Source: an uncultured Halobacteriales archaeon (lineage in GTDB: Archaea; Halobacteriota; Halobacteria; Halobacteriales; Hikarchaeaceae). Taken from it: a stretch of 60,187 bases of DNA. The stretch spans positions 6,829 to 67,015 of the forward strand of contig CAZKPC010000005.1 of assembly GCA_964554565.1 (NCBI GenBank), written 5' to 3'. Shown here piece after piece: positions 1 to 60,187 of the stretch. Positions within the stretch are counted from its first letter, which is position 1, and the number at the start of each line of letters is the position of its first letter. The notes under the pieces were generated by a model. That model was given only the letters and a program-made list of their open reading frames with translations. It ran no database searches and was not told the origin of the DNA. The translations under genes and the position numbers were made by a program.

Positions 1-2
1 TC

Positions 3-1343
3 ACTGACGCGGCGGTCGGCTACGCCCACCCGTATTTCCACGCGGCCAAGCGGCGCAATTGCTTCCACCCCGATACGCGGCTCTGGTATGCGGACGAGGC
101 GGACGAGTGGCAGTACGGCCGTATCGATGAACTCGTCGAGCAGCACCTGGACGACCCGGAACCGGACGCGACCGGCACCCTCGTCGAATCACTCGACGGG
201 TCCGTCACGGTCCCCGCACTCACCGCCGACGGGAGCGCCACGCGATCCCCCGTGACGGCCGTCTCGAAGCATCCGGCGCCCGACCACCTGATCGAGATCA
301 CCACGGCCGACAGGCGGTCCGTCACCGTCACCCCGGATCACACCATGCTCCGGTGGACCGATAGGCTAGACCGTACCCCGGCCAGCGAACTCGAGGAAGG
401 CGATCGACTGCCGGCATGGGACGGTGGCGAGACCACGATGGGCGGCTCGCAAGGCAACCACCGCGAAGAGTGTCCTGCGGTCCCAATCACAGCGGTCACA
501 AACATCGAATACGTCGACAGCGACGTCGACTACACCTACTGTCTGACCGTCGAAGACACTCACTCCGTCGTCGCGAACGGGCTCTACGTCGGCCAATGCG
601 ATGGCGACGAGGACTGCGTGATGCTGCTCATGGACGGCCTGCTCAACTTCTCCCAGTCCTACCTGCCCGACCGGCGCGGCGGCTCCATGGACGCGCCCTT
701 GGTGATGTCGTCCCGGATCGATCCGACGGAGATCGACGACGAGGCCCATAACATGGACATCGTCGAGAGCTATCCCCGGGAGTTCTACGAGGCGACCCGG
801 GAGCTGGCCGACCCGAGCGACGTCGAGATCCAGTTGGCCGGCGACCTGCTCGATACGGAGGACGCCTACGCCGGGTTCGCCCACACTCACGACACTTCGG
901 ATATCGCACTCGGGCCCGCGCTGTCGGCCTACAAGACCCTCGAATCGATGACTGACAAGCTGGATGCCCAGCTCGAGTTGGCCCGGAAGCTGGCTGGCGT
1001 CGACGAAACCGACGTGGCCGAGCGTATCATCGAATACCACTTCCTCCCGGACCTGCTCGGGAACCTGCGGGCCTTCTCTCGCCAGGAGACGCGCTGTCTG
1101 GACTGTGGCACGAAGTACCGCCGCATGCCCTTGACCGGGACCTGTCGGGAGTGTGGCGGGAACGTGAACCTGACCGTCCACGAGGGCTCCGTGTCGAAGT
1201 ACCTCGAGACGGCGATCGAGATCGCTGACACGTACGGCGCCCGTGAGTACACGAAACAGCGGCTCCAGCTGCTGGAGCGGACGATCGAGAGCGTGTTCGA
1301 GAACGACAAGGACCGGCCGTCGACGCTCGGCGAGTTCATGTGA
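3..1343 (+). CDS. polC: DNA polymerase D large subunit (DP2/PolC), C-terminal part, 5'-truncated by the window edge; contains an intein
   Basis: Frame open from nt 3: ...[14 protein letters not shown]|intein|[19 protein letters not shown]...GGSMDAPLV; C-terminal zinc finger CLDC...CREC; PIP-box-like tail TLGEFM. Confidence 0.97.
60..596 (+). mobile_element. Mini-intein (179 aa, no homing endonuclease) in DP2
   Basis: Splits the conserved KRRN/CDGDED motif. Starts CFHPDTR (block A), has VTPDH (block B) and YTYCLTV (block F), ends ANGLYVGQ, followed by Cys+1. Confidence 0.93.
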
Positions 1344-1547
1344 CCGGTGTCGCGGGCGGCATCCCGCGGTTTGAATAGGCGGACCGGTAACCGATCGCGG
1401 CCCGACGGGCTGGATCAGTGCTCTACAGCCCCGGAGATGCCACGATAAGTCCGAGAACGCCAGGCCGCTTCCCGGAGAGTGAAAGGGCCCGCTGTCCAAC
1501 TCCAGGAAGCCGCGGATCGGGCCGTTCGGCCGCCGCGGGGTGTCAGC

Positions 1548-2468
1548 ATGCCGGAAATCAGCATCATGGTCGAGGGACAGCACGGCGTGAACTGGGACAA
1601 CTGGCGGTCCTTCAGTCGGGCCGTCGAGCGATTGGGGTTCGACGGCCTGTTCCGGTCGGACCACTTCACGAACCCGGACGGGCCGTTTCAGGACGCGCTC
1701 GACCTCTGGCCGTCGCTCACCTGGCTCGCCGACAACACCGAGACGATCGACTTCGGGCCGCTCGTCACGCCGATGTCGTTCCGCCATCCGGTGTTCACCG
1801 CCCGCATGGGCAAGGACGTCGACAACCTCGCCGGCGGCCGCCTCGTGCTGGGACTCGGGGCCGGCTGGCAGGAACGGGAACACGAGACCTTCGGCTTCGA
1901 CCTGCTCGAGGTCCCCGAACGGTTCGATCGGTTCGAGGAAGGGGTCGAGGTGATCGCGAACCTCCTCCGGGAGCCGGACGCGGTCTCCTTCGACGGGGCG
2001 TACTACGAGCTGGATGGAGCCGAACTCCACCCCCGGCCGGAGCGGGACGGCGGCACCCGGATCGCGATCGGGGGCAACGGCCCGAACCGGACCATGCCCC
2101 TCGCGGCCCGGTACGCCGACGAGTGGAACGCCATGTTCTCGACGCCCGACGAGTACGCCGAGCGGAACAGCCGGTTCGATGACCTCGTCGCGGAGGCTGG
2201 CCGCGATCCGGCGACCGTCACGCGATCGATGATGACCCCGCTGGTCTTCGGGCGGGACGAGGACGAAGTCGACCGCGTCTTGGAGGAGCAGCGAAACGGC
2301 GCCGCCGCTGAGGAACTCCGCGACCGCGGAGCCGTGGTTGGCACCGCTGCGGACGTCACCGAGCACCTCGACCAGCTTGAGGCGGGCGGCCTCGATCGGG
2401 TCATGCTACAGTGGCTGGCGATCGACGAACTCGACCGGCTCGAAGCCTTCGCCGACGCCGTGCTCTGA
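1548..2468 (+). CDS. Luciferase-like (LLM) probable F420-dependent oxidoreductase
   Basis: GFDGLFRSDHF, GRLVLGLGAGW, IAIGGNG, ARYADEWN motifs; ATG 1548 chosen within ORF 1479..2468. Confidence 0.88.
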   Translation: MPEISIMVEGQHGVNWDNWRSFSRAVERLGFDGLFRSDHFTNPDGPFQDALDLWPSLTWLADNTETIDFGPLVTPMSFRHPVFTARMGKDVDNLAGGRLVLGLGAGWQEREHETFGFDLLEVPERFDRFEEGVEVIANLLREPDAVSFDGAYYELDGAELHPRPERDGGTRIAIGGNGPNRTMPLAARYADEWNAMFSTPDEYAERNSRFDDLVAEAGRDPATVTRSMMTPLVFGRDEDEVDRVLEEQRNGAAAEELRDRGAVVGTAADVTEHLDQLEAGGLDRVMLQWLAIDELDRLEAFADAVL

Positions 2469-2494
2469 CGGTCCGATCCAAACCCAAAATTCAG

Positions 2495-2875
2495 TCAGTT
2501 CGCGCCGGCGTCCCTGGATTCCCAGTAGCCGATGCCGGCACCCAGGAGGGCGATGGCGGCGGTGAACAACACGCCCACGACGAGCGTCAACACGCTGAGG
2601 ACGCCGAGGACGACATAGACCCGCTTCGAGGGGGTGTGTCGCTCGCTGTACGCGTAGTACAGCATCGCGAGGGCGAAGGCGATCGCGAGCCCAGTGACCA
2701 CGACGATTTCGCCAGTCGTCACCTCGACGCCGTCGAACACGCCCGCATAGAGGTTCGCGTTCACGATGTCGTAGACGCCCTCGATGATCGCCATGACGGC
2801 GCCGATGACAACGACCTTGATCGGGGTGGCTATCGATTCGTTCTCCGCAGTTACAACATTATCAACAGTTGCCAT
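2495..2875 (-). CDS. Hypothetical membrane protein (3-4 TM)
   Basis: 126-aa ATG ORF with hydrophobic segments and host-like codon usage. Confidence 0.7.
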   Translation of the reverse strand: MATVDNVVTAENESIATPIKVVVIGAVMAIIEGVYDIVNANLYAGVFDGVEVTTGEIVVVTGLAIAFALAMLYYAYSERHTPSKRVYVVLGVLSVLTLVVGVLFTAAIALLGAGIGYWESRDAGAN

Positions 2876-2963
2876 GCCGTGCCTAGAGGGCGGATAAGGC
2901 TAAGCCCGTGTCGTTGACATGGCTGTCAATACCTCGCAGCCAATCAGTCGATACTCCGGCGTC

Positions 2964-4001
2964 TCAAGCCCGAGCGATGACCGAGAACGTCGCGAGGCCG
3001 CCGACGACCAGGGCGAACCAGTACGAGGCGACGCGGTACACCGTGGCGACGGCGAACGCCTCCCCGGCCCCGAGCGGCACCAAGGCGACGAGGAGGACCA
3101 CCAGCGCTGTTTCGACCCCGGCCAGGCCGCCCGGCGTCGGCACGAACCCGGCGATCGTACTCGCCGGCACGATGAACAGCACGACGAGCGGTTCGATGTG
3201 GAACCCCAGCGTGATCGCCGCGATGTACAGCGGGAGGGCGAAGAACAGCCAACCGGTATAGGAGAACACGAGGGCATAGGCGAGCTCCCGGGGTTCGTCG
3301 GCGATGAGTTCGAGCGAGGCGTAGAACCGATCGATCCGGCCCCGGACTCCCTCGACCGAGAACCGTTTCGTCCGAGCGAGCACGGGGCTGAGCAGCCGGA
3401 GCATGCCCCGCTCGACGGCGTCGCGGTAATTCCAGCCGAGATAGGCGATGGCCGGGATCGCGACTGCCAGGGCGGTGAGCGCGAACGCCAACGGCCGAAT
3501 GACCGCGGGGAGTTCCGCTCGGATCAACAGCACGGCCAGGCCGAGCGCCGCGAAGTTGAAGAACGGCAAGAGGTTCAGGAGATCGGCGATCACGACGCTC
3601 GCGAGGCTGTCCTCGTAGGACGCCCCGGTGTCCTGGGAGAGGACGTAGGCGATGAACGGCTCGCCGCCGGCTTGCCCGAACGGCGTGACGTAGTTCGCGA
3701 AGGTCGCCGAGAAGTAGGTCACGACGAGGTGGCGGTACTCGACGTCGATGCCAACCACTGCGAGGACGACCTGCCAGGCCTTGCCCCACGCGGCCAGCCC
3801 GATGAACGTGGAGAGACACGCCACCGCGAGCCACCGGAGATCGGCCTTCCGGAAGGCCAGTCGCACGTCGTCCAGCCCGATGATCACGCCGAGGAAGTAC
3901 ACCAAAATACCGGCGATAACAAACCCGATGACGATCTTCGCCAGGGTTCGACGGTCGGCGAACTGCTCGTAAATGACGGCCGCGCCGTTAGACTCAGACA
4001 C
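2964..4001 (-). CDS. Lysylphosphatidylglycerol synthase TM / UPF0104 flippase-like membrane protein
   Basis: FANYVTPFGQAGGEP, PTPGGLAGVE and YRVASYW motifs. GTG 4001 is preceded by GGAG and lies 10 nt after the upstream gene's stop. Confidence 0.85.
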   Translation of the reverse strand: MSESNGAAVIYEQFADRRTLAKIVIGFVIAGILVYFLGVIIGLDDVRLAFRKADLRWLAVACLSTFIGLAAWGKAWQVVLAVVGIDVEYRHLVVTYFSATFANYVTPFGQAGGEPFIAYVLSQDTGASYEDSLASVVIADLLNLLPFFNFAALGLAVLLIRAELPAVIRPLAFALTALAVAIPAIAYLGWNYRDAVERGMLRLLSPVLARTKRFSVEGVRGRIDRFYASLELIADEPRELAYALVFSYTGWLFFALPLYIAAITLGFHIEPLVVLFIVPASTIAGFVPTPGGLAGVETALVVLLVALVPLGAGEAFAVATVYRVASYWFALVVGGLATFSVIARA

Positions 4002-4011
4002 GGGTCGGCTC

Positions 4012-5484
4012 CTATTCGATGTACCCGAGATCGCGCAGCCGTTCCTGCGCATCCGTGCTCATCTCGGCCAACACATCGTCCCCGGCGGGCTCACTGCCCC
4101 ATTGCCCGACTCGGGCTTCGAACGCGGTCAACGAGGCCTCGAGCTCAGCTTCGGCTTCGGTGCCATCGCCGGCGAGGTTCTCGAGCTCGTCGGGATCCTG
4201 ATCGAGCCGGTAGAACTCGTCGGGGATCCGCTCGTTTCGGATGTACTTGGCGTCCGGGCGCCGGACGGCGCGCATCCGGGAATAGAACCGGGAGTCCTCC
4301 TCGAGCTCGATGCCGGCGGCGGCCGCCTTCGACTCCAGCTGGTTGAGTTCCACGACCGGGCGCGAGTACTCCACGTAAGCGTGCGCCGCGTCGTCGAACG
4401 TCCGGTAATCCTCCCGGAGCAATGAGCGGCCCCGATCGAGCGGTTCGGCCCCGTCCGGTTCCGGAACACCGGTGTGGTCCAGCACCGTGTGGTAGAGGTC
4501 CAGCAGTTCGACCTGGTCCTCGCGCCGCTCTGCCCCGAGTTCCGGGTGCTTGACCAGCAGCGGGACGTTGACGAGCGGGTCGTAGATACAGAACTCGTGG
4601 CCGTAGAGGCCGTGCTCGCCATGGAGTTCGCCGTGATCGGCGCAGACGATCACCAACGTCTCCTCCCAGAGGTCCTGGTCGCGGAGCCACGTCCAGAGCC
4701 GCTCGAGCTCCGCGTCGATGTGGCGGATCTCGGCGTCGTACAACCCCCGAATGGCCGCCCATTCCTCTTCGTCGATGTCCCGAGCCCCGGCGTTGTACTC
4801 CTTGGAGTTCTGGCAGACGGCCGTCGAATCCACGCCGGGTGCGAACCGCTCGGCGTATTCCTCGGGCGGGTGATAGGGCAGGTGGGCGTCCATCAGGTTG
4901 AGGAAGACGAACCACTCCTCGCCGGCGCCGTCGATGAAGTCGATGGCCTGGTCGATGGCTTCGGGCGTTTTCGAGGATTCCCTGTCGCCGCCGGCCAGGT
5001 ACTCGTGGACGGTGTTCCCGAGCTCGACGAGCTTGTCCGCCACGGCCCGCAGGCGGTCGTTGTCGTTCATGGCCTTCCAGGCCCGGGCGAGCGGCCCCGA
5101 GAACAGGTCGCCCGGGAGGACTTCGAAGAAGTTGTCCTGGTCGTCGAAGCCAGCTGTCAGGCCGGTGTAGGGCGTGATCCAGGCGTTCGATGAGTAACAC
5201 GCCGTATCGTATCCAGCGCTCGACAGGGTCTCGGCGAGGGTCGTGACGTCCTCGAGGTACGGGCGCTCCTGGCTGGCGCCGTGCTCGCCGGGATAGAGGC
5301 CGGTGAACAGCGAAGCGTGGACCGGTAGCGTCCAGGGCGCCGGGGCCACGGCTTCATCGAACACCGTGGCGTCGTCGGCGACGGTTTCCAGGGCGGGGGT
5401 GGTCGGTTCGTCGTAGCCATAGACGGACAACCGGTCCTTGCGGACGGTGTCCATGACGACGAACACGACGTTCCCCCCAGGCAT
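4012..5484 (-). CDS. Sulfatase-like alkaline phosphatase superfamily protein
   Basis: NVVFVVMDTVR, PWTLPVHASLFTG, DAHLPY, ADHGE..GEHG..GH, C-terminal RLRDLGY; no signal peptide. Confidence 0.9.
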   Translation of the reverse strand: MPGGNVVFVVMDTVRKDRLSVYGYDEPTTPALETVADDATVFDEAVAPAPWTLPVHASLFTGLYPGEHGASQERPYLEDVTTLAETLSSAGYDTACYSSNAWITPYTGLTAGFDDQDNFFEVLPGDLFSGPLARAWKAMNDNDRLRAVADKLVELGNTVHEYLAGGDRESSKTPEAIDQAIDFIDGAGEEWFVFLNLMDAHLPYHPPEEYAERFAPGVDSTAVCQNSKEYNAGARDIDEEEWAAIRGLYDAEIRHIDAELERLWTWLRDQDLWEETLVIVCADHGELHGEHGLYGHEFCIYDPLVNVPLLVKHPELGAERREDQVELLDLYHTVLDHTGVPEPDGAEPLDRGRSLLREDYRTFDDAAHAYVEYSRPVVELNQLESKAAAAGIELEEDSRFYSRMRAVRRPDAKYIRNERIPDEFYRLDQDPDELENLAGDGTEAEAELEASLTAFEARVGQWGSEPAGDDVLAEMSTDAQERLRDLGYIE

Positions 5485-5601
5485 ACCTTACCAGGGGTTC
5501 GGGTCAGCATTAAAACTCCCCGATACCCGATCGACGGACGGCGTCGGGGCTCCTCGAGCCAAATTGTGGCGTAAATACAGCCGGCTGAACGCGGAACCCG
5601 G

Positions 5602-5964
5602 TTAGAATGGGGCCGTGGGACCCGTGTCGTCCCGGCCGTCGTCGTCCAATGTCTCTCCGGGGAACGACGGGCTCTGCTCGCCACCCATCCCGCCGCCACC
5701 GCCCATGCCGGTGTCGGCGTGAACCGTCTCGATCTCCGGGATCTCCTTGACCATGCGGGATTTGATGGCCTGGATCGTCATCGGGGAGATGCCGCAGCCG
5801 CTGCAGGCGCCCCCGAGCATGACCGTGACCTCGCCGCTCTCGACGTCCAGATCCTGAATCGCGGCGCTCCCGCCATGCATCTGGATCTGGGGGAAGTTCC
5901 GCATCAGGAAGTTGCTGATGCGGTCCCGGAGGTCGTCCTCGTCCGTCGTCGTCTCGGTGCTCAT
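5602..5964 (-). CDS. NifU/Nfu-domain Fe-S cluster scaffold protein
   Basis: FPQIQMHGG...LGGACSGC motif; TATA-like CTTAAG at 5989-5994. Confidence 0.9.
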   Translation of the reverse strand: MSTETTTDEDDLRDRISNFLMRNFPQIQMHGGSAAIQDLDVESGEVTVMLGGACSGCGISPMTIQAIKSRMVKEIPEIETVHADTGMGGGGGMGGEQSPSFPGETLDDDGRDDTGPTAPF

Positions 5965-5988
5965 AGACCCTGGTTCGTGACGCACGGC

Positions 5989-5994
5989 CTTAAG
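5989..5994 (-). promoter_or_regulatory. TATA box for leaderless nifU-like transcript
   Basis: CTTAAG 25-30 nt upstream of ATG 5964, typical haloarchaeal spacing. Confidence 0.6.
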
Positions 5995-6035
5995 CCCTTC
6001 CGGGCGGGTTTCGAAGCGGCGCTAACCGGGGGAAT

Positions 6036-6248
6036 CTATGGATTGCCGTGAACGGACGCGGGTGGATCGTAGAAGAGCCCGGCCAGCATGATTACGCCGC
6101 TGGCTATAGCTGCCGTTCCAAGTGCCACCGTTCCGCCGCTGATCGAAGCCGAGGCGAACAGGTAGCCGGCCACGAACACCGTCGGGATGCCCGCCAGGAC
6201 GGCGTCGTACCGGGTGAATACCCGCCGGTACCGCGAACGAACCTCCAT
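6036..6248 (-). CDS. Small 2-TM membrane protein
   Basis: 70 aa, RYDAVLAGIP...LFYDPP pattern recalled from small haloarchaeal membrane proteins. Confidence 0.65.
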   Translation of the reverse strand: MEVRSRYRRVFTRYDAVLAGIPTVFVAGYLFASASISGGTVALGTAAIASGVIMLAGLFYDPPASVHGNP

Positions 6249-6269
6249 CTTGGATCGGCTGGTGTACTC

Positions 6270-6297
6270 CTCGCGAATAAATCTAATTATATCTAAT
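6270..6297. other. Candidate dif-like (Xer) recombination site, 11-6-11
   Basis: CTCGCGAATAA-ATCTAA-TTATATCTAAT; ATAA/TTAT inner inverted repeat around a 6-nt spacer. Also overlaps a stop codon and a likely promoter. Confidence 0.3.
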
Positions 6298-6631
6298 TAC
6301 CCGACTGACCGTTGTCCTCGAACCCGAACTCCCGGCGGAGTTCCGCGCGCAGACGAGTTCGATATTCATCCAGGACCGCCTCGAACTTCTCCTCGGACAC
6401 CAGGACGCCGCTCACGCGGTCGAAAGGGGCGTCCGGCAGGTCGATCCGGAATTCGCCATCGCCCTCGTAGAACGGCTCGCTCTCGTTCAGGACCTCTTGG
6501 TCGATCGCATGGACGAGGTCGGAGTCGAACCGGTCGTTCATGGTCTCGAAGGCCCGTTTATAAGCGCGGTCGAGTTCTTGGAGGTAGTGGACGTATTTGT
6601 CCTCGAACTTGTCCGGATCGAAGGCGGTCAT
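6293..6631 (-). CDS. Conserved haloarchaeal hypothetical protein (DUF5783-like)
   Basis: FDPDKFEDKYVHY...AIDQEVLNESEPFY; acidic; family name from memory. Confidence 0.8.
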   Translation of the reverse strand: MTAFDPDKFEDKYVHYLQELDRAYKRAFETMNDRFDSDLVHAIDQEVLNESEPFYEGDGEFRIDLPDAPFDRVSGVLVSEEKFEAVLDEYRTRLRAELRREFGFEDNGQSGN

Positions 6632-6822
6632 GGACGCCACCCCGGCCGCCGGGCCTAAAACTCGCGTGTGTCGGCGCGTGGCAGACGAGACGCGAACCGT
6701 TCAGTCGTTCGGTAGCGGCTCTGAAATCGGAGCCGGATTGCGGCCCGTTTCGTGCTTCATTTGGGTCAGATTTGCCAAATCGTTGATTAGAGTGTCGAGG
6801 GCAGGAGGGAGTGGTGTTTGCG

Positions 6823-7563
6823 ATGCACGCGACGAGACGAAAAACGATCAAGGGACTCGGCGCAGGAACGGCTGTCCTTGTCGGCGGCGTCAATTCGGTC
6901 GGCGCAGCGGACGGCGACGCGAAGCTCCGGGCGGCCCATGCCGTCCCCGACGCCCTAGCTGTCGATGTGTTAGTGGACGGTACCGTCGCGGTGGCTGACC
7001 TGGCCTTCGGTGAGGTCACCGGGTACCTCGAAGTGCCCGCGGGCGAGTACGACCTCGCGATCAACGTTGCGGGGACCTCGACCACCGTGTTCAGTGCCAC
7101 GATCGAGTTGGCGGCCGAGGATTATACCGCGGCTGCCATCGGGAACCTCGACCCCGAGGGGAACGAGTCGGGCATCACCGTCGATCTCTTCACCGACAAA
7201 CTCGGCGTGCTCGACAGTGGTGACGGGCGGGTGCGCGCCTATCATGCGTCCCCGGACGCCCCGAGCGTGGATGTCGCCGTCGCCGACGAAAACGACGAAC
7301 CGGCCCTCTATCTCGCGCGGGATCTGTCCTTCGGCTCTGCAGGTCCCAACACCGAGGTGGCCGCCGGAACGTATCCGGTCGCCGTCTATTCCGCCGGCTC
7401 AAACACTCCAGTGTTCGGGCCCGTTGAGGTGACAGTTCGTGATGGCGAGGTGCTGACCGCGTTCGCGGAAGGGGAACTCGATCCCGAGGGCGACGAACCA
7501 GGATTCCAACCCGAGTTCGCGTACGAGGAAGCGGCCCCGTTCGGCCGGGGGAGGGGTCGGTAG
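6823..7563 (+). CDS. Tat-secreted DUF4397-domain protein (two repeats)
   Basis: TRRKTIKGLG twin-arginine signal; LRAAHAVPDALAVDV and VRAYHASPDAPSVDV repeats; GGAGG upstream. Confidence 0.85.
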   Translation: MHATRRKTIKGLGAGTAVLVGGVNSVGAADGDAKLRAAHAVPDALAVDVLVDGTVAVADLAFGEVTGYLEVPAGEYDLAINVAGTSTTVFSATIELAAEDYTAAAIGNLDPEGNESGITVDLFTDKLGVLDSGDGRVRAYHASPDAPSVDVAVADENDEPALYLARDLSFGSAGPNTEVAAGTYPVAVYSAGSNTPVFGPVEVTVRDGEVLTAFAEGELDPEGDEPGFQPEFAYEEAAPFGRGRGR

Positions 7564-7707
7564 GGATTCACGATCGATCCGGTTGGCCGTCCCTCCAAAA
7601 GCTACCTCACCGGCCCTCCAAGGCGCTCCACAGTTCCTGTAATTCGGTCTCCCCTCCCAGCCGTCCCAACGATCGGTGTCGTTCGACCCTTCGTGACGAC
7701 TCGGCCG

Positions 7708-7719
7708 TTGTACTTACAA
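7708..7719. promoter_or_regulatory. Palindrome over the promoter of the ArsR-like gene (candidate operator)
   Basis: TTGTA-CT-TACAA, 26-37 nt upstream of ATG 7745, flanked by ACTCGG/CCGAGT. Confidence 0.35.
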
Positions 7720-7744
7720 TGCGTCCCGAGTTTGCATCCTGGCA

Positions 7745-8023
7745 ATGGAGGCGGTGCTCTGGCAGGTGTTGGCCGGCACGCGCGGGGGCCCCAACCGGGC
7801 CCGAGTGCTCCGAGCGCTCGAGGAGCGCCCGCGGAATGCCAACCAACTGGCAGAGGACCTCGACTTGGCCTACAAGACCATCAGACACCACCTCGAGGTG
7901 CTGGAGGAGAACGACGTGATCGAGAGTACGGACAGCGACTATGGCGCGGTCTACTTGCCGACCGACCGGGCCCGACACAACTGGGAGACCATCCAAGAGA
8001 TTATTCAGCAGGTAGAACCATGA
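7745..8023 (+). CDS. ArsR-family winged-helix transcriptional regulator
   Basis: LAGTRGGPNRARVL...PRNANQLAEDLDLAYKTIRHHLEVL. Confidence 0.9.
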   Translation: MEAVLWQVLAGTRGGPNRARVLRALEERPRNANQLAEDLDLAYKTIRHHLEVLEENDVIESTDSDYGAVYLPTDRARHNWETIQEIIQQVEP

Positions 8024-8069
8024 ACACGACACGCCAATTGACTCGTAGATCACACGGGGGACCGCCGCG

Positions 8070-8351
8070 ATGAGCCTCATGCTCGACGCCGCGCGCGTCG
8101 CAGCCGGGTTGAACATCCTGCTGTTGCTCGCGATCATCTACGTCTGGGGCCGCAGTTACCTGGAGATCCGGTCGAAACACACGCTGGGCTCGTTCGTGTT
8201 CGCGGTCTTCCTCTTAGCGGAGAACGCGCTGGCCCTCTTCTATTACCTGAATCCGCCACAGATGTCCATCGCCGCGGTCCAGGCGATGATGATCCTCCAA
8301 GTCCTGGAAACGGTCGGCATCGCGTTCTTGGTCTATGTCACGTACGATTGA
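8070..8351 (+). CDS. Small 3-TM membrane protein, likely co-transcribed with the ArsR-like gene
   Basis: 93 aa hydrophobic; NILLL..YVWGRSY..SKHTLG..FAVFLLAEN pattern. Confidence 0.8.
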   Translation: MSLMLDAARVAAGLNILLLLAIIYVWGRSYLEIRSKHTLGSFVFAVFLLAENALALFYYLNPPQMSIAAVQAMMILQVLETVGIAFLVYVTYD

Positions 8352-10844
8352 CGTGAGCTCTCGAGGTAGCAATTAACGGGACCTCCGACTTCGTTCGACT
8401 CTAATTGGGCTCCTGGTTTCGGATGTGTTCTGGCCTACAGTGATTGTTTGGGCCTTCGTTGGGTTTCGACCCGTTCACTGGGTCGATCAATGCAGCAAGG
8501 GGTCAAATGGAATCACAGGTCGAAGCTGAGGTCGGTGCGTATAGATTCCATATAGTTTCTTTTGGTTTATGAGTCGCCCTCGGGGGGTTCGAGTTGGGTT
8601 GGGCTTGGGAAGCCGACTCTTTGTCGTATCGATAAATGGGGGAATTCCAAACTGATCGGCGAACTGGATTCATCGGGCTGCGTTTGAGTCAATAATTCCA
8701 TGAAGTGACGACGGGGCCATGATTGATGGAATTCTACATCCTGGCCTCGTGGCTTCCAGCTGGATTCACGTTTGATCTTCCCTTTGGCCTGCTCTGCGGT
8801 AATATGTCTATCCGGCAATTGTTTGGGCTGTTGTTCAGGATCTCCCGGGGTCATTTGTAAAGTATATACTACGATATCGAATCACCGAACATGGTAGATC
8901 AGTTGATTTCAGCCGGTAGCCGTTTTATAGTGCATTCAATGCTACCGAGCCAATTTGACTCTCGGTGGGACGACGATGGGATCAGTCAGGTCAGTTGTCA
9001 CGGGTAAATCGGGAGTTCTAGATACTCACGAGATCGACCTGGTGACAATGGGGCAGACATCGGATTAGTTTGCTAATTTCTGGAGTTTGTCGTCCTTTTG
9101 GATGATATTTTCCTCTTGACGTATGGAGATGGAAGCTGAAGCCACTGCTGTGGGGTCTCGCTCTTTATCGATTTCAATTCGAAGCAACTTGAGTTTTAGC
9201 TCGCTGTATCAATCCGGTCTGACTCAATTGAGATCTGATGTGTGCGGTTCTATATTGTACTATAGGGTTCATCATTTAAAGAAAATTCTATTTCGGGGTG
9301 CTATAGACGACCTACCCACCCGAGGGAGCAGGGTAACCGTGGTATACTGCCACTGTCTAAGTTTGAAGTACAGCTGATGGCGTTTGGGCCATCGTGCTTG
9401 CCTTGCTGGTGTTTCCAGAATTTACGGTTCGGGGTTGACGGATGTAGATTCACCCCGGGCTTGCAGTCGCACCTGCAGTCGGGATCGATGATGGAAATCA
9501 GCTCTTCAGTCGGGGGAACCCGGATCAAATGAGGTGTTAAGATGCCGGTAATTGCGGCTATAGCGGGAAGCCCCCGGATATAAATCCTATATTACGATAT
9601 AAAAACCGGCTATTTGCTCTCAGAGAGTGCTGACTGATTACGGCAGGAATGCGCTATGTAGTCATTATTTGAACCGGTCAATTCTGCCTCCGGGTTTTCG
9701 GTTGGCTCCTTCGACGAATGCGCTCAGACAGGTTTGCTTTCGCGACCATCTGTGTTAGGCAATCACCGGTAGCTCATGGCCTTGAACAGGTGGCTGTAAA
9801 CCACACTGATCAGTCTTTCAGTGATTCGCTTTGCACCAACAGCTTCACTGACTCTTTTGGGCTCAGCTAGTCGCCGGTTGAGCACGCAGAGAGTAATTCT
9901 GTATCGTAATATGTGATTTATTGTATCGCCCCGGCGGGTCGATACTTATCGAAAAACCGCGGGACGGAAACGGGGTCTCGTGCAAATAACACCTGGGTTT
10001 GAAACCCGATCTGGATGGTTGATGCCATCGCAGAACATGTGAAATCCGAACTGGCTCGAGTTTTCGCATCACGGGTTGCCGTTTATTTTGAAACCTGAGT
10101 CCAGTGTCATTTCGGGACCTGACGGGATCTGATCGGAATAGGAATGCGTTAGATGCTCAGCCCAGAGCGGATCTGAACGTGGAGTAACTCATTCCGTCGG
10201 TTGAACCACGATAAAGTCTACATCGTGGGAAGACTCCGTTTGTGACGTCCCAATATCTCGTCAAAAACCTGTTTTCGACGCAGTCAGACGATCTATTTCT
10301 GTTTCTGAAGCGGCCTGTGAGCTCTAGTTTGTTCGCTAGCAGGACTGGAAACACCGGTGTAGTATAAATATTAAACTGTATATTGCGATATAGAAATACA
10401 TGATTGAGCCTACCGCATGTTTGTGCTGGAGTTGATTCGCCACTGTCCTCAGATAATGGGTGGATGTCCGGACGCGTACACTGTTAGGGGTGATCCGCCT
10501 CGAGATGGCCAGCAGTCACCCGACGTGCATGACCACTCTGGCCCGGGCGGTGTGACCTGGGTCGACAGAGGCAACCGTGCCGGCCTCGAACACCGATTTG
10601 AACCCTCTTCATGAGTGTTCCAATCACCGAAGATGCGCCCGACCCACCCTCCGTTCCGCTGGTTGCATACCGCCGGGGCTGTCAATCCACGGACGTCGTA
10701 TCCGACGTCACCACTCTCGTTTGTCTCGCGGGTGCTCGCTACTGGAGAGAGAATATGCTGCCCTCCGAAGCCTTTTCTAATGACCTGAAACCGTGAACTA
10801 ATCACTCATTAGCTAAGTTTATCCCCCCGTTGAAGCGGCGTTGC
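8352..10844. other. Low-GC, gene-poor island (~2.5 kb)
   Basis: Visibly AT-richer than the flanks; only short ORFs without host-like acidic composition. Confidence 0.8.
8865..10392. repeat. Dispersed pseudo-palindromic motif TATAT-N4-ATATA (consensus TATATTACGATATA)
   Basis: 8865 TATACTACGATATC; 9251 TATATTGTACTATA; 9588 TATATTACGATATA; 9900-9913 (reverse) CATATTACGATACA; 10379 TATATTGCGATATA. Confidence 0.5.
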
Positions 10845-11018
10845 ATGTCCGGCGGACGCTCGTTGGGGACCGTCCTGTGGCGGCTCCGCCATTTCCTCGC
10901 CGGGGCCACCGGCGAAGGCCGTCTCTACGAGTGCCGACGGTGTGGCCAATCGTTCCACAAACCGCGCCAGGATTGTCCGCAATGTGGGGCAGCCGAGATA
11001 GCCCACTACGAGTTCTGA
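10845..11018 (+). CDS. CPxCG-type zinc-finger micro-protein (57 aa)
   Basis: YECRRCG...DCPQCG; TTTAT about 25 nt upstream of ATG. Confidence 0.8.
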   Translation: MSGGRSLGTVLWRLRHFLAGATGEGRLYECRRCGQSFHKPRQDCPQCGAAEIAHYEF

Positions 11019-11148
11019 AGGGAACGCCTCGCCTTTCACTTCCGACCCGGTAGGTGACTATATTTGGGCCCGGCTCGGGACCCATGACTGTGGAGGGCCC
11101 TCTGGGAGCAACCATCCGAAACCAGTGCACCATGCGAGGTGATCAGCC

Positions 11149-11295
11149 GTGACCTACACCGCCGTTTGCACGGAGTGCGAATGGACGTTCGAACACGCCC
11201 GGAAGGACCCCGTCGCGGAGCGGCTCGAGGAGCACGCTCGGCGGCAAGACCACGAGGTCGAGTTCACTCGGCGCGCGTTCGAGGCCCCCGTCTGA
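11149..11295 (+). CDS. C2H2-type zinc-finger micro-protein (48 aa; not in ORF track)
   Basis: MTYTAVCTECEWTFEHARKDPVAERLEEHARRQDHEVEFTRRAFEAPV; GTG start preceded by SD-like GAGGTGAT. Confidence 0.75.
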   Translation: MTYTAVCTECEWTFEHARKDPVAERLEEHARRQDHEVEFTRRAFEAPV

Positions 11296-11335
11296 GTCCC
11301 GGTATGCTGATTAGCCCGGGCGTGCGAGGGAGACT

Positions 11336-11494
11336 GTGCGCTACAACGCCGGCGGACGCCCGGGCGCCGGCCGCTACACCTGCACGACGTGTGGCTGGAC
11401 GGCGGAACTGACGGACCCTGATGAGCCGTTGCCCTCCTGCCCGGAGTGTCCGAGCGGCGAGAACGCGACCTACCGGCCGGGCTACGAATCGTAG
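11336..11494 (+). CDS. Zinc-ribbon micro-protein (52 aa; not in ORF track)
   Basis: MRYNAGGRPGAGRYTCTTCGWTAELTDPDEPLPSCPECPSGENATYRPGYES; GTG start after GAGGGAG. Confidence 0.72.
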   Translation: MRYNAGGRPGAGRYTCTTCGWTAELTDPDEPLPSCPECPSGENATYRPGYES

Positions 11495-11534
11495 GCGCCG
11501 GTCGGGCATTCCGAAAGCCATTTTCTACCGATCG

Positions 11535-12671
11535 TCAGTCCAGTTCCACGACCTCGATCCCCTCGATCGCGGCCTCGACCAACCGGTCGATCTCGACGTC
11601 CGCTTCGAGGGCCGCCAGCCGGTTCTCGCCGAGCCGTGGCGTCGGGTTGTCGGGAGCGATCGTCCGGCAGGCTGCGTCGACGACGGCGTCTTCGAAGGTC
11701 CCGAGTTCGCGGGCCCGATCCGCGATCTCCTCCTTGGGGGCAGTCAGCAGCGGCCGATGCACCGGGAGGTCGACCGCGGCGCCGGTGAGGGCGAGGTTGG
11801 TGGGGGTCTGTGACGACTTCTGCCCGATCGCCTCGCCGGTGACGAGGCCGACCGCGTCGGTCTCCGAGGCGATGTGTTCGGCGACTCGGAACAGCACCCG
11901 CCGGTGGAGGATCATCCGGCCGGTCCCCACCGCGGTCAAGGTCTCGTTGACCGGCCCCAGATCGACCAGGTGATAGCGCCACGGTTTCGCGGGGTGCAAG
12001 CGGACGAGTTTCGAGAGCGCCGCCTCGAACCGGGCCACGTGATCCCCGGCGGCCATCGGGCGGTTGTAGAAGTAGACCGGTTCGATGTCGGAGCCCCGTT
12101 CCATGACCTCGGCGGCGGCCACCGGCGAGTCGATGCCGCCGCTGATCAATGTCACCAGCGGTTCCTGACTGCCGACGGGGAACCCGCCGGGCCCCGAATA
12201 GCGCTCGGTGAAGACGAAGGCCCCGGCGTCACGGACGTCCACCTCGACGGTCGTCGTCGGCGACTCGAGATCGACGGCGGCCTGGGTCCGCTCCTGAATG
12301 CGGGCCCCCAGGTCCCGTTCCAGGGCTTCGCTCTCGAACGGTTGATCGCCGGCGGTGTTGACCCGGACCGCGAACGGCGGTTCGATCGCGAGGTCGTCGG
12401 TGGCGGCCGCGATCGCGTCGAAGTCGACTTCGACTCGGTCGGCCGGCGATGTCGAGGCCACGCCGGGGAGCTCGGCGACGGCTCGGGCGGCAGCGTCGGC
12501 GGCCGGCGTCGCGACGAGGATCCGCCCGGGGATGTTCTCGATCGACGGCGCCTCGAGCGCCTCGTAGGCGAGCCGCTCGGCCACCCGCTCCCGGAGGCGG
12601 GACCGCATCCGCCGCGCCACCGGTTCGGACTTGGTGCCGATCGCGCTGTACCGCACGAGGACGTGGTCCAT
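11535..12671 (-). CDS. thiI: tRNA 4-thiouridine sulfurtransferase ThiI (THUMP + PP-loop)
   Basis: GPGGFPVGSQ, LISGGIDSPVAA PP-loop, TGEAIGQKSSQT, HRPLL; no rhodanese domain. Confidence 0.9.
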   Translation of the reverse strand: MDHVLVRYSAIGTKSEPVARRMRSRLRERVAERLAYEALEAPSIENIPGRILVATPAADAAARAVAELPGVASTSPADRVEVDFDAIAAATDDLAIEPPFAVRVNTAGDQPFESEALERDLGARIQERTQAAVDLESPTTTVEVDVRDAGAFVFTERYSGPGGFPVGSQEPLVTLISGGIDSPVAAAEVMERGSDIEPVYFYNRPMAAGDHVARFEAALSKLVRLHPAKPWRYHLVDLGPVNETLTAVGTGRMILHRRVLFRVAEHIASETDAVGLVTGEAIGQKSSQTPTNLALTGAAVDLPVHRPLLTAPKEEIADRARELGTFEDAVVDAACRTIAPDNPTPRLGENRLAALEADVEIDRLVEAAIEGIEVVELD

Positions 12672-12735
12672 CCCGTTACACTACCACGTCGAGGGCATTG
12701 AGGCCAGCGTTTACGGCTGGAAGTGCGGCCGGCGT

Positions 12736-13905
12736 TCAACGGCGGGCGGTGACGAGCCGGTATTCGCCCCGATCGACTCCGGAGATCTCGCGGAAATACG
12801 GGTCGAGGTAGCGATCGAAGGCCACCCCTCGGTGATGGACCAGCTGGAGCTGGCCGTCGGCGGTCAGGACGTCGCTGGCGCCCGCCATGAGATCGTGGAG
12901 CAGCCCGGCGCCCCCATGCGTCGGCGGGTTGCAGAGGATCCGATCGAACGTCGATCCGCGGACGGCGGCGACGCCATCACCAGTCACCACGTCGAGCCCG
13001 TCAGTGAGGCCCGATTGTGCGGCCGACCGGCGGGCGCACGCCGTGGCCACACAGTCGTCGTCGGTGAGGACGACGCTGCAATCAGCGCTGCGGCGGGCAT
13101 AGATCCCGAGGGGCCCGTAGCCACAGGCCAGATCCAGGACGCGGTCGCCATCGCGGGGCTGGACGTGCTCTGCGAGGGCCCGCGTGCCGGCATCCAGTTC
13201 GGTCGGCGAGAAGAGGCCGGGATAGGTCGTGAAGGCCAGCTCGGTGTCACCGATCTCGGCTGTGATCGTCCGCGGGTGAGCGTAGCGTGGTGGATCGTAA
13301 TCCGCCGGCCGGGCGCCGCGCAGCACCGTCACTGGCCCCTCGCTGGCGACCCTTGACACCGCCTCGCAGAGTTCGCGCAGGGTCGCCTCGTAGCGGTTGA
13401 GGCCGGTCGACGGCGATGCGGCGAGATAGCAGCTCCCGCCGGGATCGAGCGTCGCGAGCGCGTCTGCGATCCGTTGGTTGACGACGTCCACGGGCACGTA
13501 CTCCGTCGGTGCCAGGGCCGCGGCCTCGAACGACGTGGGCAGCGCCCGGAGATCGGCGGTGATCGCGACCGTGGTCCGATCCGCGACACGGTTGCGGGTG
13601 GCGTTCTCCCGACAGAGCCCCGCGGCCCGCGCGCTGGTTTCGGTCATCCGGACGGAGTCCGCGAAGACACCGAGCACCGTCCCGACGAGGCCGTAATTCG
13701 CGTCGGGAACCAGGATCGTCTCCGGCGCGACGTCAACGAGCACGTCGAGGAGTCGGAGTTCCGGCTCCCGGAACGCCGTCGGCGAGGCGACGCCATCAGC
13801 CGTCAGAAAGGAGAACTCCTCGCGCGGCCCGATGGTCGCCTTGAGGCGGAGCGGCTCGCGCTCTCCGGAGGAGTCGGGCGGTCGGTGGTCGGGGGGATCG
13901 GGCAT
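12736..13905 (-). CDS. RsmC/RlmG-like SAM methyltransferase with tandem MTS domains
   Basis: Degenerate N-terminal domain (TADGV..ANYGLVG); intact C-terminal domain (PGLFS..LDAGT, VLDLACGYG, ILCNPPTH). Confidence 0.85.
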   Translation of the reverse strand: MPDPPDHRPPDSSGEREPLRLKATIGPREEFSFLTADGVASPTAFREPELRLLDVLVDVAPETILVPDANYGLVGTVLGVFADSVRMTETSARAAGLCRENATRNRVADRTTVAITADLRALPTSFEAAALAPTEYVPVDVVNQRIADALATLDPGGSCYLAASPSTGLNRYEATLRELCEAVSRVASEGPVTVLRGARPADYDPPRYAHPRTITAEIGDTELAFTTYPGLFSPTELDAGTRALAEHVQPRDGDRVLDLACGYGPLGIYARRSADCSVVLTDDDCVATACARRSAAQSGLTDGLDVVTGDGVAAVRGSTFDRILCNPPTHGGAGLLHDLMAGASDVLTADGQLQLVHHRGVAFDRYLDPYFREISGVDRGEYRLVTARR

Positions 13906-13993
13906 TCGTAGGCTGAAAGTGGCGGCCGAGCGTGCGGGGACCTTCGCCGGTCCGGCCTAAAGCTCCCGGGACCGAGCAGCCCGACCCCCCGCC

Positions 13994-15427
13994 TCAGCCA
14001 CTCAGCTGCTCTTCGAGGATCCGGCCGGCAGCGTCCAGGAATTCCTGCTCGGTCCCCGCCGGAATGGTGGCCCCCGCGGCGATGTCGTGGCCGCCACCTT
14101 CGCCCTCGACGGCGGCCGCCGCCTTCGTCATGACGACCGATAGGTCGAGGCCGCGGCCGACCAGCGGGCCCGACCCCCGCGAGGAGACCTTGATCTCCCC
14201 CTCGCCAGCGTCCGCGAACGCGATGATCGGCCGGCCGCTATCGGCCGCGTCCGTCCCGAGCGCCATGCCGGCGACGATCCCGACGATCGTTTCGCGGATG
14301 CGGTCCCGGGCGTGGAACCACTGGAGGTTTGGCTCCTTGGTGATCCCGAGGTCACGAACCAGGTCGAGGCCTTCAGACAGGTTCCGGCGGTGGTTCGCGA
14401 GGAGGCGGCGCGCCCGGGTGAGGGCGGCGTCGCGGTCGCCGAGGCAGACCGCGAGCCCGACGTCGGGTCGCTCGTATCTGGCCGTCGCGTTGAGCAGGGT
14501 GGAGAACTCGCTGGCGTCCCTGAGTTCGGTCCCCGAGGCCTCGTTGGTGAGTTCGTAGGTCCGGCCGACCAGGCCGTCGATCTTCGCGGCGGGGACTCCC
14601 CGTTCGACCGCCCGCTGTACGAGTCCGCTGACGACGGCCGTCCGTTCCTCGCGGTTGAGGTCCGCCCAGGTCCGCCAGTCGCCGTCTGTCTGGAGGTCCA
14701 CGCCCAAGCCGTCGAGGAAGCGGAGGGCCCCGTCCTCGGAGTTGGAGACGCCGGGGATCTCCACCTCGCTCCCGTACTCGAGCAGTTTCGGCAGCGGTCG
14801 CGTCTGCTTCCCGTAGAGCGAGAGGTCCCGGCCCGTATCGATCACCCCCGCGTTCACGCCCTCCTCAAGGATCGCCGCGTTCGCCCCGACCAGCTCGCCG
14901 GTCGAGGCCTGCATATCGCCGACGGCTCCGACGACCGCGAGAGCGGCCAGGTCCCGGTTGGCCGCCCCGCCGAGGGCCCGGGCGATCAGGTAGGCGGTAC
15001 CGGCGCCGGACAGTTCCGACGCCCCGTTGAGGCCCGCGAGTACCGGGTTGACGTGCCAGTCGGGATCGACATCCACCTCGGCGGGCTGGTGGTGATCGGC
15101 GACGACCGGCCGGAACGCCCCGGCGTCCGCGTGTCGGAGAATGTGTGACAGCTGGCCGCTCCCGAAGTCCGTGAACCAGACGACGTCCGGGTCCGTCTTG
15201 GCCACGGCGGCTACCTCCTCGGCATCGAGCTGATCGGCGAACGCGGTCCGGACGGGCACCTCGGCGCGTCGAACCGTTTCTGTCGCGATAGCGGCGCTCG
15301 TGAGCCCGTCGGCGTCGATGTGGGACACGACGAGGACCGAGTCGGCCGTCCTAAGCCGTTCGGCGCCCGCAGCGGCCCGGTCGGCGAGTTCGGGGACCGG
15401 CGCTTCGACCTCGGCGGACGCGCTCAT
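13994..15427 (-). CDS. RecJ-like DHH/DHHA1 phosphoesterase
   Basis: SHIDADGL, TDFG, ADHH, GAVGD, GGGHDIAAG motifs. Confidence 0.92.
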   Translation of the reverse strand: MSASAEVEAPVPELADRAAAGAERLRTADSVLVVSHIDADGLTSAAIATETVRRAEVPVRTAFADQLDAEEVAAVAKTDPDVVWFTDFGSGQLSHILRHADAGAFRPVVADHHQPAEVDVDPDWHVNPVLAGLNGASELSGAGTAYLIARALGGAANRDLAALAVVGAVGDMQASTGELVGANAAILEEGVNAGVIDTGRDLSLYGKQTRPLPKLLEYGSEVEIPGVSNSEDGALRFLDGLGVDLQTDGDWRTWADLNREERTAVVSGLVQRAVERGVPAAKIDGLVGRTYELTNEASGTELRDASEFSTLLNATARYERPDVGLAVCLGDRDAALTRARRLLANHRRNLSEGLDLVRDLGITKEPNLQWFHARDRIRETIVGIVAGMALGTDAADSGRPIIAFADAGEGEIKVSSRGSGPLVGRGLDLSVVMTKAAAAVEGEGGGHDIAAGATIPAGTEQEFLDAAGRILEEQLSG

Positions 15428-15513
15428 TGCTGGCGCTGTCCGCGGCGGCGGCGGTTAAACCTACGCCACGCGCTGGGAGTGACTGGTGTCGGGAGTCGGA
15501 TCGGCCGGCCGGT

Positions 15514-16188
15514 TCAGGCGTCGGAACGCCCATCGGGATCGCCTCTCAGCGCCCTCGCAATGTAGATCGAGCCCCCATGGTGATCCCACAGCGCGGTGGT
15601 ATCGAACCGGCGGTCCAACAGTGCCGGGATATCGACCGTCGGAAACCAGTTGGTCAGCCGTTTCGCCAGCGGCACGACGGCCGGATTGAGCACCCGCCAC
15701 GGCCAGTGCTGAAACGGCCGGGCATCGAGCACGACGAGCCGACCGCCGTCCCGGAGGCAGTCATGCGCCGCGGCCAGGACCGCCTCGACGTCCGGCATGG
15801 CGCTCAGGGACATGGCGAGATACACGGCTTCGAACCGCTCAGACGCCACCGGCGGGTGGGCGGCGTCCGCTCGCACCACGTGGACGTTCTCCCAGCCCGC
15901 CGACCCGATCCGGTCGGCGGCCCGCTCGGTCATCCCCTCGCTGTAATCGACGCCGATGACTTGCCCTTCCGGCCCGACCGCCCTCCTGAGCGCGGCGAAC
16001 GCGTTACCCGTGCCACAGCCCAGTTCGAGGACTCGATCACCCGGATCGAGCCCGAGCCGGTCGATACTCCGGAGTCGCAGCCCCCGGTTCCGGCCCAGAA
16101 AGACCACCGTATAGAGCAATCGGAGCAGGTTCGGGTGTTGACTCCAGCGGTCGTAGAGCCGCCGCCCCTCAGAACCACTGGAGTCCAT
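15514..16188 (-). CDS. Class I SAM-dependent methyltransferase (UbiE/PmtA-like)
   Basis: VLELGCGTG, GVDYSEGM, LRDGGRL motifs. Confidence 0.85.
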   Translation of the reverse strand: MDSSGSEGRRLYDRWSQHPNLLRLLYTVVFLGRNRGLRLRSIDRLGLDPGDRVLELGCGTGNAFAALRRAVGPEGQVIGVDYSEGMTERAADRIGSAGWENVHVVRADAAHPPVASERFEAVYLAMSLSAMPDVEAVLAAAHDCLRDGGRLVVLDARPFQHWPWRVLNPAVVPLAKRLTNWFPTVDIPALLDRRFDTTALWDHHGGSIYIARALRGDPDGRSDA

Positions 16189-16254
16189 GGGGCTAGCCCT
16201 CGGATGGCGATCGCCTAATCAGCACTGGTGGCCGTAGCGACCATCGCCGATCGG

Positions 16255-16377
16255 TCACTCCTTGGCCAACGCGCAGGCCAGCTGTTTGTCACACTCGGGA
16301 CAGACCCAGATCACGTTGAAGGTGGCCCGTTCGCTCTGGACCCCTTCGACGTCGCAGTCCGAACACGTCGGCTTCAT
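16255..16377 (-). CDS. Zinc-finger micro-protein (40 aa; not in ORF track)
   Basis: MKPTCSDCDVEGVQSERATFNVIWVCPECDKQLACALAKE; AAGGAG upstream of ATG. Confidence 0.65.
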   Translation of the reverse strand: MKPTCSDCDVEGVQSERATFNVIWVCPECDKQLACALAKE

Positions 16378-16489
16378 GTGTTACTCCTTACCACATGCAA
16401 GGAATTGAGTCTTGGGCTGGGGGAAGCCGTCGACGCGTCAGCCGCCGTATCGAGAATCGTGCCGGGCCGGCTGTCACTTCCCCGGGGCC

Positions 16490-17221
16490 TCACTCCTCCA
16501 GTCGCCGGACCGCCGCCCGGGCGAGGGCTTCGAACGAGGCGGTGTTCGGGATCACGTCGACCGACACGCCGTTCGCCTCGGCGGTCCGGGCGGTCGGTGT
16601 CCCGATGGCTCCGACCACTCCGGTCTCGAGGCCAGCGATCACTTGCGCCCGGCTGCCCTGTTCCTCCGCGGCCTCGAGGAAGTGCTCGACCGTGAGCGAG
16701 GAGGTGAACAGGGCGGCCGCGAGTTCGCCAGCCGCTGCGACCTCCACGGACCGGCCCGCTGCCCCCGGCCTGACAAGCCGGTAGAGCACTGTTTCGTGAT
16801 GGTAGGCGCCGGCGTCGTCGAGCCCCTCCGTGAGCACCGGCGAGCCGTGATCGGACCGCGCGATCTCGACGCGGCGACCGTCGACCCGATCCGAGAGCGC
16901 CTCGACGAGCCCCTGCGAGGAGTACGTCTCCGGAACGAGGTCGACCGACAGCCCGGCGTCTTCGAGCGCGGCGGCGGTCGGCTCGCCGATCGCACAGAGC
17001 GTGGCGCCCTCGGCGGTCCAGTCGCTCGGCAGGAGGTCCACGCCGCTCTTGCTGGTCAAGATGACGACGTCCGCGTCCGATCGCGGGCGGGCCCCGGTCG
17101 GGTCCACGGCGAGCATCGGATCCGCGAGGGGCTCGACACCCAGCGATTCGAGGAGTTCGACGGCGTCGTCGAGCCGCTGATCGTCGGGCCGGAAGACGGC
17201 GACGGGGGGCCGACCGCTCAC
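16490..17221 (-). CDS. hemD: Uroporphyrinogen-III synthase
   Basis: AVFRP, ILTS, CAIGEPTA, LFTSS, AIGTPTA; GTGA overlap with the hemC stop. Confidence 0.93.
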   Translation of the reverse strand: MSGRPPVAVFRPDDQRLDDAVELLESLGVEPLADPMLAVDPTGARPRSDADVVILTSKSGVDLLPSDWTAEGATLCAIGEPTAAALEDAGLSVDLVPETYSSQGLVEALSDRVDGRRVEIARSDHGSPVLTEGLDDAGAYHHETVLYRLVRPGAAGRSVEVAAAGELAAALFTSSLTVEHFLEAAEEQGSRAQVIAGLETGVVGAIGTPTARTAEANGVSVDVIPNTASFEALARAAVRRLEE

Positions 17222-18324
17222 TGCCGGCCGTCCTCCTCCCGGGCGGCGGGCCGCTCGGCGTCGGTCCGGGCGGCTTGGATCAACTCGTCGGCCCCGCGGT
17301 CCGCCAAGTCGGCCGCGAACGCTCGGGCTTCCTCCACGTAGTCGCGGACCGGCAGATCCCGGCTGGCCGCCACTTGGGTTTCACCGTCACGGCCGAGAAC
17401 TTGGGCCTCGACGTGCACGACCTCGCCGCGGATGACGGCGTGGACCCCCATCGGGGCGATACAGCCGGCCCCGAGTTCGGCCAGCACGATCCGTTCCACC
17501 GTCGTTTCCACTCGGGTCCGTGGATGGTCGATCGCCTCGTGAATACCCTCCGCACCATCGCTCTCGTCGACGGCAGTCACGCCGATCGCTCCCTGGCCGG
17601 CCGCCGGTACGTAGTCCTCGGGTGGCAGGTCTCGAACCGGCACGGATTCGGCGAGTCCCGATCGATCGAGGCCCGCGCGGGCGAGCACGATCGCGTCGAG
17701 GGTGACGTCGACCTCGCGTTCCATGGCGCGACGCTCGATGTCGGTGAGAGCGTCGAACCACTCCTGTGGCGTCCGCTCGTACGCCCCCTCATCGTCGGCC
17801 TCAGCCGCCTCTAGCCGTTGTTGGTGCTCGCGCTGGCGGTGGGGCGCCAGCAGCTTCTCGATTCGGGTGTCGACGTTCCCGCGCAGGGGAACGACATCGA
17901 GGTCCGGGCGGGCGGCCAGCAGCTGGGCCCTCCGCCGGAGGCTGGAGGTCCCGACGACCGCCCCGTCCTCGAGATCGTCGATAGCGCCCCCCGACGGGGT
18001 CACGAGCGCATCGCCGGGGGTGGCCCGCTCGGGAATCCCGGCGGTGATGAGAGCGTCCGGTTGCTCGGTCGGCATGTCCTTCATCGAATGGACCGCCGCG
18101 TCCACCTCGCCGTCGAGCACCGCCTGATCGAGCGCCCGGACGAAGGCGCCAGTCTTGCCGAGCCGGTGGATCAGTTCGTCGTCCAGCTGATCGCCGGTGG
18201 TCTCGATCTCGACCACCTCGACGTCCCAGCGGCGCTCCTCGAGCGCCGACCGGACCCCGGCGGTTTGTCTTCGCGCGAGGGCTGAACCGCGGGTCGCGAG
18301 CCGGATCGTCCCGCGGGTTCGCAT
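17218..18324 (-). CDS. hemC: Hydroxymethylbilane synthase (porphobilinogen deaminase)
   Basis: LATRGSALARRQ, AVHSMKD, GTSSLRR, LRGNVDTR, GAGCIAPMG; acidic insertion after EKLL; ATG 18324. Confidence 0.96.
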   Translation of the reverse strand: MRTRGTIRLATRGSALARRQTAGVRSALEERRWDVEVVEIETTGDQLDDELIHRLGKTGAFVRALDQAVLDGEVDAAVHSMKDMPTEQPDALITAGIPERATPGDALVTPSGGAIDDLEDGAVVGTSSLRRRAQLLAARPDLDVVPLRGNVDTRIEKLLAPHRQREHQQRLEAAEADDEGAYERTPQEWFDALTDIERRAMEREVDVTLDAIVLARAGLDRSGLAESVPVRDLPPEDYVPAAGQGAIGVTAVDESDGAEGIHEAIDHPRTRVETTVERIVLAELGAGCIAPMGVHAVIRGEVVHVEAQVLGRDGETQVAASRDLPVRDYVEEARAFAADLADRGADELIQAARTDAERPAAREEDGRQ

Positions 18325-18376
18325 GGATCGCGCTCCGAGCCCGACTGTCAAAAGGACACCGTGATCGGTCGCGTCG

Positions 18377-19357
18377 TCACAGCTCAGGGGCCAGCTGCTC
18401 GGCGAAGTAGGTGATGATGAAGTCCGCGCCGGCCCGTTTGATGGACACGAGCGACTCGAGGGCCGTGGCTTCCAGGTCGAGCCAGCCCCGCTCGGCGGCG
18501 GCGTGGAGCATGGCATACTCCCCGGAGACCTGGTAGGCAGCGACCGGATGATCGAATTGGTCCCGTAGCGCCCTGACGACGTCGAGGTAGGGCAGTGCCG
18601 GCTTCACCATCACCGCGTCCGCGCCCTGTTCGAGATCCAGCGCGACCTCCCGGAGGGCTTCCCGACCGTTCGCCGGATCCTGCTGGTAGTGGCGGCGGTC
18701 CCCGAAGGCCGGGGCGCCGTCGGCCGCGTCGCGGAACGGGCCGTAGAACGCGCTCTCGTACTTCGCCGCGTAACTCAGCACGGCCACCTCCTCGTAGCCA
18801 GCCTCGTCGAGCGCCCCGCGGATCCGGCCCACCATCCCGTCGATCATGCCGCTCGGGGCAACCACCTGCGCCCCGGCCGCGGCCTGCGACACGGCGATCC
18901 GCTCCAGCCGGTCCAGCGTGGCGTCGTTATCGACCGTGAGGGTGGGGTCCGCCCGGGCCTCGTCCTCGAGGACGCCACAGTGGCCGTGGTCGGTGTATTC
19001 ACACAGGCAGACGTCGCCGATCACGGTGGCGTCGGTTTCGGCGGTGATCTGCCGCATGGCCCGCTGCACGACGCCGCTCTCGGCCCAGGCGCGCGACCCT
19101 TCGCCGTCCTTGGTTTCCGGGATCCCGAACAGGATGACCGCCTCGATCCCCGTTTCCAGGACGGACCGTACCCGCTCGACCGCGTGCTCGACCGGCACGC
19201 GTTCGTGGCCCGGCATCGATGGGATGGCCACCCGTTCGTCGGCCGTGGCGTCGACGAACACGGGAGCGACGAGATCGGCGGCCGACAGCCGGGTCTCGCG
19301 GACCAGCGCCCGCAGGCCGTCACGGCGGAGCCGTCGGGGCCGGTCGGTGAGTTCCAT
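18377..19357 (-). CDS. hemB: Porphobilinogen synthase (Zn-type ALAD)
   Basis: RPRRLR, DVCLCEYTDHGHCG, FYGPFRDA, MVKPALPYLD, AYQVSGEY. Confidence 0.98.
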   Translation of the reverse strand: MELTDRPRRLRRDGLRALVRETRLSAADLVAPVFVDATADERVAIPSMPGHERVPVEHAVERVRSVLETGIEAVILFGIPETKDGEGSRAWAESGVVQRAMRQITAETDATVIGDVCLCEYTDHGHCGVLEDEARADPTLTVDNDATLDRLERIAVSQAAAGAQVVAPSGMIDGMVGRIRGALDEAGYEEVAVLSYAAKYESAFYGPFRDAADGAPAFGDRRHYQQDPANGREALREVALDLEQGADAVMVKPALPYLDVVRALRDQFDHPVAAYQVSGEYAMLHAAAERGWLDLEATALESLVSIKRAGADFIITYFAEQLAPEL

Positions 19358-19380
19358 GGACGCGCTTGGCTCGTCGGCCG

Positions 19381-19386
19381 CTTAAA
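19381..19386 (-). promoter_or_regulatory. TATA box of the hemB-hemC-hemD unit
   Basis: TTTAAG 24-29 nt upstream of the hemB ATG. Confidence 0.6.
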
Positions 19387-19448
19387 CGGGTGGGAACCGC
19401 TCGAGCGCTATCCGAAGATTTCTACCCCGTTCCCGCGTTCGGTCGGCC

Positions 19449-20135
19449 GTGTTGCTTTCCGTCGACGCGGCGCTGGCGGTCGCCCTCCTGGCCTTGGGAC
19501 CGTTGGCCCTCGCGGGACGGCTCCAGGACGGCGCTCGACAACTGCTGGTCGATTACGGAGTCGTGCTCCTCTTCGCGGTCTTCGCGGCCATCGGGATCTG
19601 GCTGTTCCTCCACCGGGACTCGACCTTCCTCCGGTCGCTGCTCCGGCAGTACTGGCTCCCGGCGCTGTTCGCGGTGTTCATCCTCGAGGGGGCCATGCTG
19701 CTGTATTTCGCCCCCTCGGAAAGCCTCGTGCCGATCGCCGTCGGCCTCGCTGCCGGGACTGACGTCGCCGCCGGCACCACGGCGGTCTACGCGCTGATCA
19801 TCGGGACCGCGGTGGTCGGTGCGACGATCGGCCAGTACCTGCTCTTCCTGTTGGCCAAGCGATGGGGGCGGGAGCGGCTCCTCGAACAGCCGTGGTTCCG
19901 GATCAGCGGGGACACGCTCGATCGCTTCGACGGCTGGTTCGCGCGGTGGGGGCGGCTCGCGGTGCCGGTCTCGAACACTCTCCTGTTCACACGGGGGATG
20001 CTGACGGTTCCCGCCGGGCTAGCAGAAATGGACGACCGGGAGTTCGTCGCGCTCTCGACGTTGGGTACGCTGGTGTTCGAGACGGCTCTGGCGCTGCTCA
20101 CGCTCGGGGTGATCTCCACGGTGCCGCTGCTGTGA
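19449..20135 (+). CDS. DedA/SNARE-associated membrane protein
   Basis: LEGAMLLYFAPSE, GATIGQ, WFARWG, RGMLTVPAGL; start uncertain. Confidence 0.85.
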   Translation: MLLSVDAALAVALLALGPLALAGRLQDGARQLLVDYGVVLLFAVFAAIGIWLFLHRDSTFLRSLLRQYWLPALFAVFILEGAMLLYFAPSESLVPIAVGLAAGTDVAAGTTAVYALIIGTAVVGATIGQYLLFLLAKRWGRERLLEQPWFRISGDTLDRFDGWFARWGRLAVPVSNTLLFTRGMLTVPAGLAEMDDREFVALSTLGTLVFETALALLTLGVISTVPLL

Positions 20136-20193
20136 ACCGATCGGGGGAGCGATACCTTCATCAAACGAACGGGTCTACCCTCGACCGACCCTC

Positions 20194-20562
20194 ATGGCGG
20201 CTCTCGATCACTCCCTGGAGTTGGGCCTGGCACTGACCTGGTTGGTGGTGACGGTGACGATCGGGGTGGCCGTCGTGGCCTGGCTCTATGCGGCCCTGTT
20301 CGTCGGCGGCTCAGCCGTGGCACTGCTCTTGGCCCTGATTTTCATTGGCTTCGGGTCGGTGATCGTCTACGGTACCCTCAACCTCTACGCCCCGACGGTC
20401 AACCCGTTCGAGGCCTTCGGCCGGTTGCTGACCTTTGAATGGGACGACAGCGCCTACCATCACTGCGACCACTGTGGTCGGTCGTTCGCCCAGCCGGCCC
20501 GCCTGTCCGACCTCGACTGCCCCTACTGTGGCTCCCCGGAGACCGAGCGGCTCGCCGGTTGA
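20194..20562 (+). CDS. 2-TM membrane protein with C-terminal CPxCG zinc ribbon
   Basis: Two hydrophobic helices, then CDHCG...CPYCG. Confidence 0.72.
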   Translation: MAALDHSLELGLALTWLVVTVTIGVAVVAWLYAALFVGGSAVALLLALIFIGFGSVIVYGTLNLYAPTVNPFEAFGRLLTFEWDDSAYHHCDHCGRSFAQPARLSDLDCPYCGSPETERLAG

Positions 20563-20808
20563 TAGTGAGCTGGAGGTCGTCCGTTCAGCTGTCAGGCCCC
20601 GTTGATTCGAGCCCGACAGCGCCATTGAAGCCGTCCATGGCTGCCTGATCGGGCCACTCATCAGATCCAGGCGGAGCTTTCCTTGGCCGCTTAGACCCTG
20701 ATCCGGTAATTTTTCGGTATGGCAAGACGGGGGGTCGTCCGGCTCTGTTGTGGCCGGTCCGGGGGATCCAGTACGGTGGCTTTTGGGGGACACCCCCGAA
20801 AGGCGGGC

Positions 20809-21240
20809 ATGGCCCCCGCCCATGTCCTCGTTCCGCTCGACGGATCACCGCTGGCGCGGGAGGCGTTTGCCCACGCTCTCGAGACCTTCGACTGCCAAGT
20901 CACGGTGCTGAACGTGGTGACGCCACTGGACGCGGACATGAGCGAAGGCGGGCTCCTCGAACCGGACGATGATCGGCTGGCCGAGGCTCGGGAACGCGCC
21001 CAAGGGTTGATCGAGCGAGCCAGCGACGAGGCGGCGTCACAGGACCGCGAGATCGAGACCGCCGTCTCGACGGGTGACCCAGCGGAGACGATCCTCGAAT
21101 ACGTCGACGATCACGCCGTCGACCACGTCGTCATGGGCGGGCATGGCGGCGAGGGTGGCGAGCTCACCCGACGGCTCCTCGGCACCGTCGCGACGACGGT
21201 CGTGAGTGAAGCCCCCGTGACCGTCACCGTCGTTCGCTGA
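20809..21240 (+). CDS. Universal stress protein (UspA family)
   Basis: VLVPLDGS, GDPAETI, VVMGGHG, LLGTVA...APVTVTVV. Confidence 0.92.
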   Translation: MAPAHVLVPLDGSPLAREAFAHALETFDCQVTVLNVVTPLDADMSEGGLLEPDDDRLAEARERAQGLIERASDEAASQDREIETAVSTGDPAETILEYVDDHAVDHVVMGGHGGEGGELTRRLLGTVATTVVSEAPVTVTVVR

Positions 21241-21288
21241 CGCACTGTTTCCGGTCCGGGGATTTCGGATCCATGTTCGGTGTTGGTG

Positions 21289-22491
21289 CTATTGAATGCC
21301 GAAGAGAGTCGACAGCACGCGATACGCGCCGAACCCGACGCCGATGGACCCGGCCAACGTCAACACCCAGAAAACCACCGTCACCCCGATCTTCCGGCGG
21401 GACACGCCGGCGGCGCCTGCGGCCAGCCCGCCGCCGATCACCCCGGAGATGATGATGTTGTTGAAGGAGATCGGGATCCCGAGGGCGATGGCGGCTTGGG
21501 CGATGATGAACCCGGGGACGAGCGCGGCGATCGATCGCCTCGGACCCAGCTGGGCGTATTCACGTGAGGTCGCCTGGAGCAGCCGGGGGGCGCCCATCCA
21601 GGCACCGGCCAGGATCCCGGTGGCGCCGACGCCGAGGAGGACTGCGCCCGGGAGCCCGAGCTCGACGCCGTAGAGGTTCTCGAGCGGTCCCGTGGCGAGA
21701 CCGACCTGGCTGCCGCCGCTCGAGAACGCCACCACGCTGCCCAGTATGAGCAGGAAGCTCCGGATCCCGGCCTCGACCGAGGCCTGTGTGCGCCGTCGAA
21801 TGAACTGGAACCCGGCGGCGGCAAAGAGGACGGTGACGAGAACGGCCACCGCATCCACCTCGAAGAGCTGTGGTCCCTTCACCGCGATCGAAACGGCCTC
21901 CGCGATGGTCCCCTGGGCCCGGTCCGGATGGGGCACGATGCTCAGCCGGACGTTGGCCAGGATGCCGGCGACCGTCGCGGCGAGGAGCGGGATCCCGACG
22001 GTATCGGGGATGTCGTCACGCCGGAGGAGCCGGGCGGTGACGAAAGCCAGCCCGCCGGAGGTCGGCGGCACGAGCAGCCAGAAGAGCGCGATCTGCTGGT
22101 AGGTGTCGAAGGCCCCCGCGCCGCCGAGCCCGAACCCGACTCCGATCATGGCACCGGTCGTCGCGAACGCGGCCGGCACGGGGTAGCCGCTGTACACGCC
22201 GAACGCCATGAAGGAGGCCGCCACGAGGAGCCCCGTGGTGGCGGCGAGTGGCGAGATGGTAACGCCCCGGATCAGGTTGGTCCCGACCGTTTCGGAGATC
22301 GACCCGCCCTGCGTCATGGCGCCAGCGGCGGCGAGAATCCCGATCAGGAGGGCCGCTCGCATCGTCGACACGGCGTTCGCGCCGATCGCGGGCGCGAACG
22401 GCGGAGAGTTGCTGTTGGCTCCCAGCGACCACGCCATGAACAGACAGCTGACCGACGCGAAGGCGACGAGGATCCAGAAGACGGCCGTCAT
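21289..22491 (-). CDS. PiT-family inorganic phosphate/anion transporter
   Basis: WSLGANSNSPPFAPAIGA and AFSSGGSQVG PiT-like repeats; multiple TM helices. Confidence 0.88.
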   Translation of the reverse strand: MTAVFWILVAFASVSCLFMAWSLGANSNSPPFAPAIGANAVSTMRAALLIGILAAAGAMTQGGSISETVGTNLIRGVTISPLAATTGLLVAASFMAFGVYSGYPVPAAFATTGAMIGVGFGLGGAGAFDTYQQIALFWLLVPPTSGGLAFVTARLLRRDDIPDTVGIPLLAATVAGILANVRLSIVPHPDRAQGTIAEAVSIAVKGPQLFEVDAVAVLVTVLFAAAGFQFIRRRTQASVEAGIRSFLLILGSVVAFSSGGSQVGLATGPLENLYGVELGLPGAVLLGVGATGILAGAWMGAPRLLQATSREYAQLGPRRSIAALVPGFIIAQAAIALGIPISFNNIIISGVIGGGLAAGAAGVSRRKIGVTVVFWVLTLAGSIGVGFGAYRVLSTLFGIQ

Positions 22492-22540
22492 GGCGGGCAG
22501 ACCGCCATGCTCGGCCCGGACACGACGTTCCAGACCATGG

Positions 22541-23716
22541 TCACCACACGAACGCGAAGAGCACGAGGAAGGTCAGGTACGCCCCGACGGTCGAGAGGAT
22601 CGGGACCACGTTCTGCATCACGATCACGCGCCCGGTCGTGGCCGGATCGAACAGGTCGGCGGCCGTGGGGATGTCCGCGGGTTCCTCTTCGCCGATCGAC
22701 GGGGCCTCTTCGCCGGGTTCCTCGGCGGTCAACGCCCCGACCGACACGTTGGCCGGTTCGTCCCCCTGGACCACTTCTGGAATCGTCGCCGTCCGGGTGG
22801 CGCGTCCCCACCCGAGGCCGACGATCGAGGTCGTGGCGATGATCACAAACGAGGCGGGGATCCCGATCGCCGAGAGCCCGATCACGATCGCCGACGACAC
22901 GAGCGCCACGAGGATGGCGGCCGTCAGCGGGAGATCCGTGATGTCGTTGCCGAGGGTTTCCAGCGTCCGCCGCGCGATCGTGAAGGCCCCGACGGCCACC
23001 GCCGCACAGCCCAGCAGGATCATCATGTTCAGGTCCACACCCGCCCCGACGAGCGGCGCGATCGCGTTGGCGATGTTGGACGTGCCCGATGAGAACGCCA
23101 TCAAGCAGCCGATGAGGATGACGACCGTGCCGCCGAACAGTTCCCGTCGCGTCGTGTTCGGCCCGGCGGTGAGCTGTGGGAGGCGGCCGCTTCGGTCGAT
23201 CTCGAACAGCGGCCCGGGACTCGTCGTGATCGCGACCCACTGGTTGATCCGCGGGTAGAAATACCGGCCGATCATTCCGGAGACCCAAAAACCCACGATC
23301 GGGGCCACGATCCACCAGACGGCGATCTCGCCCATGACCGTCCAGTTGAGTTCGCCCGTGGCGACACCGAGTCCAGCGATGGCTCCGACGGCTGTCATCG
23401 ATGTCGACGCGGGCACGCCGAAGTAATTGCCGACGAAGAGCGCGCCGCCGATGAAGAACAGCACCACGATGCTGGAGCCGATCGTGAACACTCCTGGATC
23501 CGTGACCAGGTCGACCCCGAGTGTCTCAACGACCCGCCGACCGATCGTCCAGGCGCCGATGAAGAAGAAGACCGCCATCAGCCCCGCCGCCCCGCTCTTG
23601 GAGATGGCGCTGGCTCCGACGGCCGGCCCGAACGCAGGCCCAGTGGTAGACCCGCCGATGTTGAAGCCGACGAAAAGCGCGACGGCTATGCCGACCAACA
23701 GAAGCGCTTCAACCAT
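22541..23716 (-). CDS. PiT-family inorganic phosphate/anion transporter (paralogue)
   Basis: FNIGGSTTGPAFGPAVG, AFSSGTSNIANA, GIPASF; CTTAAG at 23740-23745. Confidence 0.9.
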   Translation of the reverse strand: MVEALLLVGIAVALFVGFNIGGSTTGPAFGPAVGASAISKSGAAGLMAVFFFIGAWTIGRRVVETLGVDLVTDPGVFTIGSSIVVLFFIGGALFVGNYFGVPASTSMTAVGAIAGLGVATGELNWTVMGEIAVWWIVAPIVGFWVSGMIGRYFYPRINQWVAITTSPGPLFEIDRSGRLPQLTAGPNTTRRELFGGTVVILIGCLMAFSSGTSNIANAIAPLVGAGVDLNMMILLGCAAVAVGAFTIARRTLETLGNDITDLPLTAAILVALVSSAIVIGLSAIGIPASFVIIATTSIVGLGWGRATRTATIPEVVQGDEPANVSVGALTAEEPGEEAPSIGEEEPADIPTAADLFDPATTGRVIVMQNVVPILSTVGAYLTFLVLFAFVW

Positions 23717-23926
23717 ACCTGGTAGACGGCGGATGCGCTCTTAAGCGGCGGGCTTGGGACCTGTGATCCGCGTGGAATATGATGAGCAACCTTGTACACA
23801 ATGCCAAAGCGTCGACCACCGCCGAGGGGGGCAACGGCCAAGCAAGGGGGTATATCCGCCCGGCGATAGATCGAATCATATGGTGGTTGTTCCAATGTCT
23901 TCTCTGGCAGTCGGACAGGGGCGGTC

Positions 23927-24322
23927 ATGAAACCGGGACGCGTCGATTTCGTCATCGATGTCGCCTACGGACTGGCGATCTTCCTCGCCATCGGGCTCGT
24001 TCTCCTGGTCGGTACTAGCGTCGGCGTCGCGTTCGGGCTCGGCGTGCTGGTGTCGTACGTCATCCATATCGGCTGGAAGATGGCGCGGTTCGACCCGGAG
24101 TGGATGACCGAGACCGTCGCCGAGCAGGTGGAAGAAACGGTCACCGAGGAGATGGAGAAATCGGTCGGCGAAACGGTGAGCAAGGAGGTCGAAGAGTTGG
24201 CCGAGAAGGTCGGCGAGTCCGTGAGTGATCAAGTCACCGAGGAAGTGGAGAAGACGGTCACCGAGGAGGTCGGTGATACCGTCCGCGAGGAGGTCGACGA
24301 GGCCATCGAGGAAGCGACCTGA
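23927..24322 (+). CDS. 2-TM membrane protein with acidic tetrad-repeat tail
   Basis: Hydrophobic N-terminus, then VAEQ VEET VTEE MEKS VGET VSKE... repeats. Confidence 0.8.
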   Translation: MKPGRVDFVIDVAYGLAIFLAIGLVLLVGTSVGVAFGLGVLVSYVIHIGWKMARFDPEWMTETVAEQVEETVTEEMEKSVGETVSKEVEELAEKVGESVSDQVTEEVEKTVTEEVGDTVREEVDEAIEEAT

Positions 24323-24394
24323 GAAAACGAACAATCCACGGTCACGGGGTGACTAATCCCTGACCGATCGCCGCTCGCCGGGAAGCGGTAGTCC

Positions 24395-26488
24395 TCAAGC
24401 GCCAGCCGGTTCGGTACTCACACCGATAGCCTCCGCGACCAGTTCGGCCACGTCGACGACCTCGATCTCTTCCTCGTAGCCTCCGGTCTTCCGGCCGTCC
24501 TCGTACATCGTCATGCACTGCGGGCAGGCCACCACGAACTTCTCGACCGTGGCAGCCTCGGTGTCCTCGGTGGCTTCACGGAGTCGCTCCTCGGAGGGCT
24601 TGGGATCCTCGTCGAAGTCCATCCAGATGCCCCCGCCCCCGCCGCCACAGCAGAACGAATTGCTCCGGTTGCGGGGCATTTCCGCCAGCGTCGCGCCGGT
24701 CGCTTCCACCACGGCTCGCGGCGCCTCGTATTCGCCGTTGTACCGGCCGAGGTGACAGGGATCGTGGTAAGTCACGGCGTACCCGATCTCGTTCCCCGCG
24801 AGGCCGAGCGCCCCGTCGGCGACCAGCTCCTCGACGAGCTGCGTGTAGTGGTAGACGTCTTCGCCACGCTCGAAGCCGAACTGCTCGTACTCGTTGCGGA
24901 ACGTGTTGTAGGAATGGGGGTCCGTACAGACGATCTTCTCGTACTCGCAGGCCTCGAAGGCCGCCAGGTTCTCCTCGGCCAGCATCTCGTAGAGGCCCTC
25001 CTCGCCGACGCGCCGGACGTCGTTACCGTCGTTGCGCTCGTCCTCGTAGAGGATGCCGTAGGAGATATCGGCGGCCTCGAAGATCCGCGCCATGGCCCGG
25101 GCGACCGCCCGGTTGCGGTCGTCGTAGGACGGGTAATCCCCGACGTACCAGAGGTACTCGACGGGGTGCTCCCTGGCGTCCGGCACCTCGAACTCGAGGT
25201 CCTCGGTCCAGGCCGGCCGCTGCCGGTCCGGCTCCCCGAAGGAGTTGCCCTGTTGGAACAGGCCCATCATCGTCTCCTGGACGACCTCGTCCATCTCGCC
25301 CGACTCGGTGAGCCGGCGGTTCATCTCGGTGAACTGCGGGACGTGCTCGATCTCGACCGGACAAGCGTCCATGCAGGCCATACAGGCCATGCAGGACTCC
25401 ATCGTGTGCGCGTCAATGACGCTCGTTCCGCCGTCGGCGACGATGTCGACCGGCTCCGTCTCGCCGGCATCGAGGGACTCCCGGTAGGCTTTGAGATCGA
25501 GAATGACGTCGCGCGGGTCGAGCGGCCGACCGGACGCTTTGGCCGGACAGACCGAGGAACAGCGGCCGCACTTCGTGCAGGCGTCCTGATCGAGCAGCTG
25601 TTTCCAGGAGAAGTCGTCGATGTCGCTGGCGCCGATCTCGTCCGGCGAGGCGTCCTCCGGCACCCGCGGCAGCCTGACGCCGGCGTGCGGATCCCGGGTG
25701 ACCACGTTCGCGAACGACGTCAACATGTGCAGCGGCTTGGCGTAAGGGATGGCGGCGATGAAGGTCAGCGCGAGCAGGGCGTGGGCCCACCAGGTCACCG
25801 GATAGAACGCCAGCGCCTGGTCCGGCGTGACGCCCACGAGGGCCAGCAGGTCGGCGACGAACCAGCCGACGAAACTCACCGTCTCGAACGCCGGGAAGTT
25901 CTGGGCCAATATCCTGACGCCCTCGGTGAGATAGCCGCCGAGGCCGAGCAGGAACAGCGTCCACAGGAAGAGGTCGTCCTCGAGGGAGGTGTGCTTGCCG
26001 TGGAGCCGCTGGGTCCGGGTCCAGTAGCGCCGGTACAGCGCCATGCCCAGCCCCACGACGAACAGGAAGCCCATGGCGTCCATCACCAGCGAGTAGGAGA
26101 GGTAGAAGTCCCCGACGAAGAACGAATCGTTGGTGAGGGTCCGATAGATGTCCATATCGATGGCCAGGATCCCGGTCCCGATCGTCAGGGTCAGGAACCC
26201 CCACATGATGAAGGCGTGCATCAAGCCGCCGTAGAGATCACGGTTGAACTGGAGCTCGTTCGACCCCACGATGCGGACGGCGCTGATCACCCGGCGCGGT
26301 AGGTCATCGAGCCGTTCGAAGGCGTCCTCGACACCCCCGGTGTATCGGGTGACGCGGTCGTAGATGCCGAAGAAGAAGATCGCGAGGGCTACCGCCGCGA
26401 GATAGTAGAACAGCGCCTCCCCGACATGGCCGATCTGCCAGAACGTCGGCCTGGTGGTGGGGGCAGACTGTGCGAGCGCCCAGACCAT
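24395..26488 (-). CDS. Membrane-bound heterodisulfide-reductase-related Fe-S oxidoreductase (FadF-like)
   Basis: TM region with His residues; CTKCGRCSSVCP and CMACMACMDACP 4Fe-4S motifs; CCG domain (YHDPC, CCGGGGG, ACPQC); TTTAAG at 26513-26518 supports ATG 26488. Confidence 0.9.
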   Translation of the reverse strand: MVWALAQSAPTTRPTFWQIGHVGEALFYYLAAVALAIFFFGIYDRVTRYTGGVEDAFERLDDLPRRVISAVRIVGSNELQFNRDLYGGLMHAFIMWGFLTLTIGTGILAIDMDIYRTLTNDSFFVGDFYLSYSLVMDAMGFLFVVGLGMALYRRYWTRTQRLHGKHTSLEDDLFLWTLFLLGLGGYLTEGVRILAQNFPAFETVSFVGWFVADLLALVGVTPDQALAFYPVTWWAHALLALTFIAAIPYAKPLHMLTSFANVVTRDPHAGVRLPRVPEDASPDEIGASDIDDFSWKQLLDQDACTKCGRCSSVCPAKASGRPLDPRDVILDLKAYRESLDAGETEPVDIVADGGTSVIDAHTMESCMACMACMDACPVEIEHVPQFTEMNRRLTESGEMDEVVQETMMGLFQQGNSFGEPDRQRPAWTEDLEFEVPDAREHPVEYLWYVGDYPSYDDRNRAVARAMARIFEAADISYGILYEDERNDGNDVRRVGEEGLYEMLAEENLAAFEACEYEKIVCTDPHSYNTFRNEYEQFGFERGEDVYHYTQLVEELVADGALGLAGNEIGYAVTYHDPCHLGRYNGEYEAPRAVVEATGATLAEMPRNRSNSFCCGGGGGGIWMDFDEDPKPSEERLREATEDTEAATVEKFVVACPQCMTMYEDGRKTGGYEEEIEVVDVAELVAEAIGVSTEPAGA

Positions 26489-26650
26489 GACAAGGCCGCG
26501 GGACAGGACCCGCTTAAAGGTTGCCTCGGCCCTGGGTGGGTGGCCCTTGTCGGTTGGTTTCGGCGCCTCGTGGGCCCGGCATGCCTCGTCAAAACGCCCC
26601 GTTACCCCTGCCAACGTGCTTTTCCGGGCCGAGCCCATCGCCTCCGGGGG

Positions 26651-27250
26651 ATGGACGAGAAGACCGAGGAGCTCCGGGACATCTTCCTGTCGGTGTCCGA
26701 CGAGTCCGAAGTCACCGAACACCAGGCCGCCGCCCGTGGCTCTCTGACCGACGATGAGGTCGATGACGACGCGCTGGTCGACCTCATCGCGACGATGCGG
26801 GAGCGGTACGACTTCGCCACGGATCTCGACGACGGGGAACTCGCGCGGGTGGCCCAGGGCTTCTACGACGAAGAAACCGACACCGCGATCGGGCGGGAAC
26901 TGGACGGCGTCAGCGCGGGCACGGTGCGGCGCGCCCGCCTCGATCTCCATCTCGTCACTGACGGCGATCTGGACGCGCCGTTCGAGCTCGACCGGCTCCG
27001 AGAACTGCGGAGTGCCGAGGCCTCGACGAGTGAGATGGCCGACGAGCTCGGGGTCAGCCCCTCGACGGTGCGCAAGTACGACCGGGCGCTGGAGGCCCAA
27101 CAACGGCGCCGGCTGGTCGGTGACCGCTTCCGGGAGGAGTTCGATCGATTGCTGGACGACGGCGAGCTGTCCGAGCAGCTCACGGCGAGCATCCGCGAGA
27201 CGGGACTCGAGGAGGCGACCGAGGACATGGAGACCAACGTCTCTTTCTAG
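26651..27250 (+). CDS. HTH protein resembling haloarchaeal 'conditioned medium-induced protein 4'
   Basis: MDEKTEELRDIF...ARLDLHL...MADELGVSPSTVRKY...GLEEATEDMETNVSF; name from memory. Confidence 0.75.
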   Translation: MDEKTEELRDIFLSVSDESEVTEHQAAARGSLTDDEVDDDALVDLIATMRERYDFATDLDDGELARVAQGFYDEETDTAIGRELDGVSAGTVRRARLDLHLVTDGDLDAPFELDRLRELRSAEASTSEMADELGVSPSTVRKYDRALEAQQRRRLVGDRFREEFDRLLDDGELSEQLTASIRETGLEEATEDMETNVSF

Positions 27251-27259
27251 CGGATCGGA

Positions 27260-27676
27260 CTACTCGAGCGTGGCCGACAGGTCGATCTCTGGCACGGCCG
27301 AAAGCGCTTGGGAGACCGGGCAATCAGTTTTCGCGGTGGCTGCCGCCTCCTGGAACGTCGACTCGTCGATCCCGGGGACGGTGGCATCGACCTCGAGTTG
27401 GATCCGGGTGATCTCGCCGTCCTCGAGGTGCACGCTGGCCGACGTCTCTACACGATCAGGCGGGTGGCCAGCTTCGGCGAGGCCGTTCGAGAGGGCCATC
27501 GCGTAGCAGCCCGCGTGCGCCCCGGCCAGGAGCTCCTCGGGGTTCGTCCCCTCGCCTTCCTGGAACCGCGAGGCGAAGGAGTAGGCCCCCTGGTAGAGGC
27601 CGTCGCCGATGGTCATGTCGCCGCTCCCGCTCCGGAGGTCACCCTTCCACGACGCTCGCGATGTTCTGACGGGCAT
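27260..27676 (-). CDS. osmC: OsmC-family peroxiredoxin
   Basis: YSFASRF, GTNPEELLAGAHAGCYAMALS, AKTDCPVSQAL. Confidence 0.93.
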   Translation of the reverse strand: MPVRTSRASWKGDLRSGSGDMTIGDGLYQGAYSFASRFQEGEGTNPEELLAGAHAGCYAMALSNGLAEAGHPPDRVETSASVHLEDGEITRIQLEVDATVPGIDESTFQEAAATAKTDCPVSQALSAVPEIDLSATLE

Positions 27677-27791
27677 GGCGGCGGGGGTAGGAACGCTCCC
27701 GGTTAAGCCGTTGGGACGCGGGCGAGTTCCGCCGCCTGCCCGGGACGAAGTCGGAGGTATTGATGGCCCCGGGCCCTCAACCGGCGAAACG

Positions 27792-28862
27792 ATGGTTCGC
27801 TGGGACACGGTTGATCCGTGGGAGCTGCTGGATGGCCACGGGGCGTGGCTCGGCGCCGATCGCTTGTCGGCGCTGGCCCGTCATCCCCTGGAGTGCATCG
27901 ATCGGGAGTTCCCGCATTACCAACACTCGATCGAGTCCGTTGAGGACGTCGAACGGCCGGCTGAGCGGCATCCGGTCTTCTATGGCTGCTACGACTGGCA
28001 CTCCGCGGTGCATAGCCACTGGTGTCTGCTCCGCCAACTCCGGCTCTTCGACGACCACCCGGACGGCGCGACGATCCGGACCCGGCTGGAGGATCGTTTC
28101 AGTCGGGAGGCCATCGCGGCCGAAGTCGAACACCTCCAAGCCAACCCCAAGTTCGAACGGCCCTACGGGTGGACGTGGCTGCTCCGACTCGTGGCCGAAC
28201 TGGCGTTGGCTGGCGACGATCAGTTGGCGAACTGGCGGACCCGGTTGCGACCCCTCGAGACGCAGGTGGTGGAACTGGTCGAGACGGAGTTCATGTCACA
28301 GAACCGGCCGCTCCGGGTTGGGACGCACGGGAACTCCGCGTTCGGACTCGCCGGCGTCATCGATTACGCCCGAGTCACCGACAACGATGCCCTGGAGACC
28401 GCCGCGGCCGACGCCGCGCGAGCCTTCTATTTTGACGACCGGCGCTATCCCCTGGCCTACGAACCTTTGGGGTGGGACTTCCTGTCCCCCGGGCTCGTCG
28501 AAGCGGACCTGATGCGCCGGGTGCTCGAGCGGGAGGCGTTTCGGAACTGGTTCGAGGGGTTCATCCCGGCGAGTGAGGGCGATACTGGCCTCGATCAGCT
28601 TGAGCCGGTTCAAGTGGAATCACACAGCGGCCCAGCGCTTCACTTGGCCGGGTTGAACCTCTCCCGCGCGTGGTGTCTGGCGGGTATCGCGTCGGCGTTG
28701 TGCGAGGAACGAGCAGTAGAGGCCTTCGAAGACAACGCCGTCAGGCATGCCCAACGAGGGCTCGAGGACGCTTTCACCGAGGACTACGCCGGGGCCCACT
28801 GGCTGAGCTCCTTCGTGCTCTACTTGCTGACGCGGAACGCTGGAGGCATCGCGCCCGGCTAA
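27792..28862 (+). CDS. DUF2891-family protein
   Basis: HPVFYGCYDWHSAVHSHW, FERPYGW, RVGTHGNSAF, DFLSP, HLAGLNLSRAW, YAGAHWL. Confidence 0.85.
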   Translation: MVRWDTVDPWELLDGHGAWLGADRLSALARHPLECIDREFPHYQHSIESVEDVERPAERHPVFYGCYDWHSAVHSHWCLLRQLRLFDDHPDGATIRTRLEDRFSREAIAAEVEHLQANPKFERPYGWTWLLRLVAELALAGDDQLANWRTRLRPLETQVVELVETEFMSQNRPLRVGTHGNSAFGLAGVIDYARVTDNDALETAAADAARAFYFDDRRYPLAYEPLGWDFLSPGLVEADLMRRVLEREAFRNWFEGFIPASEGDTGLDQLEPVQVESHSGPALHLAGLNLSRAWCLAGIASALCEERAVEAFEDNAVRHAQRGLEDAFTEDYAGAHWLSSFVLYLLTRNAGGIAPG

Positions 28863-28993
28863 TCCACGATCGTTCGTCGTGGAGCACCCGGCGGTCTTGA
28901 AATTCAGTGCGGAGGCTACCTGGAGACATGCTGCTGCGCCTGGGAGGCCGCACCTGCTCTGGCTCGAACGTGCTGGTTCGACTCTTTCTCGGC

Positions 28994-29587
28994 TTAGCGC
29001 GTCCGGAGATCGTCGAGCCACGCTTCGACTACTTCGGCCTGGTGCCCCCGACGATAAATGGTAGATCTGGCCGGATCGACGACGGTGCTGCCCCCGCCCG
29101 GGGTCCGGCCGCCGTCCAACACGATCGCGACGGCCCTTCGGAGCGCCGGCGGGAGTCCTTCCGGGGCCCGAACGTTCCCTCCCCCGGAGATGTTGGCACT
29201 GGTCGCGGTCAGAGGCGAGACTCGTTCGAGAAGGGCCAGGGCCACCTGGTGATCGGGCACCCGGACGCCGACCCGGTCGCGATCGGCGGTCAAAACGTCC
29301 GGGACGACCTCGGCTTTCGGCGCGACGACGGTGACTGGACCGGGCAGGAACTCTTGCATGAAGCGCTGCGTACGGTCGTCGGCTGTGACGAACTCAAGGG
29401 CCGCCTCAACGCTCGGAACCGCGAGCGACACGGGCTGATCGGCCGGCCGCTCCTTCGCTTCGAACACGCGTTCGACGCACGCCGGATCGAGGGCGTCCGC
29501 TCCGAGCCCGTAGACCGTTTCCGTCGGATAGACGATCAGTTCCCCGTCCCGAACGGCCCGCGCTGCGGCCTCGAGCTCGGCATCCAT
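28994..29587 (-). CDS. sua5: L-threonylcarbamoyladenylate synthase (Sua5/TsaC/YrdC)
   Basis: YPTETVYGL, KERP, PGPVT, GVRVP, ATSANISG, STVVD. Confidence 0.93.
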   Translation of the reverse strand: MDAELEAAARAVRDGELIVYPTETVYGLGADALDPACVERVFEAKERPADQPVSLAVPSVEAALEFVTADDRTQRFMQEFLPGPVTVVAPKAEVVPDVLTADRDRVGVRVPDHQVALALLERVSPLTATSANISGGGNVRAPEGLPPALRRAVAIVLDGGRTPGGGSTVVDPARSTIYRRGHQAEVVEAWLDDLRTR

Positions 29588-29626
29588 CGTCCGCCGGTGC
29601 ACGGCCGCCAGTGAAAAGGCGCGGGG

Positions 29627-30154
29627 TCAGGCCGCCGCGAGCAGCTCGTCGATCGCGGCCTCGACGTCGTCGTATTCGGGGAACTCGGGCCATTCCGAAG
29701 CGGTCCAGACGTACTGCAACGTGTGGTTCCGGTCCAGTAGGAACACGGCGGGACGAGCCTCAGTGAGACCCTCCATGCCGTCGAGGTCGTGCGTGACCCC
29801 GAAGGCTTCGGCCAGGCCGTTCTGGGGATCGGCGTAGAGCGCGTAGTCCCCCTCCGCGAGGCCCCGTTCTCGAATCAACGACTTGTGTGCGTACGGATCT
29901 GACACCGAGACGCCGACGACCTGCAGCCGCTCGCCCCAGTCGCGGTCGGTGATCTCCTTCCAGAGGTAGGTCGTCGGGAACGCGCCATCCATCGGGTGGA
30001 ACACGAGGAGGAGCGGCCCCTCTGCTGTCAGTTCCGAGAGGGCGACGTCCTCCCAGAACTCGGGATTGACGAGCGGTCGAACGAGGTCGGGGGCCGTCTC
30101 GCCGACAGCGGGCGGCGCCGCCGACGGCAGTTGAACGACGTCGAAATCCAACAT
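29627..30154 (-). CDS. Redoxin/AhpC-TSA-like protein (no catalytic Cys)
   Basis: VGETAPD, LLVFHP, VVGVSV, RPAVFLLD thioredoxin-fold pattern; start abuts the glutaredoxin stop. Confidence 0.8.
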   Translation of the reverse strand: MLDFDVVQLPSAAPPAVGETAPDLVRPLVNPEFWEDVALSELTAEGPLLLVFHPMDGAFPTTYLWKEITDRDWGERLQVVGVSVSDPYAHKSLIRERGLAEGDYALYADPQNGLAEAFGVTHDLDGMEGLTEARPAVFLLDRNHTLQYVWTASEWPEFPEYDDVEAAIDELLAAA

Positions 30155-30412
30155 CTACGCGGCCCCGTAGGTCCGGTCGAGATACTCGACGATGTTCGCG
30201 CTCTCGGACATCGTCACGCCGGTCTCGTGATCCTCGATCGCGGGAACCGTTCGCTTGTTCGTCAACCGCGCGACGGCGTTCCGCCGGGAGTGTAAGGGTT
30301 CGACGAACCGGGACTGGTAGTCGAGGTCGTAGTCCTCGAGCTTTCGCACCACCCGTTCACAGAACGGGCAGGCCTGGAGGCGATACAGCGTGATCGGGGG
30401 GGTGGCGGCCAT
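30155..30412 (-). CDS. Glutaredoxin / GST N-terminal domain protein
   Basis: LYRLQACPFCERV, TVP, SESANI. Confidence 0.88.
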   Translation of the reverse strand: MAATPPITLYRLQACPFCERVVRKLEDYDLDYQSRFVEPLHSRRNAVARLTNKRTVPAIEDHETGVTMSESANIVEYLDRTYGAA

Positions 30413-30508
30413 GATCGTGGTTCGGGCCGACGGCTCGAAAGGGCATTGCTCCCGGTAATCGACATGGCAAACCCTTTAGCCGGCTGCCCCGTTACCTGGC
30501 TGGTGGAA

Positions 30509-31867
30509 ATGGGGTTGTTCAGCGCCGCCCTGGCGGCCGCGAGTGTCCTCGGGATCGAGCTGTCCCGGACGGTCATCTCGGTTGTCGGCGGCCTCGCCAT
30601 CGTCGTCCTGCTCGGTCTCTCGGCCTTCTTCTCCTCCTCGGAGATCGCCATGTTCTCGCTGGCGAAACACCGCCTCGAGACGATGGCCGAGGAGGGCCGG
30701 CCGGGGGCTGAAACCGTCCGGGAGCTCAAGGCGAATCCCCACCGGCTCTTGGTGACCATCCTGGTCGGCAACAACCTCGTGAACATCGCGATGTCGTCGA
30801 TCGCGACCGGCCTGTTCGCGCTGTATCTGACCCAAGGGCAGGCCGTGGCCGCCGCGACCTTCGGGATCACGGCCCTGGTCCTGCTGTTCGGCGAGAGCGC
30901 GCCGAAGTCCTACGCCGTCGAGAACACCGAGTCCTGGGCGCTCAGCATCTCAAAGCCGCTGAAGGTCTCGGAGTACCTGCTGCTGCCGCTGATCGTCACG
31001 TTCGATTACCTGACCCGGATCGTCAACCAGGTGACGGGTGGCCGGTCCGCGATCGAGACGTCCTATGTCACCCGCGACGAGATCCAGGACATCATCGAGA
31101 CGGGCGAACGGGAGGGGGTCATCGAGGAGGACGAGCACGAGATGCTCCAGCGGATCTTCCGCTTCAACAACACCATCGCCAAGGAGGTGATGACCCCCCG
31201 CCTCGACATGGACGGGGTCTCGGCGGACGCCGACCTCGAGGAGGCGATCCAGACCTGTGTCCGGAGCGGTCACGAGCGGATCCCGGTCTACGAGGGAAGC
31301 CTGGACAACGTGATCGGGATCGTCGAGATCGGCGACCTCGTTCGCGAGCGGTATTACGGGGCGTCCAACGGGGCGAACCTCGAGGACGTCATCCAGCCCA
31401 CGCTGCACGTCCCCGAGTCGAAGAACGCCGACGAGCTGCTCGCCGAGATGCGGGAGAACCGGCTCGCGATGGTCATCGTGATCGACGAGTTCGGCACGAC
31501 CGAAGGGCTGCTGACTACCGAGGACCTCCTCGAGGAGATCGTCGGTGAGATCCTCGAGCTCGAGGAGGAGGAGCCGATCGAGTTCGTCGACGACGACGAG
31601 GTGCTGGTCCGGGGCGAGGTGAACATCGACGAGGTCAACGAGGCCCTCGGGATCGACCTGCCGGAGGGCGAGGAGTTCGAGACGATCGCCGGGTTCATCT
31701 TCAACCGGTCCGGTCGCCTCGTCGAGCAGGGCGAAACCATCCACTACGACGGGATCGAGATCCGGGTGGAGCAGGTCGACAACACCCGCATCATCAAGGC
31801 ACGGGTCAGCAAGCCGGCCGACTGGACGCCCAGCGAGACCGAAGCGGAGTCGGTCGCCGAGTACTGA
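30509..31867 (+). CDS. CNNM/DUF21-CBS-CorC ('hemolysin family') Mg2+/Co2+ transport protein
   Basis: SAFFSSSE, ILVGNN, GESAPKS, EVMTPR, IDEFG, EDLLEEIVGEI. Confidence 0.93.
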   Translation: MGLFSAALAAASVLGIELSRTVISVVGGLAIVVLLGLSAFFSSSEIAMFSLAKHRLETMAEEGRPGAETVRELKANPHRLLVTILVGNNLVNIAMSSIATGLFALYLTQGQAVAAATFGITALVLLFGESAPKSYAVENTESWALSISKPLKVSEYLLLPLIVTFDYLTRIVNQVTGGRSAIETSYVTRDEIQDIIETGEREGVIEEDEHEMLQRIFRFNNTIAKEVMTPRLDMDGVSADADLEEAIQTCVRSGHERIPVYEGSLDNVIGIVEIGDLVRERYYGASNGANLEDVIQPTLHVPESKNADELLAEMRENRLAMVIVIDEFGTTEGLLTTEDLLEEIVGEILELEEEEPIEFVDDDEVLVRGEVNIDEVNEALGIDLPEGEEFETIAGFIFNRSGRLVEQGETIHYDGIEIRVEQVDNTRIIKARVSKPADWTPSETEAESVAEY

Positions 31868-31871
31868 CCGT

Positions 31872-32555
31872 TCAGGTCCGGCGCCTATCGGCCTCGTCGG
31901 CGGCCGGTTCCGGGACCTCGGCGCCCTCGGCAGCTTCCGCGACGGTCGTATCCTTCTCGGCGTGTACGTGCCAGCGCTTGACGTCGTCCTCGAAGCCCTC
32001 GAGGCGCTCGGCGACCGCGTCCTTCACGTCGTCGTCGTTGATGTTGACCTCGAGCGCGAACGGCTCGTCCTCGTTGCGCACTCGCCGGACGTTGGCGCTC
32101 ACGAGCTCGTTGTCGAAGTAGTAGGGGGCGACCTGGGTCATCACGCGCTTGTAGACGGTGTCCTCGACCGATCGCAGCGCCTTCCGACTCGCGGAATCGG
32201 CCGCCCGGGCCACGTAGTTGATCGAGTCCTGCCACTTCTCGACGGCGCCCTCCGTATCGTCGGATTCGAGTTTGCGGTAGGACTCGGCGAGCTCCTCGCC
32301 CGCGGTCTGGAGGTCCTCGCCGGCCGATTGTCCGGCTTCTTCGCCAGCCCCTTCGCTCACGCTGGCGTGTTCGGCGGTCTTCTCCCGCATCTCCCGATCC
32401 AACAGCTCGTGGGACTTGGGTCGCCATTCGTCCCATTCCTCCAGGGCCTCACCCCCGACATCAGCATCCCGGAGCGCTCGGGTCAACCGCTCGCCGTGTT
32501 CGACGATCTCTCCCCAGTCGCCGGTAACGACGAAGCCGGAGATGCGTTCGTCCAT
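31872..32555 (-). CDS. Conserved haloarchaeal hypothetical protein (DUF5828-like)
   Basis: ISGF..GDWGEIVEHGE, WDEWRPK, APYYFDNELVSAN; family name from memory. Confidence 0.8.
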   Translation of the reverse strand: MDERISGFVVTGDWGEIVEHGERLTRALRDADVGGEALEEWDEWRPKSHELLDREMREKTAEHASVSEGAGEEAGQSAGEDLQTAGEELAESYRKLESDDTEGAVEKWQDSINYVARAADSASRKALRSVEDTVYKRVMTQVAPYYFDNELVSANVRRVRNEDEPFALEVNINDDDVKDAVAERLEGFEDDVKRWHVHAEKDTTVAEAAEGAEVPEPAADEADRRRT

Positions 32556-32689
32556 TCGGGTAGCCCCGGGTAATCGGTAGCGCCGTAAATCCCTTTCTAC
32601 CGCCGATTTCGGCCGCTGAGCCGTTGCTCGCTCGATCGAGGCTCGACCGAACCGGTACATTATAGCCCCTCACGGGAGGCGGGCTAACC

Positions 32690-33367
32690 ATGCCGATCGA
32701 GCAGCGCGACCACGCCGCCGTCGTGACCCATGGCCTCGCGAAGGACACCCTCTCGAAGATCCGGGACGTCCATACCGAACAAGTCGCTTTCCGGAAAGGC
32801 CTCGTCAAGCTCGGCCGGATCTGTGGCTACGAGATCATCGACGGCGAGATGGAGACCGAGTACGTCGACATCGAGACGCCGCTGGAGCAGACGACCGGCG
32901 AACGCGTGAAAGGCCTCGATCACGTCGTGATCATCAACGTTCTCCGGGCGGCGACGCCGTTCGTGGAGGGGCTGCTCAAGGCGTTCCCGCGGGCCAAACA
33001 GGGCATCATCAGCGCGGGGCGCGACGAGGAAGCCGGCATGGACGAGGACGGCCAGTTCCCCATCACCATCGACTACGTGAAGTTCCCGGAGATCACCGAG
33101 GAGGACACGGTCATCGTCGCCGATCCGATGCTGGCGACCGGCAGCACGATGCTGCACGTCCTCGATCGCGTCGTCGAGGAGCAGCCCGCCCCCGAACACC
33201 TCTTCGTGCTCTCCGCGGTGAGCGCTCCCGCTGGCCTGATCGCGGTGGAAGAGGAGTTCCCACAGGCACAGCTGCTCACCGTCGCCGTCGACGACCACAT
33301 CGACGAGCACGGTTTCATCGTGCCCGGGCTGGGCGATGCGGGCGACCGGGCCTTCCGCACGACGTAG
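32690..33367 (+). CDS. upp: Uracil phosphoribosyltransferase
   Basis: [28 protein letters not shown]. Confidence 0.97.
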
Positions 33368-33410
33368 GCGGAAGCAAGTTCTATAGGGCTGCCACAGTTC
33401 ATCACGGGTG

Positions 33411-33614
33411 ATGGCGGCTCCCTGTGACTCGTGCGGCGACGAGGTGACGGATGCCCTCGCCCGGACCGTTCGGCTCTCGGTTGACCGGGCCGAGATCGAT
33501 GCCCAGCGGCTGTGCCCGGATTGCTTCGCGGGCTGGATCGCACGCTACGAGCAGGAGATGCAGTCCACCCACGAGCCCGCGGACGGTGGCGATTCCGAGA
33601 TCATCGTCGATTGA
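33411..33614 (+). CDS. Small zinc-finger protein
   Basis: CDSCG...LCPDCF; acidic tail. Confidence 0.75.
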   Translation: MAAPCDSCGDEVTDALARTVRLSVDRAEIDAQRLCPDCFAGWIARYEQEMQSTHEPADGGDSEIIVD

Positions 33615-33803
33615 CGAACCGGGCCGCTACTTGGGGTGTTCAACCGCGTTCCCGATCTCCGAGAATCGGCCAACGGCGGACCGCCGACCCCTCCGGTTCG
33701 TTTCCGTTTCTCCGACCCCTTCGTTTCGTGTCGAAACCGACCGAAGGCATTCCGATCTATCACGGTCTGTCGAAGCGAAACACACCCTGTCGACGCGGCC
33801 GGC

Positions 33804-35834
33804 CTACGCGGACTCCCCGGCGGTGAGCCCCTCGTCCCCGCGGTCCAGCGCGATCGGGGCGTCGTGGCACTCGGAATACCCGTCGAACCAGCGGACGATG
33901 CGCTCGAGCCGATCGACCACGTGTGCCGGTTCGCCGCTCCGGGAGAGTTCATGGCCGTCCCGGGGGTATCGCACGAGCCGGGTCTCGACGCCGTGCTTGT
34001 GCAGCAGTCGATGGAAGAGTTCGGCGTTGTTCACGGGGACCCGGTAGTCCCGGTCGGCGTGGAGGACGAGCGTCGGGGTGTCGACCTGGTCGGCGTGCCC
34101 GGCCGGTGAGTGCTCCCAGAGGAACAGGGGCTCCTCGTTCGGCGCCGTGTCGTAGTCGCCCTCCAAGAGCTTGAACGCCCAGTCCGTCGAGCCGTAGAAG
34201 CCGAGCTGATCGTAGACCCCGCGTTGGGCCACCGCGCTCGTGAAGCGATCGGTCTGGCCGACCATCCAGCCGGTCATGAAGCCGCCGAACGAACCCCCGG
34301 TGAGGTGGACGTCATCGGCATCCACGTAGTCGCGCTCACAGACCCGGCCGACTCCCGCCGTGACGTCCGCCATCGTGACCGGGCCCCAGTTGCGTTCGAT
34401 CGACGCCGCGAAGTCCTCGCCGTACCCCGTCGATCCCCGGGGATTGCACCAGAAGACCACGTAGCCGCGCGCGGCGAGCGTCTGGAACTCGTGCCACATC
34501 GTGCCGCTCGTCGTCCACATGGCATGGGGCCCGCCGTGAACTTCGACGGCTAACGGATAGCTCTCGTCGGGATCGAAGTCGGGCGGCGTGAGGACCCAGC
34601 CCTGGATGCGATCGCCGTCGCCGCCCTCGAACCTGAGCTCCTCGGGCTCCTGGACGGCGCGCTCGCTGAGGTAATCGGCGTTGACGTCGGTGAGCCGGTC
34701 GCTGCCGTCGTCATCGACCGCAAAGACGTCGCCGCGATGGTCCCACTCCGACTGTACGACTGCCATCCCGTGTTCGCCGATGGAGAAGCCGGTCAGGTCG
34801 CCCTCTTGGACGACGGTTTCGACGTCGGTATCGTCCCACCGGACCCGTCGTAGGGCCACGGCGCCTTCGTCGGGCGTGGCGAAGTAGACGGCCTCGTTGG
34901 CCGCGCCCCACTCGATGCCGGTGTCGAACGCGAGGGTCCGATCCAGTTCGGCGGTCGGTTCGTGCGTTTCGTCCGTCTTCCGGTCGTAGATCCGGAGCTC
35001 GGTTTGCCGCAGCGAGGTCTGTTCCTCCGGCGTGAACGGATACGCCACCCGGCCGTCCTCGGTGGCCGCCAAGGCCGCGCCCCAGCCGTTGGATTCGACG
35101 ACCGTCTCGATCTCATCGCTCTCGAGATCGAGCCGCTCGATATCGTACCGGCTGGTGTCGTCGGGATCGGGCTCCCGACAGACCGCGTAGTAGAGCTCCG
35201 AGGCCGTGCCCCATTCGGGCACCGTGAAATCGCGTTCGCCCTCGGTGAGCCGTTCTACGGAGTCGTCGGCCAGATCGACGACGTAGAGATGAGCGTTCGA
35301 CCCGTCGAAGTAGTTCGTCCCGGTCCGGAAGACGAGCCGATCGATCACGCGGGGGTCCGGGGCCTCGCGTTCGTACTCGTGAGCCTCGTCGTCCTCGTCG
35401 GCGTTCACTATATCGAGATCGATGTCCTCGGCCCGCTCCTCCGGCCGGGACCGCTGCACGAACGCGATCCGGTTGCTGTCCGGGCTCCACGCGATCGATT
35501 GAACGCCGCCGGCGACGTCCGTCACCTGCCGCGCTTCGCCGCCGGCCGTCGGGACCACCCAGAGCTGCGGCCGGTCGTCGTCCGCGCCGCGCGTGCTGAT
35601 GAAGGCCAGCCGGTCCCCGCTCGGCGAATATCGCGGGCTCGAGTCCACGCCCTCTGCGATCGTGAACTGGCGGGGTTCGCCGCCGCTCGTGGGGACGGTA
35701 TAGACCGTCGCCTCATAGGACTCGTCGTCCTCGGGAACCTTCCGAACGAACGCCACGGTCTCGCCATCGGGGGCGACCTGTGGATCGCTCACCTGGACGA
35801 TGTCGTGGTAATCCGCTGCCGCGACGTGTTTCAT
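33804..35834 (-). CDS. S9-family peptidase (acylaminoacyl/dipeptidyl peptidase)
   Basis: WD40-like propeller (SPSGDRLAF, WSPDS); VHGGPH, NPRGS, GGSFGG nucleophile, D and H triad residues. Confidence 0.95.
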   Translation of the reverse strand: MKHVAAADYHDIVQVSDPQVAPDGETVAFVRKVPEDDESYEATVYTVPTSGGEPRQFTIAEGVDSSPRYSPSGDRLAFISTRGADDDRPQLWVVPTAGGEARQVTDVAGGVQSIAWSPDSNRIAFVQRSRPEERAEDIDLDIVNADEDDEAHEYEREAPDPRVIDRLVFRTGTNYFDGSNAHLYVVDLADDSVERLTEGERDFTVPEWGTASELYYAVCREPDPDDTSRYDIERLDLESDEIETVVESNGWGAALAATEDGRVAYPFTPEEQTSLRQTELRIYDRKTDETHEPTAELDRTLAFDTGIEWGAANEAVYFATPDEGAVALRRVRWDDTDVETVVQEGDLTGFSIGEHGMAVVQSEWDHRGDVFAVDDDGSDRLTDVNADYLSERAVQEPEELRFEGGDGDRIQGWVLTPPDFDPDESYPLAVEVHGGPHAMWTTSGTMWHEFQTLAARGYVVFWCNPRGSTGYGEDFAASIERNWGPVTMADVTAGVGRVCERDYVDADDVHLTGGSFGGFMTGWMVGQTDRFTSAVAQRGVYDQLGFYGSTDWAFKLLEGDYDTAPNEEPLFLWEHSPAGHADQVDTPTLVLHADRDYRVPVNNAELFHRLLHKHGVETRLVRYPRDGHELSRSGEPAHVVDRLERIVRWFDGYSECHDAPIALDRGDEGLTAGESA

Positions 35835-35893
35835 GGATCGACGACTGCGCCGCGCCGCAATAGGGTTGCGAAACCGGGAGACGCACGGGCGGC

Positions 35894-36535
35894 TCAGTCA
35901 CCGTCCTGAATGGAAACCCGCCCGCTGGTCGCACTCCGGAGCCGGTCGAGGACGCCATCGGGATCGGTGAGCGGGACGCGGACCTCGAAGCGGGCCGCCG
36001 TTCCGTAGTCGGCCTCGAACTCCGTCGCCGTCGCTTCGAGGATGCTCCGGACGGTCCCGGAGTCATCGTATTCGACTTCTATGAGGTACCGTCGGTGAGG
36101 CTCTCGGGTCACTACCCCGGCGGCTTCCACGGCCGCCGTCACCGCCCGGCCGTAGGCCCGAGCTAGCCCGCCGACGCCGAGTTCGGTCCCGCCGAAGTAC
36201 CGAACCACGACGGCGAGGACGTTCTCCAGTCCCCGACCCGCGAGGACGTTCAACACCGGCTTCCCGGCCGATCCAGTGGGTTCGCCGGCATCGTTGGACC
36301 ATTCGCGGAGCAGCTCGCCCCGGCCGCCGCCGGACCGGATCCGGTAAGCGGGGACGACATGGGAGGCGTCCGGGTGTTCCCTCGCGAGCTCATCGACGTT
36401 GGCCTCCGCCGCCTCGACATCGTCGACGGCCCTGACGTGGCCGATGAACGTCGACCCGCGGACTTCCAATGACGCCTCGCCGGCGCCATCGACCGTGTGG
36501 AACGCGTCCGGGGTTGGGTCACCGGGATCGGCCAT
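35894..36535 (-). CDS. IMPACT/YigZ family protein
   Basis: GSTFIG, ASH..PAY, DAGEPTGSAG, VVRYFGGTELGVGGL. Confidence 0.9.
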   Translation of the reverse strand: MADPGDPTPDAFHTVDGAGEASLEVRGSTFIGHVRAVDDVEAAEANVDELAREHPDASHVVPAYRIRSGGGRGELLREWSNDAGEPTGSAGKPVLNVLAGRGLENVLAVVVRYFGGTELGVGGLARAYGRAVTAAVEAAGVVTREPHRRYLIEVEYDDSGTVRSILEATATEFEADYGTAARFEVRVPLTDPDGVLDRLRSATSGRVSIQDGD

Positions 36536-36581
36536 GGTGTGGGTTAGCTTGCCCCTGAGCAAAGCGGGGCCTCAAATACAA

Positions 36582-37091
36582 TCACTCGATTTCGAGCTTC
36601 CGGGTGAACGACAACGACTGGAGTTCATCGATGAGGTCACCGGGGATCGGTTCGTCGGTGATGACGTAGAGCCGTGGATCGTCGGTGAACTCCGGGTCCT
36701 CGCTTACGGTCTGTCGAATGGAGATGTCGCGCTCCGCGAAGGCGGCGGTGACGGTCGCCACGATCCCCGGTTGGTCGGCCCCGGTCGGGACGAACGTCAG
36801 TACGTGGAGGTCGAGCACCGGCGCGAGATCCCGGAGGCTCGGGATCGACGAGATGTGCGTGAAGATGGCCCGGAGTTCGTCGTCCTCGAGGAGGGCTGCG
36901 GTCGTCGCATCGACGACGCGTCGGTCGATATCGAGTTCGCGTGCGATCTGCGTGTCGGGGATCTCGATCCCACCGGAGACCACGCGGCCCTCCTCGTTGA
37001 TGGAGAAGCCCCGCTCGAGGAGCAGCCGGATGACGGCCTGCTGGCTCGGGCTGCCCTCGAACTTCGCCATGATCTCGTCGAACACGGCCAA
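36582..37091 (-). CDS. ACT-domain amino-acid-binding regulatory protein
   Basis: FEGSPSQQAVIRLLLERG...DRRVVD; C-terminal ACT (QPGIVATV..ISIRQ). Confidence 0.85.
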   Translation of the reverse strand: MAVFDEIMAKFEGSPSQQAVIRLLLERGFSINEEGRVVSGGIEIPDTQIARELDIDRRVVDATTAALLEDDELRAIFTHISSIPSLRDLAPVLDLHVLTFVPTGADQPGIVATVTAAFAERDISIRQTVSEDPEFTDDPRLYVITDEPIPGDLIDELQSLSFTRKLEIE

Positions 37092-37149
37092 GTCATGGAC
37101 CGTCTCCGGCTTAGGCGTATGGGGCTGAGGATCCAGTCGCCGTTCGGAC

Positions 37150-37335
37150 TTAACTCGCGAGGGCCTCTCGGATCTCGGCCAGCGTGCCGTTCTCGGTCGC
37201 TTCGTCGATCCATTCCCGGTGGCCGTCGTGTTCCCGGGCGTGTTCCTTGATGTGTTCCGCGACCTTCGCGACGGCGAACTGTTGTTTGGCGGACGATGAC
37301 GAGTTACAGATCGGGCAGTCTTCCTCGAGTGTCAT
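37150..37335 (-). CDS. C2H2-like zinc-finger micro-protein
   Basis: CPIC...HIKEHAREHDGH; acidic host-like composition. Confidence 0.65.
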   Translation of the reverse strand: MTLEEDCPICNSSSSAKQQFAVAKVAEHIKEHAREHDGHREWIDEATENGTLAEIREALAS

Positions 37336-37521
37336 GGTCGAGTGATGGCCGCCCTTCGTCCGGGCGGCGGGTTGTATCAGTTACAAAGGGCGGCCTTACC
37401 AATAAATATCAGACAACCGATCGGTGACTCCGTTACCGATCAGATACTCGGCCGGTCCGGCCGAACCACTTCCGCCCCGAGGCCCCCGTTCTTGGCTTGC
37501 TCCGTCGTACCGCCGGATCCC

Positions 37522-38667
37522 ATGGCTCGCCGCGCGAGTGCCGACCTCCCGCTGCACTCCGGGTCCGCACCCCGGTGGCTTTTCGACCGCATGGTCGATC
37601 TCGCCGGCGCCATCACTGACGTCCTGATCGACGAGTACGGCCAGGCCGAGCTCCTCCGGCGGCTCGCTGATCCGTACTGGTTCCAAGCTTTCGGCTGTGT
37701 CCTTGGCTTCGACTGGCACTCCTCGGGCGTCACGACGACCACTATGGGGGCGCTCAAGGAGGCCATCGACCCGGCCGCCTCCGGCCTCGCCGTCGTTGGC
37801 GGGAAGGGGGCGACCTCCCGGGAGACGCCCGACGAGATCGATACCACGCCGGTCGATCTCTCGGCCGGCACTCGAGACCGGCTCAAGCGTACCTCTCGGC
37901 TGAGTGCGGCTGTCGACAACGGCTGCGTGCAGGATTCCTACACCCTGTACCACCACACGATGGCGGTCACCGAAGCGGGCGACTGGTGTGTCGTCCAGCA
38001 GGGCATGAACGACGCGACCGCACGGCGCTATCATTGGGTGTCGGACGGCCTCGAGAGCTTCGTCGAAGAGCCTCAGGCTGCAATTTGTGCGCAGAAAGAA
38101 GCCGCCGAACCCCTCGACTTGACGGCCGAGGAATCAGCGGAAACGCGGGCGCTATCGGTCGACCTCGTCCAGGACGATCCCGTCCACCTCAAGAACGAGC
38201 TCCAGGGCCAACACTCGCTCGCAGACTTCGCCGCCGGCGGATCCCGCCCAAGGGAGGCTCGGTTAGCGGACACGCTGGCCGGGCTTGATACGGCGCCGGC
38301 GCTCGATATGCCCGACCACCACGAACTCCGGGCGGCCGATCTCTCCGAGCGCGCGCTCGACCAGCTCCAGCGGGCCTACGAGTACCAGCCGGAGGACTTC
38401 GAGTCGCTCGTGGCGCTCGACGGTATCGGCCCGGGGTCGATACGAGCGCTCGCGTTGATCGCGGAACTGGTCTACGACGCCGAGAGCTCCCGGGAGGACC
38501 CGGCCAAGTACGCGTACGCCCACGGGGGCAAGGACGGCACGCCCCACCCGGTCGACCGGGAGCGGTACGACCGTTCCATCGAGTATCTCCGCGCGACGGT
38601 CGAGGGCGCCGAGCTCGACCGCGAGACCAAGCAGGCCTCGTTGAAACGGCTGGCGGAGCTCGGGTGA
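37522..38667 (+). CDS. DUF763-domain protein
   Basis: ADLPLHSGSAPRWL, WFQAFGCVLGFDWHSSGVTT, VVQQGMN..ARRYHW, DPAKYAYAHGGKDG. Confidence 0.88.
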   Translation: MARRASADLPLHSGSAPRWLFDRMVDLAGAITDVLIDEYGQAELLRRLADPYWFQAFGCVLGFDWHSSGVTTTTMGALKEAIDPAASGLAVVGGKGATSRETPDEIDTTPVDLSAGTRDRLKRTSRLSAAVDNGCVQDSYTLYHHTMAVTEAGDWCVVQQGMNDATARRYHWVSDGLESFVEEPQAAICAQKEAAEPLDLTAEESAETRALSVDLVQDDPVHLKNELQGQHSLADFAAGGSRPREARLADTLAGLDTAPALDMPDHHELRAADLSERALDQLQRAYEYQPEDFESLVALDGIGPGSIRALALIAELVYDAESSREDPAKYAYAHGGKDGTPHPVDRERYDRSIEYLRATVEGAELDRETKQASLKRLAELG

Positions 38668-38710
38668 GGGATCGAAGGGCTCTCACCTCCAGGCCCTGAA
38701 GGCCGCGTGA

Positions 38711-39529
38711 ATGGAGTACGTGACCCGAGCCGGCGCTGAGGTACCCGCCATCGGCTTGGGAACCTGGCAGCTCGACGATACGACGGCGCATCGGGCGGTG
38801 TCGAGCGCGCTCGAACTGGGGTGTCGGCACATCGACACGGCCCAGGCGTACGGGAACGAAGCGGCCGTGGGGCGGGCCGTTCGCGAAGCCGATGTCGCGC
38901 GCGAGAACGTCTTTCTCACGACCAAAGTGCACCCGACGAACCGATCAGTGGAGAGCATCGTCGACTCCGTCGAAGCCAGTCTCGATCGGTTCGGCCTCGA
39001 TCAGGTCGACCTCGTTCTCATTCACTGGCCCCACCCGTTGGCGGAGCTGGAAACGGTGATGGCGGGCCTGGACGCCGTCGTGGAGCGGGGGTGGAGTCGG
39101 TTCCTGGGGGTGAGCAATTTCGGCCGAGACCGGCTCGACCGGGCCCGGCAGCTCTCGGCCGCGCCGGTCCTCACCGACCAGGTGCTCTTCCATCCCTGGT
39201 GGCCCCAGCGGGAGCTCCTCGAGTACTGCCAGGCCGAGGACGTGGTCCTCACGGCCTACAGCCCGCTGGCGAACGGCGGCGCGATCGGCGATCCCGTATT
39301 GACCGAGATCGGGGCCCGGTACGGCAAGTCGGCGGCGCAGGTGGCGCTCCGCTGGGCGATCGAGCACGAGGGCGTCGTCGCGATCCCGAAATCGAGCTCC
39401 CGGGACCATATTGCGGCCAACGTCGACGTCTTCGACTTCGAGCTCACGGCCGCCGAACGCGAGCGGATCACGCGACCGTCCTATCTGAAAACCGGCTGGA
39501 TGTCGCTGCGGGGCTTGCTCGGCGTGTGA
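38711..39529 (+). CDS. Aldo/keto reductase
   Basis: IGLGTWQ, IDTAQAYGNE, TTK, LIHWP, GVSNF, AYSPL, IPKSS. Confidence 0.95.
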   Translation: MEYVTRAGAEVPAIGLGTWQLDDTTAHRAVSSALELGCRHIDTAQAYGNEAAVGRAVREADVARENVFLTTKVHPTNRSVESIVDSVEASLDRFGLDQVDLVLIHWPHPLAELETVMAGLDAVVERGWSRFLGVSNFGRDRLDRARQLSAAPVLTDQVLFHPWWPQRELLEYCQAEDVVLTAYSPLANGGAIGDPVLTEIGARYGKSAAQVALRWAIEHEGVVAIPKSSSRDHIAANVDVFDFELTAAERERITRPSYLKTGWMSLRGLLGV

Positions 39530-39543
39530 TCCGGGCTGGCCAT

Positions 39544-40809
39544 TCAGCTCCGGCCCGCCGACCCGACCTTGTAGAGACTGCCGGTCGGGCCCTCGCCGGT
39601 TCGTAGATAGTTCCGGGAGGCCCGGTCGGTGAAGTAGACGGCGCCGTCGACGACCAGGGGCGTGCTCGTCACCCGGCCGTTAGCGGCGACGCTCCAGCGT
39701 TCCTCCCCGGAATCCTTCCGGACAGCGTAACACCGGCCGTCGTAAGACCCGACGAGCACGTGGTCCCGAGTCACGGTCGGGCAGCCGATCAGCGACCCGT
39801 CGGTCCCGAACCGCCATCGAACCTCGCCGGTCTCCAGCTCGAGGGCGTAGAGGCGGTTGTCGTGGCTGCCGACGTAGACGGTGTCCGTCGCCGGCTCGAC
39901 CGACGGCCCGGTCATCACGAGCCCGTCCATGTCCACGGCCCATTCCTGCTGGCCGGTCTCCAGATCGACCCGGTAGGCGGTCCGGTCCCACGACCCGAAG
40001 AAAGCCGAGCCGTTGGCCGTGGCGATCGGCCCTTTGATCGGTCGCCCGGTGGGAAACGACCAGCGGAAGTCGAGCCCGGGATACGTCCAGCCGTAGAGGG
40101 TGCCGTCGTTCGCACCCACGACGAGCCGGCCGGCTGATGGGTCGATCGCACACGAGGAATGGGGGTGGTCGATCGGGCGGCGGTCGACCCAGTCTGTCCG
40201 TCCCGTCACGGGATCCAGCGCGAAGATCGCCCCGTCGGGGCCGATGTACTCGACGGCGATGTAGAGCGTCCCGTCGTGATAGGCGGGGCTCGAGCCGATC
40301 GCGTGGCCGAGGCGCCGTCGCCAGACACGTTCGCCGGTCTCGAGATCGAAGGCGTAGAACGCGCCGTCGTAGGCGCCGATGTAGACCGTGCCGTTCGCGA
40401 TCGCGGGCGTGCCGTGAATCCCCCGGCTCGCCGGTTCGACGCTCACCTGCCAGACGAGATCGCCATCGGTCGTGAGCCGGCGGAGATCGCCCGTGTCGCC
40501 TGGGACCACCAGGTCCCCGGCCGGCGTCGGGACCGGACTGGCTTTCGCCGCGGTGTGTTCGCCGGTGTTGATGCGGGGCACCACCCATTCGACCGCGGGG
40601 GTCCGCGGGATCGCCGCCTCTGGAAACACTCCGCGTCGCTGGGGACCGCCACGAAACTGCGTATCGGCCCGATCTGCCGCTGACCGGAGCCCATCGCCTG
40701 TTGGCGCCACCCCGACCGCCGTGGATCGGGAGAGACATCCCGCGGCCCCACTCGTGACTCCGAGGGCGACACCGGCTAGAAACGCCCGCCGGCTGGTTGG
40801 GCCGTCCAC
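39544..40809 (-). CDS. Tat lipoprotein with PQQ-like beta-propeller repeats
   Basis: SRRAFLAG Tat signal with AAGC lipobox; repeated VYxGSxDxxxYALDxETG..W units. Confidence 0.9.
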   Translation of the reverse strand: MDGPTSRRAFLAGVALGVTSGAAGCLSRSTAVGVAPTGDGLRSAADRADTQFRGGPQRRGVFPEAAIPRTPAVEWVVPRINTGEHTAAKASPVPTPAGDLVVPGDTGDLRRLTTDGDLVWQVSVEPASRGIHGTPAIANGTVYIGAYDGAFYAFDLETGERVWRRRLGHAIGSSPAYHDGTLYIAVEYIGPDGAIFALDPVTGRTDWVDRRPIDHPHSSCAIDPSAGRLVVGANDGTLYGWTYPGLDFRWSFPTGRPIKGPIATANGSAFFGSWDRTAYRVDLETGQQEWAVDMDGLVMTGPSVEPATDTVYVGSHDNRLYALELETGEVRWRFGTDGSLIGCPTVTRDHVLVGSYDGRCYAVRKDSGEERWSVAANGRVTSTPLVVDGAVYFTDRASRNYLRTGEGPTGSLYKVGSAGRS

Positions 40810-40896
40810 TACCTCTCCTCATTAGCTCGCGGGATTTCTCTGTTTGGGTCCGCAGCCGGCTGGCGGCCACTCGGCCATCCGCCTGGCTCTCTGTAG

Positions 40897-41484
40897 CTAG
40901 AGTTCGCCTTTCGTGCTGGGGGCGTCCGCGCGGCGCTCGTCGAGCTGGGTGGCGTCATCGAGCGCCCGGGCGCCCGCTTTGAACAGCGCCTCGACCTCGT
41001 GATGGGCGTCCTCGCCGGCGACTTCCACGTGTAGCGTCAGCCCGGCGTTCATCGCGAGGGACCGCCAGAAGTGTCGCGCGAGCCCGCTGTCCATTCCGCC
41101 GACCCGTTCCGCCGAAAACGCCCCGTCGAACCGGAAGAGCGGCCGACCGCTGATGTCCAACACGACCGTAGCCACCGCCTCGTCCATCGGGACACGCCGG
41201 TCCGCGTACCGGGTGATGCCGCGGCGATCACCGAGCGCGTCGTCCAGGGCCTCGCCAAGCACGATCCCCACGTCCTCAACGAGGTGGTGAGCATCGATCT
41301 CGAGGTCGCCGTCGGCGCGGACCGTGAGATCGAACAGGCCGTGGGCGGCCAGGGCGTCCAGCATGTGGTCGAAGAACCCGAGGCCGGTGTCGACGGTGGC
41401 GTCGCCCTCGCCATCGAGGTCGATCGTCACCTCGACCTCGGTCTCTGCGGTTCCCCGGGTCGCGGCGCCCGATCGGCTGGTCAT
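40897..41484 (-). CDS. hisB: Imidazoleglycerol-phosphate dehydratase
   Basis: [34 protein letters not shown]. Confidence 0.96.
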
Positions 41485-41594
41485 GGCCACGCTGTCGAGG
41501 CCGATCGCCTTGGCGGTTCCGCCGGCGTGTCGGCCCTGCGACCGCCGCCCGTCTGACAAACATCTAACTGGTTCGAGCTGAAACGCCAGGCCCG

Positions 41595-41750
41595 ATGTTG
41601 GCGCGTGCGGCGCTCGGCGGGTTCTCGCTCCTCGCGGGCTTCGCCATGCTGGGGAGCTCCCGGACCATCGCGCTCGGCATCGCGCTGCTCGCCTTCGGCC
41701 TCACCACGTTGGTGCTTCCCTCATCGTTGCGGGGCCCGCAGCGGAACTGA
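41595..41750 (+). CDS. Small 2-TM membrane micro-protein (51 aa; not in ORF track)
   Basis: [51 protein letters not shown] fills the hisA-hisB gap. Confidence 0.5.
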
Positions 41751-41752
41751 GG

Positions 41753-42484
41753 TCACCCGCTGGCATCAGCCGCTGCTTGGGCGGCTTCCAGGGTGAACCG
41801 TCCTTCGTACAGCGCTGACCCGACCACGACCGCATCGGCTCCGGTCGCCTTGAGGCTGACCACGTCGTCGATGGTCGCTACGCCGCCGCTCGCGATGACC
41901 GGGATATCGACCGCGTCAACCAACCGTTCCACTGGTGAGGTTCTGACCCCGGCGAGCTGTCCTTCCACATCGACATCGGTGAACAGCACGGCCGCCGCGC
42001 CCTGCTCGGCGAACCGTTCCGCGGCCGCCACGGGGTCAAGGCCGGTCCCCGCCGTCCACCCGCGCACGAGGACCTCGCCCTCGCTCGCGTCCAGACTCAC
42101 CACGACGCCCTCCGGATACGCGGCGGCGATGTCCGCGACGATGGCCGGGTTTTCGACCGCTGCGGTGCCGAGAATGACCCGATCGATCCCGCCACTGAGC
42201 AGGTCGAGGGCTTCCGCCGCGGTGCGGATCCCGCCGCCGAGTTGGAGATCGACGTCGACCGACCGGCGGATGGCATCGATCGCATCGGCGTTCGCCCGGT
42301 CGCCTTCGAAGGCGCCGTCCAGATCGACGAGGTGCAGGGTTTGTGCCCCGGCGCTGACCCACTCGCGGGCCGCGGTGACTGGATCCCCGTACTCCCGACC
42401 AGTGTCCCGTGCGCCGCCGACGAGTTGGACGACCTGGCCGTCCGAGATGTCGACGGCGGGGATCACCTCGAAGCCCGGGAACAT
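41753..42484 (-). CDS. hisA: ProFAR isomerase HisA
   Basis: [32 protein letters not shown]; ATG 42484. Confidence 0.95.
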
Positions 42485-42617
42485 ACGCTGGAGTGGCCGG
42501 GTCAAGCCGAAAGGGTATCGGTTGGTGTGGGAACCGGCGTTCACCGGTTCACAGCTGGCCTTTGCCCATTGGTCGGAAAGGCAAGGTCTTAGGGCCCACG
42601 TATCGAACTGCGTGCCG

Positions 42618-43007
42618 ATGCCCACCGTAGAATATCTCAACTACGAAGTGTTGGACGATCACGGGTGGTCGATGGACGACGACGAACTCTTCGAGAAAGC
42701 CGCCGATGCGGGGCTGGACGATGAGGACTACGGCACCCTCGAGGTCAACAAGGGCGAGTACATCCTCGAGGCGGCCGAAGCACAAGGCTACGATTGGCCG
42801 TTCTCCTGTCGGGCCGGCGCGTGTGCGAACTGCGCGGCCATCCTGGAGGAAGGTGGGATCGATATGGACATGCAGCAGATCCTGTCGCAGGAAGAGGTGG
42901 ACGAGCGGAACGTCCGGCTGACCTGCATCGGGTCGCCGACGGAGGACGAGATCAAGATCGTCTACAACGCCAAGCACCTCGACTACCTCCAGAACCGCGT
43001 CATCTGA
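42618..43007 (+). CDS. fer: Halobacterial [2Fe-2S] ferredoxin Fer
   Basis: [10 protein letters not shown]...[13 protein letters not shown]...RLTCIG...LDYLQNRVI. Confidence 0.97.
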
Positions 43008-43494
43008 TTCCCGGTGCGGGTTCCTACTGCTCAGACTTCCCTTGATGCAGCGGTAGCTACCTTGACCTTCCACCGGATTTCAATGCCCGGAGTGGCTATA
43101 GGTACGATGTAGTGAGTAGCGGATCTGCCTTGATGGAGACCGTCGACGCCCAGGCGCTCTGACCGGTCCGCGTTCCGGACTGGATGTGGGGGACGACAGT
43201 GGCTCGGACTCGAGTGTTTCGTGAGGCCGGTAGGTGTCTTCGGATGGCCGAGTAGTCGCCAGGTTTCTCACCCGGATTCCATTTCCGAGACATGGTTCAT
43301 CTGGGCATAAATGTCCCAATACCCGTGGCCAGCGAGGCACCGGGATGATCTAAAAGGAGCCCGCTGCAAGACCGGTAAGGCGGTCCTTCATGGTGCTATC
43401 ACTTGTCATCTCGATCTGGAAGGTCTAACTGTCGATACCCAAGGGCATGCAATGACGTCAGGTTTATGATGTGATGGGTTGAAAACAGCGTGGA

Positions 43495-43974
43495 ATGTAC
43501 GAGAACATTCTGATTCCCACAGACGGGAGCGAGCAGGCGACGAACGCCGCGAAAGCGGGCCTCGCACTCGCGGCGGATCTGGGGGCCTCCGTCCATGCGT
43601 TGACCGTTCTCGGTGAGTTCGAAAGCCGGATCGTCCCAATCACCGGTGAACAGGACGAACTCCGCGAGGAACAGCACGAACATGGCGAAGAGATCGTCGG
43701 GGCGGTGGCTGAAGCCGCCGAGGAACTCGGAGTCGACTGCACGACGTCCGTTTCTCCCGGGGTTGTTCACACGGAGATCGAGTCCTACGTCGAGGAGCAC
43801 GATATCGATCTCATCGTGATGGGGTCCCGGGGGTTGACTAACGTCGAGAAGGCCCTCCTCGGCAGCACCGCGGACAAAGTCATTCGCACGCTCGAGATCC
43901 CGACGATGGTGGTCCATCAGACCCCGGACGCCTGGGTCGACATGGACCGGGACATCCACATCGCCGGGTGGTAG
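43495..43974 (+). CDS. Universal stress protein
   Basis: MYENILIPTDGS, DLIVMGSRG, LLGSTADKV. Confidence 0.93.
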   Translation: MYENILIPTDGSEQATNAAKAGLALAADLGASVHALTVLGEFESRIVPITGEQDELREEQHEHGEEIVGAVAEAAEELGVDCTTSVSPGVVHTEIESYVEEHDIDLIVMGSRGLTNVEKALLGSTADKVIRTLEIPTMVVHQTPDAWVDMDRDIHIAGW

Positions 43975-44293
43975 GTTTACCGGGCTGAGCTGACGGGATT
44001 AGGCGGTCCGGTCGGCAAGCTGCTAGCTTCCGAAATGTCGAGCCACCGCCGACTGCTTCCGGGTGAGGCGCGGGTCCGGCCCCGCGGTAAGAGGTCCGCG
44101 GGACCCCGCGTATACCTTCGATCGAACTTTCGGCGATTTCCGGTTTCCTTCGGGCGCCGAGGCCCGCAAATCGAAGCACCTGGCGAGAATGGCTGGCAGC
44201 GGGAGTCGGGGTGGCGGATAGGTTTAATGGCCGTTAGGGATGGTTCATTGATCGTCCTGGCGGCGATTGACTACTCCTCCAGCTCCTGCCCGG

Positions 44294-46027
44294 TCAGTCC
44301 GGTTCGGAACTCGTTTCGCCATGAGGCTCCGGTTCGGAGGATTCGTCGGTCGTACCTGCGGGCAATCGGAGCTCGACAACGGCTCCTCGTGGATCGTTCT
44401 CTCCGAAGGTGATCGTCCCACCGAGCTGCGAGATTCCCCATTCGACGAGCCAGAGGCCGAGCCCGCTGCCGTGCTCCAGCGGGGTTTCAGTGCCTTCATT
44501 GAGAGGCTTCAGCTCCTCGCCCGGGATGCCGGGGCCGTTGTCGCTGATACGGATCGATATCGGATGATCGGCCCCATCGACCACTTCGGCGACCACTGAA
44601 ACGCACGGTTCGGCGGCATCGTTGTGCCGACAGGCGTTCTCGATGAGTTCTCGAAGGACGGGGAACAGGATCCGTTTGTTCACGGTCGAGCCGGTTTCCG
44701 GTGTCCGCACGTCGAACCTGTAGGCCGCATGTTCGGCCGCGACATCGTTCACGGCTGATTCGACCACGCTGGTCAATTCGGCTGTAGCCCGCTCCCCCTC
44801 TTGGGCGACGATCTCCTCCACGTTGCGGGCCTTTCGACTGATGGCGAGGAGGTTCGAGACCGTGTCGTCGATCAGTCCAGCCTTCGCGCTTTCACCCGGG
44901 ATCTCTTCGTCGAGCTCGTCGGCGTACCCGAGCACGAGATTGAGGTCGTTCCGCAGGTTGTGGCGGAGCACCCGGTTCAACACCTGCAACCGTTGCTGTC
45001 GTTGGCGTTCGGCGGTGATGTCCTGCAGCGAGATCGTGTACCCGATCGAGTTCCCGCGGTCGCTGACGATCTCGGAGATCCCGACTGTATACTCGTTCCT
45101 CCGCCCGAACGGATCGCTCAAGGTGAAGTTCGTTTCCTCAGGGGGCAATCGGATCGGCAAGAAGTCAGAGACGTCCGACAACAGCAGCGATTCGGTATCT
45201 ATATCCAGCAGTTCTGCCGCTCGAGCGTTGAGGTTCACGATTTGTCCGTTCGTGGTGACACTGATCACCGCGACGGCAAGGTTTTCCAGAGCCGCCTGCT
45301 CGGCCTTGTGCCGGGTTGCCGGTACTACCTCGAACATGTCTTCCTGGAACAAGGCATAGGTCAGGAGACTGGCAATGGCGATGTGACCGATCGGCGTCAG
45401 ATCGAGGTGTCTCGTGGGTCCGAGTCGGAACAGCCAGACGACGTTGGCGATCGAGGGGATCGCGAGGGCGATGACCAGCGCGATGCCTTGCCGCCCGAAC
45501 AGCTCTCGCTGTCGCGCGATCGGGTCGATCAGCGACACGATGGCCAGCAGGATCACTAGGTAAGAAGCGCCGGCGACGACGTAGTAGCCATGCGGCGAGA
45601 AGTCGACCGCGGCTGCTCCGAGGATCGGACTGATCCGATAGCCGGTCCACATCAGGTGATGCAGCGGGTTCGTGACGGTGAGCAGGAACGCGATGCCGTA
45701 GAACGCGAAGAGGCCGTACATCCAGTTCGAGGTCGCGAGTCGCTCCCGCCCCGTATACTGGAGAGCAAAGGCGAGGATCAGCGGGATCGAAACCGATCGC
45801 CCGAAATTGATCGGGATCTCGAACCACCACCGAAGTATCGGGTCATGGACGGTCAGGGCGATGCCGTAGGAAATATCCCAGACGGCGACGCTGATCAGGA
45901 TCAACGTCCAGGTCGAGGCCCCGGGATAGCGCTCGAAAGGCCACCCTCGCCAGACGATATACAGCAGGATCAGCCCGGCTCCAGCTGCCAGGATAGCCGG
46001 CACTGAGACGTGAATACTGGTTACCAT
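44294..46027 (-). CDS. 7TM (HisKA_7TM)-PAS-histidine kinase
   Basis: TNPLHHLMW and LDLTP 7TM motifs; PAS (NARA); H-box RVLRHNLRN; N-box ELIENA; DNGPGI; HGSGLGLW. Confidence 0.9.
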   Translation of the reverse strand: MVTSIHVSVPAILAAGAGLILLYIVWRGWPFERYPGASTWTLILISVAVWDISYGIALTVHDPILRWWFEIPINFGRSVSIPLILAFALQYTGRERLATSNWMYGLFAFYGIAFLLTVTNPLHHLMWTGYRISPILGAAAVDFSPHGYYVVAGASYLVILLAIVSLIDPIARQRELFGRQGIALVIALAIPSIANVVWLFRLGPTRHLDLTPIGHIAIASLLTYALFQEDMFEVVPATRHKAEQAALENLAVAVISVTTNGQIVNLNARAAELLDIDTESLLLSDVSDFLPIRLPPEETNFTLSDPFGRRNEYTVGISEIVSDRGNSIGYTISLQDITAERQRQQRLQVLNRVLRHNLRNDLNLVLGYADELDEEIPGESAKAGLIDDTVSNLLAISRKARNVEEIVAQEGERATAELTSVVESAVNDVAAEHAAYRFDVRTPETGSTVNKRILFPVLRELIENACRHNDAAEPCVSVVAEVVDGADHPISIRISDNGPGIPGEELKPLNEGTETPLEHGSGLGLWLVEWGISQLGGTITFGENDPRGAVVELRLPAGTTDESSEPEPHGETSSEPD

Positions 46028-46459
46028 CCGTTACCTATGCCTGATTACAGTTCTCGGCGATCGTATGAGATTCGTTTATTCGTAATAAATTTGGAGGTCA
46101 TCTAGCTTCGAGCCGCAATAATTGGTTAATACGTGACCTGTCGACCATTCCGGCCTCCGCCGAACGGTCTCCCCTTGCCCACTCGCTGGATCCGGCATCG
46201 AATTTCGATGCCATTGGGAACCGCATGATAGTTCTCGGTATTAACCCCTGGGTTGTCGCTCGCTTCTCACTGACTCGCCTCGACTGGCTCCGACTGTCCA
46301 AATCCCGTGGGGCCGGATCGACCATCGCTCGACAGCGAGCTGCTGTCCCTCCTGGATCGTCAATGGGCTTAGCGGGCCGTTAGCTGTCAGGTTCGATCCG
46401 CGAGAGGCGCCGGTGTTCGGCCCCACAACCGTTAATCCCCGTCCCGGACAGACTGACCC

Positions 46460-47479
46460 GTGGTCGCCTCCGTTGCGTCCGGCCCGGATCTCCTGCGCCT
46501 GATTGCGATCCCGGTCCTGGGGTGGGCGGCCTGGCGGGATCACCAGATCCGCCGCGTCCCGTCAGGCCTCTGGTGGCCGCTGGTCGGTCTCGGAGCGGCC
46601 TTGCTCGTCTGGGAAGGAACGGTCGCGCTCTCGGATCCGGGGCCGGCCTGGCGGCTGTTCCTACTCCGAGCGGCCATCAGTCTCGGGGTACTCGGCCTGC
46701 TCGCGGTCGGGTTCTACCGATACGGACTCATGGGCGCGGCGGATGCCAAGGCGATCGCCACGTTAGCCGTCCTCTTTCCGACCTATCCGGCCTACACACT
46801 CGGCGGGGTCCTCCTGCCGCTGGTCCGCCCGCCGCTCGGGGTGTTCTCGCTGACGGTCCTGACGAACGCCGCGCTGCTGGGACTGCTGTACCCCGGTTGG
46901 CTGGCGATCCGAAACGTTCGGGCGGGGGAGCTCTCGATGCCGATCTTCTTCGCCCGGAGAGTTCACTGGACGGAGCTCCCGACGGTTCACGGACGGCTCG
47001 CGGAGACGCCCGATGGGTGGGCCATCGGCGGGCTCGATCTGGATGCCCTCCGGATGTACCTGCGGTGGCGAGAGGCCTCCCTGGTCGACCTCCGGAGCCG
47101 ACCCGCGGAGCTTCGCGATCCGGAGACCCTGCCGGCCGACCCGGGCGAGCCGACCGACGGGCGTCCTGATCCGACGGCCGCCATAGCGCCCGAAAGTGTA
47201 CCCGACGTGTCCGAACCGGTTCCCGAAGGCGGGAGCGACGATTCCACCGCGGCGGACGCCGATCCCTGGGGGGCCGAGGCGTTTCTCTCGAGCGTGGATT
47301 CGGCATACGGCGCCACGCCCCAGCAGCTCCGAGCGGGCCTGGAGTTCCTGTCCCGTGCGGAGAGGGTCTGGATCTCGCCCGGCCTCCCGTACCTCGTCCC
47401 CGTCTTCCTCGGCCTCCTCGTGGCCGTCGGGTTCGGCGATCTCCTCTACGCCGGCCTTCGAGCGGCCGGCCTTGTGTGA
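46460..47479 (+). CDS. pibD: A24 prepilin/prearchaellin peptidase
   Basis: AAWRD..RRV, GAADAKA (GxGD-like), VWISPGLPY C-terminal motif. Confidence 0.85.
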   Translation: MVASVASGPDLLRLIAIPVLGWAAWRDHQIRRVPSGLWWPLVGLGAALLVWEGTVALSDPGPAWRLFLLRAAISLGVLGLLAVGFYRYGLMGAADAKAIATLAVLFPTYPAYTLGGVLLPLVRPPLGVFSLTVLTNAALLGLLYPGWLAIRNVRAGELSMPIFFARRVHWTELPTVHGRLAETPDGWAIGGLDLDALRMYLRWREASLVDLRSRPAELRDPETLPADPGEPTDGRPDPTAAIAPESVPDVSEPVPEGGSDDSTAADADPWGAEAFLSSVDSAYGATPQQLRAGLEFLSRAERVWISPGLPYLVPVFLGLLVAVGFGDLLYAGLRAAGLV

Positions 47480-47734
47480 GAGGCCGCGCCGTTTTCCGGG
47501 TCTGACGGAGTTGAGGGATCACTGATCCGGCTCGGGCGCTCGATACATCTCCGCGAGGGGACTAGCCGGGATCCTGGCGCTCGAGTGGAACCCTCCTGAG
47601 TCCGCGGGCGGTTCCGGCCAAAGCCTGCTTGCGAGAACCGTTCCGGAGCCCCACAGGTCACAGCGGAGCCTCAGACGCGGGGCTGCACCACGGAACGCGA
47701 AACGCCTATCCACACCCCGACCCGACCGACACCC

Positions 47735-48106
47735 ATGTCAACTGACGGGGTGGATCTCGTTTTCGACGACGCCGGCCTGCTGCCGGCGATCGCGCAGGAC
47801 GCTGATACGGGGGAGGTGTTGATGCTCGCCCACGTCGATGCCGAGGCGCTCGATCGCACCCTCGAGACCGGCCTCGCTCACTATCGCTCCCGCAGTCGCG
47901 AGGAGCTGTGGCAGAAGGGTGAGACGAGCGGCCACGTGCAACGCGTCGAGGAAGTCCGCGTCGATTGTGACGGCGACGCCCTGCTCTATCTGGTCGATCA
48001 GGCCGGCGGGGCCTGCCATACCGGGTACCGGTCGTGTTTCCATCGTACCCTCGACGGTGAGACGATCGCCGAACCGGTGTTCGATCCGGACGAGGTCTAC
48101 AGCTGA
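47735..48106 (+). CDS. hisI: Phosphoribosyl-AMP cyclohydrolase
   Basis: [31 protein letters not shown]. Confidence 0.96.
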
Positions 48107-48114
48107 GCCGCGAC

Positions 48115-49260
48115 ATGGCGGATGCCACCGGCCGGCCGGCCACCGCCGGCCCGATCGAGCGTCTGGAGGCGGCGGCTGACGAGCTGGATCGAGCCGAGGC
48201 GGCGGTCAGAGAACGGGGCGAGCCGGCCCTCGAACGGCTGGCGGAAGCCTACGACGGGTTCCTGGGGTTCATCGACGAGTACGACGGGAAGGCGACCGGC
48301 TCGGGCCGGGAAACGTTTCAGGCGTACGTCGAGTTCCAAGACGAACTCGTGAACCGGGTCGAACGGCTCCCGGACGATTTGCTGGCCCGCGAGGCGTTCG
48401 AGGACGTCGGCGAGCTGCTCGACAAACGGCGGCTCTCCGAGGCCGACATGGAGGAGGCGCGAGCGACGCTCGAACCCGCGGCCGAGCTCGTGGGCCTGCT
48501 CGAGGAACGCAAAGCCGCGCGGCGGCGCTATCGCGAGGCCCGGAGCGCGGTGGTCAGTCGCCGCCGTGAGATCGAATCCGCCATCGCGGAGCACGAACGC
48601 CTGCTGGAGTTCGAGGACGCCGACCTCGACGCGGATCTGGGAGCCCTCCGGGACCCGATCCGCGATTACAACAACTCCGTCAGGGACGCCTTCCGGTCCT
48701 TCCGGCGGGACGCGTCCGCTCGGACGGTCCTGGATCTCCTCGAGACGGCGGGCGATTACCCGCTCGTGTCGTTGGAGGCAGCGCCGGACCGGCTCGCGGC
48801 GTACCTCCGTTCGAACCCCGTCGGCGAGGAACCGATCCCGCGCCTGGTCGAACTCGCGGACTACTCCGCATCGAAGCTGGCCCACTACGTCGACGATCCG
48901 GACCGGTTCCGCGCGACCGTCGCGAGCCAGCGGACCTACCTCGATCGGCTGGACGCCGAGCCGCTAACGGTCGAGTGGCCGCCGCCCCCGGCGACCGAAC
49001 TCCGCTTCCAGGCCCGCGAGCTCATCCCGGTCGTCGATCGGTTCGCGCCCGCGGCGACCGTCTCGAAGCTGCACGACCTCCGGGCGTTAACCAGGGACCC
49101 CGATTACGGTCGGCTCCGACGAACCGCCGTCGCGCGGGACCGGCTCGAGGAAGCCGAACGGGAACGGCTCCAGTCGGGGGCGGTGGAATCCGAACTCTCG
49201 TTGCTGCGCGAGGAACTCGAACGGCTCCAGACCGTACTCGAGCGCTACCCCGACCGATAG
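48115..49260 (+). CDS. Conserved haloarchaeal coiled-coil protein (DUF7118-like)
   Basis: Acidic helical protein; ATGSG..FQAYVEFQ, YSASKLAHYVDDP, WPPP; 8 nt after hisI. Confidence 0.75.
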   Translation: MADATGRPATAGPIERLEAAADELDRAEAAVRERGEPALERLAEAYDGFLGFIDEYDGKATGSGRETFQAYVEFQDELVNRVERLPDDLLAREAFEDVGELLDKRRLSEADMEEARATLEPAAELVGLLEERKAARRRYREARSAVVSRRREIESAIAEHERLLEFEDADLDADLGALRDPIRDYNNSVRDAFRSFRRDASARTVLDLLETAGDYPLVSLEAAPDRLAAYLRSNPVGEEPIPRLVELADYSASKLAHYVDDPDRFRATVASQRTYLDRLDAEPLTVEWPPPPATELRFQARELIPVVDRFAPAATVSKLHDLRALTRDPDYGRLRRTAVARDRLEEAERERLQSGAVESELSLLREELERLQTVLERYPDR

Positions 49261-49279
49261 GGCGGTTCCCCGACGCCCG

Positions 49280-50644
49280 TCAGGCGTCCTCGATAGCCGT
49301 CACCAGGGCGGTTCGGATGTCGTCGGCCAGTTCCCGGGCCCGGTCGTGGTCTCGCGCCTCGGCGTAAATCCGCACGAGGGGTTCAGTCCCGCTCGGCCGG
49401 GCCAGGACCCAGGCGTCCCCGTAATCGAGCCGGTAGCCATCGATCGTGGTCAGTTCGGCGTCGGCACTGCGGGCGTACCCTTCGGCGGTCCGGACGAGCG
49501 TTCGGCGCTCGGCCTCGCTGTCGTACTCGATGTTGTAGCGGACGTTGTGGTATCCCCCGTGATCGGCGACGAGCTCGCTCGCGGGCCGCTCCACACAGCG
49601 TTCGAGGAACCGGGCCGCCGTGTACGCCCCGTCCCGGGCCAACCGGTACTCCGGGAAGATGAGCCCGCCATTACCTTCGCCCGCGATGGGCACCTCGGCG
49701 CCCTCGGTCCGGAGTTCCTGTACGCGGGTCACGATTCGGGTACTGCCGATCGGGGTGAGTTCGAGCTCCGCGCCGTGCTCCTCGACGACATCGACGAGAC
49801 GTTGGGAGACGTTCACCGCGGAAACGGTGACGTCCCCGGGTTCCAAACAGTCGGCCGCCAGTGCGGCCAGCGTGGCGTCGCCCTCGATGTACGCGCCCGT
49901 TTCGTCCACGAGAATCGCTCGGTCGGCGTCGCCGTCATGCGCGATTCCGACGTCCGCGTCCGCCGCCCTGACGAGGGACTTGAGATCACTCAGGTTCGCT
50001 TCGACGGGTTCGGGATCCCGGCCGGGGAATCGACCGTCGGCCTGGGCGTGTACTGTGACGACCCGACACCCGAGCTCGCGGAAGAACTGTGGGCTGGTCA
50101 GCGCCCCCGCACCGTGGCCGGGATCGACGGCCACCGTGAGGTCGGCCGCCTCGATCGCGTCGGTGTCGACCGCGTCGAGGAGCCCCCGGCGATACCGCTC
50201 CCGGGCGCCGTCGATACGGTGGCTCCGGCCGACGCTGTCCCAGCCGACGGGTTCGTAGCGCTCGGCCAGGAACGTGTCTTCGACCCGCTCCATCGCATCG
50301 ACCGCCAGCTCGATCCCGTCCGCCCCTACCAGTTTGATCCCGTTGTACGGAGCGGGGTTATGGCTCGCCGTCACGATGAGTCCGGGGACCCCTTCCGCCT
50401 CGGCGTACGCTTGCAGCGCGGGCGTCGGGAGCACGCCGAGGCGGTCGACGTCCGCCCCGATACTCGCCAGGCCGCTGGCCGCGGCGTCGGCAAGCATCGG
50501 CCCAGTCTTCCGGGTGTCTCGACCGAGCGCGACGCGATCCGCGCCCCAGGTCGTGCCCGCCGCTTTCGCGACCCGGACGACGAACTCGGGGGTGAGGGTC
50601 TCGTTGGCGACCCCCCGGGTCCCGCTCGACCCAAACACCTCCAT
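49280..50644 (-). CDS. glmM: Phosphoglucosamine mutase / phosphohexomutase
   Basis: FGSSGTRG, TASHNP, HDGDADR, GEGNGG, RPSGTEP; ATG 50644. Confidence 0.9.
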   Translation of the reverse strand: MEVFGSSGTRGVANETLTPEFVVRVAKAAGTTWGADRVALGRDTRKTGPMLADAAASGLASIGADVDRLGVLPTPALQAYAEAEGVPGLIVTASHNPAPYNGIKLVGADGIELAVDAMERVEDTFLAERYEPVGWDSVGRSHRIDGARERYRRGLLDAVDTDAIEAADLTVAVDPGHGAGALTSPQFFRELGCRVVTVHAQADGRFPGRDPEPVEANLSDLKSLVRAADADVGIAHDGDADRAILVDETGAYIEGDATLAALAADCLEPGDVTVSAVNVSQRLVDVVEEHGAELELTPIGSTRIVTRVQELRTEGAEVPIAGEGNGGLIFPEYRLARDGAYTAARFLERCVERPASELVADHGGYHNVRYNIEYDSEAERRTLVRTAEGYARSADAELTTIDGYRLDYGDAWVLARPSGTEPLVRIYAEARDHDRARELADDIRTALVTAIEDA

Positions 50645-50737
50645 GGCTGGCGCCTGGACGGCCCGGGGCAAAGTGGTTCCGCCACCGGCAGCCCGGGACC
50701 GCGGGAGCTTTGCCCTGCCGGTCCCGAGCCGCCACGC

Positions 50738-51181
50738 ATGGTCGCGGTTCGTCGTGAGGCGCTCGAGTTCGCCGGCGTCATGTTGGCGGTGGTTGCCGGA
50801 GCGCTGCACTTCGTTTGGGGCCTGCCCAGGGGGATCGTCTACCTCCAAGCGGGCCGGTTCCCGGACCCCCGACCGTTCCTCTTCGTCGCCTCGGCGCTGG
50901 CGATCGCGGGCGTGGCCATCTGGCTCGCTCGCGACGGGCCGCGACGACCACTGCTCGGCGGTCTGGCCGCCCTGATGGCCGTCTATCTGGTCGGCTACGG
51001 GTGGTGGCATCTCGGGAGCCACGGCGGGGCTCTCTTCGGCGGCCTCACCCCGCTCCGGCACGAGACCGACCCGCTGACGCTCTTCATCGATCACCTCCTG
51101 GCTGACGCGTTCGTCCTCGCCACCGTCGTCGTCGAGGTGGCGGCCATCGCCGCCCTGCTCGGCGCACTCCTGACTGACTGA
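50738..51181 (+). CDS. His-containing multi-TM membrane protein
   Basis: MVAVRREALEF...LHFVWG...DPRPFLF...WWHLGSHGG...IDHL; 3' part of track ORF 49346..51181. Confidence 0.7.
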   Translation: MVAVRREALEFAGVMLAVVAGALHFVWGLPRGIVYLQAGRFPDPRPFLFVASALAIAGVAIWLARDGPRRPLLGGLAALMAVYLVGYGWWHLGSHGGALFGGLTPLRHETDPLTLFIDHLLADAFVLATVVVEVAAIAALLGALLTD

Positions 51182-51247
51182 ACCTGCCACGCCAGCCGGC
51201 GGGCCGCCAGCCGCAACCACTTAGACCGTGCCCGGCGGCCATCTGGC

Positions 51248-52066
51248 ATGGGCGACCTCGCCGAGGATCGGGTCTACGCCGATCGGTCCGGCGCCAGGAC
51301 GCTCGTGGTGGCCGCGGCGCCCGGGCTCGTAACCGTCGGGGTATCGAACGGTCGCGTGGGCGAGTTCGGGATCGCGACGGAATGTTCGCCCGCCGATCTC
51401 TCAGCAGCCGCCCGTACCGACGCTGGCGACGAGTTCCCGCTGGTCGTCGCGACCGACCGAACCGTGCTCCTGGCCGAGACCCCCGAGATCGACGCCCTCG
51501 AACCGACCGGGTTCGGGCCGGCCACAGCCGTGACGGTCCACGAGGGACGCCCAGTGGCCGCCGACCCGGCCGGGGAGCTGGCATCGTACCGGGACGCGGG
51601 CTGGGAGCCGATCGGGGAGCTCCCCGGGGCCGCGACGGCGTTGGATGGCGATCTCGTCGGGACGGCCGAGGGCGTGTTCCGGCTGGTCGAGGGCGGGCTG
51701 CGACCTGCCGGCCTCGCCGGGGTCACCGACGTGGCCCGGGCGGCCGGGATGCCGCTCGTGGCGACGGGGGACGGGCTCTACGAGCTCGGCAACGGTTGGT
51801 TGGACGCCCTGGAGGGTGCCTACGACCTGGTGACTGGAGCGCCAGACGGCCGCGCCCATGCGGCCGGGCCCGGGGGGACCTATACCCGCGAGAACGGAGC
51901 CTGGGCCCCGCTCGAGTTGCCGGAGCCGAGCGACGTCGCGGCCGTGGCCTACGGCGCTCGAACGTTCGTGTTGACGGCCGCCGGCGAGCTCTATATCGAG
52001 GCGGAAGCTGGCTGGACCCGGACCCCGCTCGGGATCGAGGGGATCGTCGGGGCGGTCGTGCTCTGA
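51248..52066 (+). CDS. Beta-propeller-like haloarchaeal hypothetical protein (HVO_0234-like)
   Basis: EDRVY, VGEFG, TGFGPATAV, LYELGNGW; repeated short beta units; name from memory. Confidence 0.7.
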   Translation: MGDLAEDRVYADRSGARTLVVAAAPGLVTVGVSNGRVGEFGIATECSPADLSAAARTDAGDEFPLVVATDRTVLLAETPEIDALEPTGFGPATAVTVHEGRPVAADPAGELASYRDAGWEPIGELPGAATALDGDLVGTAEGVFRLVEGGLRPAGLAGVTDVARAAGMPLVATGDGLYELGNGWLDALEGAYDLVTGAPDGRAHAAGPGGTYTRENGAWAPLELPEPSDVAAVAYGARTFVLTAAGELYIEAEAGWTRTPLGIEGIVGAVVL

Positions 52067-52123
52067 GCACATTCTCACCGGGCCAACCGAAAACGGGTTT
52101 ACGCCGGGCGGAGAGCAGCCGAT

Positions 52124-52972
52124 ATGATCGTCAGCGGGTCGGCCTCTCAATCGCTCGCCGCGTCGCTCGCCGCTGAGACGGGCCGTCCCCTCGCGTCGGT
52201 CGAGGTCGACCGCTTCCCCGACGGTGAGCTGTTGGCCAGCGTCCCTGACTTCGACGGCGCGGAGGCGGTCGTGCTCGCGGCCACGGTCTCGGACACGGCG
52301 CACCTGGAGTTGCTCGAGCTCCAGGACGCGGTCCGGGCGGCCGGCGCCGACCACGTCACGACGATCCTCCCGTACATGGGCTACGCCCGGCAGGACGAGG
52401 CGTTCGAGCCGGGCCACCCGGTCTCAGCACGGGCCGTGGCGCGAGCCATCGGAACGGGGACCGACCGCGTGATCGTGGTAAATCCGCATACCTCGCTTGT
52501 CCTCGATTACTTCGACGTGCCCGTCGAGTCCGTGAACGCCGCCGCTCGGCTCGCTGAGCCGGTGCCGGACGGGCTCGCGGAGCCGCTGTTCCTGGCCCCG
52601 GACGCCAACGCGCGACCCATCGCGGAAGCGGTTCGGGATGGCTACGGAACGGGAACCGTCGATCACTTCGAGAAAACGCGCCGGTCGAGCGACAGCGTCG
52701 AGATCGCGCCGAGTAACACGGAGGTCGCTGGCCGGGACGTGGTCGTCGTGGACGACATCATCGCGACCGGGTCGACGATGGCCGAAGCGATCGGGGTTCT
52801 GGGGGATCGCGATGTCGGCCGGGTCTTCGTCGGCTGCGTCCATCCGGTGTTGGCGGCGGGGGCTCGGTTGCGGCTGGCCAAGGCGGGAGTCGAAGCGGTC
52901 TACGGCACCGATACTATCGAGGGCGCGGTCAGCGCCGTCTCCGTGGCGCCGATCCTGGCCGAGGCGCTCTGA
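52124..52972 (+). CDS. prs: Ribose-phosphate pyrophosphokinase
   Basis: FPDGE, PYMGYARQD, LAPD, VVVDDIIATGST, CVHP. Confidence 0.96.
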   Translation: MIVSGSASQSLAASLAAETGRPLASVEVDRFPDGELLASVPDFDGAEAVVLAATVSDTAHLELLELQDAVRAAGADHVTTILPYMGYARQDEAFEPGHPVSARAVARAIGTGTDRVIVVNPHTSLVLDYFDVPVESVNAAARLAEPVPDGLAEPLFLAPDANARPIAEAVRDGYGTGTVDHFEKTRRSSDSVEIAPSNTEVAGRDVVVVDDIIATGSTMAEAIGVLGDRDVGRVFVGCVHPVLAAGARLRLAKAGVEAVYGTDTIEGAVSAVSVAPILAEAL

Positions 52973-52999
52973 AAGTCGGGGGCCGGTCCGGCCCGGAGC

Positions 53000-55900
53000 T
53001 TACGCCGTCGATTCGGCGAGCGGCTCGATCGCGAAGCGCATCGTCACGCCTTCGACGTCCCACTCCCGTTCGTGGCCGTCCTGAACGGCGCCGAGCTCGC
53101 CGGCGCGGACCTCCTCCGTGATCAAGTCCTCGTGCTCGGCGACGAGCCCGGCGACCCGCTCGTCCTCCACGTTCAGATCGAGTCGGATCCGCTGATCGAC
53201 GTCGAGGTCCAGCTCCTTGCGCATCTCCTGGACCCGACGGATGACTTCCCGCGCGAACCCTTCGGCCTCGAGCTCGTCAGTCAGGGCGGTGTCCACGTAG
53301 ACCGACCCATCGTCGAAGTCGGCGCCGGCGACGGCGTCCGGGAGCCTTTCGACGAAGTCGACCATCTCGGCGGTAAGCTCGACCGTTCGCCCGAGCCCGG
53401 CGGCGACCGCGTCCTCCAGCGCGTCCAACTCGGGCTCCTCGACCGACGCCTCGTTGAGGGCTTCCATGACGGCGCTCGCGTCTTCGCCGAAGGCCGGACC
53501 TAACACGCTCATGTCGGCCTCGGCGGAATACCGCAGTTCCGACCAGGCCTCGCCGGGTTCGACCAGTTCGACCGATCGCGCGTTGAGCCGCTCGGCCAGG
53601 AGGTCCTCGTGTTTCCCCACCGCGTCGACAACGCCTTCTTGAGCCGCATCCAGGACGACTCGCGAGACGGGCCACCGGAGCTTCCGGCCCGCCCGTTGGC
53701 GGGCATGGGACCCGGCCTCTTCGACCGCCCGGACGACCTCGATCTCGGTTTCGAGCTCGGCCGCTCGGAGCTCGGAGTCGGCGGTCGGCCAGTCGGCCAT
53801 GTGTACCGTCGGGTGGTCGCGGTCCCCGGTCAGGCGCTGATAGAGCTCCTCGGCGACGAACGGGGCGAACGGTGCCAGCATCACGGCGGCCTCCCGGAGC
53901 ACGGTGGCGAGCGTCGTGTAGGCCGCGCGCTTGCTCGCCGTGTCGGCCTCCTCCCACATGCGTTCGCGGACCGTCTGGATGTAGTACCGCGAGACGTCCT
54001 CGACCACGAAGTCGAGCAGGGCCGCCAACGCGTCGTGGTGGGCGTACTCGTCCATCGCGGCCGTTGCCTCCGCCTCGACGGTCTGGAGGCGGGACAATAG
54101 CCAGCGGTCGAGGCGCTCGAGGTCCGCCCTGACCGCCTCCGGGTCGGCGGTGGCGGGCTCGAACCCGTCCATCTCCATGTAGGGAAGCGGGAACCGGGCC
54201 GCGTTCCAGAGGATGTTGAGCCGGCTTTCCATCTCCGCGATCTCCTCCCACGACACCCGCATGTCTTCGCCGCGGGCGGCGATCGAGAGCAGGAACAACC
54301 GCATCGGGTCGGCGCCGTGCTCGTCCATCACCTCCTGTGGCCGGATCATGATGTTCCGGGACTTGGACATCGCCCGCCCGTCGGGCATCTGGGCGTGACC
54401 GTGCATCATGACGCGCTCGTAGGGCACCTCGCCGACGGCGGCGGTCCCCATCCCGAGCTGTGACCAGAACCAGCCACGGGTCTGGTCGTGGGCTTCGATG
54501 ATCAGGTCCGCGGGCCAGAGTTCCTCGAAGGCGGCCTGGCTCCCCGGCTCGCCGGGATAGTCGAGCGTGCCCCAGGTCGCTACCGACGAGTCGAGCCAGA
54601 CGTCGAACACGTCCGGGACCCGCTCGTGGGTGACGCCGTCCTCGGTGATCGTGAGGTCGTCCACCGTCGGCTTGTGGAGGTCGATGGCGTCGGGATCGAT
54701 GTCCTGGTCGACCCGCTCGGCGAGCTCCTCGCGGGTGCCGACCACGATCACCCGGTCCATGTCGCCGTCCCAGTCGGGCGGCAGCCAGATCGGGATCGGG
54801 ATCCCCCAGTACCGCTGGCGGGAGACGTTCCAGTCCGGGGCGTCCTCGACGAAGTCCCGGAAGCGGTTGTCCCGGGCCCAGGACGGGTACCACTCGGAGT
54901 CCTCGATGTTGGCCAGGAGGTCCTCCTTGACGTCGGTGATGTTGATGAACCACTGGTCAGTGACGATCTGGATGATGTCGGTATCGCATCGCCAGCACTG
55001 ACCGTAGTCGTGCACGTAGGTGTCATCCGCCAGCAAATACCCGCGCTCGCGGAGGTCCTCGATGATCTCCGGGTTGGCCTCCCGGACGAACTGCTCCGCG
55101 TACGGGCCGGCCCGGTCATCGAACTCGCCGTCGCTCCCCACCGGGCAGAACAGCTCGAGGCCCAGCTCCGTGCCTCGCTGGAAGTCCTCCTCGCCGTGCC
55201 CCGGCGCGGAGTGGACGAGGCCGGTACGGTCGGCTTCGACGTAGTCGGCGGTATAGACCTGGAAACTGCCGGTCCCGCCCGGGTGAGCCACGAGGTCGTC
55301 CAGCGGGTGCTCGTAGGACCAGCCCACCATGTCCTCGCCGGGGACCTCCTCGAGGACCTCGTAGTCGTCGTAGCGGCCGTGTTTCAGCACCTCCTCGACG
55401 AGCGATTCCTCGATGTAGAGCACGTCGGAGGTACCGTCCTTCTCGGCCCGGACGGCCTGGTAGGTCAGGTCCTCACCGACGGCGACGAACGTGTTCCCCG
55501 GAATGGTCCACGGGGTCGTCGTCCAGATGACCAGCGAGCCCTCGCGGTCGGCCAGCGGGAACCGCACGTAGATCGACGGGTCCTCGACTTCGTGGTACTC
55601 CACCTCGTTCTTCGCGATGGCGGTTTCACACCGCGGGCATTGGGAGATCGATCGCTTCCCGCGCTCGACGAGCCCCCGGTCGTGGACCTCCCGGAAGGCC
55701 CACCAAGCGGCCTCCATGTACTCCGCCGTGACGGTCCGATAGGGGTTTTCCCAGTCCATCCAGACGCCGAAGGACTTGAAGTCCGCCTGCAGCTGGTCGA
55801 GGCTGTCCTCCGCGAAGGACCGGCACTCCTCGATGAACGCGTCGACGCCGAAGGCCTCGATGTCCTTCTTGTTCTCGAACTCGAGCTCTTCCTCGACGCG

Positions 55901-56188
55901 CGTCTCGATCGGGAGCCCGTGCATGTCGTACCCGGGCCGATCCGCAACGTCGTAGCCCCGCATCCGCTTGTAGCGGATGTAGAGGTCCTTGAGGCTCTTG
56001 TTCCAGGCGTGGCCCATGTGGGCCGCACCGCTGGTATACGGCGGCCCATCGACGAAGAAGAAGGGCTCGGCGCCCGACCGGTGTTCGCGGGTCCGGTCGT
56101 AGGCGTCGACCTCGTCCCAGTACTCGAACACCCGCTCCTCGACGGTCTGCGGGTCGTACCGGTCGTCGAGCTCGGCGAAACGGTCCAT
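53000..56188 (-). CDS. ileS: Isoleucine--tRNA ligase (archaeal/eukaryote type)
   Basis: DGPPY..HMGH, PGYDMHGLPIE, IWTTTPWT, TGLVH, DWNVSRQRYWG, DQTRGWF, AMSKS. An in-frame ATG at 56299 is an alternative start. Confidence 0.97.
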   Translation of the reverse strand: MDRFAELDDRYDPQTVEERVFEYWDEVDAYDRTREHRSGAEPFFFVDGPPYTSGAAHMGHAWNKSLKDLYIRYKRMRGYDVADRPGYDMHGLPIETRVEEELEFENKKDIEAFGVDAFIEECRSFAEDSLDQLQADFKSFGVWMDWENPYRTVTAEYMEAAWWAFREVHDRGLVERGKRSISQCPRCETAIAKNEVEYHEVEDPSIYVRFPLADREGSLVIWTTTPWTIPGNTFVAVGEDLTYQAVRAEKDGTSDVLYIEESLVEEVLKHGRYDDYEVLEEVPGEDMVGWSYEHPLDDLVAHPGGTGSFQVYTADYVEADRTGLVHSAPGHGEEDFQRGTELGLELFCPVGSDGEFDDRAGPYAEQFVREANPEIIEDLRERGYLLADDTYVHDYGQCWRCDTDIIQIVTDQWFINITDVKEDLLANIEDSEWYPSWARDNRFRDFVEDAPDWNVSRQRYWGIPIPIWLPPDWDGDMDRVIVVGTREELAERVDQDIDPDAIDLHKPTVDDLTITEDGVTHERVPDVFDVWLDSSVATWGTLDYPGEPGSQAAFEELWPADLIIEAHDQTRGWFWSQLGMGTAAVGEVPYERVMMHGHAQMPDGRAMSKSRNIMIRPQEVMDEHGADPMRLFLLSIAARGEDMRVSWEEIAEMESRLNILWNAARFPLPYMEMDGFEPATADPEAVRADLERLDRWLLSRLQTVEAEATAAMDEYAHHDALAALLDFVVEDVSRYYIQTVRERMWEEADTASKRAAYTTLATVLREAAVMLAPFAPFVAEELYQRLTGDRDHPTVHMADWPTADSELRAAELETEIEVVRAVEEAGSHARQRAGRKLRWPVSRVVLDAAQEGVVDAVGKHEDLLAERLNARSVELVEPGEAWSELRYSAEADMSVLGPAFGEDASAVMEALNEASVEEPELDALEDAVAAGLGRTVELTAEMVDFVERLPDAVAGADFDDGSVYVDTALTDELEAEGFAREVIRRVQEMRKELDLDVDQRIRLDLNVEDERVAGLVAEHEDLITEEVRAGELGAVQDGHEREWDVEGVTMRFAIEPLAESTA

Positions 56189-56225
56189 GGCGGTTCCTGC
56201 ATCGGCGTCGGCTAAAGCGTGACTA

Positions 56226-56266
56226 GTTCGCCCGGTCGGGCCTTCAGCGGCTTGCGCCGGGCGAAC
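56226..56266. repeat. Perfect 10-bp inverted repeat (stem-loop) upstream of ileS
   Basis: GTTCGCCCGG (56226-56235) / CCGGGCGAAC (56257-56266), 21-nt loop. Confidence 0.6.
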
Positions 56267-56386
56267 GGAGTCTCGATCGGTCGGATCGTGCTCTGACATG
56301 GTTGACAGTGAGTGGGGGTGACGGCGGCTGTGTTCCTCGGAGCCGGTGCACGTTCGGAGCGGAGTGGTGGCGGGTGATTGGGGCTG

Positions 56387-56464
56387 CTAGGGAGCCCCGA
56401 TAATAGCGATGCTGCTGGGACGGCTCCGGGCGGCCAATCGGGCGACAGCCGTGAACCGTTCCAT
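56387..56464 (-). CDS. Putative Ile-rich leader peptide (25 aa) of ileS
   Basis: MERFTAVARLAARSRPSSIAIIGAP*; ATC-GCT-ATT-ATC at 56410-56399; GGGGCT/AGCCCC hairpin (56380-56398) with the stop codon in its loop. Confidence 0.6.
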   Translation of the reverse strand: MERFTAVARLAARSRPSSIAIIGAP

Positions 56465-56490
56465 CACACGCTGGAGAAGCTCCTGAGCGG

Positions 56491-56498
56491 TTATAAAA
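56491..56498 (-). promoter_or_regulatory. TATA box upstream of the leader peptide
   Basis: TTTTATAA on the minus strand, 27-34 nt upstream of ATG 56464, in a GC-rich context. Confidence 0.65.
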
Positions 56499-56673
56499 GT
56501 TGATTTCGTGCTCGACACCACGGGTGACAGGTCTCGATATAGCCAATTTCGCTCCCCCGTCCTGTGAGGGATTCTCGGATCTCGATCCCGGCGCTGCCCA
56601 CTCCTTCTCCGAGCCACGCAAGCCCCCGGCTGAAAGAAAGAGGCTATTCAGTTCCAGACCTGAGGCTCGATCG

Positions 56674-57175
56674 ATGGAGGACGTCCCGGACGGACTCCTT
56701 GAGCGGCGTGATGTCGTTTACGAATCGACGACCGAGCAGCTCGACGCCACGGAGTTCGAGCGGGCAAAACGACGCGATGCTGAGCTCGCGGGCGCGGTCG
56801 CGGTGGCGGTCACCAACGCGGCCGGTGAGGTCCTGCTGGTCGAAAACGATTGGATGGACGGCTTCGGGTTCCCCGGCGGTGGTGTCGAACCCGGCGAGGA
56901 CTGGCGCTCGGCGGCCGTTCGCGAGGTCGTTGAAGAGACCGGCGTCGCCGTGCAGATCGAACGCCCGTGGCGCGTTCAGCAGCAGAGCTCGAACACGGGG
57001 ACGAACGGCTCACGGGGCACGTCGTGTTCTACAGGGGCTCGCCGACTGGGTCGACAGCTACCGCCCGGAACCCCGGAACCGGCGCCGAGGAGATCCAGGC
57101 GGTAGACTGGTTGATTCGATCCCCGACAGAGCCGTGCGCCCGGATTTGCTCCGGGCGGTGCTCGAGGAGCGCTGA
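56674..57175 (+). pseudogene. NUDIX hydrolase with two frameshifts (or sequencing indels)
   Basis: Nudix box GGGVEPGEDWRSAAVREVVEETG. Plausible reading continues in another frame after ~56985 (ELEHGDERLTGHVVFY...EEIQAVDW) and again after ~57112 (DSIPDRAVRPDLLRAVLEER*). Confidence 0.7.
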
Positions 57176-57189
57176 CCCATACGACGCTC

Positions 57190-58194
57190 TCAGAAGAACG
57201 AGCGAGCGTCGGCCGCGACGGTCTCGGGCGCCTCGTCGACGACTCCTTCGTCATGCAGCACCGTGAAGAACGGGGAATCGCTCCAGTAGTATTCGTCGAA
57301 GACGGAGCGCGCTACGAGTTCGACGACCGGCCGCATCCCGGCCTCGTCGGCGCTGAGATGCCAAGCGAGGTTGAAGGCGTTGAGCCCCGCGTCGCCGTAA
57401 TACTCGAGGACGTTCACGATCCCCGCGGCGAGGTCCGACACGATGTCCGCATCCGGCGCTGGGACCCCGTCCGGACCACCGACGCCGATGACCTGGCGGT
57501 GGTGATGCGGGGCGAAGGCCGCCAGCCAGTCGACGGTCCCTGTCGAGCCGATCCAGCGGTCGCCGTCCCGTTCGGCCTCGACCAATGCCTCCCAGTACGC
57601 CACGTCGTGTTCCTCGGCGTACGCGCGGGCGGCGCTGGTCAGCTCGCGCTGGCGGTTGGTCCCCCGGCCGTCGACCAGTGTCTGCAGATGGGGGTGAACG
57701 ATGGAACTGCCCGCCGAGCGCAGGAAGTTCATGTTGACCGAGGCGAAAGCCGCCTCGGTGTCGTGCTCGAACACGCGGTCGATGTATTCGAGCGCGGCGG
57801 CCAGGCCATTGCGGAAGTCGGCGCGTTCGAACGCGTCGATCGGCTTGTAGTGGGCGTCCGTGAGGGCGACGACGTTCGAATGGGTCCCGTAGGGATTGAG
57901 GTTCGGGAACGACGTGGCTTCGCCGACCGAGCCCCGGTCCATCCCGACCCAATCCGGGTATTCCGGCGTGACGTCCTCGACGGTGCCGGGACAGAAGAAA
58001 CAGTCCTCGTCGTCCGCCACCACGGACTCGATGTCCGGATCCTCCGCCTTGAGGAACGACTCGGGCACGATTCTGGCCTGCCGCTCCGTCAGTGGGTCCT
58101 CCCGGACCTCGACCTCGATCTCGACCGCTTGGAAGTCCTCGAGCGGGCTGTGGAACGAGGCGGTCTGTACCGAGCGATCGAAGCTGATCGACAT
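57190..58194 (-). CDS. GalT-like (HIT superfamily) nucleotidyltransferase
   Basis: REDPLT, CFFCPG, FPNLNPY, NFLRSAGSSIVHPHLQ (HxHxQ motif); ATG 58194. Confidence 0.82.
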   Translation of the reverse strand: MSISFDRSVQTASFHSPLEDFQAVEIEVEVREDPLTERQARIVPESFLKAEDPDIESVVADDEDCFFCPGTVEDVTPEYPDWVGMDRGSVGEATSFPNLNPYGTHSNVVALTDAHYKPIDAFERADFRNGLAAALEYIDRVFEHDTEAAFASVNMNFLRSAGSSIVHPHLQTLVDGRGTNRQRELTSAARAYAEEHDVAYWEALVEAERDGDRWIGSTGTVDWLAAFAPHHHRQVIGVGGPDGVPAPDADIVSDLAAGIVNVLEYYGDAGLNAFNLAWHLSADEAGMRPVVELVARSVFDEYYWSDSPFFTVLHDEGVVDEAPETVAADARSFF

Positions 58195-58278
58195 GGCGGC
58201 GGATTCGCCCGAGGCGGCCAAAAAGCTGTCCGCGGCCGCCGGGGAACCGCTTATCCTTGACGGCGTCGAGCGGCCGCC

Positions 58279-58698
58279 ATGGCCTGTATCTTCTGCCGGA
58301 TCGCCGCCGAGGAGGCCCCGAGCCGGACCGTGCACCGAGCCGATGACGTCGTCGCGTTCCTGGATGCCAACCCGCTGGCGCCCGGCCATACGCTGGTGAT
58401 CCCGACGGCCCATCACGAGCGGCTGGCGGACCTCCCCGCAGCACTCGCCCGGGACCTGTTCGGCACCGTCCACGCGCTCTTAGATCCCGTCGAGACGGCC
58501 GTCGATGCCGATGCCGTGACCGTCGCGGTCAACGACGGCTCGGCGGCCGGCCAGGAAGTGCCCCACGTGCACTGCCACCTGGTTCCGCGGTTCCACGACG
58601 ACGGAGGGGGGCCGATCCACGCGGCCATGGGCGGCCGGCCCTCGCTGGACGAGGCGGAGCTCGACGCCATTGCCGAGCGGATCCAGTCAGGAGTTTGA
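58279..58698 (+). CDS. HIT-family (HINT-like) hydrolase
   Basis: CIFCRI, FLDANPLAPGHTLVIP, AGQEVPHVHCHLVPR. Confidence 0.95.
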   Translation: MACIFCRIAAEEAPSRTVHRADDVVAFLDANPLAPGHTLVIPTAHHERLADLPAALARDLFGTVHALLDPVETAVDADAVTVAVNDGSAAGQEVPHVHCHLVPRFHDDGGGPIHAAMGGRPSLDEAELDAIAERIQSGV

Positions 58699-58705
58699 TC
58701 GGCGC

Positions 58706-59959
58706 TCAGTCTCCGGGCGTGACCACCCTGGCGGCCGCCGGCTTGCTTTCCACGAGCGCGAGGGCGGCTAGCAGCGCCGCCGCGAAGGCGAGGAGGCTCC
58801 CGCCAGCGAAGGCCGCTTCGTAGGAGGTCAGTGTCGCGGCCGTGCCCAGGAGCACGGGTCCGGCCACGCCGCCCACGGCTTTCGCCGTCGAGCGAAGGCC
58901 CATGAGCTCCGACTCGCGATCGGGCGGGGCGACGTCCCCGATGAACGAGACCGCGCCGGTAGCCATCGCCGAGAAGGAAGTCCCGAGAACCAGGAAGGCG
59001 GCCCCGGCGACGATAACGCGGGTGATCCCGGGCGCCGGGGTCGTGGCCAGGGCGGCGAGCAGCGCGAACACCCCGCTGCCCGCCATCCCGGCCACGATAA
59101 GCGGCTTCCGGCCCGCCCGGTCGGCCACGACCCCGAGGAGCAGCATCGCCACCACCTGGGTCCCGTGGTTCATGGCGAGCACGACGCCCATGACCGGTTC
59201 CGAGACCCCGACGACATGGACGAGGTAGGGCGGGGCGAGGGCGGTCGTCCCGAGGACCGTCATGTTCCGGATCGCGAGCGCCACGTAGAGCCAGACCAGG
59301 CCGTTGGTCACGAGGTGGCCCCGCTCGCCGGCGGCCGGCAGGAGCCGCTGTTTGACTTCCGCGAGCAGTTCGGCCGTGGTGGGCGCCCGGTCCGGCGCCG
59401 GGGTCGGATCAGTGATGGCGACGACGGCCAGCGTCGAAGCGAGGCTCAGGCCGGCGATCACCAGATAGAGCTGATCGGGGACCAGGAGCCCGAGCAGGAC
59501 GCCAGCGGTCAACTGGCCGCCGGCGAAACCCAGCGCCCGGGTGCTGTTGAAGAAGCCGACGGACTGTCCCCGAGCGGCCGCGCCGCCGCGTGTGCTCACG
59601 ATCGAGAGGATGACGGGCCCGAAGCCGGCCGCGAACACGGCGTAGAGCCCGCGGAGCCCGATCGGACCCCAGACGCCATCGAGGACGAGCAGGGGCAGGA
59701 CCGCGAGGGTCGCGGCGAGGCCGGTGAGGCCGAGCACCGCCCGGCGGCGGCCGGTGACGTCGGCGATGGCCCCCCAGATCGGCGACAGAACCATCAGCCC
59801 GATCCAGTAGGCCGTCGCGACCATACTGACCGCGAACGGCGACCCGGTCTCGCCGATGTAGACCGCGAGCGCCGTGCCCATCAGCGTCCCGCTGGCGAAC
59901 CGGGTGGCTGCGGAGACGCCGATCAGTGACCACTCCCGGCGGGGCCGATCCTCGGTCAC
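58706..59959 (-). CDS. MFS transporter
   Basis: 12-TM pattern; GAIADVTGRR and GVVADRAGRK motif-A repeats; start (GTG 59959 or 59968) uncertain. Confidence 0.9.
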   Translation of the reverse strand: MTEDRPRREWSLIGVSAATRFASGTLMGTALAVYIGETGSPFAVSMVATAYWIGLMVLSPIWGAIADVTGRRRAVLGLTGLAATLAVLPLLVLDGVWGPIGLRGLYAVFAAGFGPVILSIVSTRGGAAARGQSVGFFNSTRALGFAGGQLTAGVLLGLLVPDQLYLVIAGLSLASTLAVVAITDPTPAPDRAPTTAELLAEVKQRLLPAAGERGHLVTNGLVWLYVALAIRNMTVLGTTALAPPYLVHVVGVSEPVMGVVLAMNHGTQVVAMLLLGVVADRAGRKPLIVAGMAGSGVFALLAALATTPAPGITRVIVAGAAFLVLGTSFSAMATGAVSFIGDVAPPDRESELMGLRSTAKAVGGVAGPVLLGTAATLTSYEAAFAGGSLLAFAAALLAALALVESKPAAARVVTPGD

Positions 59960-60145
59960 TGTCGGCACCTCGTGAGGCCTCGTCTTGAGGGACGCGGTTC
60001 CGGACGTCGAAGGGCCGCGATCGATACCCTCTCCCTCTCCGCCAGCTTGTTCGATCAACCATCTCCGGGTCAGAACAGCTGGAACCGGTGTGACGGCTCG
60101 CGACCGGAGCGTTGTCCAACGGTGGACGAATCGTCGATCGAACCG

Positions 60146-60187
60146 CTAGAACGTGCCGTATCGCTCGTAGGCTTCGAGGGGATCGAC
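60146..60187 (-). CDS. C-terminal end of a gene entering from beyond the window
   Basis: ...VDPLEAYERYGTF* with host-like codons; too short to identify. Confidence 0.4.
   Translation of the reverse strand, partial: VDPLEAYERYGTF

What the first reader, a model, noticed from the sequence alone, without database searches (positions are those of the whole stretch)
56300..56498. Ile-codon leader peptide plus hairpin upstream of ileS: candidate ribosome-mediated attenuation in an archaeon
Seen (minus strand): a strong TATA box TTTTATAA (56498-56491), then at near-leaderless distance an ATG (56464) opening MERFTAVARLAARSRPSS-I-A-I-I-GAP*. All three Ile codons (ATC GCT ATT ATC) cluster at the end. 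They are followed immediately by a GGGGCT-N7-AGCCCC hairpin with the stop codon in its loop, then a ~75-nt C-rich tract, then isoleucyl-tRNA synthetase. Known: bacterial amino-acid attenuators use leader peptides rich in cognate codons overlapping RNA hairpins; transcription and translation are coupled in archaea, but such leaders are not well established there. Inference: a ribosome stalled on Ile codons would mask the hairpin's 5' arm and so sense charged tRNA-Ile. There is no U-tract, so the output may be factor-dependent termination (aCPSF1/FttA-type) on the C-rich tract or translational control. This is the best candidate for an undescribed system in the window.
Basis: partly seen in the sequence, partly recalled or inferred. 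Interest (0 to 1): 0.85.

Follow-up and report, generated by a model that had tools for sequence, protein, structure and literature searches.

The report
Isoleucine-sensing leader peptide before archaeal ileS
A tiny upstream gene whose last codons are rich in isoleucine and whose stop codon sits inside an RNA hairpin precedes the isoleucyl-tRNA synthetase gene, and it belongs to a family of such leaders found across salt-loving archaea, which suggests that archaea, like bacteria, sense amino-acid supply through ribosome stalling.

Summary
On the minus strand a TATA box (56498-56491) lies about 30 nt before an ATG (56464). This opens a 25-codon ORF whose three Ile codons lie at codons 19, 21 and 22. 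A 6-bp G+C hairpin (56398-56380) holds the stop codon in its loop. An 80-nt C-rich tract and ileS follow.

It is conserved. The same layout precedes ileS in 3 relatives: two related genera and one metagenome lineage. A near-identical Ile-rich leader precedes a biosynthetic acetolactate synthase gene (ilvB) in three other genera. A Val+Ile variant precedes ilvB in 28 of 30 sampled Halobacteria.

In 40 of 40 leaders the Gly codon that starts the hairpin is in frame with the ATG, and lengths range from 19 to 34 codons. The stop always lies in the hairpin. Rare ATT Ile codons are strongly preferred.

A generic scan of this genome found two such leaders: Ile-rich before ileS and Phe-rich before pheS.

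The best reading is a ribosome-mediated sensor of Ile-tRNA charging. The output step is unknown. There is no U-tract, no detectable pairing with the start region, and the C-rich tract does not fit FttA's known preference for U-rich RNA. No expression data were obtained. Ten literature searches found no described archaeal counterpart.

The parts
56491..56498 (-). Distal promoter P1: TATA box, about 30 nt before the leader ATG, which would give a leaderless or nearly leaderless transcript
   Evidence: Read directly. All 39 leaders tabulated show an A/T-rich TATA-like hexamer in the -36 to -19 window, judged by eye.
56387..56464 (-). Leader ORF: 25 codons plus a TAG stop
   Evidence: Homologous ORFs of 19-34 codons occur in 40 of 40 leaders and are all in frame with the hairpin's GGG codon.
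56399..56410 (-). Regulatory codon block Ile-Ala-Ile-Ile (ATC GCT ATT ATC), directly against the hairpin
   Evidence: In the last 10 codons of ileS-type leaders Ile is 25% (10 of 40), against 0 of 44 in the heads and 3.1% in the proteome.
56417..56421 (-). Possible alternative partner (GUCCC) for the hairpin's 5' arm, lying inside the leader ORF
   Evidence: The motif is present in 4 of 4 ileS-type leaders, in 5 of 36 other leaders, and in about 16% of control windows. This is weak evidence because the four lineages are related.
56380..56398 (-). Hairpin 1: 6-bp stem with a 7-nt loop that holds the leader's stop codon
   Evidence: The hairpin is conserved, with compensatory changes flanking an invariant G4/C4 core, and the stop lies in the loop or at the loop/3'-arm junction in 40 of 40 leaders.
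56300..56379 (-). C-rich, G-poor spacer with no run of three or more T and no second small ORF
   Evidence: 51% C and 17% G over the 87 nt after the stop. Spacers of 66-87 nt occur in the four ileS-type leaders.
56189..56299 (-). In-frame ATG and 37-codon N-terminal extension of IleS, probably the start used on P1 transcripts
   Evidence: An upstream in-frame ATG with an open frame into ileS is found in 4 of 4 ileS-type loci. It is absent from relatives that lack the leader.
56211..56230 (-). Proximal promoter P2 (TTTA at 56216-56213), about 28 nt before the conserved ATG at 56188
   Evidence: The same motif at the same distance appears upstream of ileS in most of the 28 loci shown.
53000..56188 (-). 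ileS, isoleucine--tRNA ligase, counted from its conserved start
   Evidence: 41 of 41 genomes match from residue 1; Pfam; TIGR00392 above its cut-off.

Best explanation
This is a cis-acting, ribosome-mediated sensor of isoleucyl-tRNA supply placed in front of ileS.

Proposed sequence of events:
- Transcripts from the distal promoter begin at or a few bases before the ATG of a 25-codon leader ORF, which is translated as a leaderless message.
- When charged tRNA-Ile is plentiful, the ribosome runs through the Ile codons, melts the hairpin, terminates on the stop codon in its loop and leaves. The hairpin then re-forms.
- When charged tRNA-Ile is scarce, the ribosome waits on the Ile codons, which include the rare ATT. 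The 5' arm begins 0-9 nt downstream, so it is held inside the ribosome's mRNA channel. The hairpin cannot form and its 3' arm stays free.
- I infer that this changes the fate of the downstream RNA, so that more of the extended IleS starting at ATG 56299 is made under Ile starvation, on top of constitutive expression from the proximal promoter.

What is shown: the anatomy, its conservation, the coding constraints on the leader, and the match between leader amino acid and downstream gene.

What is inferred: transcription from P1, translation of the leader, stalling, the direction of the response, and the output step. For the output step, premature termination or RNA decay and altered translation of the downstream start are about equally open.

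The element is the Ile-specific variant of a leader family that precedes ilvB throughout Halobacteria. In this clade the biosynthetic ilvB and ilvC genes were not found, and the leader serves ileS.
For: 1. Conservation before ileS. The same layout is found in G009 (IleS 82% identical over its length), G003 (70%) and one metagenome lineage, with synonymous changes in the Ala and Ile codons and a compensatory U-A to C-G change in the stem.

2. The same Ile-rich leader precedes other genes of the pathway. It lies before a biosynthetic-type acetolactate synthase gene (TIGR00118 above cut-off) in genera g64, g45 and g9. It also lies before an ACT-domain gene in g7.

3. A Val+Ile variant precedes ilvB in 28 of 30 evenly drawn Halobacteria: 27 by script and 1 more by eye. 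A covariance model built from it hits 103 of 151 genomes, 100 of them once. Where the ilvB position was known, or the hit was fetched, the hit lay at ilvB.

4. Coding constraints. In 40 of 40 leaders the hairpin's GGG codon is in frame with the ATG, across 14 different ORF lengths. The stop is always within the hairpin, and all three stop codons are used (25 TAG, 8 TAA, 7 TGA).

5. Tail composition tracks the regulated gene.
   - ileS-type: Ile 25%, Val 7.5%.
   - Ile-type ilvB: Ile 34%, Val 11%.
   - Val+Ile-type ilvB: Ile 17%, Val 24%.
   - Background: Ile 3%, Val 9%.

6. The rare ATT codon makes up 20 of 42 and 33 of 46 Ile codons in leader tails, against about 5.6% in the main ORFs and in the genome.

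7. Within this genome a generic scan returned only two leaders. Each lies upstream of its cognate synthetase gene: Ile before ileS and Phe before pheS. Controls gave 1 hit. The pheS leader is conserved in 4 of 5 genomes examined.

8. Babski et al. 2016 (PMC4983044, section 12 and Table 2 read) list dRNA-seq-mapped long 5' UTRs holding a 26-codon ORF before pheS and a 23-codon ORF before a Trp-tRNA ligase gene in Haloferax volcanii. The pheS leader ORFs of the two g31 genomes, G061 and G039, also have 26 codons.
Against: - No expression data. The RNA runs found hold only assembled contigs that span the whole region, so they show neither starts nor ends.
- No terminator-like signal. The window's spacer has no T run, and T runs are not conserved in the family.
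- No significant pairing between the leader and the start region in the window (duplex -14.7 kcal/mol, z = +0.84).
- The number of regulatory codons is small. The four ileS-type leaders have 3, 4, 2 and 1 Ile in the last ten codons, and one ilvB leader (L130) has none.
- ileS has its own conserved promoter, so the leader unit could add little or be vestigial.
- The ileS form is rare. It occurs in 3 of 28 genome loci and in 2 of 78 metagenome loci with at least 300 nt upstream; those two are identical in the 345 nt shown.
- Relatives are not independent, so counts across them overstate the support.
Confidence: 0.7

Rival explanations
1. An RNA-only element. The hairpin and flanking conserved bases would be bound by a protein, a small RNA or a ligand, and the ORF would be incidental.
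For: - The G4/C4 hairpin core is invariant and the stem shows compensatory changes.
- Further conserved blocks and a second hairpin lie in the spacers.
Against: - 40 of 40 leaders keep the frame across 14 lengths, and the stop stays in the hairpin whichever of the three stop codons is used.
- The ATG is always at leaderless distance from a TATA-like box.
- Changes in the Ile and Ala codons are synonymous.
- The amino acid of the tail tracks the downstream gene.
- No Rfam family matches.
Confidence: 0.08
2. A nascent-peptide arrest sensor of the TnaC type. The conserved C-terminal peptide would stall the ribosome at or near the stop codon in response to free isoleucine, and the stalled ribosome would protect the downstream RNA from a termination or decay factor.
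For: - The C-terminal peptide motif and the nearby stop are the most conserved parts of the leader.
- A G-poor tract follows directly, as the Rho site follows tnaC. The tnaC comparison is recalled, not tested.
Against: - The distance from the Gly-Ala motif to the stop varies by 0-2 codons, and the residues between differ.
- The Gly-Ala codons are explained by the stem sequence.
- Tails change amino acid with the regulated gene (Phe, Val+Ile, Ile), which fits codon sensing better than a fixed arrest motif.
- Rare codons are preferred.
Confidence: 0.07
3. A constitutive upstream ORF with no amino-acid sensing. It would load ribosomes or set a fixed low level of expression from a second promoter. 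Alternatively it is a relic of a lost ilvB control region left in front of ileS.
For: - The clade with the ileS form lacks detectable ilvB and ilvC.
- ileS keeps its own promoter.
- One ileS-type leader has a single Ile codon.
Against: - ORF, stop position and hairpin are maintained in four lineages whose IleS N-terminal 150 residues are only 71-85% identical to the window's, with synonymous and compensatory changes. A relic would decay.
- The cognate match of Ile with ileS and Phe with pheS within one genome is not expected for a generic loading ORF.
Confidence: 0.1
4. An independent small-protein gene that happens to lie upstream of ileS.
For: Many small ORFs are translated in haloarchaea (PMC10117724 and PMC7261190, passages read).
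Against: - The N-terminal two thirds of the peptide is not conserved and varies in length.
- Only the last 5-7 residues are kept, and these overlap the hairpin.
- The ORF is always found just upstream of genes of one pathway.
Confidence: 0.03
5. A chance ORF and hairpin in G+C-rich intergenic DNA.
For: The hairpin alone has z = -2.41, and high-GC DNA has many open frames.
Against: - Genome-wide composite scans gave 1 hit against 0 controls and 2 hits against 1 control.
- The element is conserved in other genera.
Confidence: 0.02

Closest known systems
Leader-peptide transcription attenuators before bacterial aminoacyl-tRNA synthetase genes: pheST of gamma-proteobacteria, and trpS and leuS of some Streptomyces (Seliverstov et al. 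2005, PMC1262725, passages read)
   Same: - A short ORF rich in the cognate codons lies upstream of the synthetase gene.
- The regulatory codons lie next to an RNA hairpin.
- The logic of sensing charged tRNA through ribosome position is the same.
   Different: - The domain of life is different.
- The leader here is leaderless.
- The stop codon lies inside the hairpin loop.
- There is no hairpin-plus-U-tract terminator.
- Archaeal RNA polymerase does not use bacterial intrinsic terminators (recalled).
- A second, proximal promoter is present.
Leaderless ilvBNC leader of Corynebacterium: the ilvB-II motif (Narunsky et al. 2023, PMC10272879, abstract and section 14 read) and the three-hairpin model (PMC11857589, abstract read)
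   Same: - A BCAA-rich leader ORF lies before ilvB.
- It is translated without a ribosome-binding site. I saw this only as the title of a reference to Morbach et al. 2000.
- It was found by comparative genomics.
   Different: - It is bacterial and has a proven terminator hairpin.
- There is no sequence similarity, and no Rfam model matches the archaeal leaders.
T-box leaders of ileS in Firmicutes and Actinobacteria (PMC1262725, passages read)
   Same: The same gene is regulated, and the same signal, uncharged versus charged tRNA-Ile, is read in cis in the 5' leader.
   Different: - A T-box binds tRNA directly and needs no translation.
- No T-box or other Rfam family matches here.
Small ORFs in long 5' UTRs of Haloferax volcanii pheS and a Trp-tRNA ligase gene (Babski et al. 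2016, PMC4983044, section 12 and Table 2 read)
   Same: - These are probably members of the same class. The pheS leader I found in four genomes has 26-28 codons, and 26 in G000 and in both g31 genomes.
- Their transcription start sites were mapped experimentally.
   Different: - In the text I read they are listed only as possible small proteins or uORFs.
- Codon content, hairpin and a regulatory role are not discussed there.
- ileS and ilvB are not in that table.

Membership tests
Classical ribosome-mediated transcription attenuator (trp, his, ilv, pheST type) | A short translated leader ORF on the same transcript, upstream of the regulated gene | tested here: inconclusive
   The ORF, a leaderless-distance promoter and coding constraints are present. 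Transcript and translation could not be tested: the runs gave only assembled contigs.
Classical ribosome-mediated transcription attenuator (trp, his, ilv, pheST type) | A cluster of codons for the amino acid related to the regulated gene | tested here: met
   Three Ile occur in the last 7 codons. Ile is 25% in ileS-type tails against 3.1% background, and the tail amino acid tracks the downstream gene.
Classical ribosome-mediated transcription attenuator (trp, his, ilv, pheST type) | Mutually exclusive RNA structures (terminator and antiterminator) selected by ribosome position | tested here: inconclusive
   Hairpin 1 is conserved. A possible upstream partner for its 5' arm is present in 4 of 4 ileS-type leaders but in only 5 of 36 others. 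No convincing downstream partner for the freed 3' arm was found.
Classical ribosome-mediated transcription attenuator (trp, his, ilv, pheST type) | An intrinsic terminator (hairpin followed by a U-tract) before the structural gene | tested here: not met
   The window's spacer has no T run of 3 or more, and T runs are not conserved across the 39 leaders. The terminator scan found none in the leader.
Translational attenuation leaders (erm, cat type) | The leader sequence pairs with the start region of the downstream gene and is released by a stalled ribosome | tested here: not met
   In the window the best leader-to-start duplex is -14.7 kcal/mol with z = +0.84 against shuffles. Contiguous complementarity, with one covarying pair, was seen only in some ilvB leaders.
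T-box riboswitch | A match to the T-box covariance model (specifier loop and T-box sequence) | tested here: not met
   Rfam 15 gave no match at E up to 10 in 55500-57500 apart from two chance-level hits elsewhere. It gave none in 8 related loci.
FttA/aCPSF1-dependent terminator | U-rich nascent RNA about 23-36 nt behind the 3' end | tested here: not met
   The FttA preference is taken from PMC11616081 (passages read). The window's tract is 51% C and has no T run.
Halobacterial stop-in-hairpin leader peptides (a family defined here) | A TATA-like box about 25-33 nt before the ATG, a 19-34-codon ORF, Ile and/or Val directly before a GGG codon, and a G4...C4 hairpin holding the in-frame stop | tested here: met
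   The window's element meets every item. Among the two types it belongs to the Ile-rich, Val-poor one.

The most novel reading that the evidence does not exclude
Halobacteria carry a general class of amino-acid-specific leader peptides that I could not find described. Each is a leaderless upstream ORF whose cognate codons abut a hairpin enclosing its stop codon. They control synthetase genes (ileS, pheS, perhaps trpS) and branched-chain amino-acid biosynthesis (ilvB) by ribosome stalling. This would be the first attenuation-type, translation-coupled amino-acid sensing shown in Archaea. It would work without a bacterial-style terminator, so its output step would itself be new.
Probability: 0.5. 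Interest if true: 0.9.

Novelty: new variant of a known kind. Interest (0 to 1): 0.85.

Why it matters
Leader-peptide attenuation is a textbook bacterial mechanism that depends on coupled transcription and translation and on hairpin-plus-U terminators. Archaea couple the two processes but terminate differently. In ten full-text searches I found no archaeal leader-peptide attenuator described.

A conserved family of leaders would make the question of whether and how archaea use ribosome position to control genes directly testable. The family is codon-specific and pairs Ile with ileS, Val+Ile with ilvB and Phe with pheS. Members precede ilvB in all 10 sampled genomes of g31, and uORFs have already been mapped in the model species Haloferax volcanii, so it could be tested in model haloarchaea.

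The family would also supply natural amino-acid-responsive control parts for archaeal genetics. In addition, it flags short ORFs that genome annotation misses.

Tried and rejected
Expression. One search found 24 runs, and 17 of those that hold the stretch are RNA runs. It was made with the homologous ilvB leader of G061, because the window comes from an uncultured genome. Four runs were laid. All are assembled contigs that cover the whole 1 kb in one piece, so they show no starts, ends or levels. This says nothing either way.

Oligo-T termination. T runs after the hairpin are absent from the window and are not conserved, so I dropped this as the general output.

FttA on the C-rich tract. The published preference is for U-rich RNA, so this is not supported.

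Start-site sequestration in the window. There is no signal.

Stop-codon read-through or a leader-IleS fusion. Leader and extended ileS share a frame, with only the TAG between them, in the window and in L208. They do not in L002 or L008, so I rejected this as a conserved feature.

Pairing of the mRNA 5' end with the spacer. It was suggested by three sequences and lost when the fourth was added.

Rfam. No family matches.

Metagenome search for more ileS-type leaders. Of 80 loci, only one new lineage turned up.

Origin of the 37-codon extension from the 5' end of ilvB. A DNA alignment hinted at similarity. The statistical test was not run.

Earlier findings of this scan.

Names of the leader peptides in protein databases. 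That query could not be made.

Supplementary tables were closed. The TSS, Ribo-seq and small-protein lists of PMC4983044, PMC7261190 and PMC10117724 may already list the ilvB and pheS leader ORFs.

I recalled a 'leuA-Halobacteria' RNA motif from memory. One search did not find it, and I did not test it.

Full report
**What is there.**
- The TATA box lies at 56498-56491 and the ATG at 56464.
- The ORF has 25 codons. Its only three Ile codons are codons 19, 21 and 22.
- A 6-bp hairpin (56398-56380) has a 7-nt loop that holds the TAG stop.
- An 87-nt stretch follows the stop. It is 51% C and 17% G and has no T run.
- The downstream gene is isoleucine--tRNA ligase.

Two points need adding. First, the conserved IleS start is the ATG at 56188. 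It sits about 28 nt behind a promoter motif that most of the 28 related ileS loci share. The ATG at 56299 therefore opens a 37-codon in-frame extension, and ileS has two promoters. Second, the other side of the intergenic region holds a divergent NUDIX gene that starts at 56674, too far away for this TATA box to serve it as a leaderless promoter.

**Is it chance?** The hairpin alone is unremarkable (z = -2.41). The composite signature occurs once in the 2.3-Mb genome and never in reversed or complemented controls.

**Relatives, ileS.**
- Of 28 ileS loci from related genomes, 3 carry the element: the window, G009 and G003.
- Of 80 metagenome ileS loci, 78 have at least 300 nt upstream. Two of these, identical in the 345 nt shown, carry it.
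- All four lineages share a TATA-like box, a 23-27-codon ORF ending with Ile codons and then Gly-Ala, the hairpin with the stop inside, a 66-87-nt C-rich spacer, and an upstream in-frame ATG.
- Between the window and G009, the Ala and Ile codons differ only synonymously. One stem pair changes from U-A to C-G.

**Relatives, other genes.** Pattern searches over the family and over about 400 genomes of the class gave the following.
- The same Ile-rich leader lies before a biosynthetic-type acetolactate synthase large-subunit gene in g64 (4 genomes), g45 (2) and g9 (2).
- It also lies before an ACT-domain gene in g7.
- The remaining pattern hits lay inside ordinary genes or were antisense to them.
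- Some tails are very Ile-rich, with six or seven Ile in the last 15 codons.
- I then looked upstream of ilvB in 30 evenly drawn genomes. A variant ending in Ile/Val-Gly-Ala/Val is present in 28 of them. Its stem is extended by the Val codon.
- A covariance model of this variant hit 103 of 151 genomes, 100 of them once.
- I fetched 16 of these hits. Ten lay before ilvB, one was an orphan leader before a 45-codon ORF, and five were false hits in coding sequence.
- One genome has two acetolactate synthase paralogues, one behind each leader type.

**Evidence that the ORF is read.**
- In 40 of 40 leaders the GGG codon that opens the hairpin is in frame with the ATG, although the ORFs have 14 different lengths from 19 to 34 codons.
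- The stop lies in the loop or at the loop/3'-arm junction in all 40. All three stop codons are used.
- The N-terminal parts are not conserved.
- In the last ten codons, Ile is 25% in ileS-type leaders, 34% in Ile-type ilvB leaders and 17% in the Val+Ile type, where Val is 24%. Background is about 3% Ile and 9% Val. The leader heads hold 0-3% Ile, apart from 1 Ile among 16 residues in the single ACT-gene leader.
- The rare ATT codon supplies 48% and 72% of Ile codons in the tails, against 5.6% elsewhere.

**The cognate test.** I ran a generic scan of this genome for a leaderless small ORF whose stop lies in a hairpin and whose last codons repeat one amino acid. It returned two hits, against one in controls: the Ile leader before ileS and a Phe leader with four Phe before pheS. 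The pheS leader is conserved in 4 of 5 genomes examined.

Babski et al. 2016 list a 26-codon ORF in the mapped long 5' UTR of H. volcanii pheS, and a 23-codon ORF before a Trp-tRNA ligase gene. They do not discuss codon content in the text I read.

**Context.** Biosynthetic ilvB and ilvC were not found above cut-off in G000, G002, G009 or G003. Both are present in G008. These four genomes are only 67-83% complete. Even so, four independent absences suggest that this clade cannot make branched-chain amino acids and that its Ile leader serves ileS alone.

**Mechanism.** The geometry is the strongest clue. The regulatory codons end 0-3 nt before the 5' arm, so a ribosome waiting for Ile-tRNA must hold that arm in its mRNA channel. 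A ribosome that terminates normally leaves the hairpin free to re-form. What the hairpin, or its freed 3' arm, does next I could not establish.
- There is no U-tract.
- The tract does not fit FttA's preference for U-rich RNA.
- There is no leader-to-start pairing in the window.
- An upstream partner for the 5' arm is seen only in the ileS clade.
- Some ilvB leaders do show contiguous complementarity between the leader's 3' part and the ilvB start. In one case an Ile codon's third base covaries with a base before the ilvB ATG. A translational output is therefore plausible for them.

**Known or new.** No Rfam family matches. Ten full-text searches and the passages I read found bacterial counterparts only. 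Subscription journals and supplements were not searchable. I rate the element a new variant of a known kind: leader-peptide sensing in a new domain, with a different architecture and an unknown output.

Noticed in passing
G000 contig C50 (locus L249); leader about 180 nt upstream of pheS: A 26-codon leaderless ORF with four Phe in its last eight codons. Its TGA stop sits in the loop of a 6-bp G+C hairpin, upstream of pheS in the window's own genome. Homologous Phe leaders occur in 3 of 4 other genomes examined.
   Followed up: partly
Loci L101-L130 (ilvB leaders of the Val+Ile type): The distance from the leader's stop to the ilvB ATG is 1 modulo 3 in 26 of 27 cases, although lengths range from 115 to 178 nt, and indels within one genus are all multiples of three. 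The ilvB frame is +1 relative to the leader, and the G4 run would allow a +1 slip. However, the ilvB frame holds stops in 5 of the 27 spacers. This is unexplained.
   Followed up: partly
Loci L127, L117, L106, L101, L111 (spacers before ilvB): By eye, a second small ORF in the spacer ends with a TGA that overlaps the ilvB ATG. This is a layout known for termination-reinitiation coupling. It is absent from the window's ileS leader.
   Followed up: no
Loci L106-L122 (genus g15): The last Ile codon of the leader (ATT or ATC) covaries with the base two positions before the ilvB ATG more than 150 nt away. Seven of eight sequences keep the pair. This suggests that the regulatory codons pair with the ilvB start.
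   Followed up: partly
window 56674-57266, plus strand: The divergent NUDIX gene seems to continue in other reading frames after about residue 100. This points to frameshifts or assembly errors.
   Followed up: no
Locus L229 (G173): An orphan Val+Ile-type leader is followed not by ilvB but by a 45-codon ORF and a T-rich terminator-like run.
   Followed up: no
Loci L078 and L234 (G075); L131/L147 (G008) and L132/L146 (G012): Some genomes carry two acetolactate synthase paralogues. In G075 one lies behind an Ile-rich leader and the other behind a Val+Ile leader, reminiscent of isozyme-specific leaders in enterobacteria.
   Followed up: partly
window 56387-56299 and locus L208: The leader ORF and the extended ileS ORF are in the same frame, separated only by the TAG stop. 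This holds in the window and in L208 but not in L002 or L008, so it is probably coincidence.
   Followed up: yes
Genomes G000, G002, G009, G003: No biosynthetic acetolactate synthase or ketol-acid reductoisomerase was found above cut-off in the four closest genomes (67-83% complete). Both are present in G008.
   Followed up: partly
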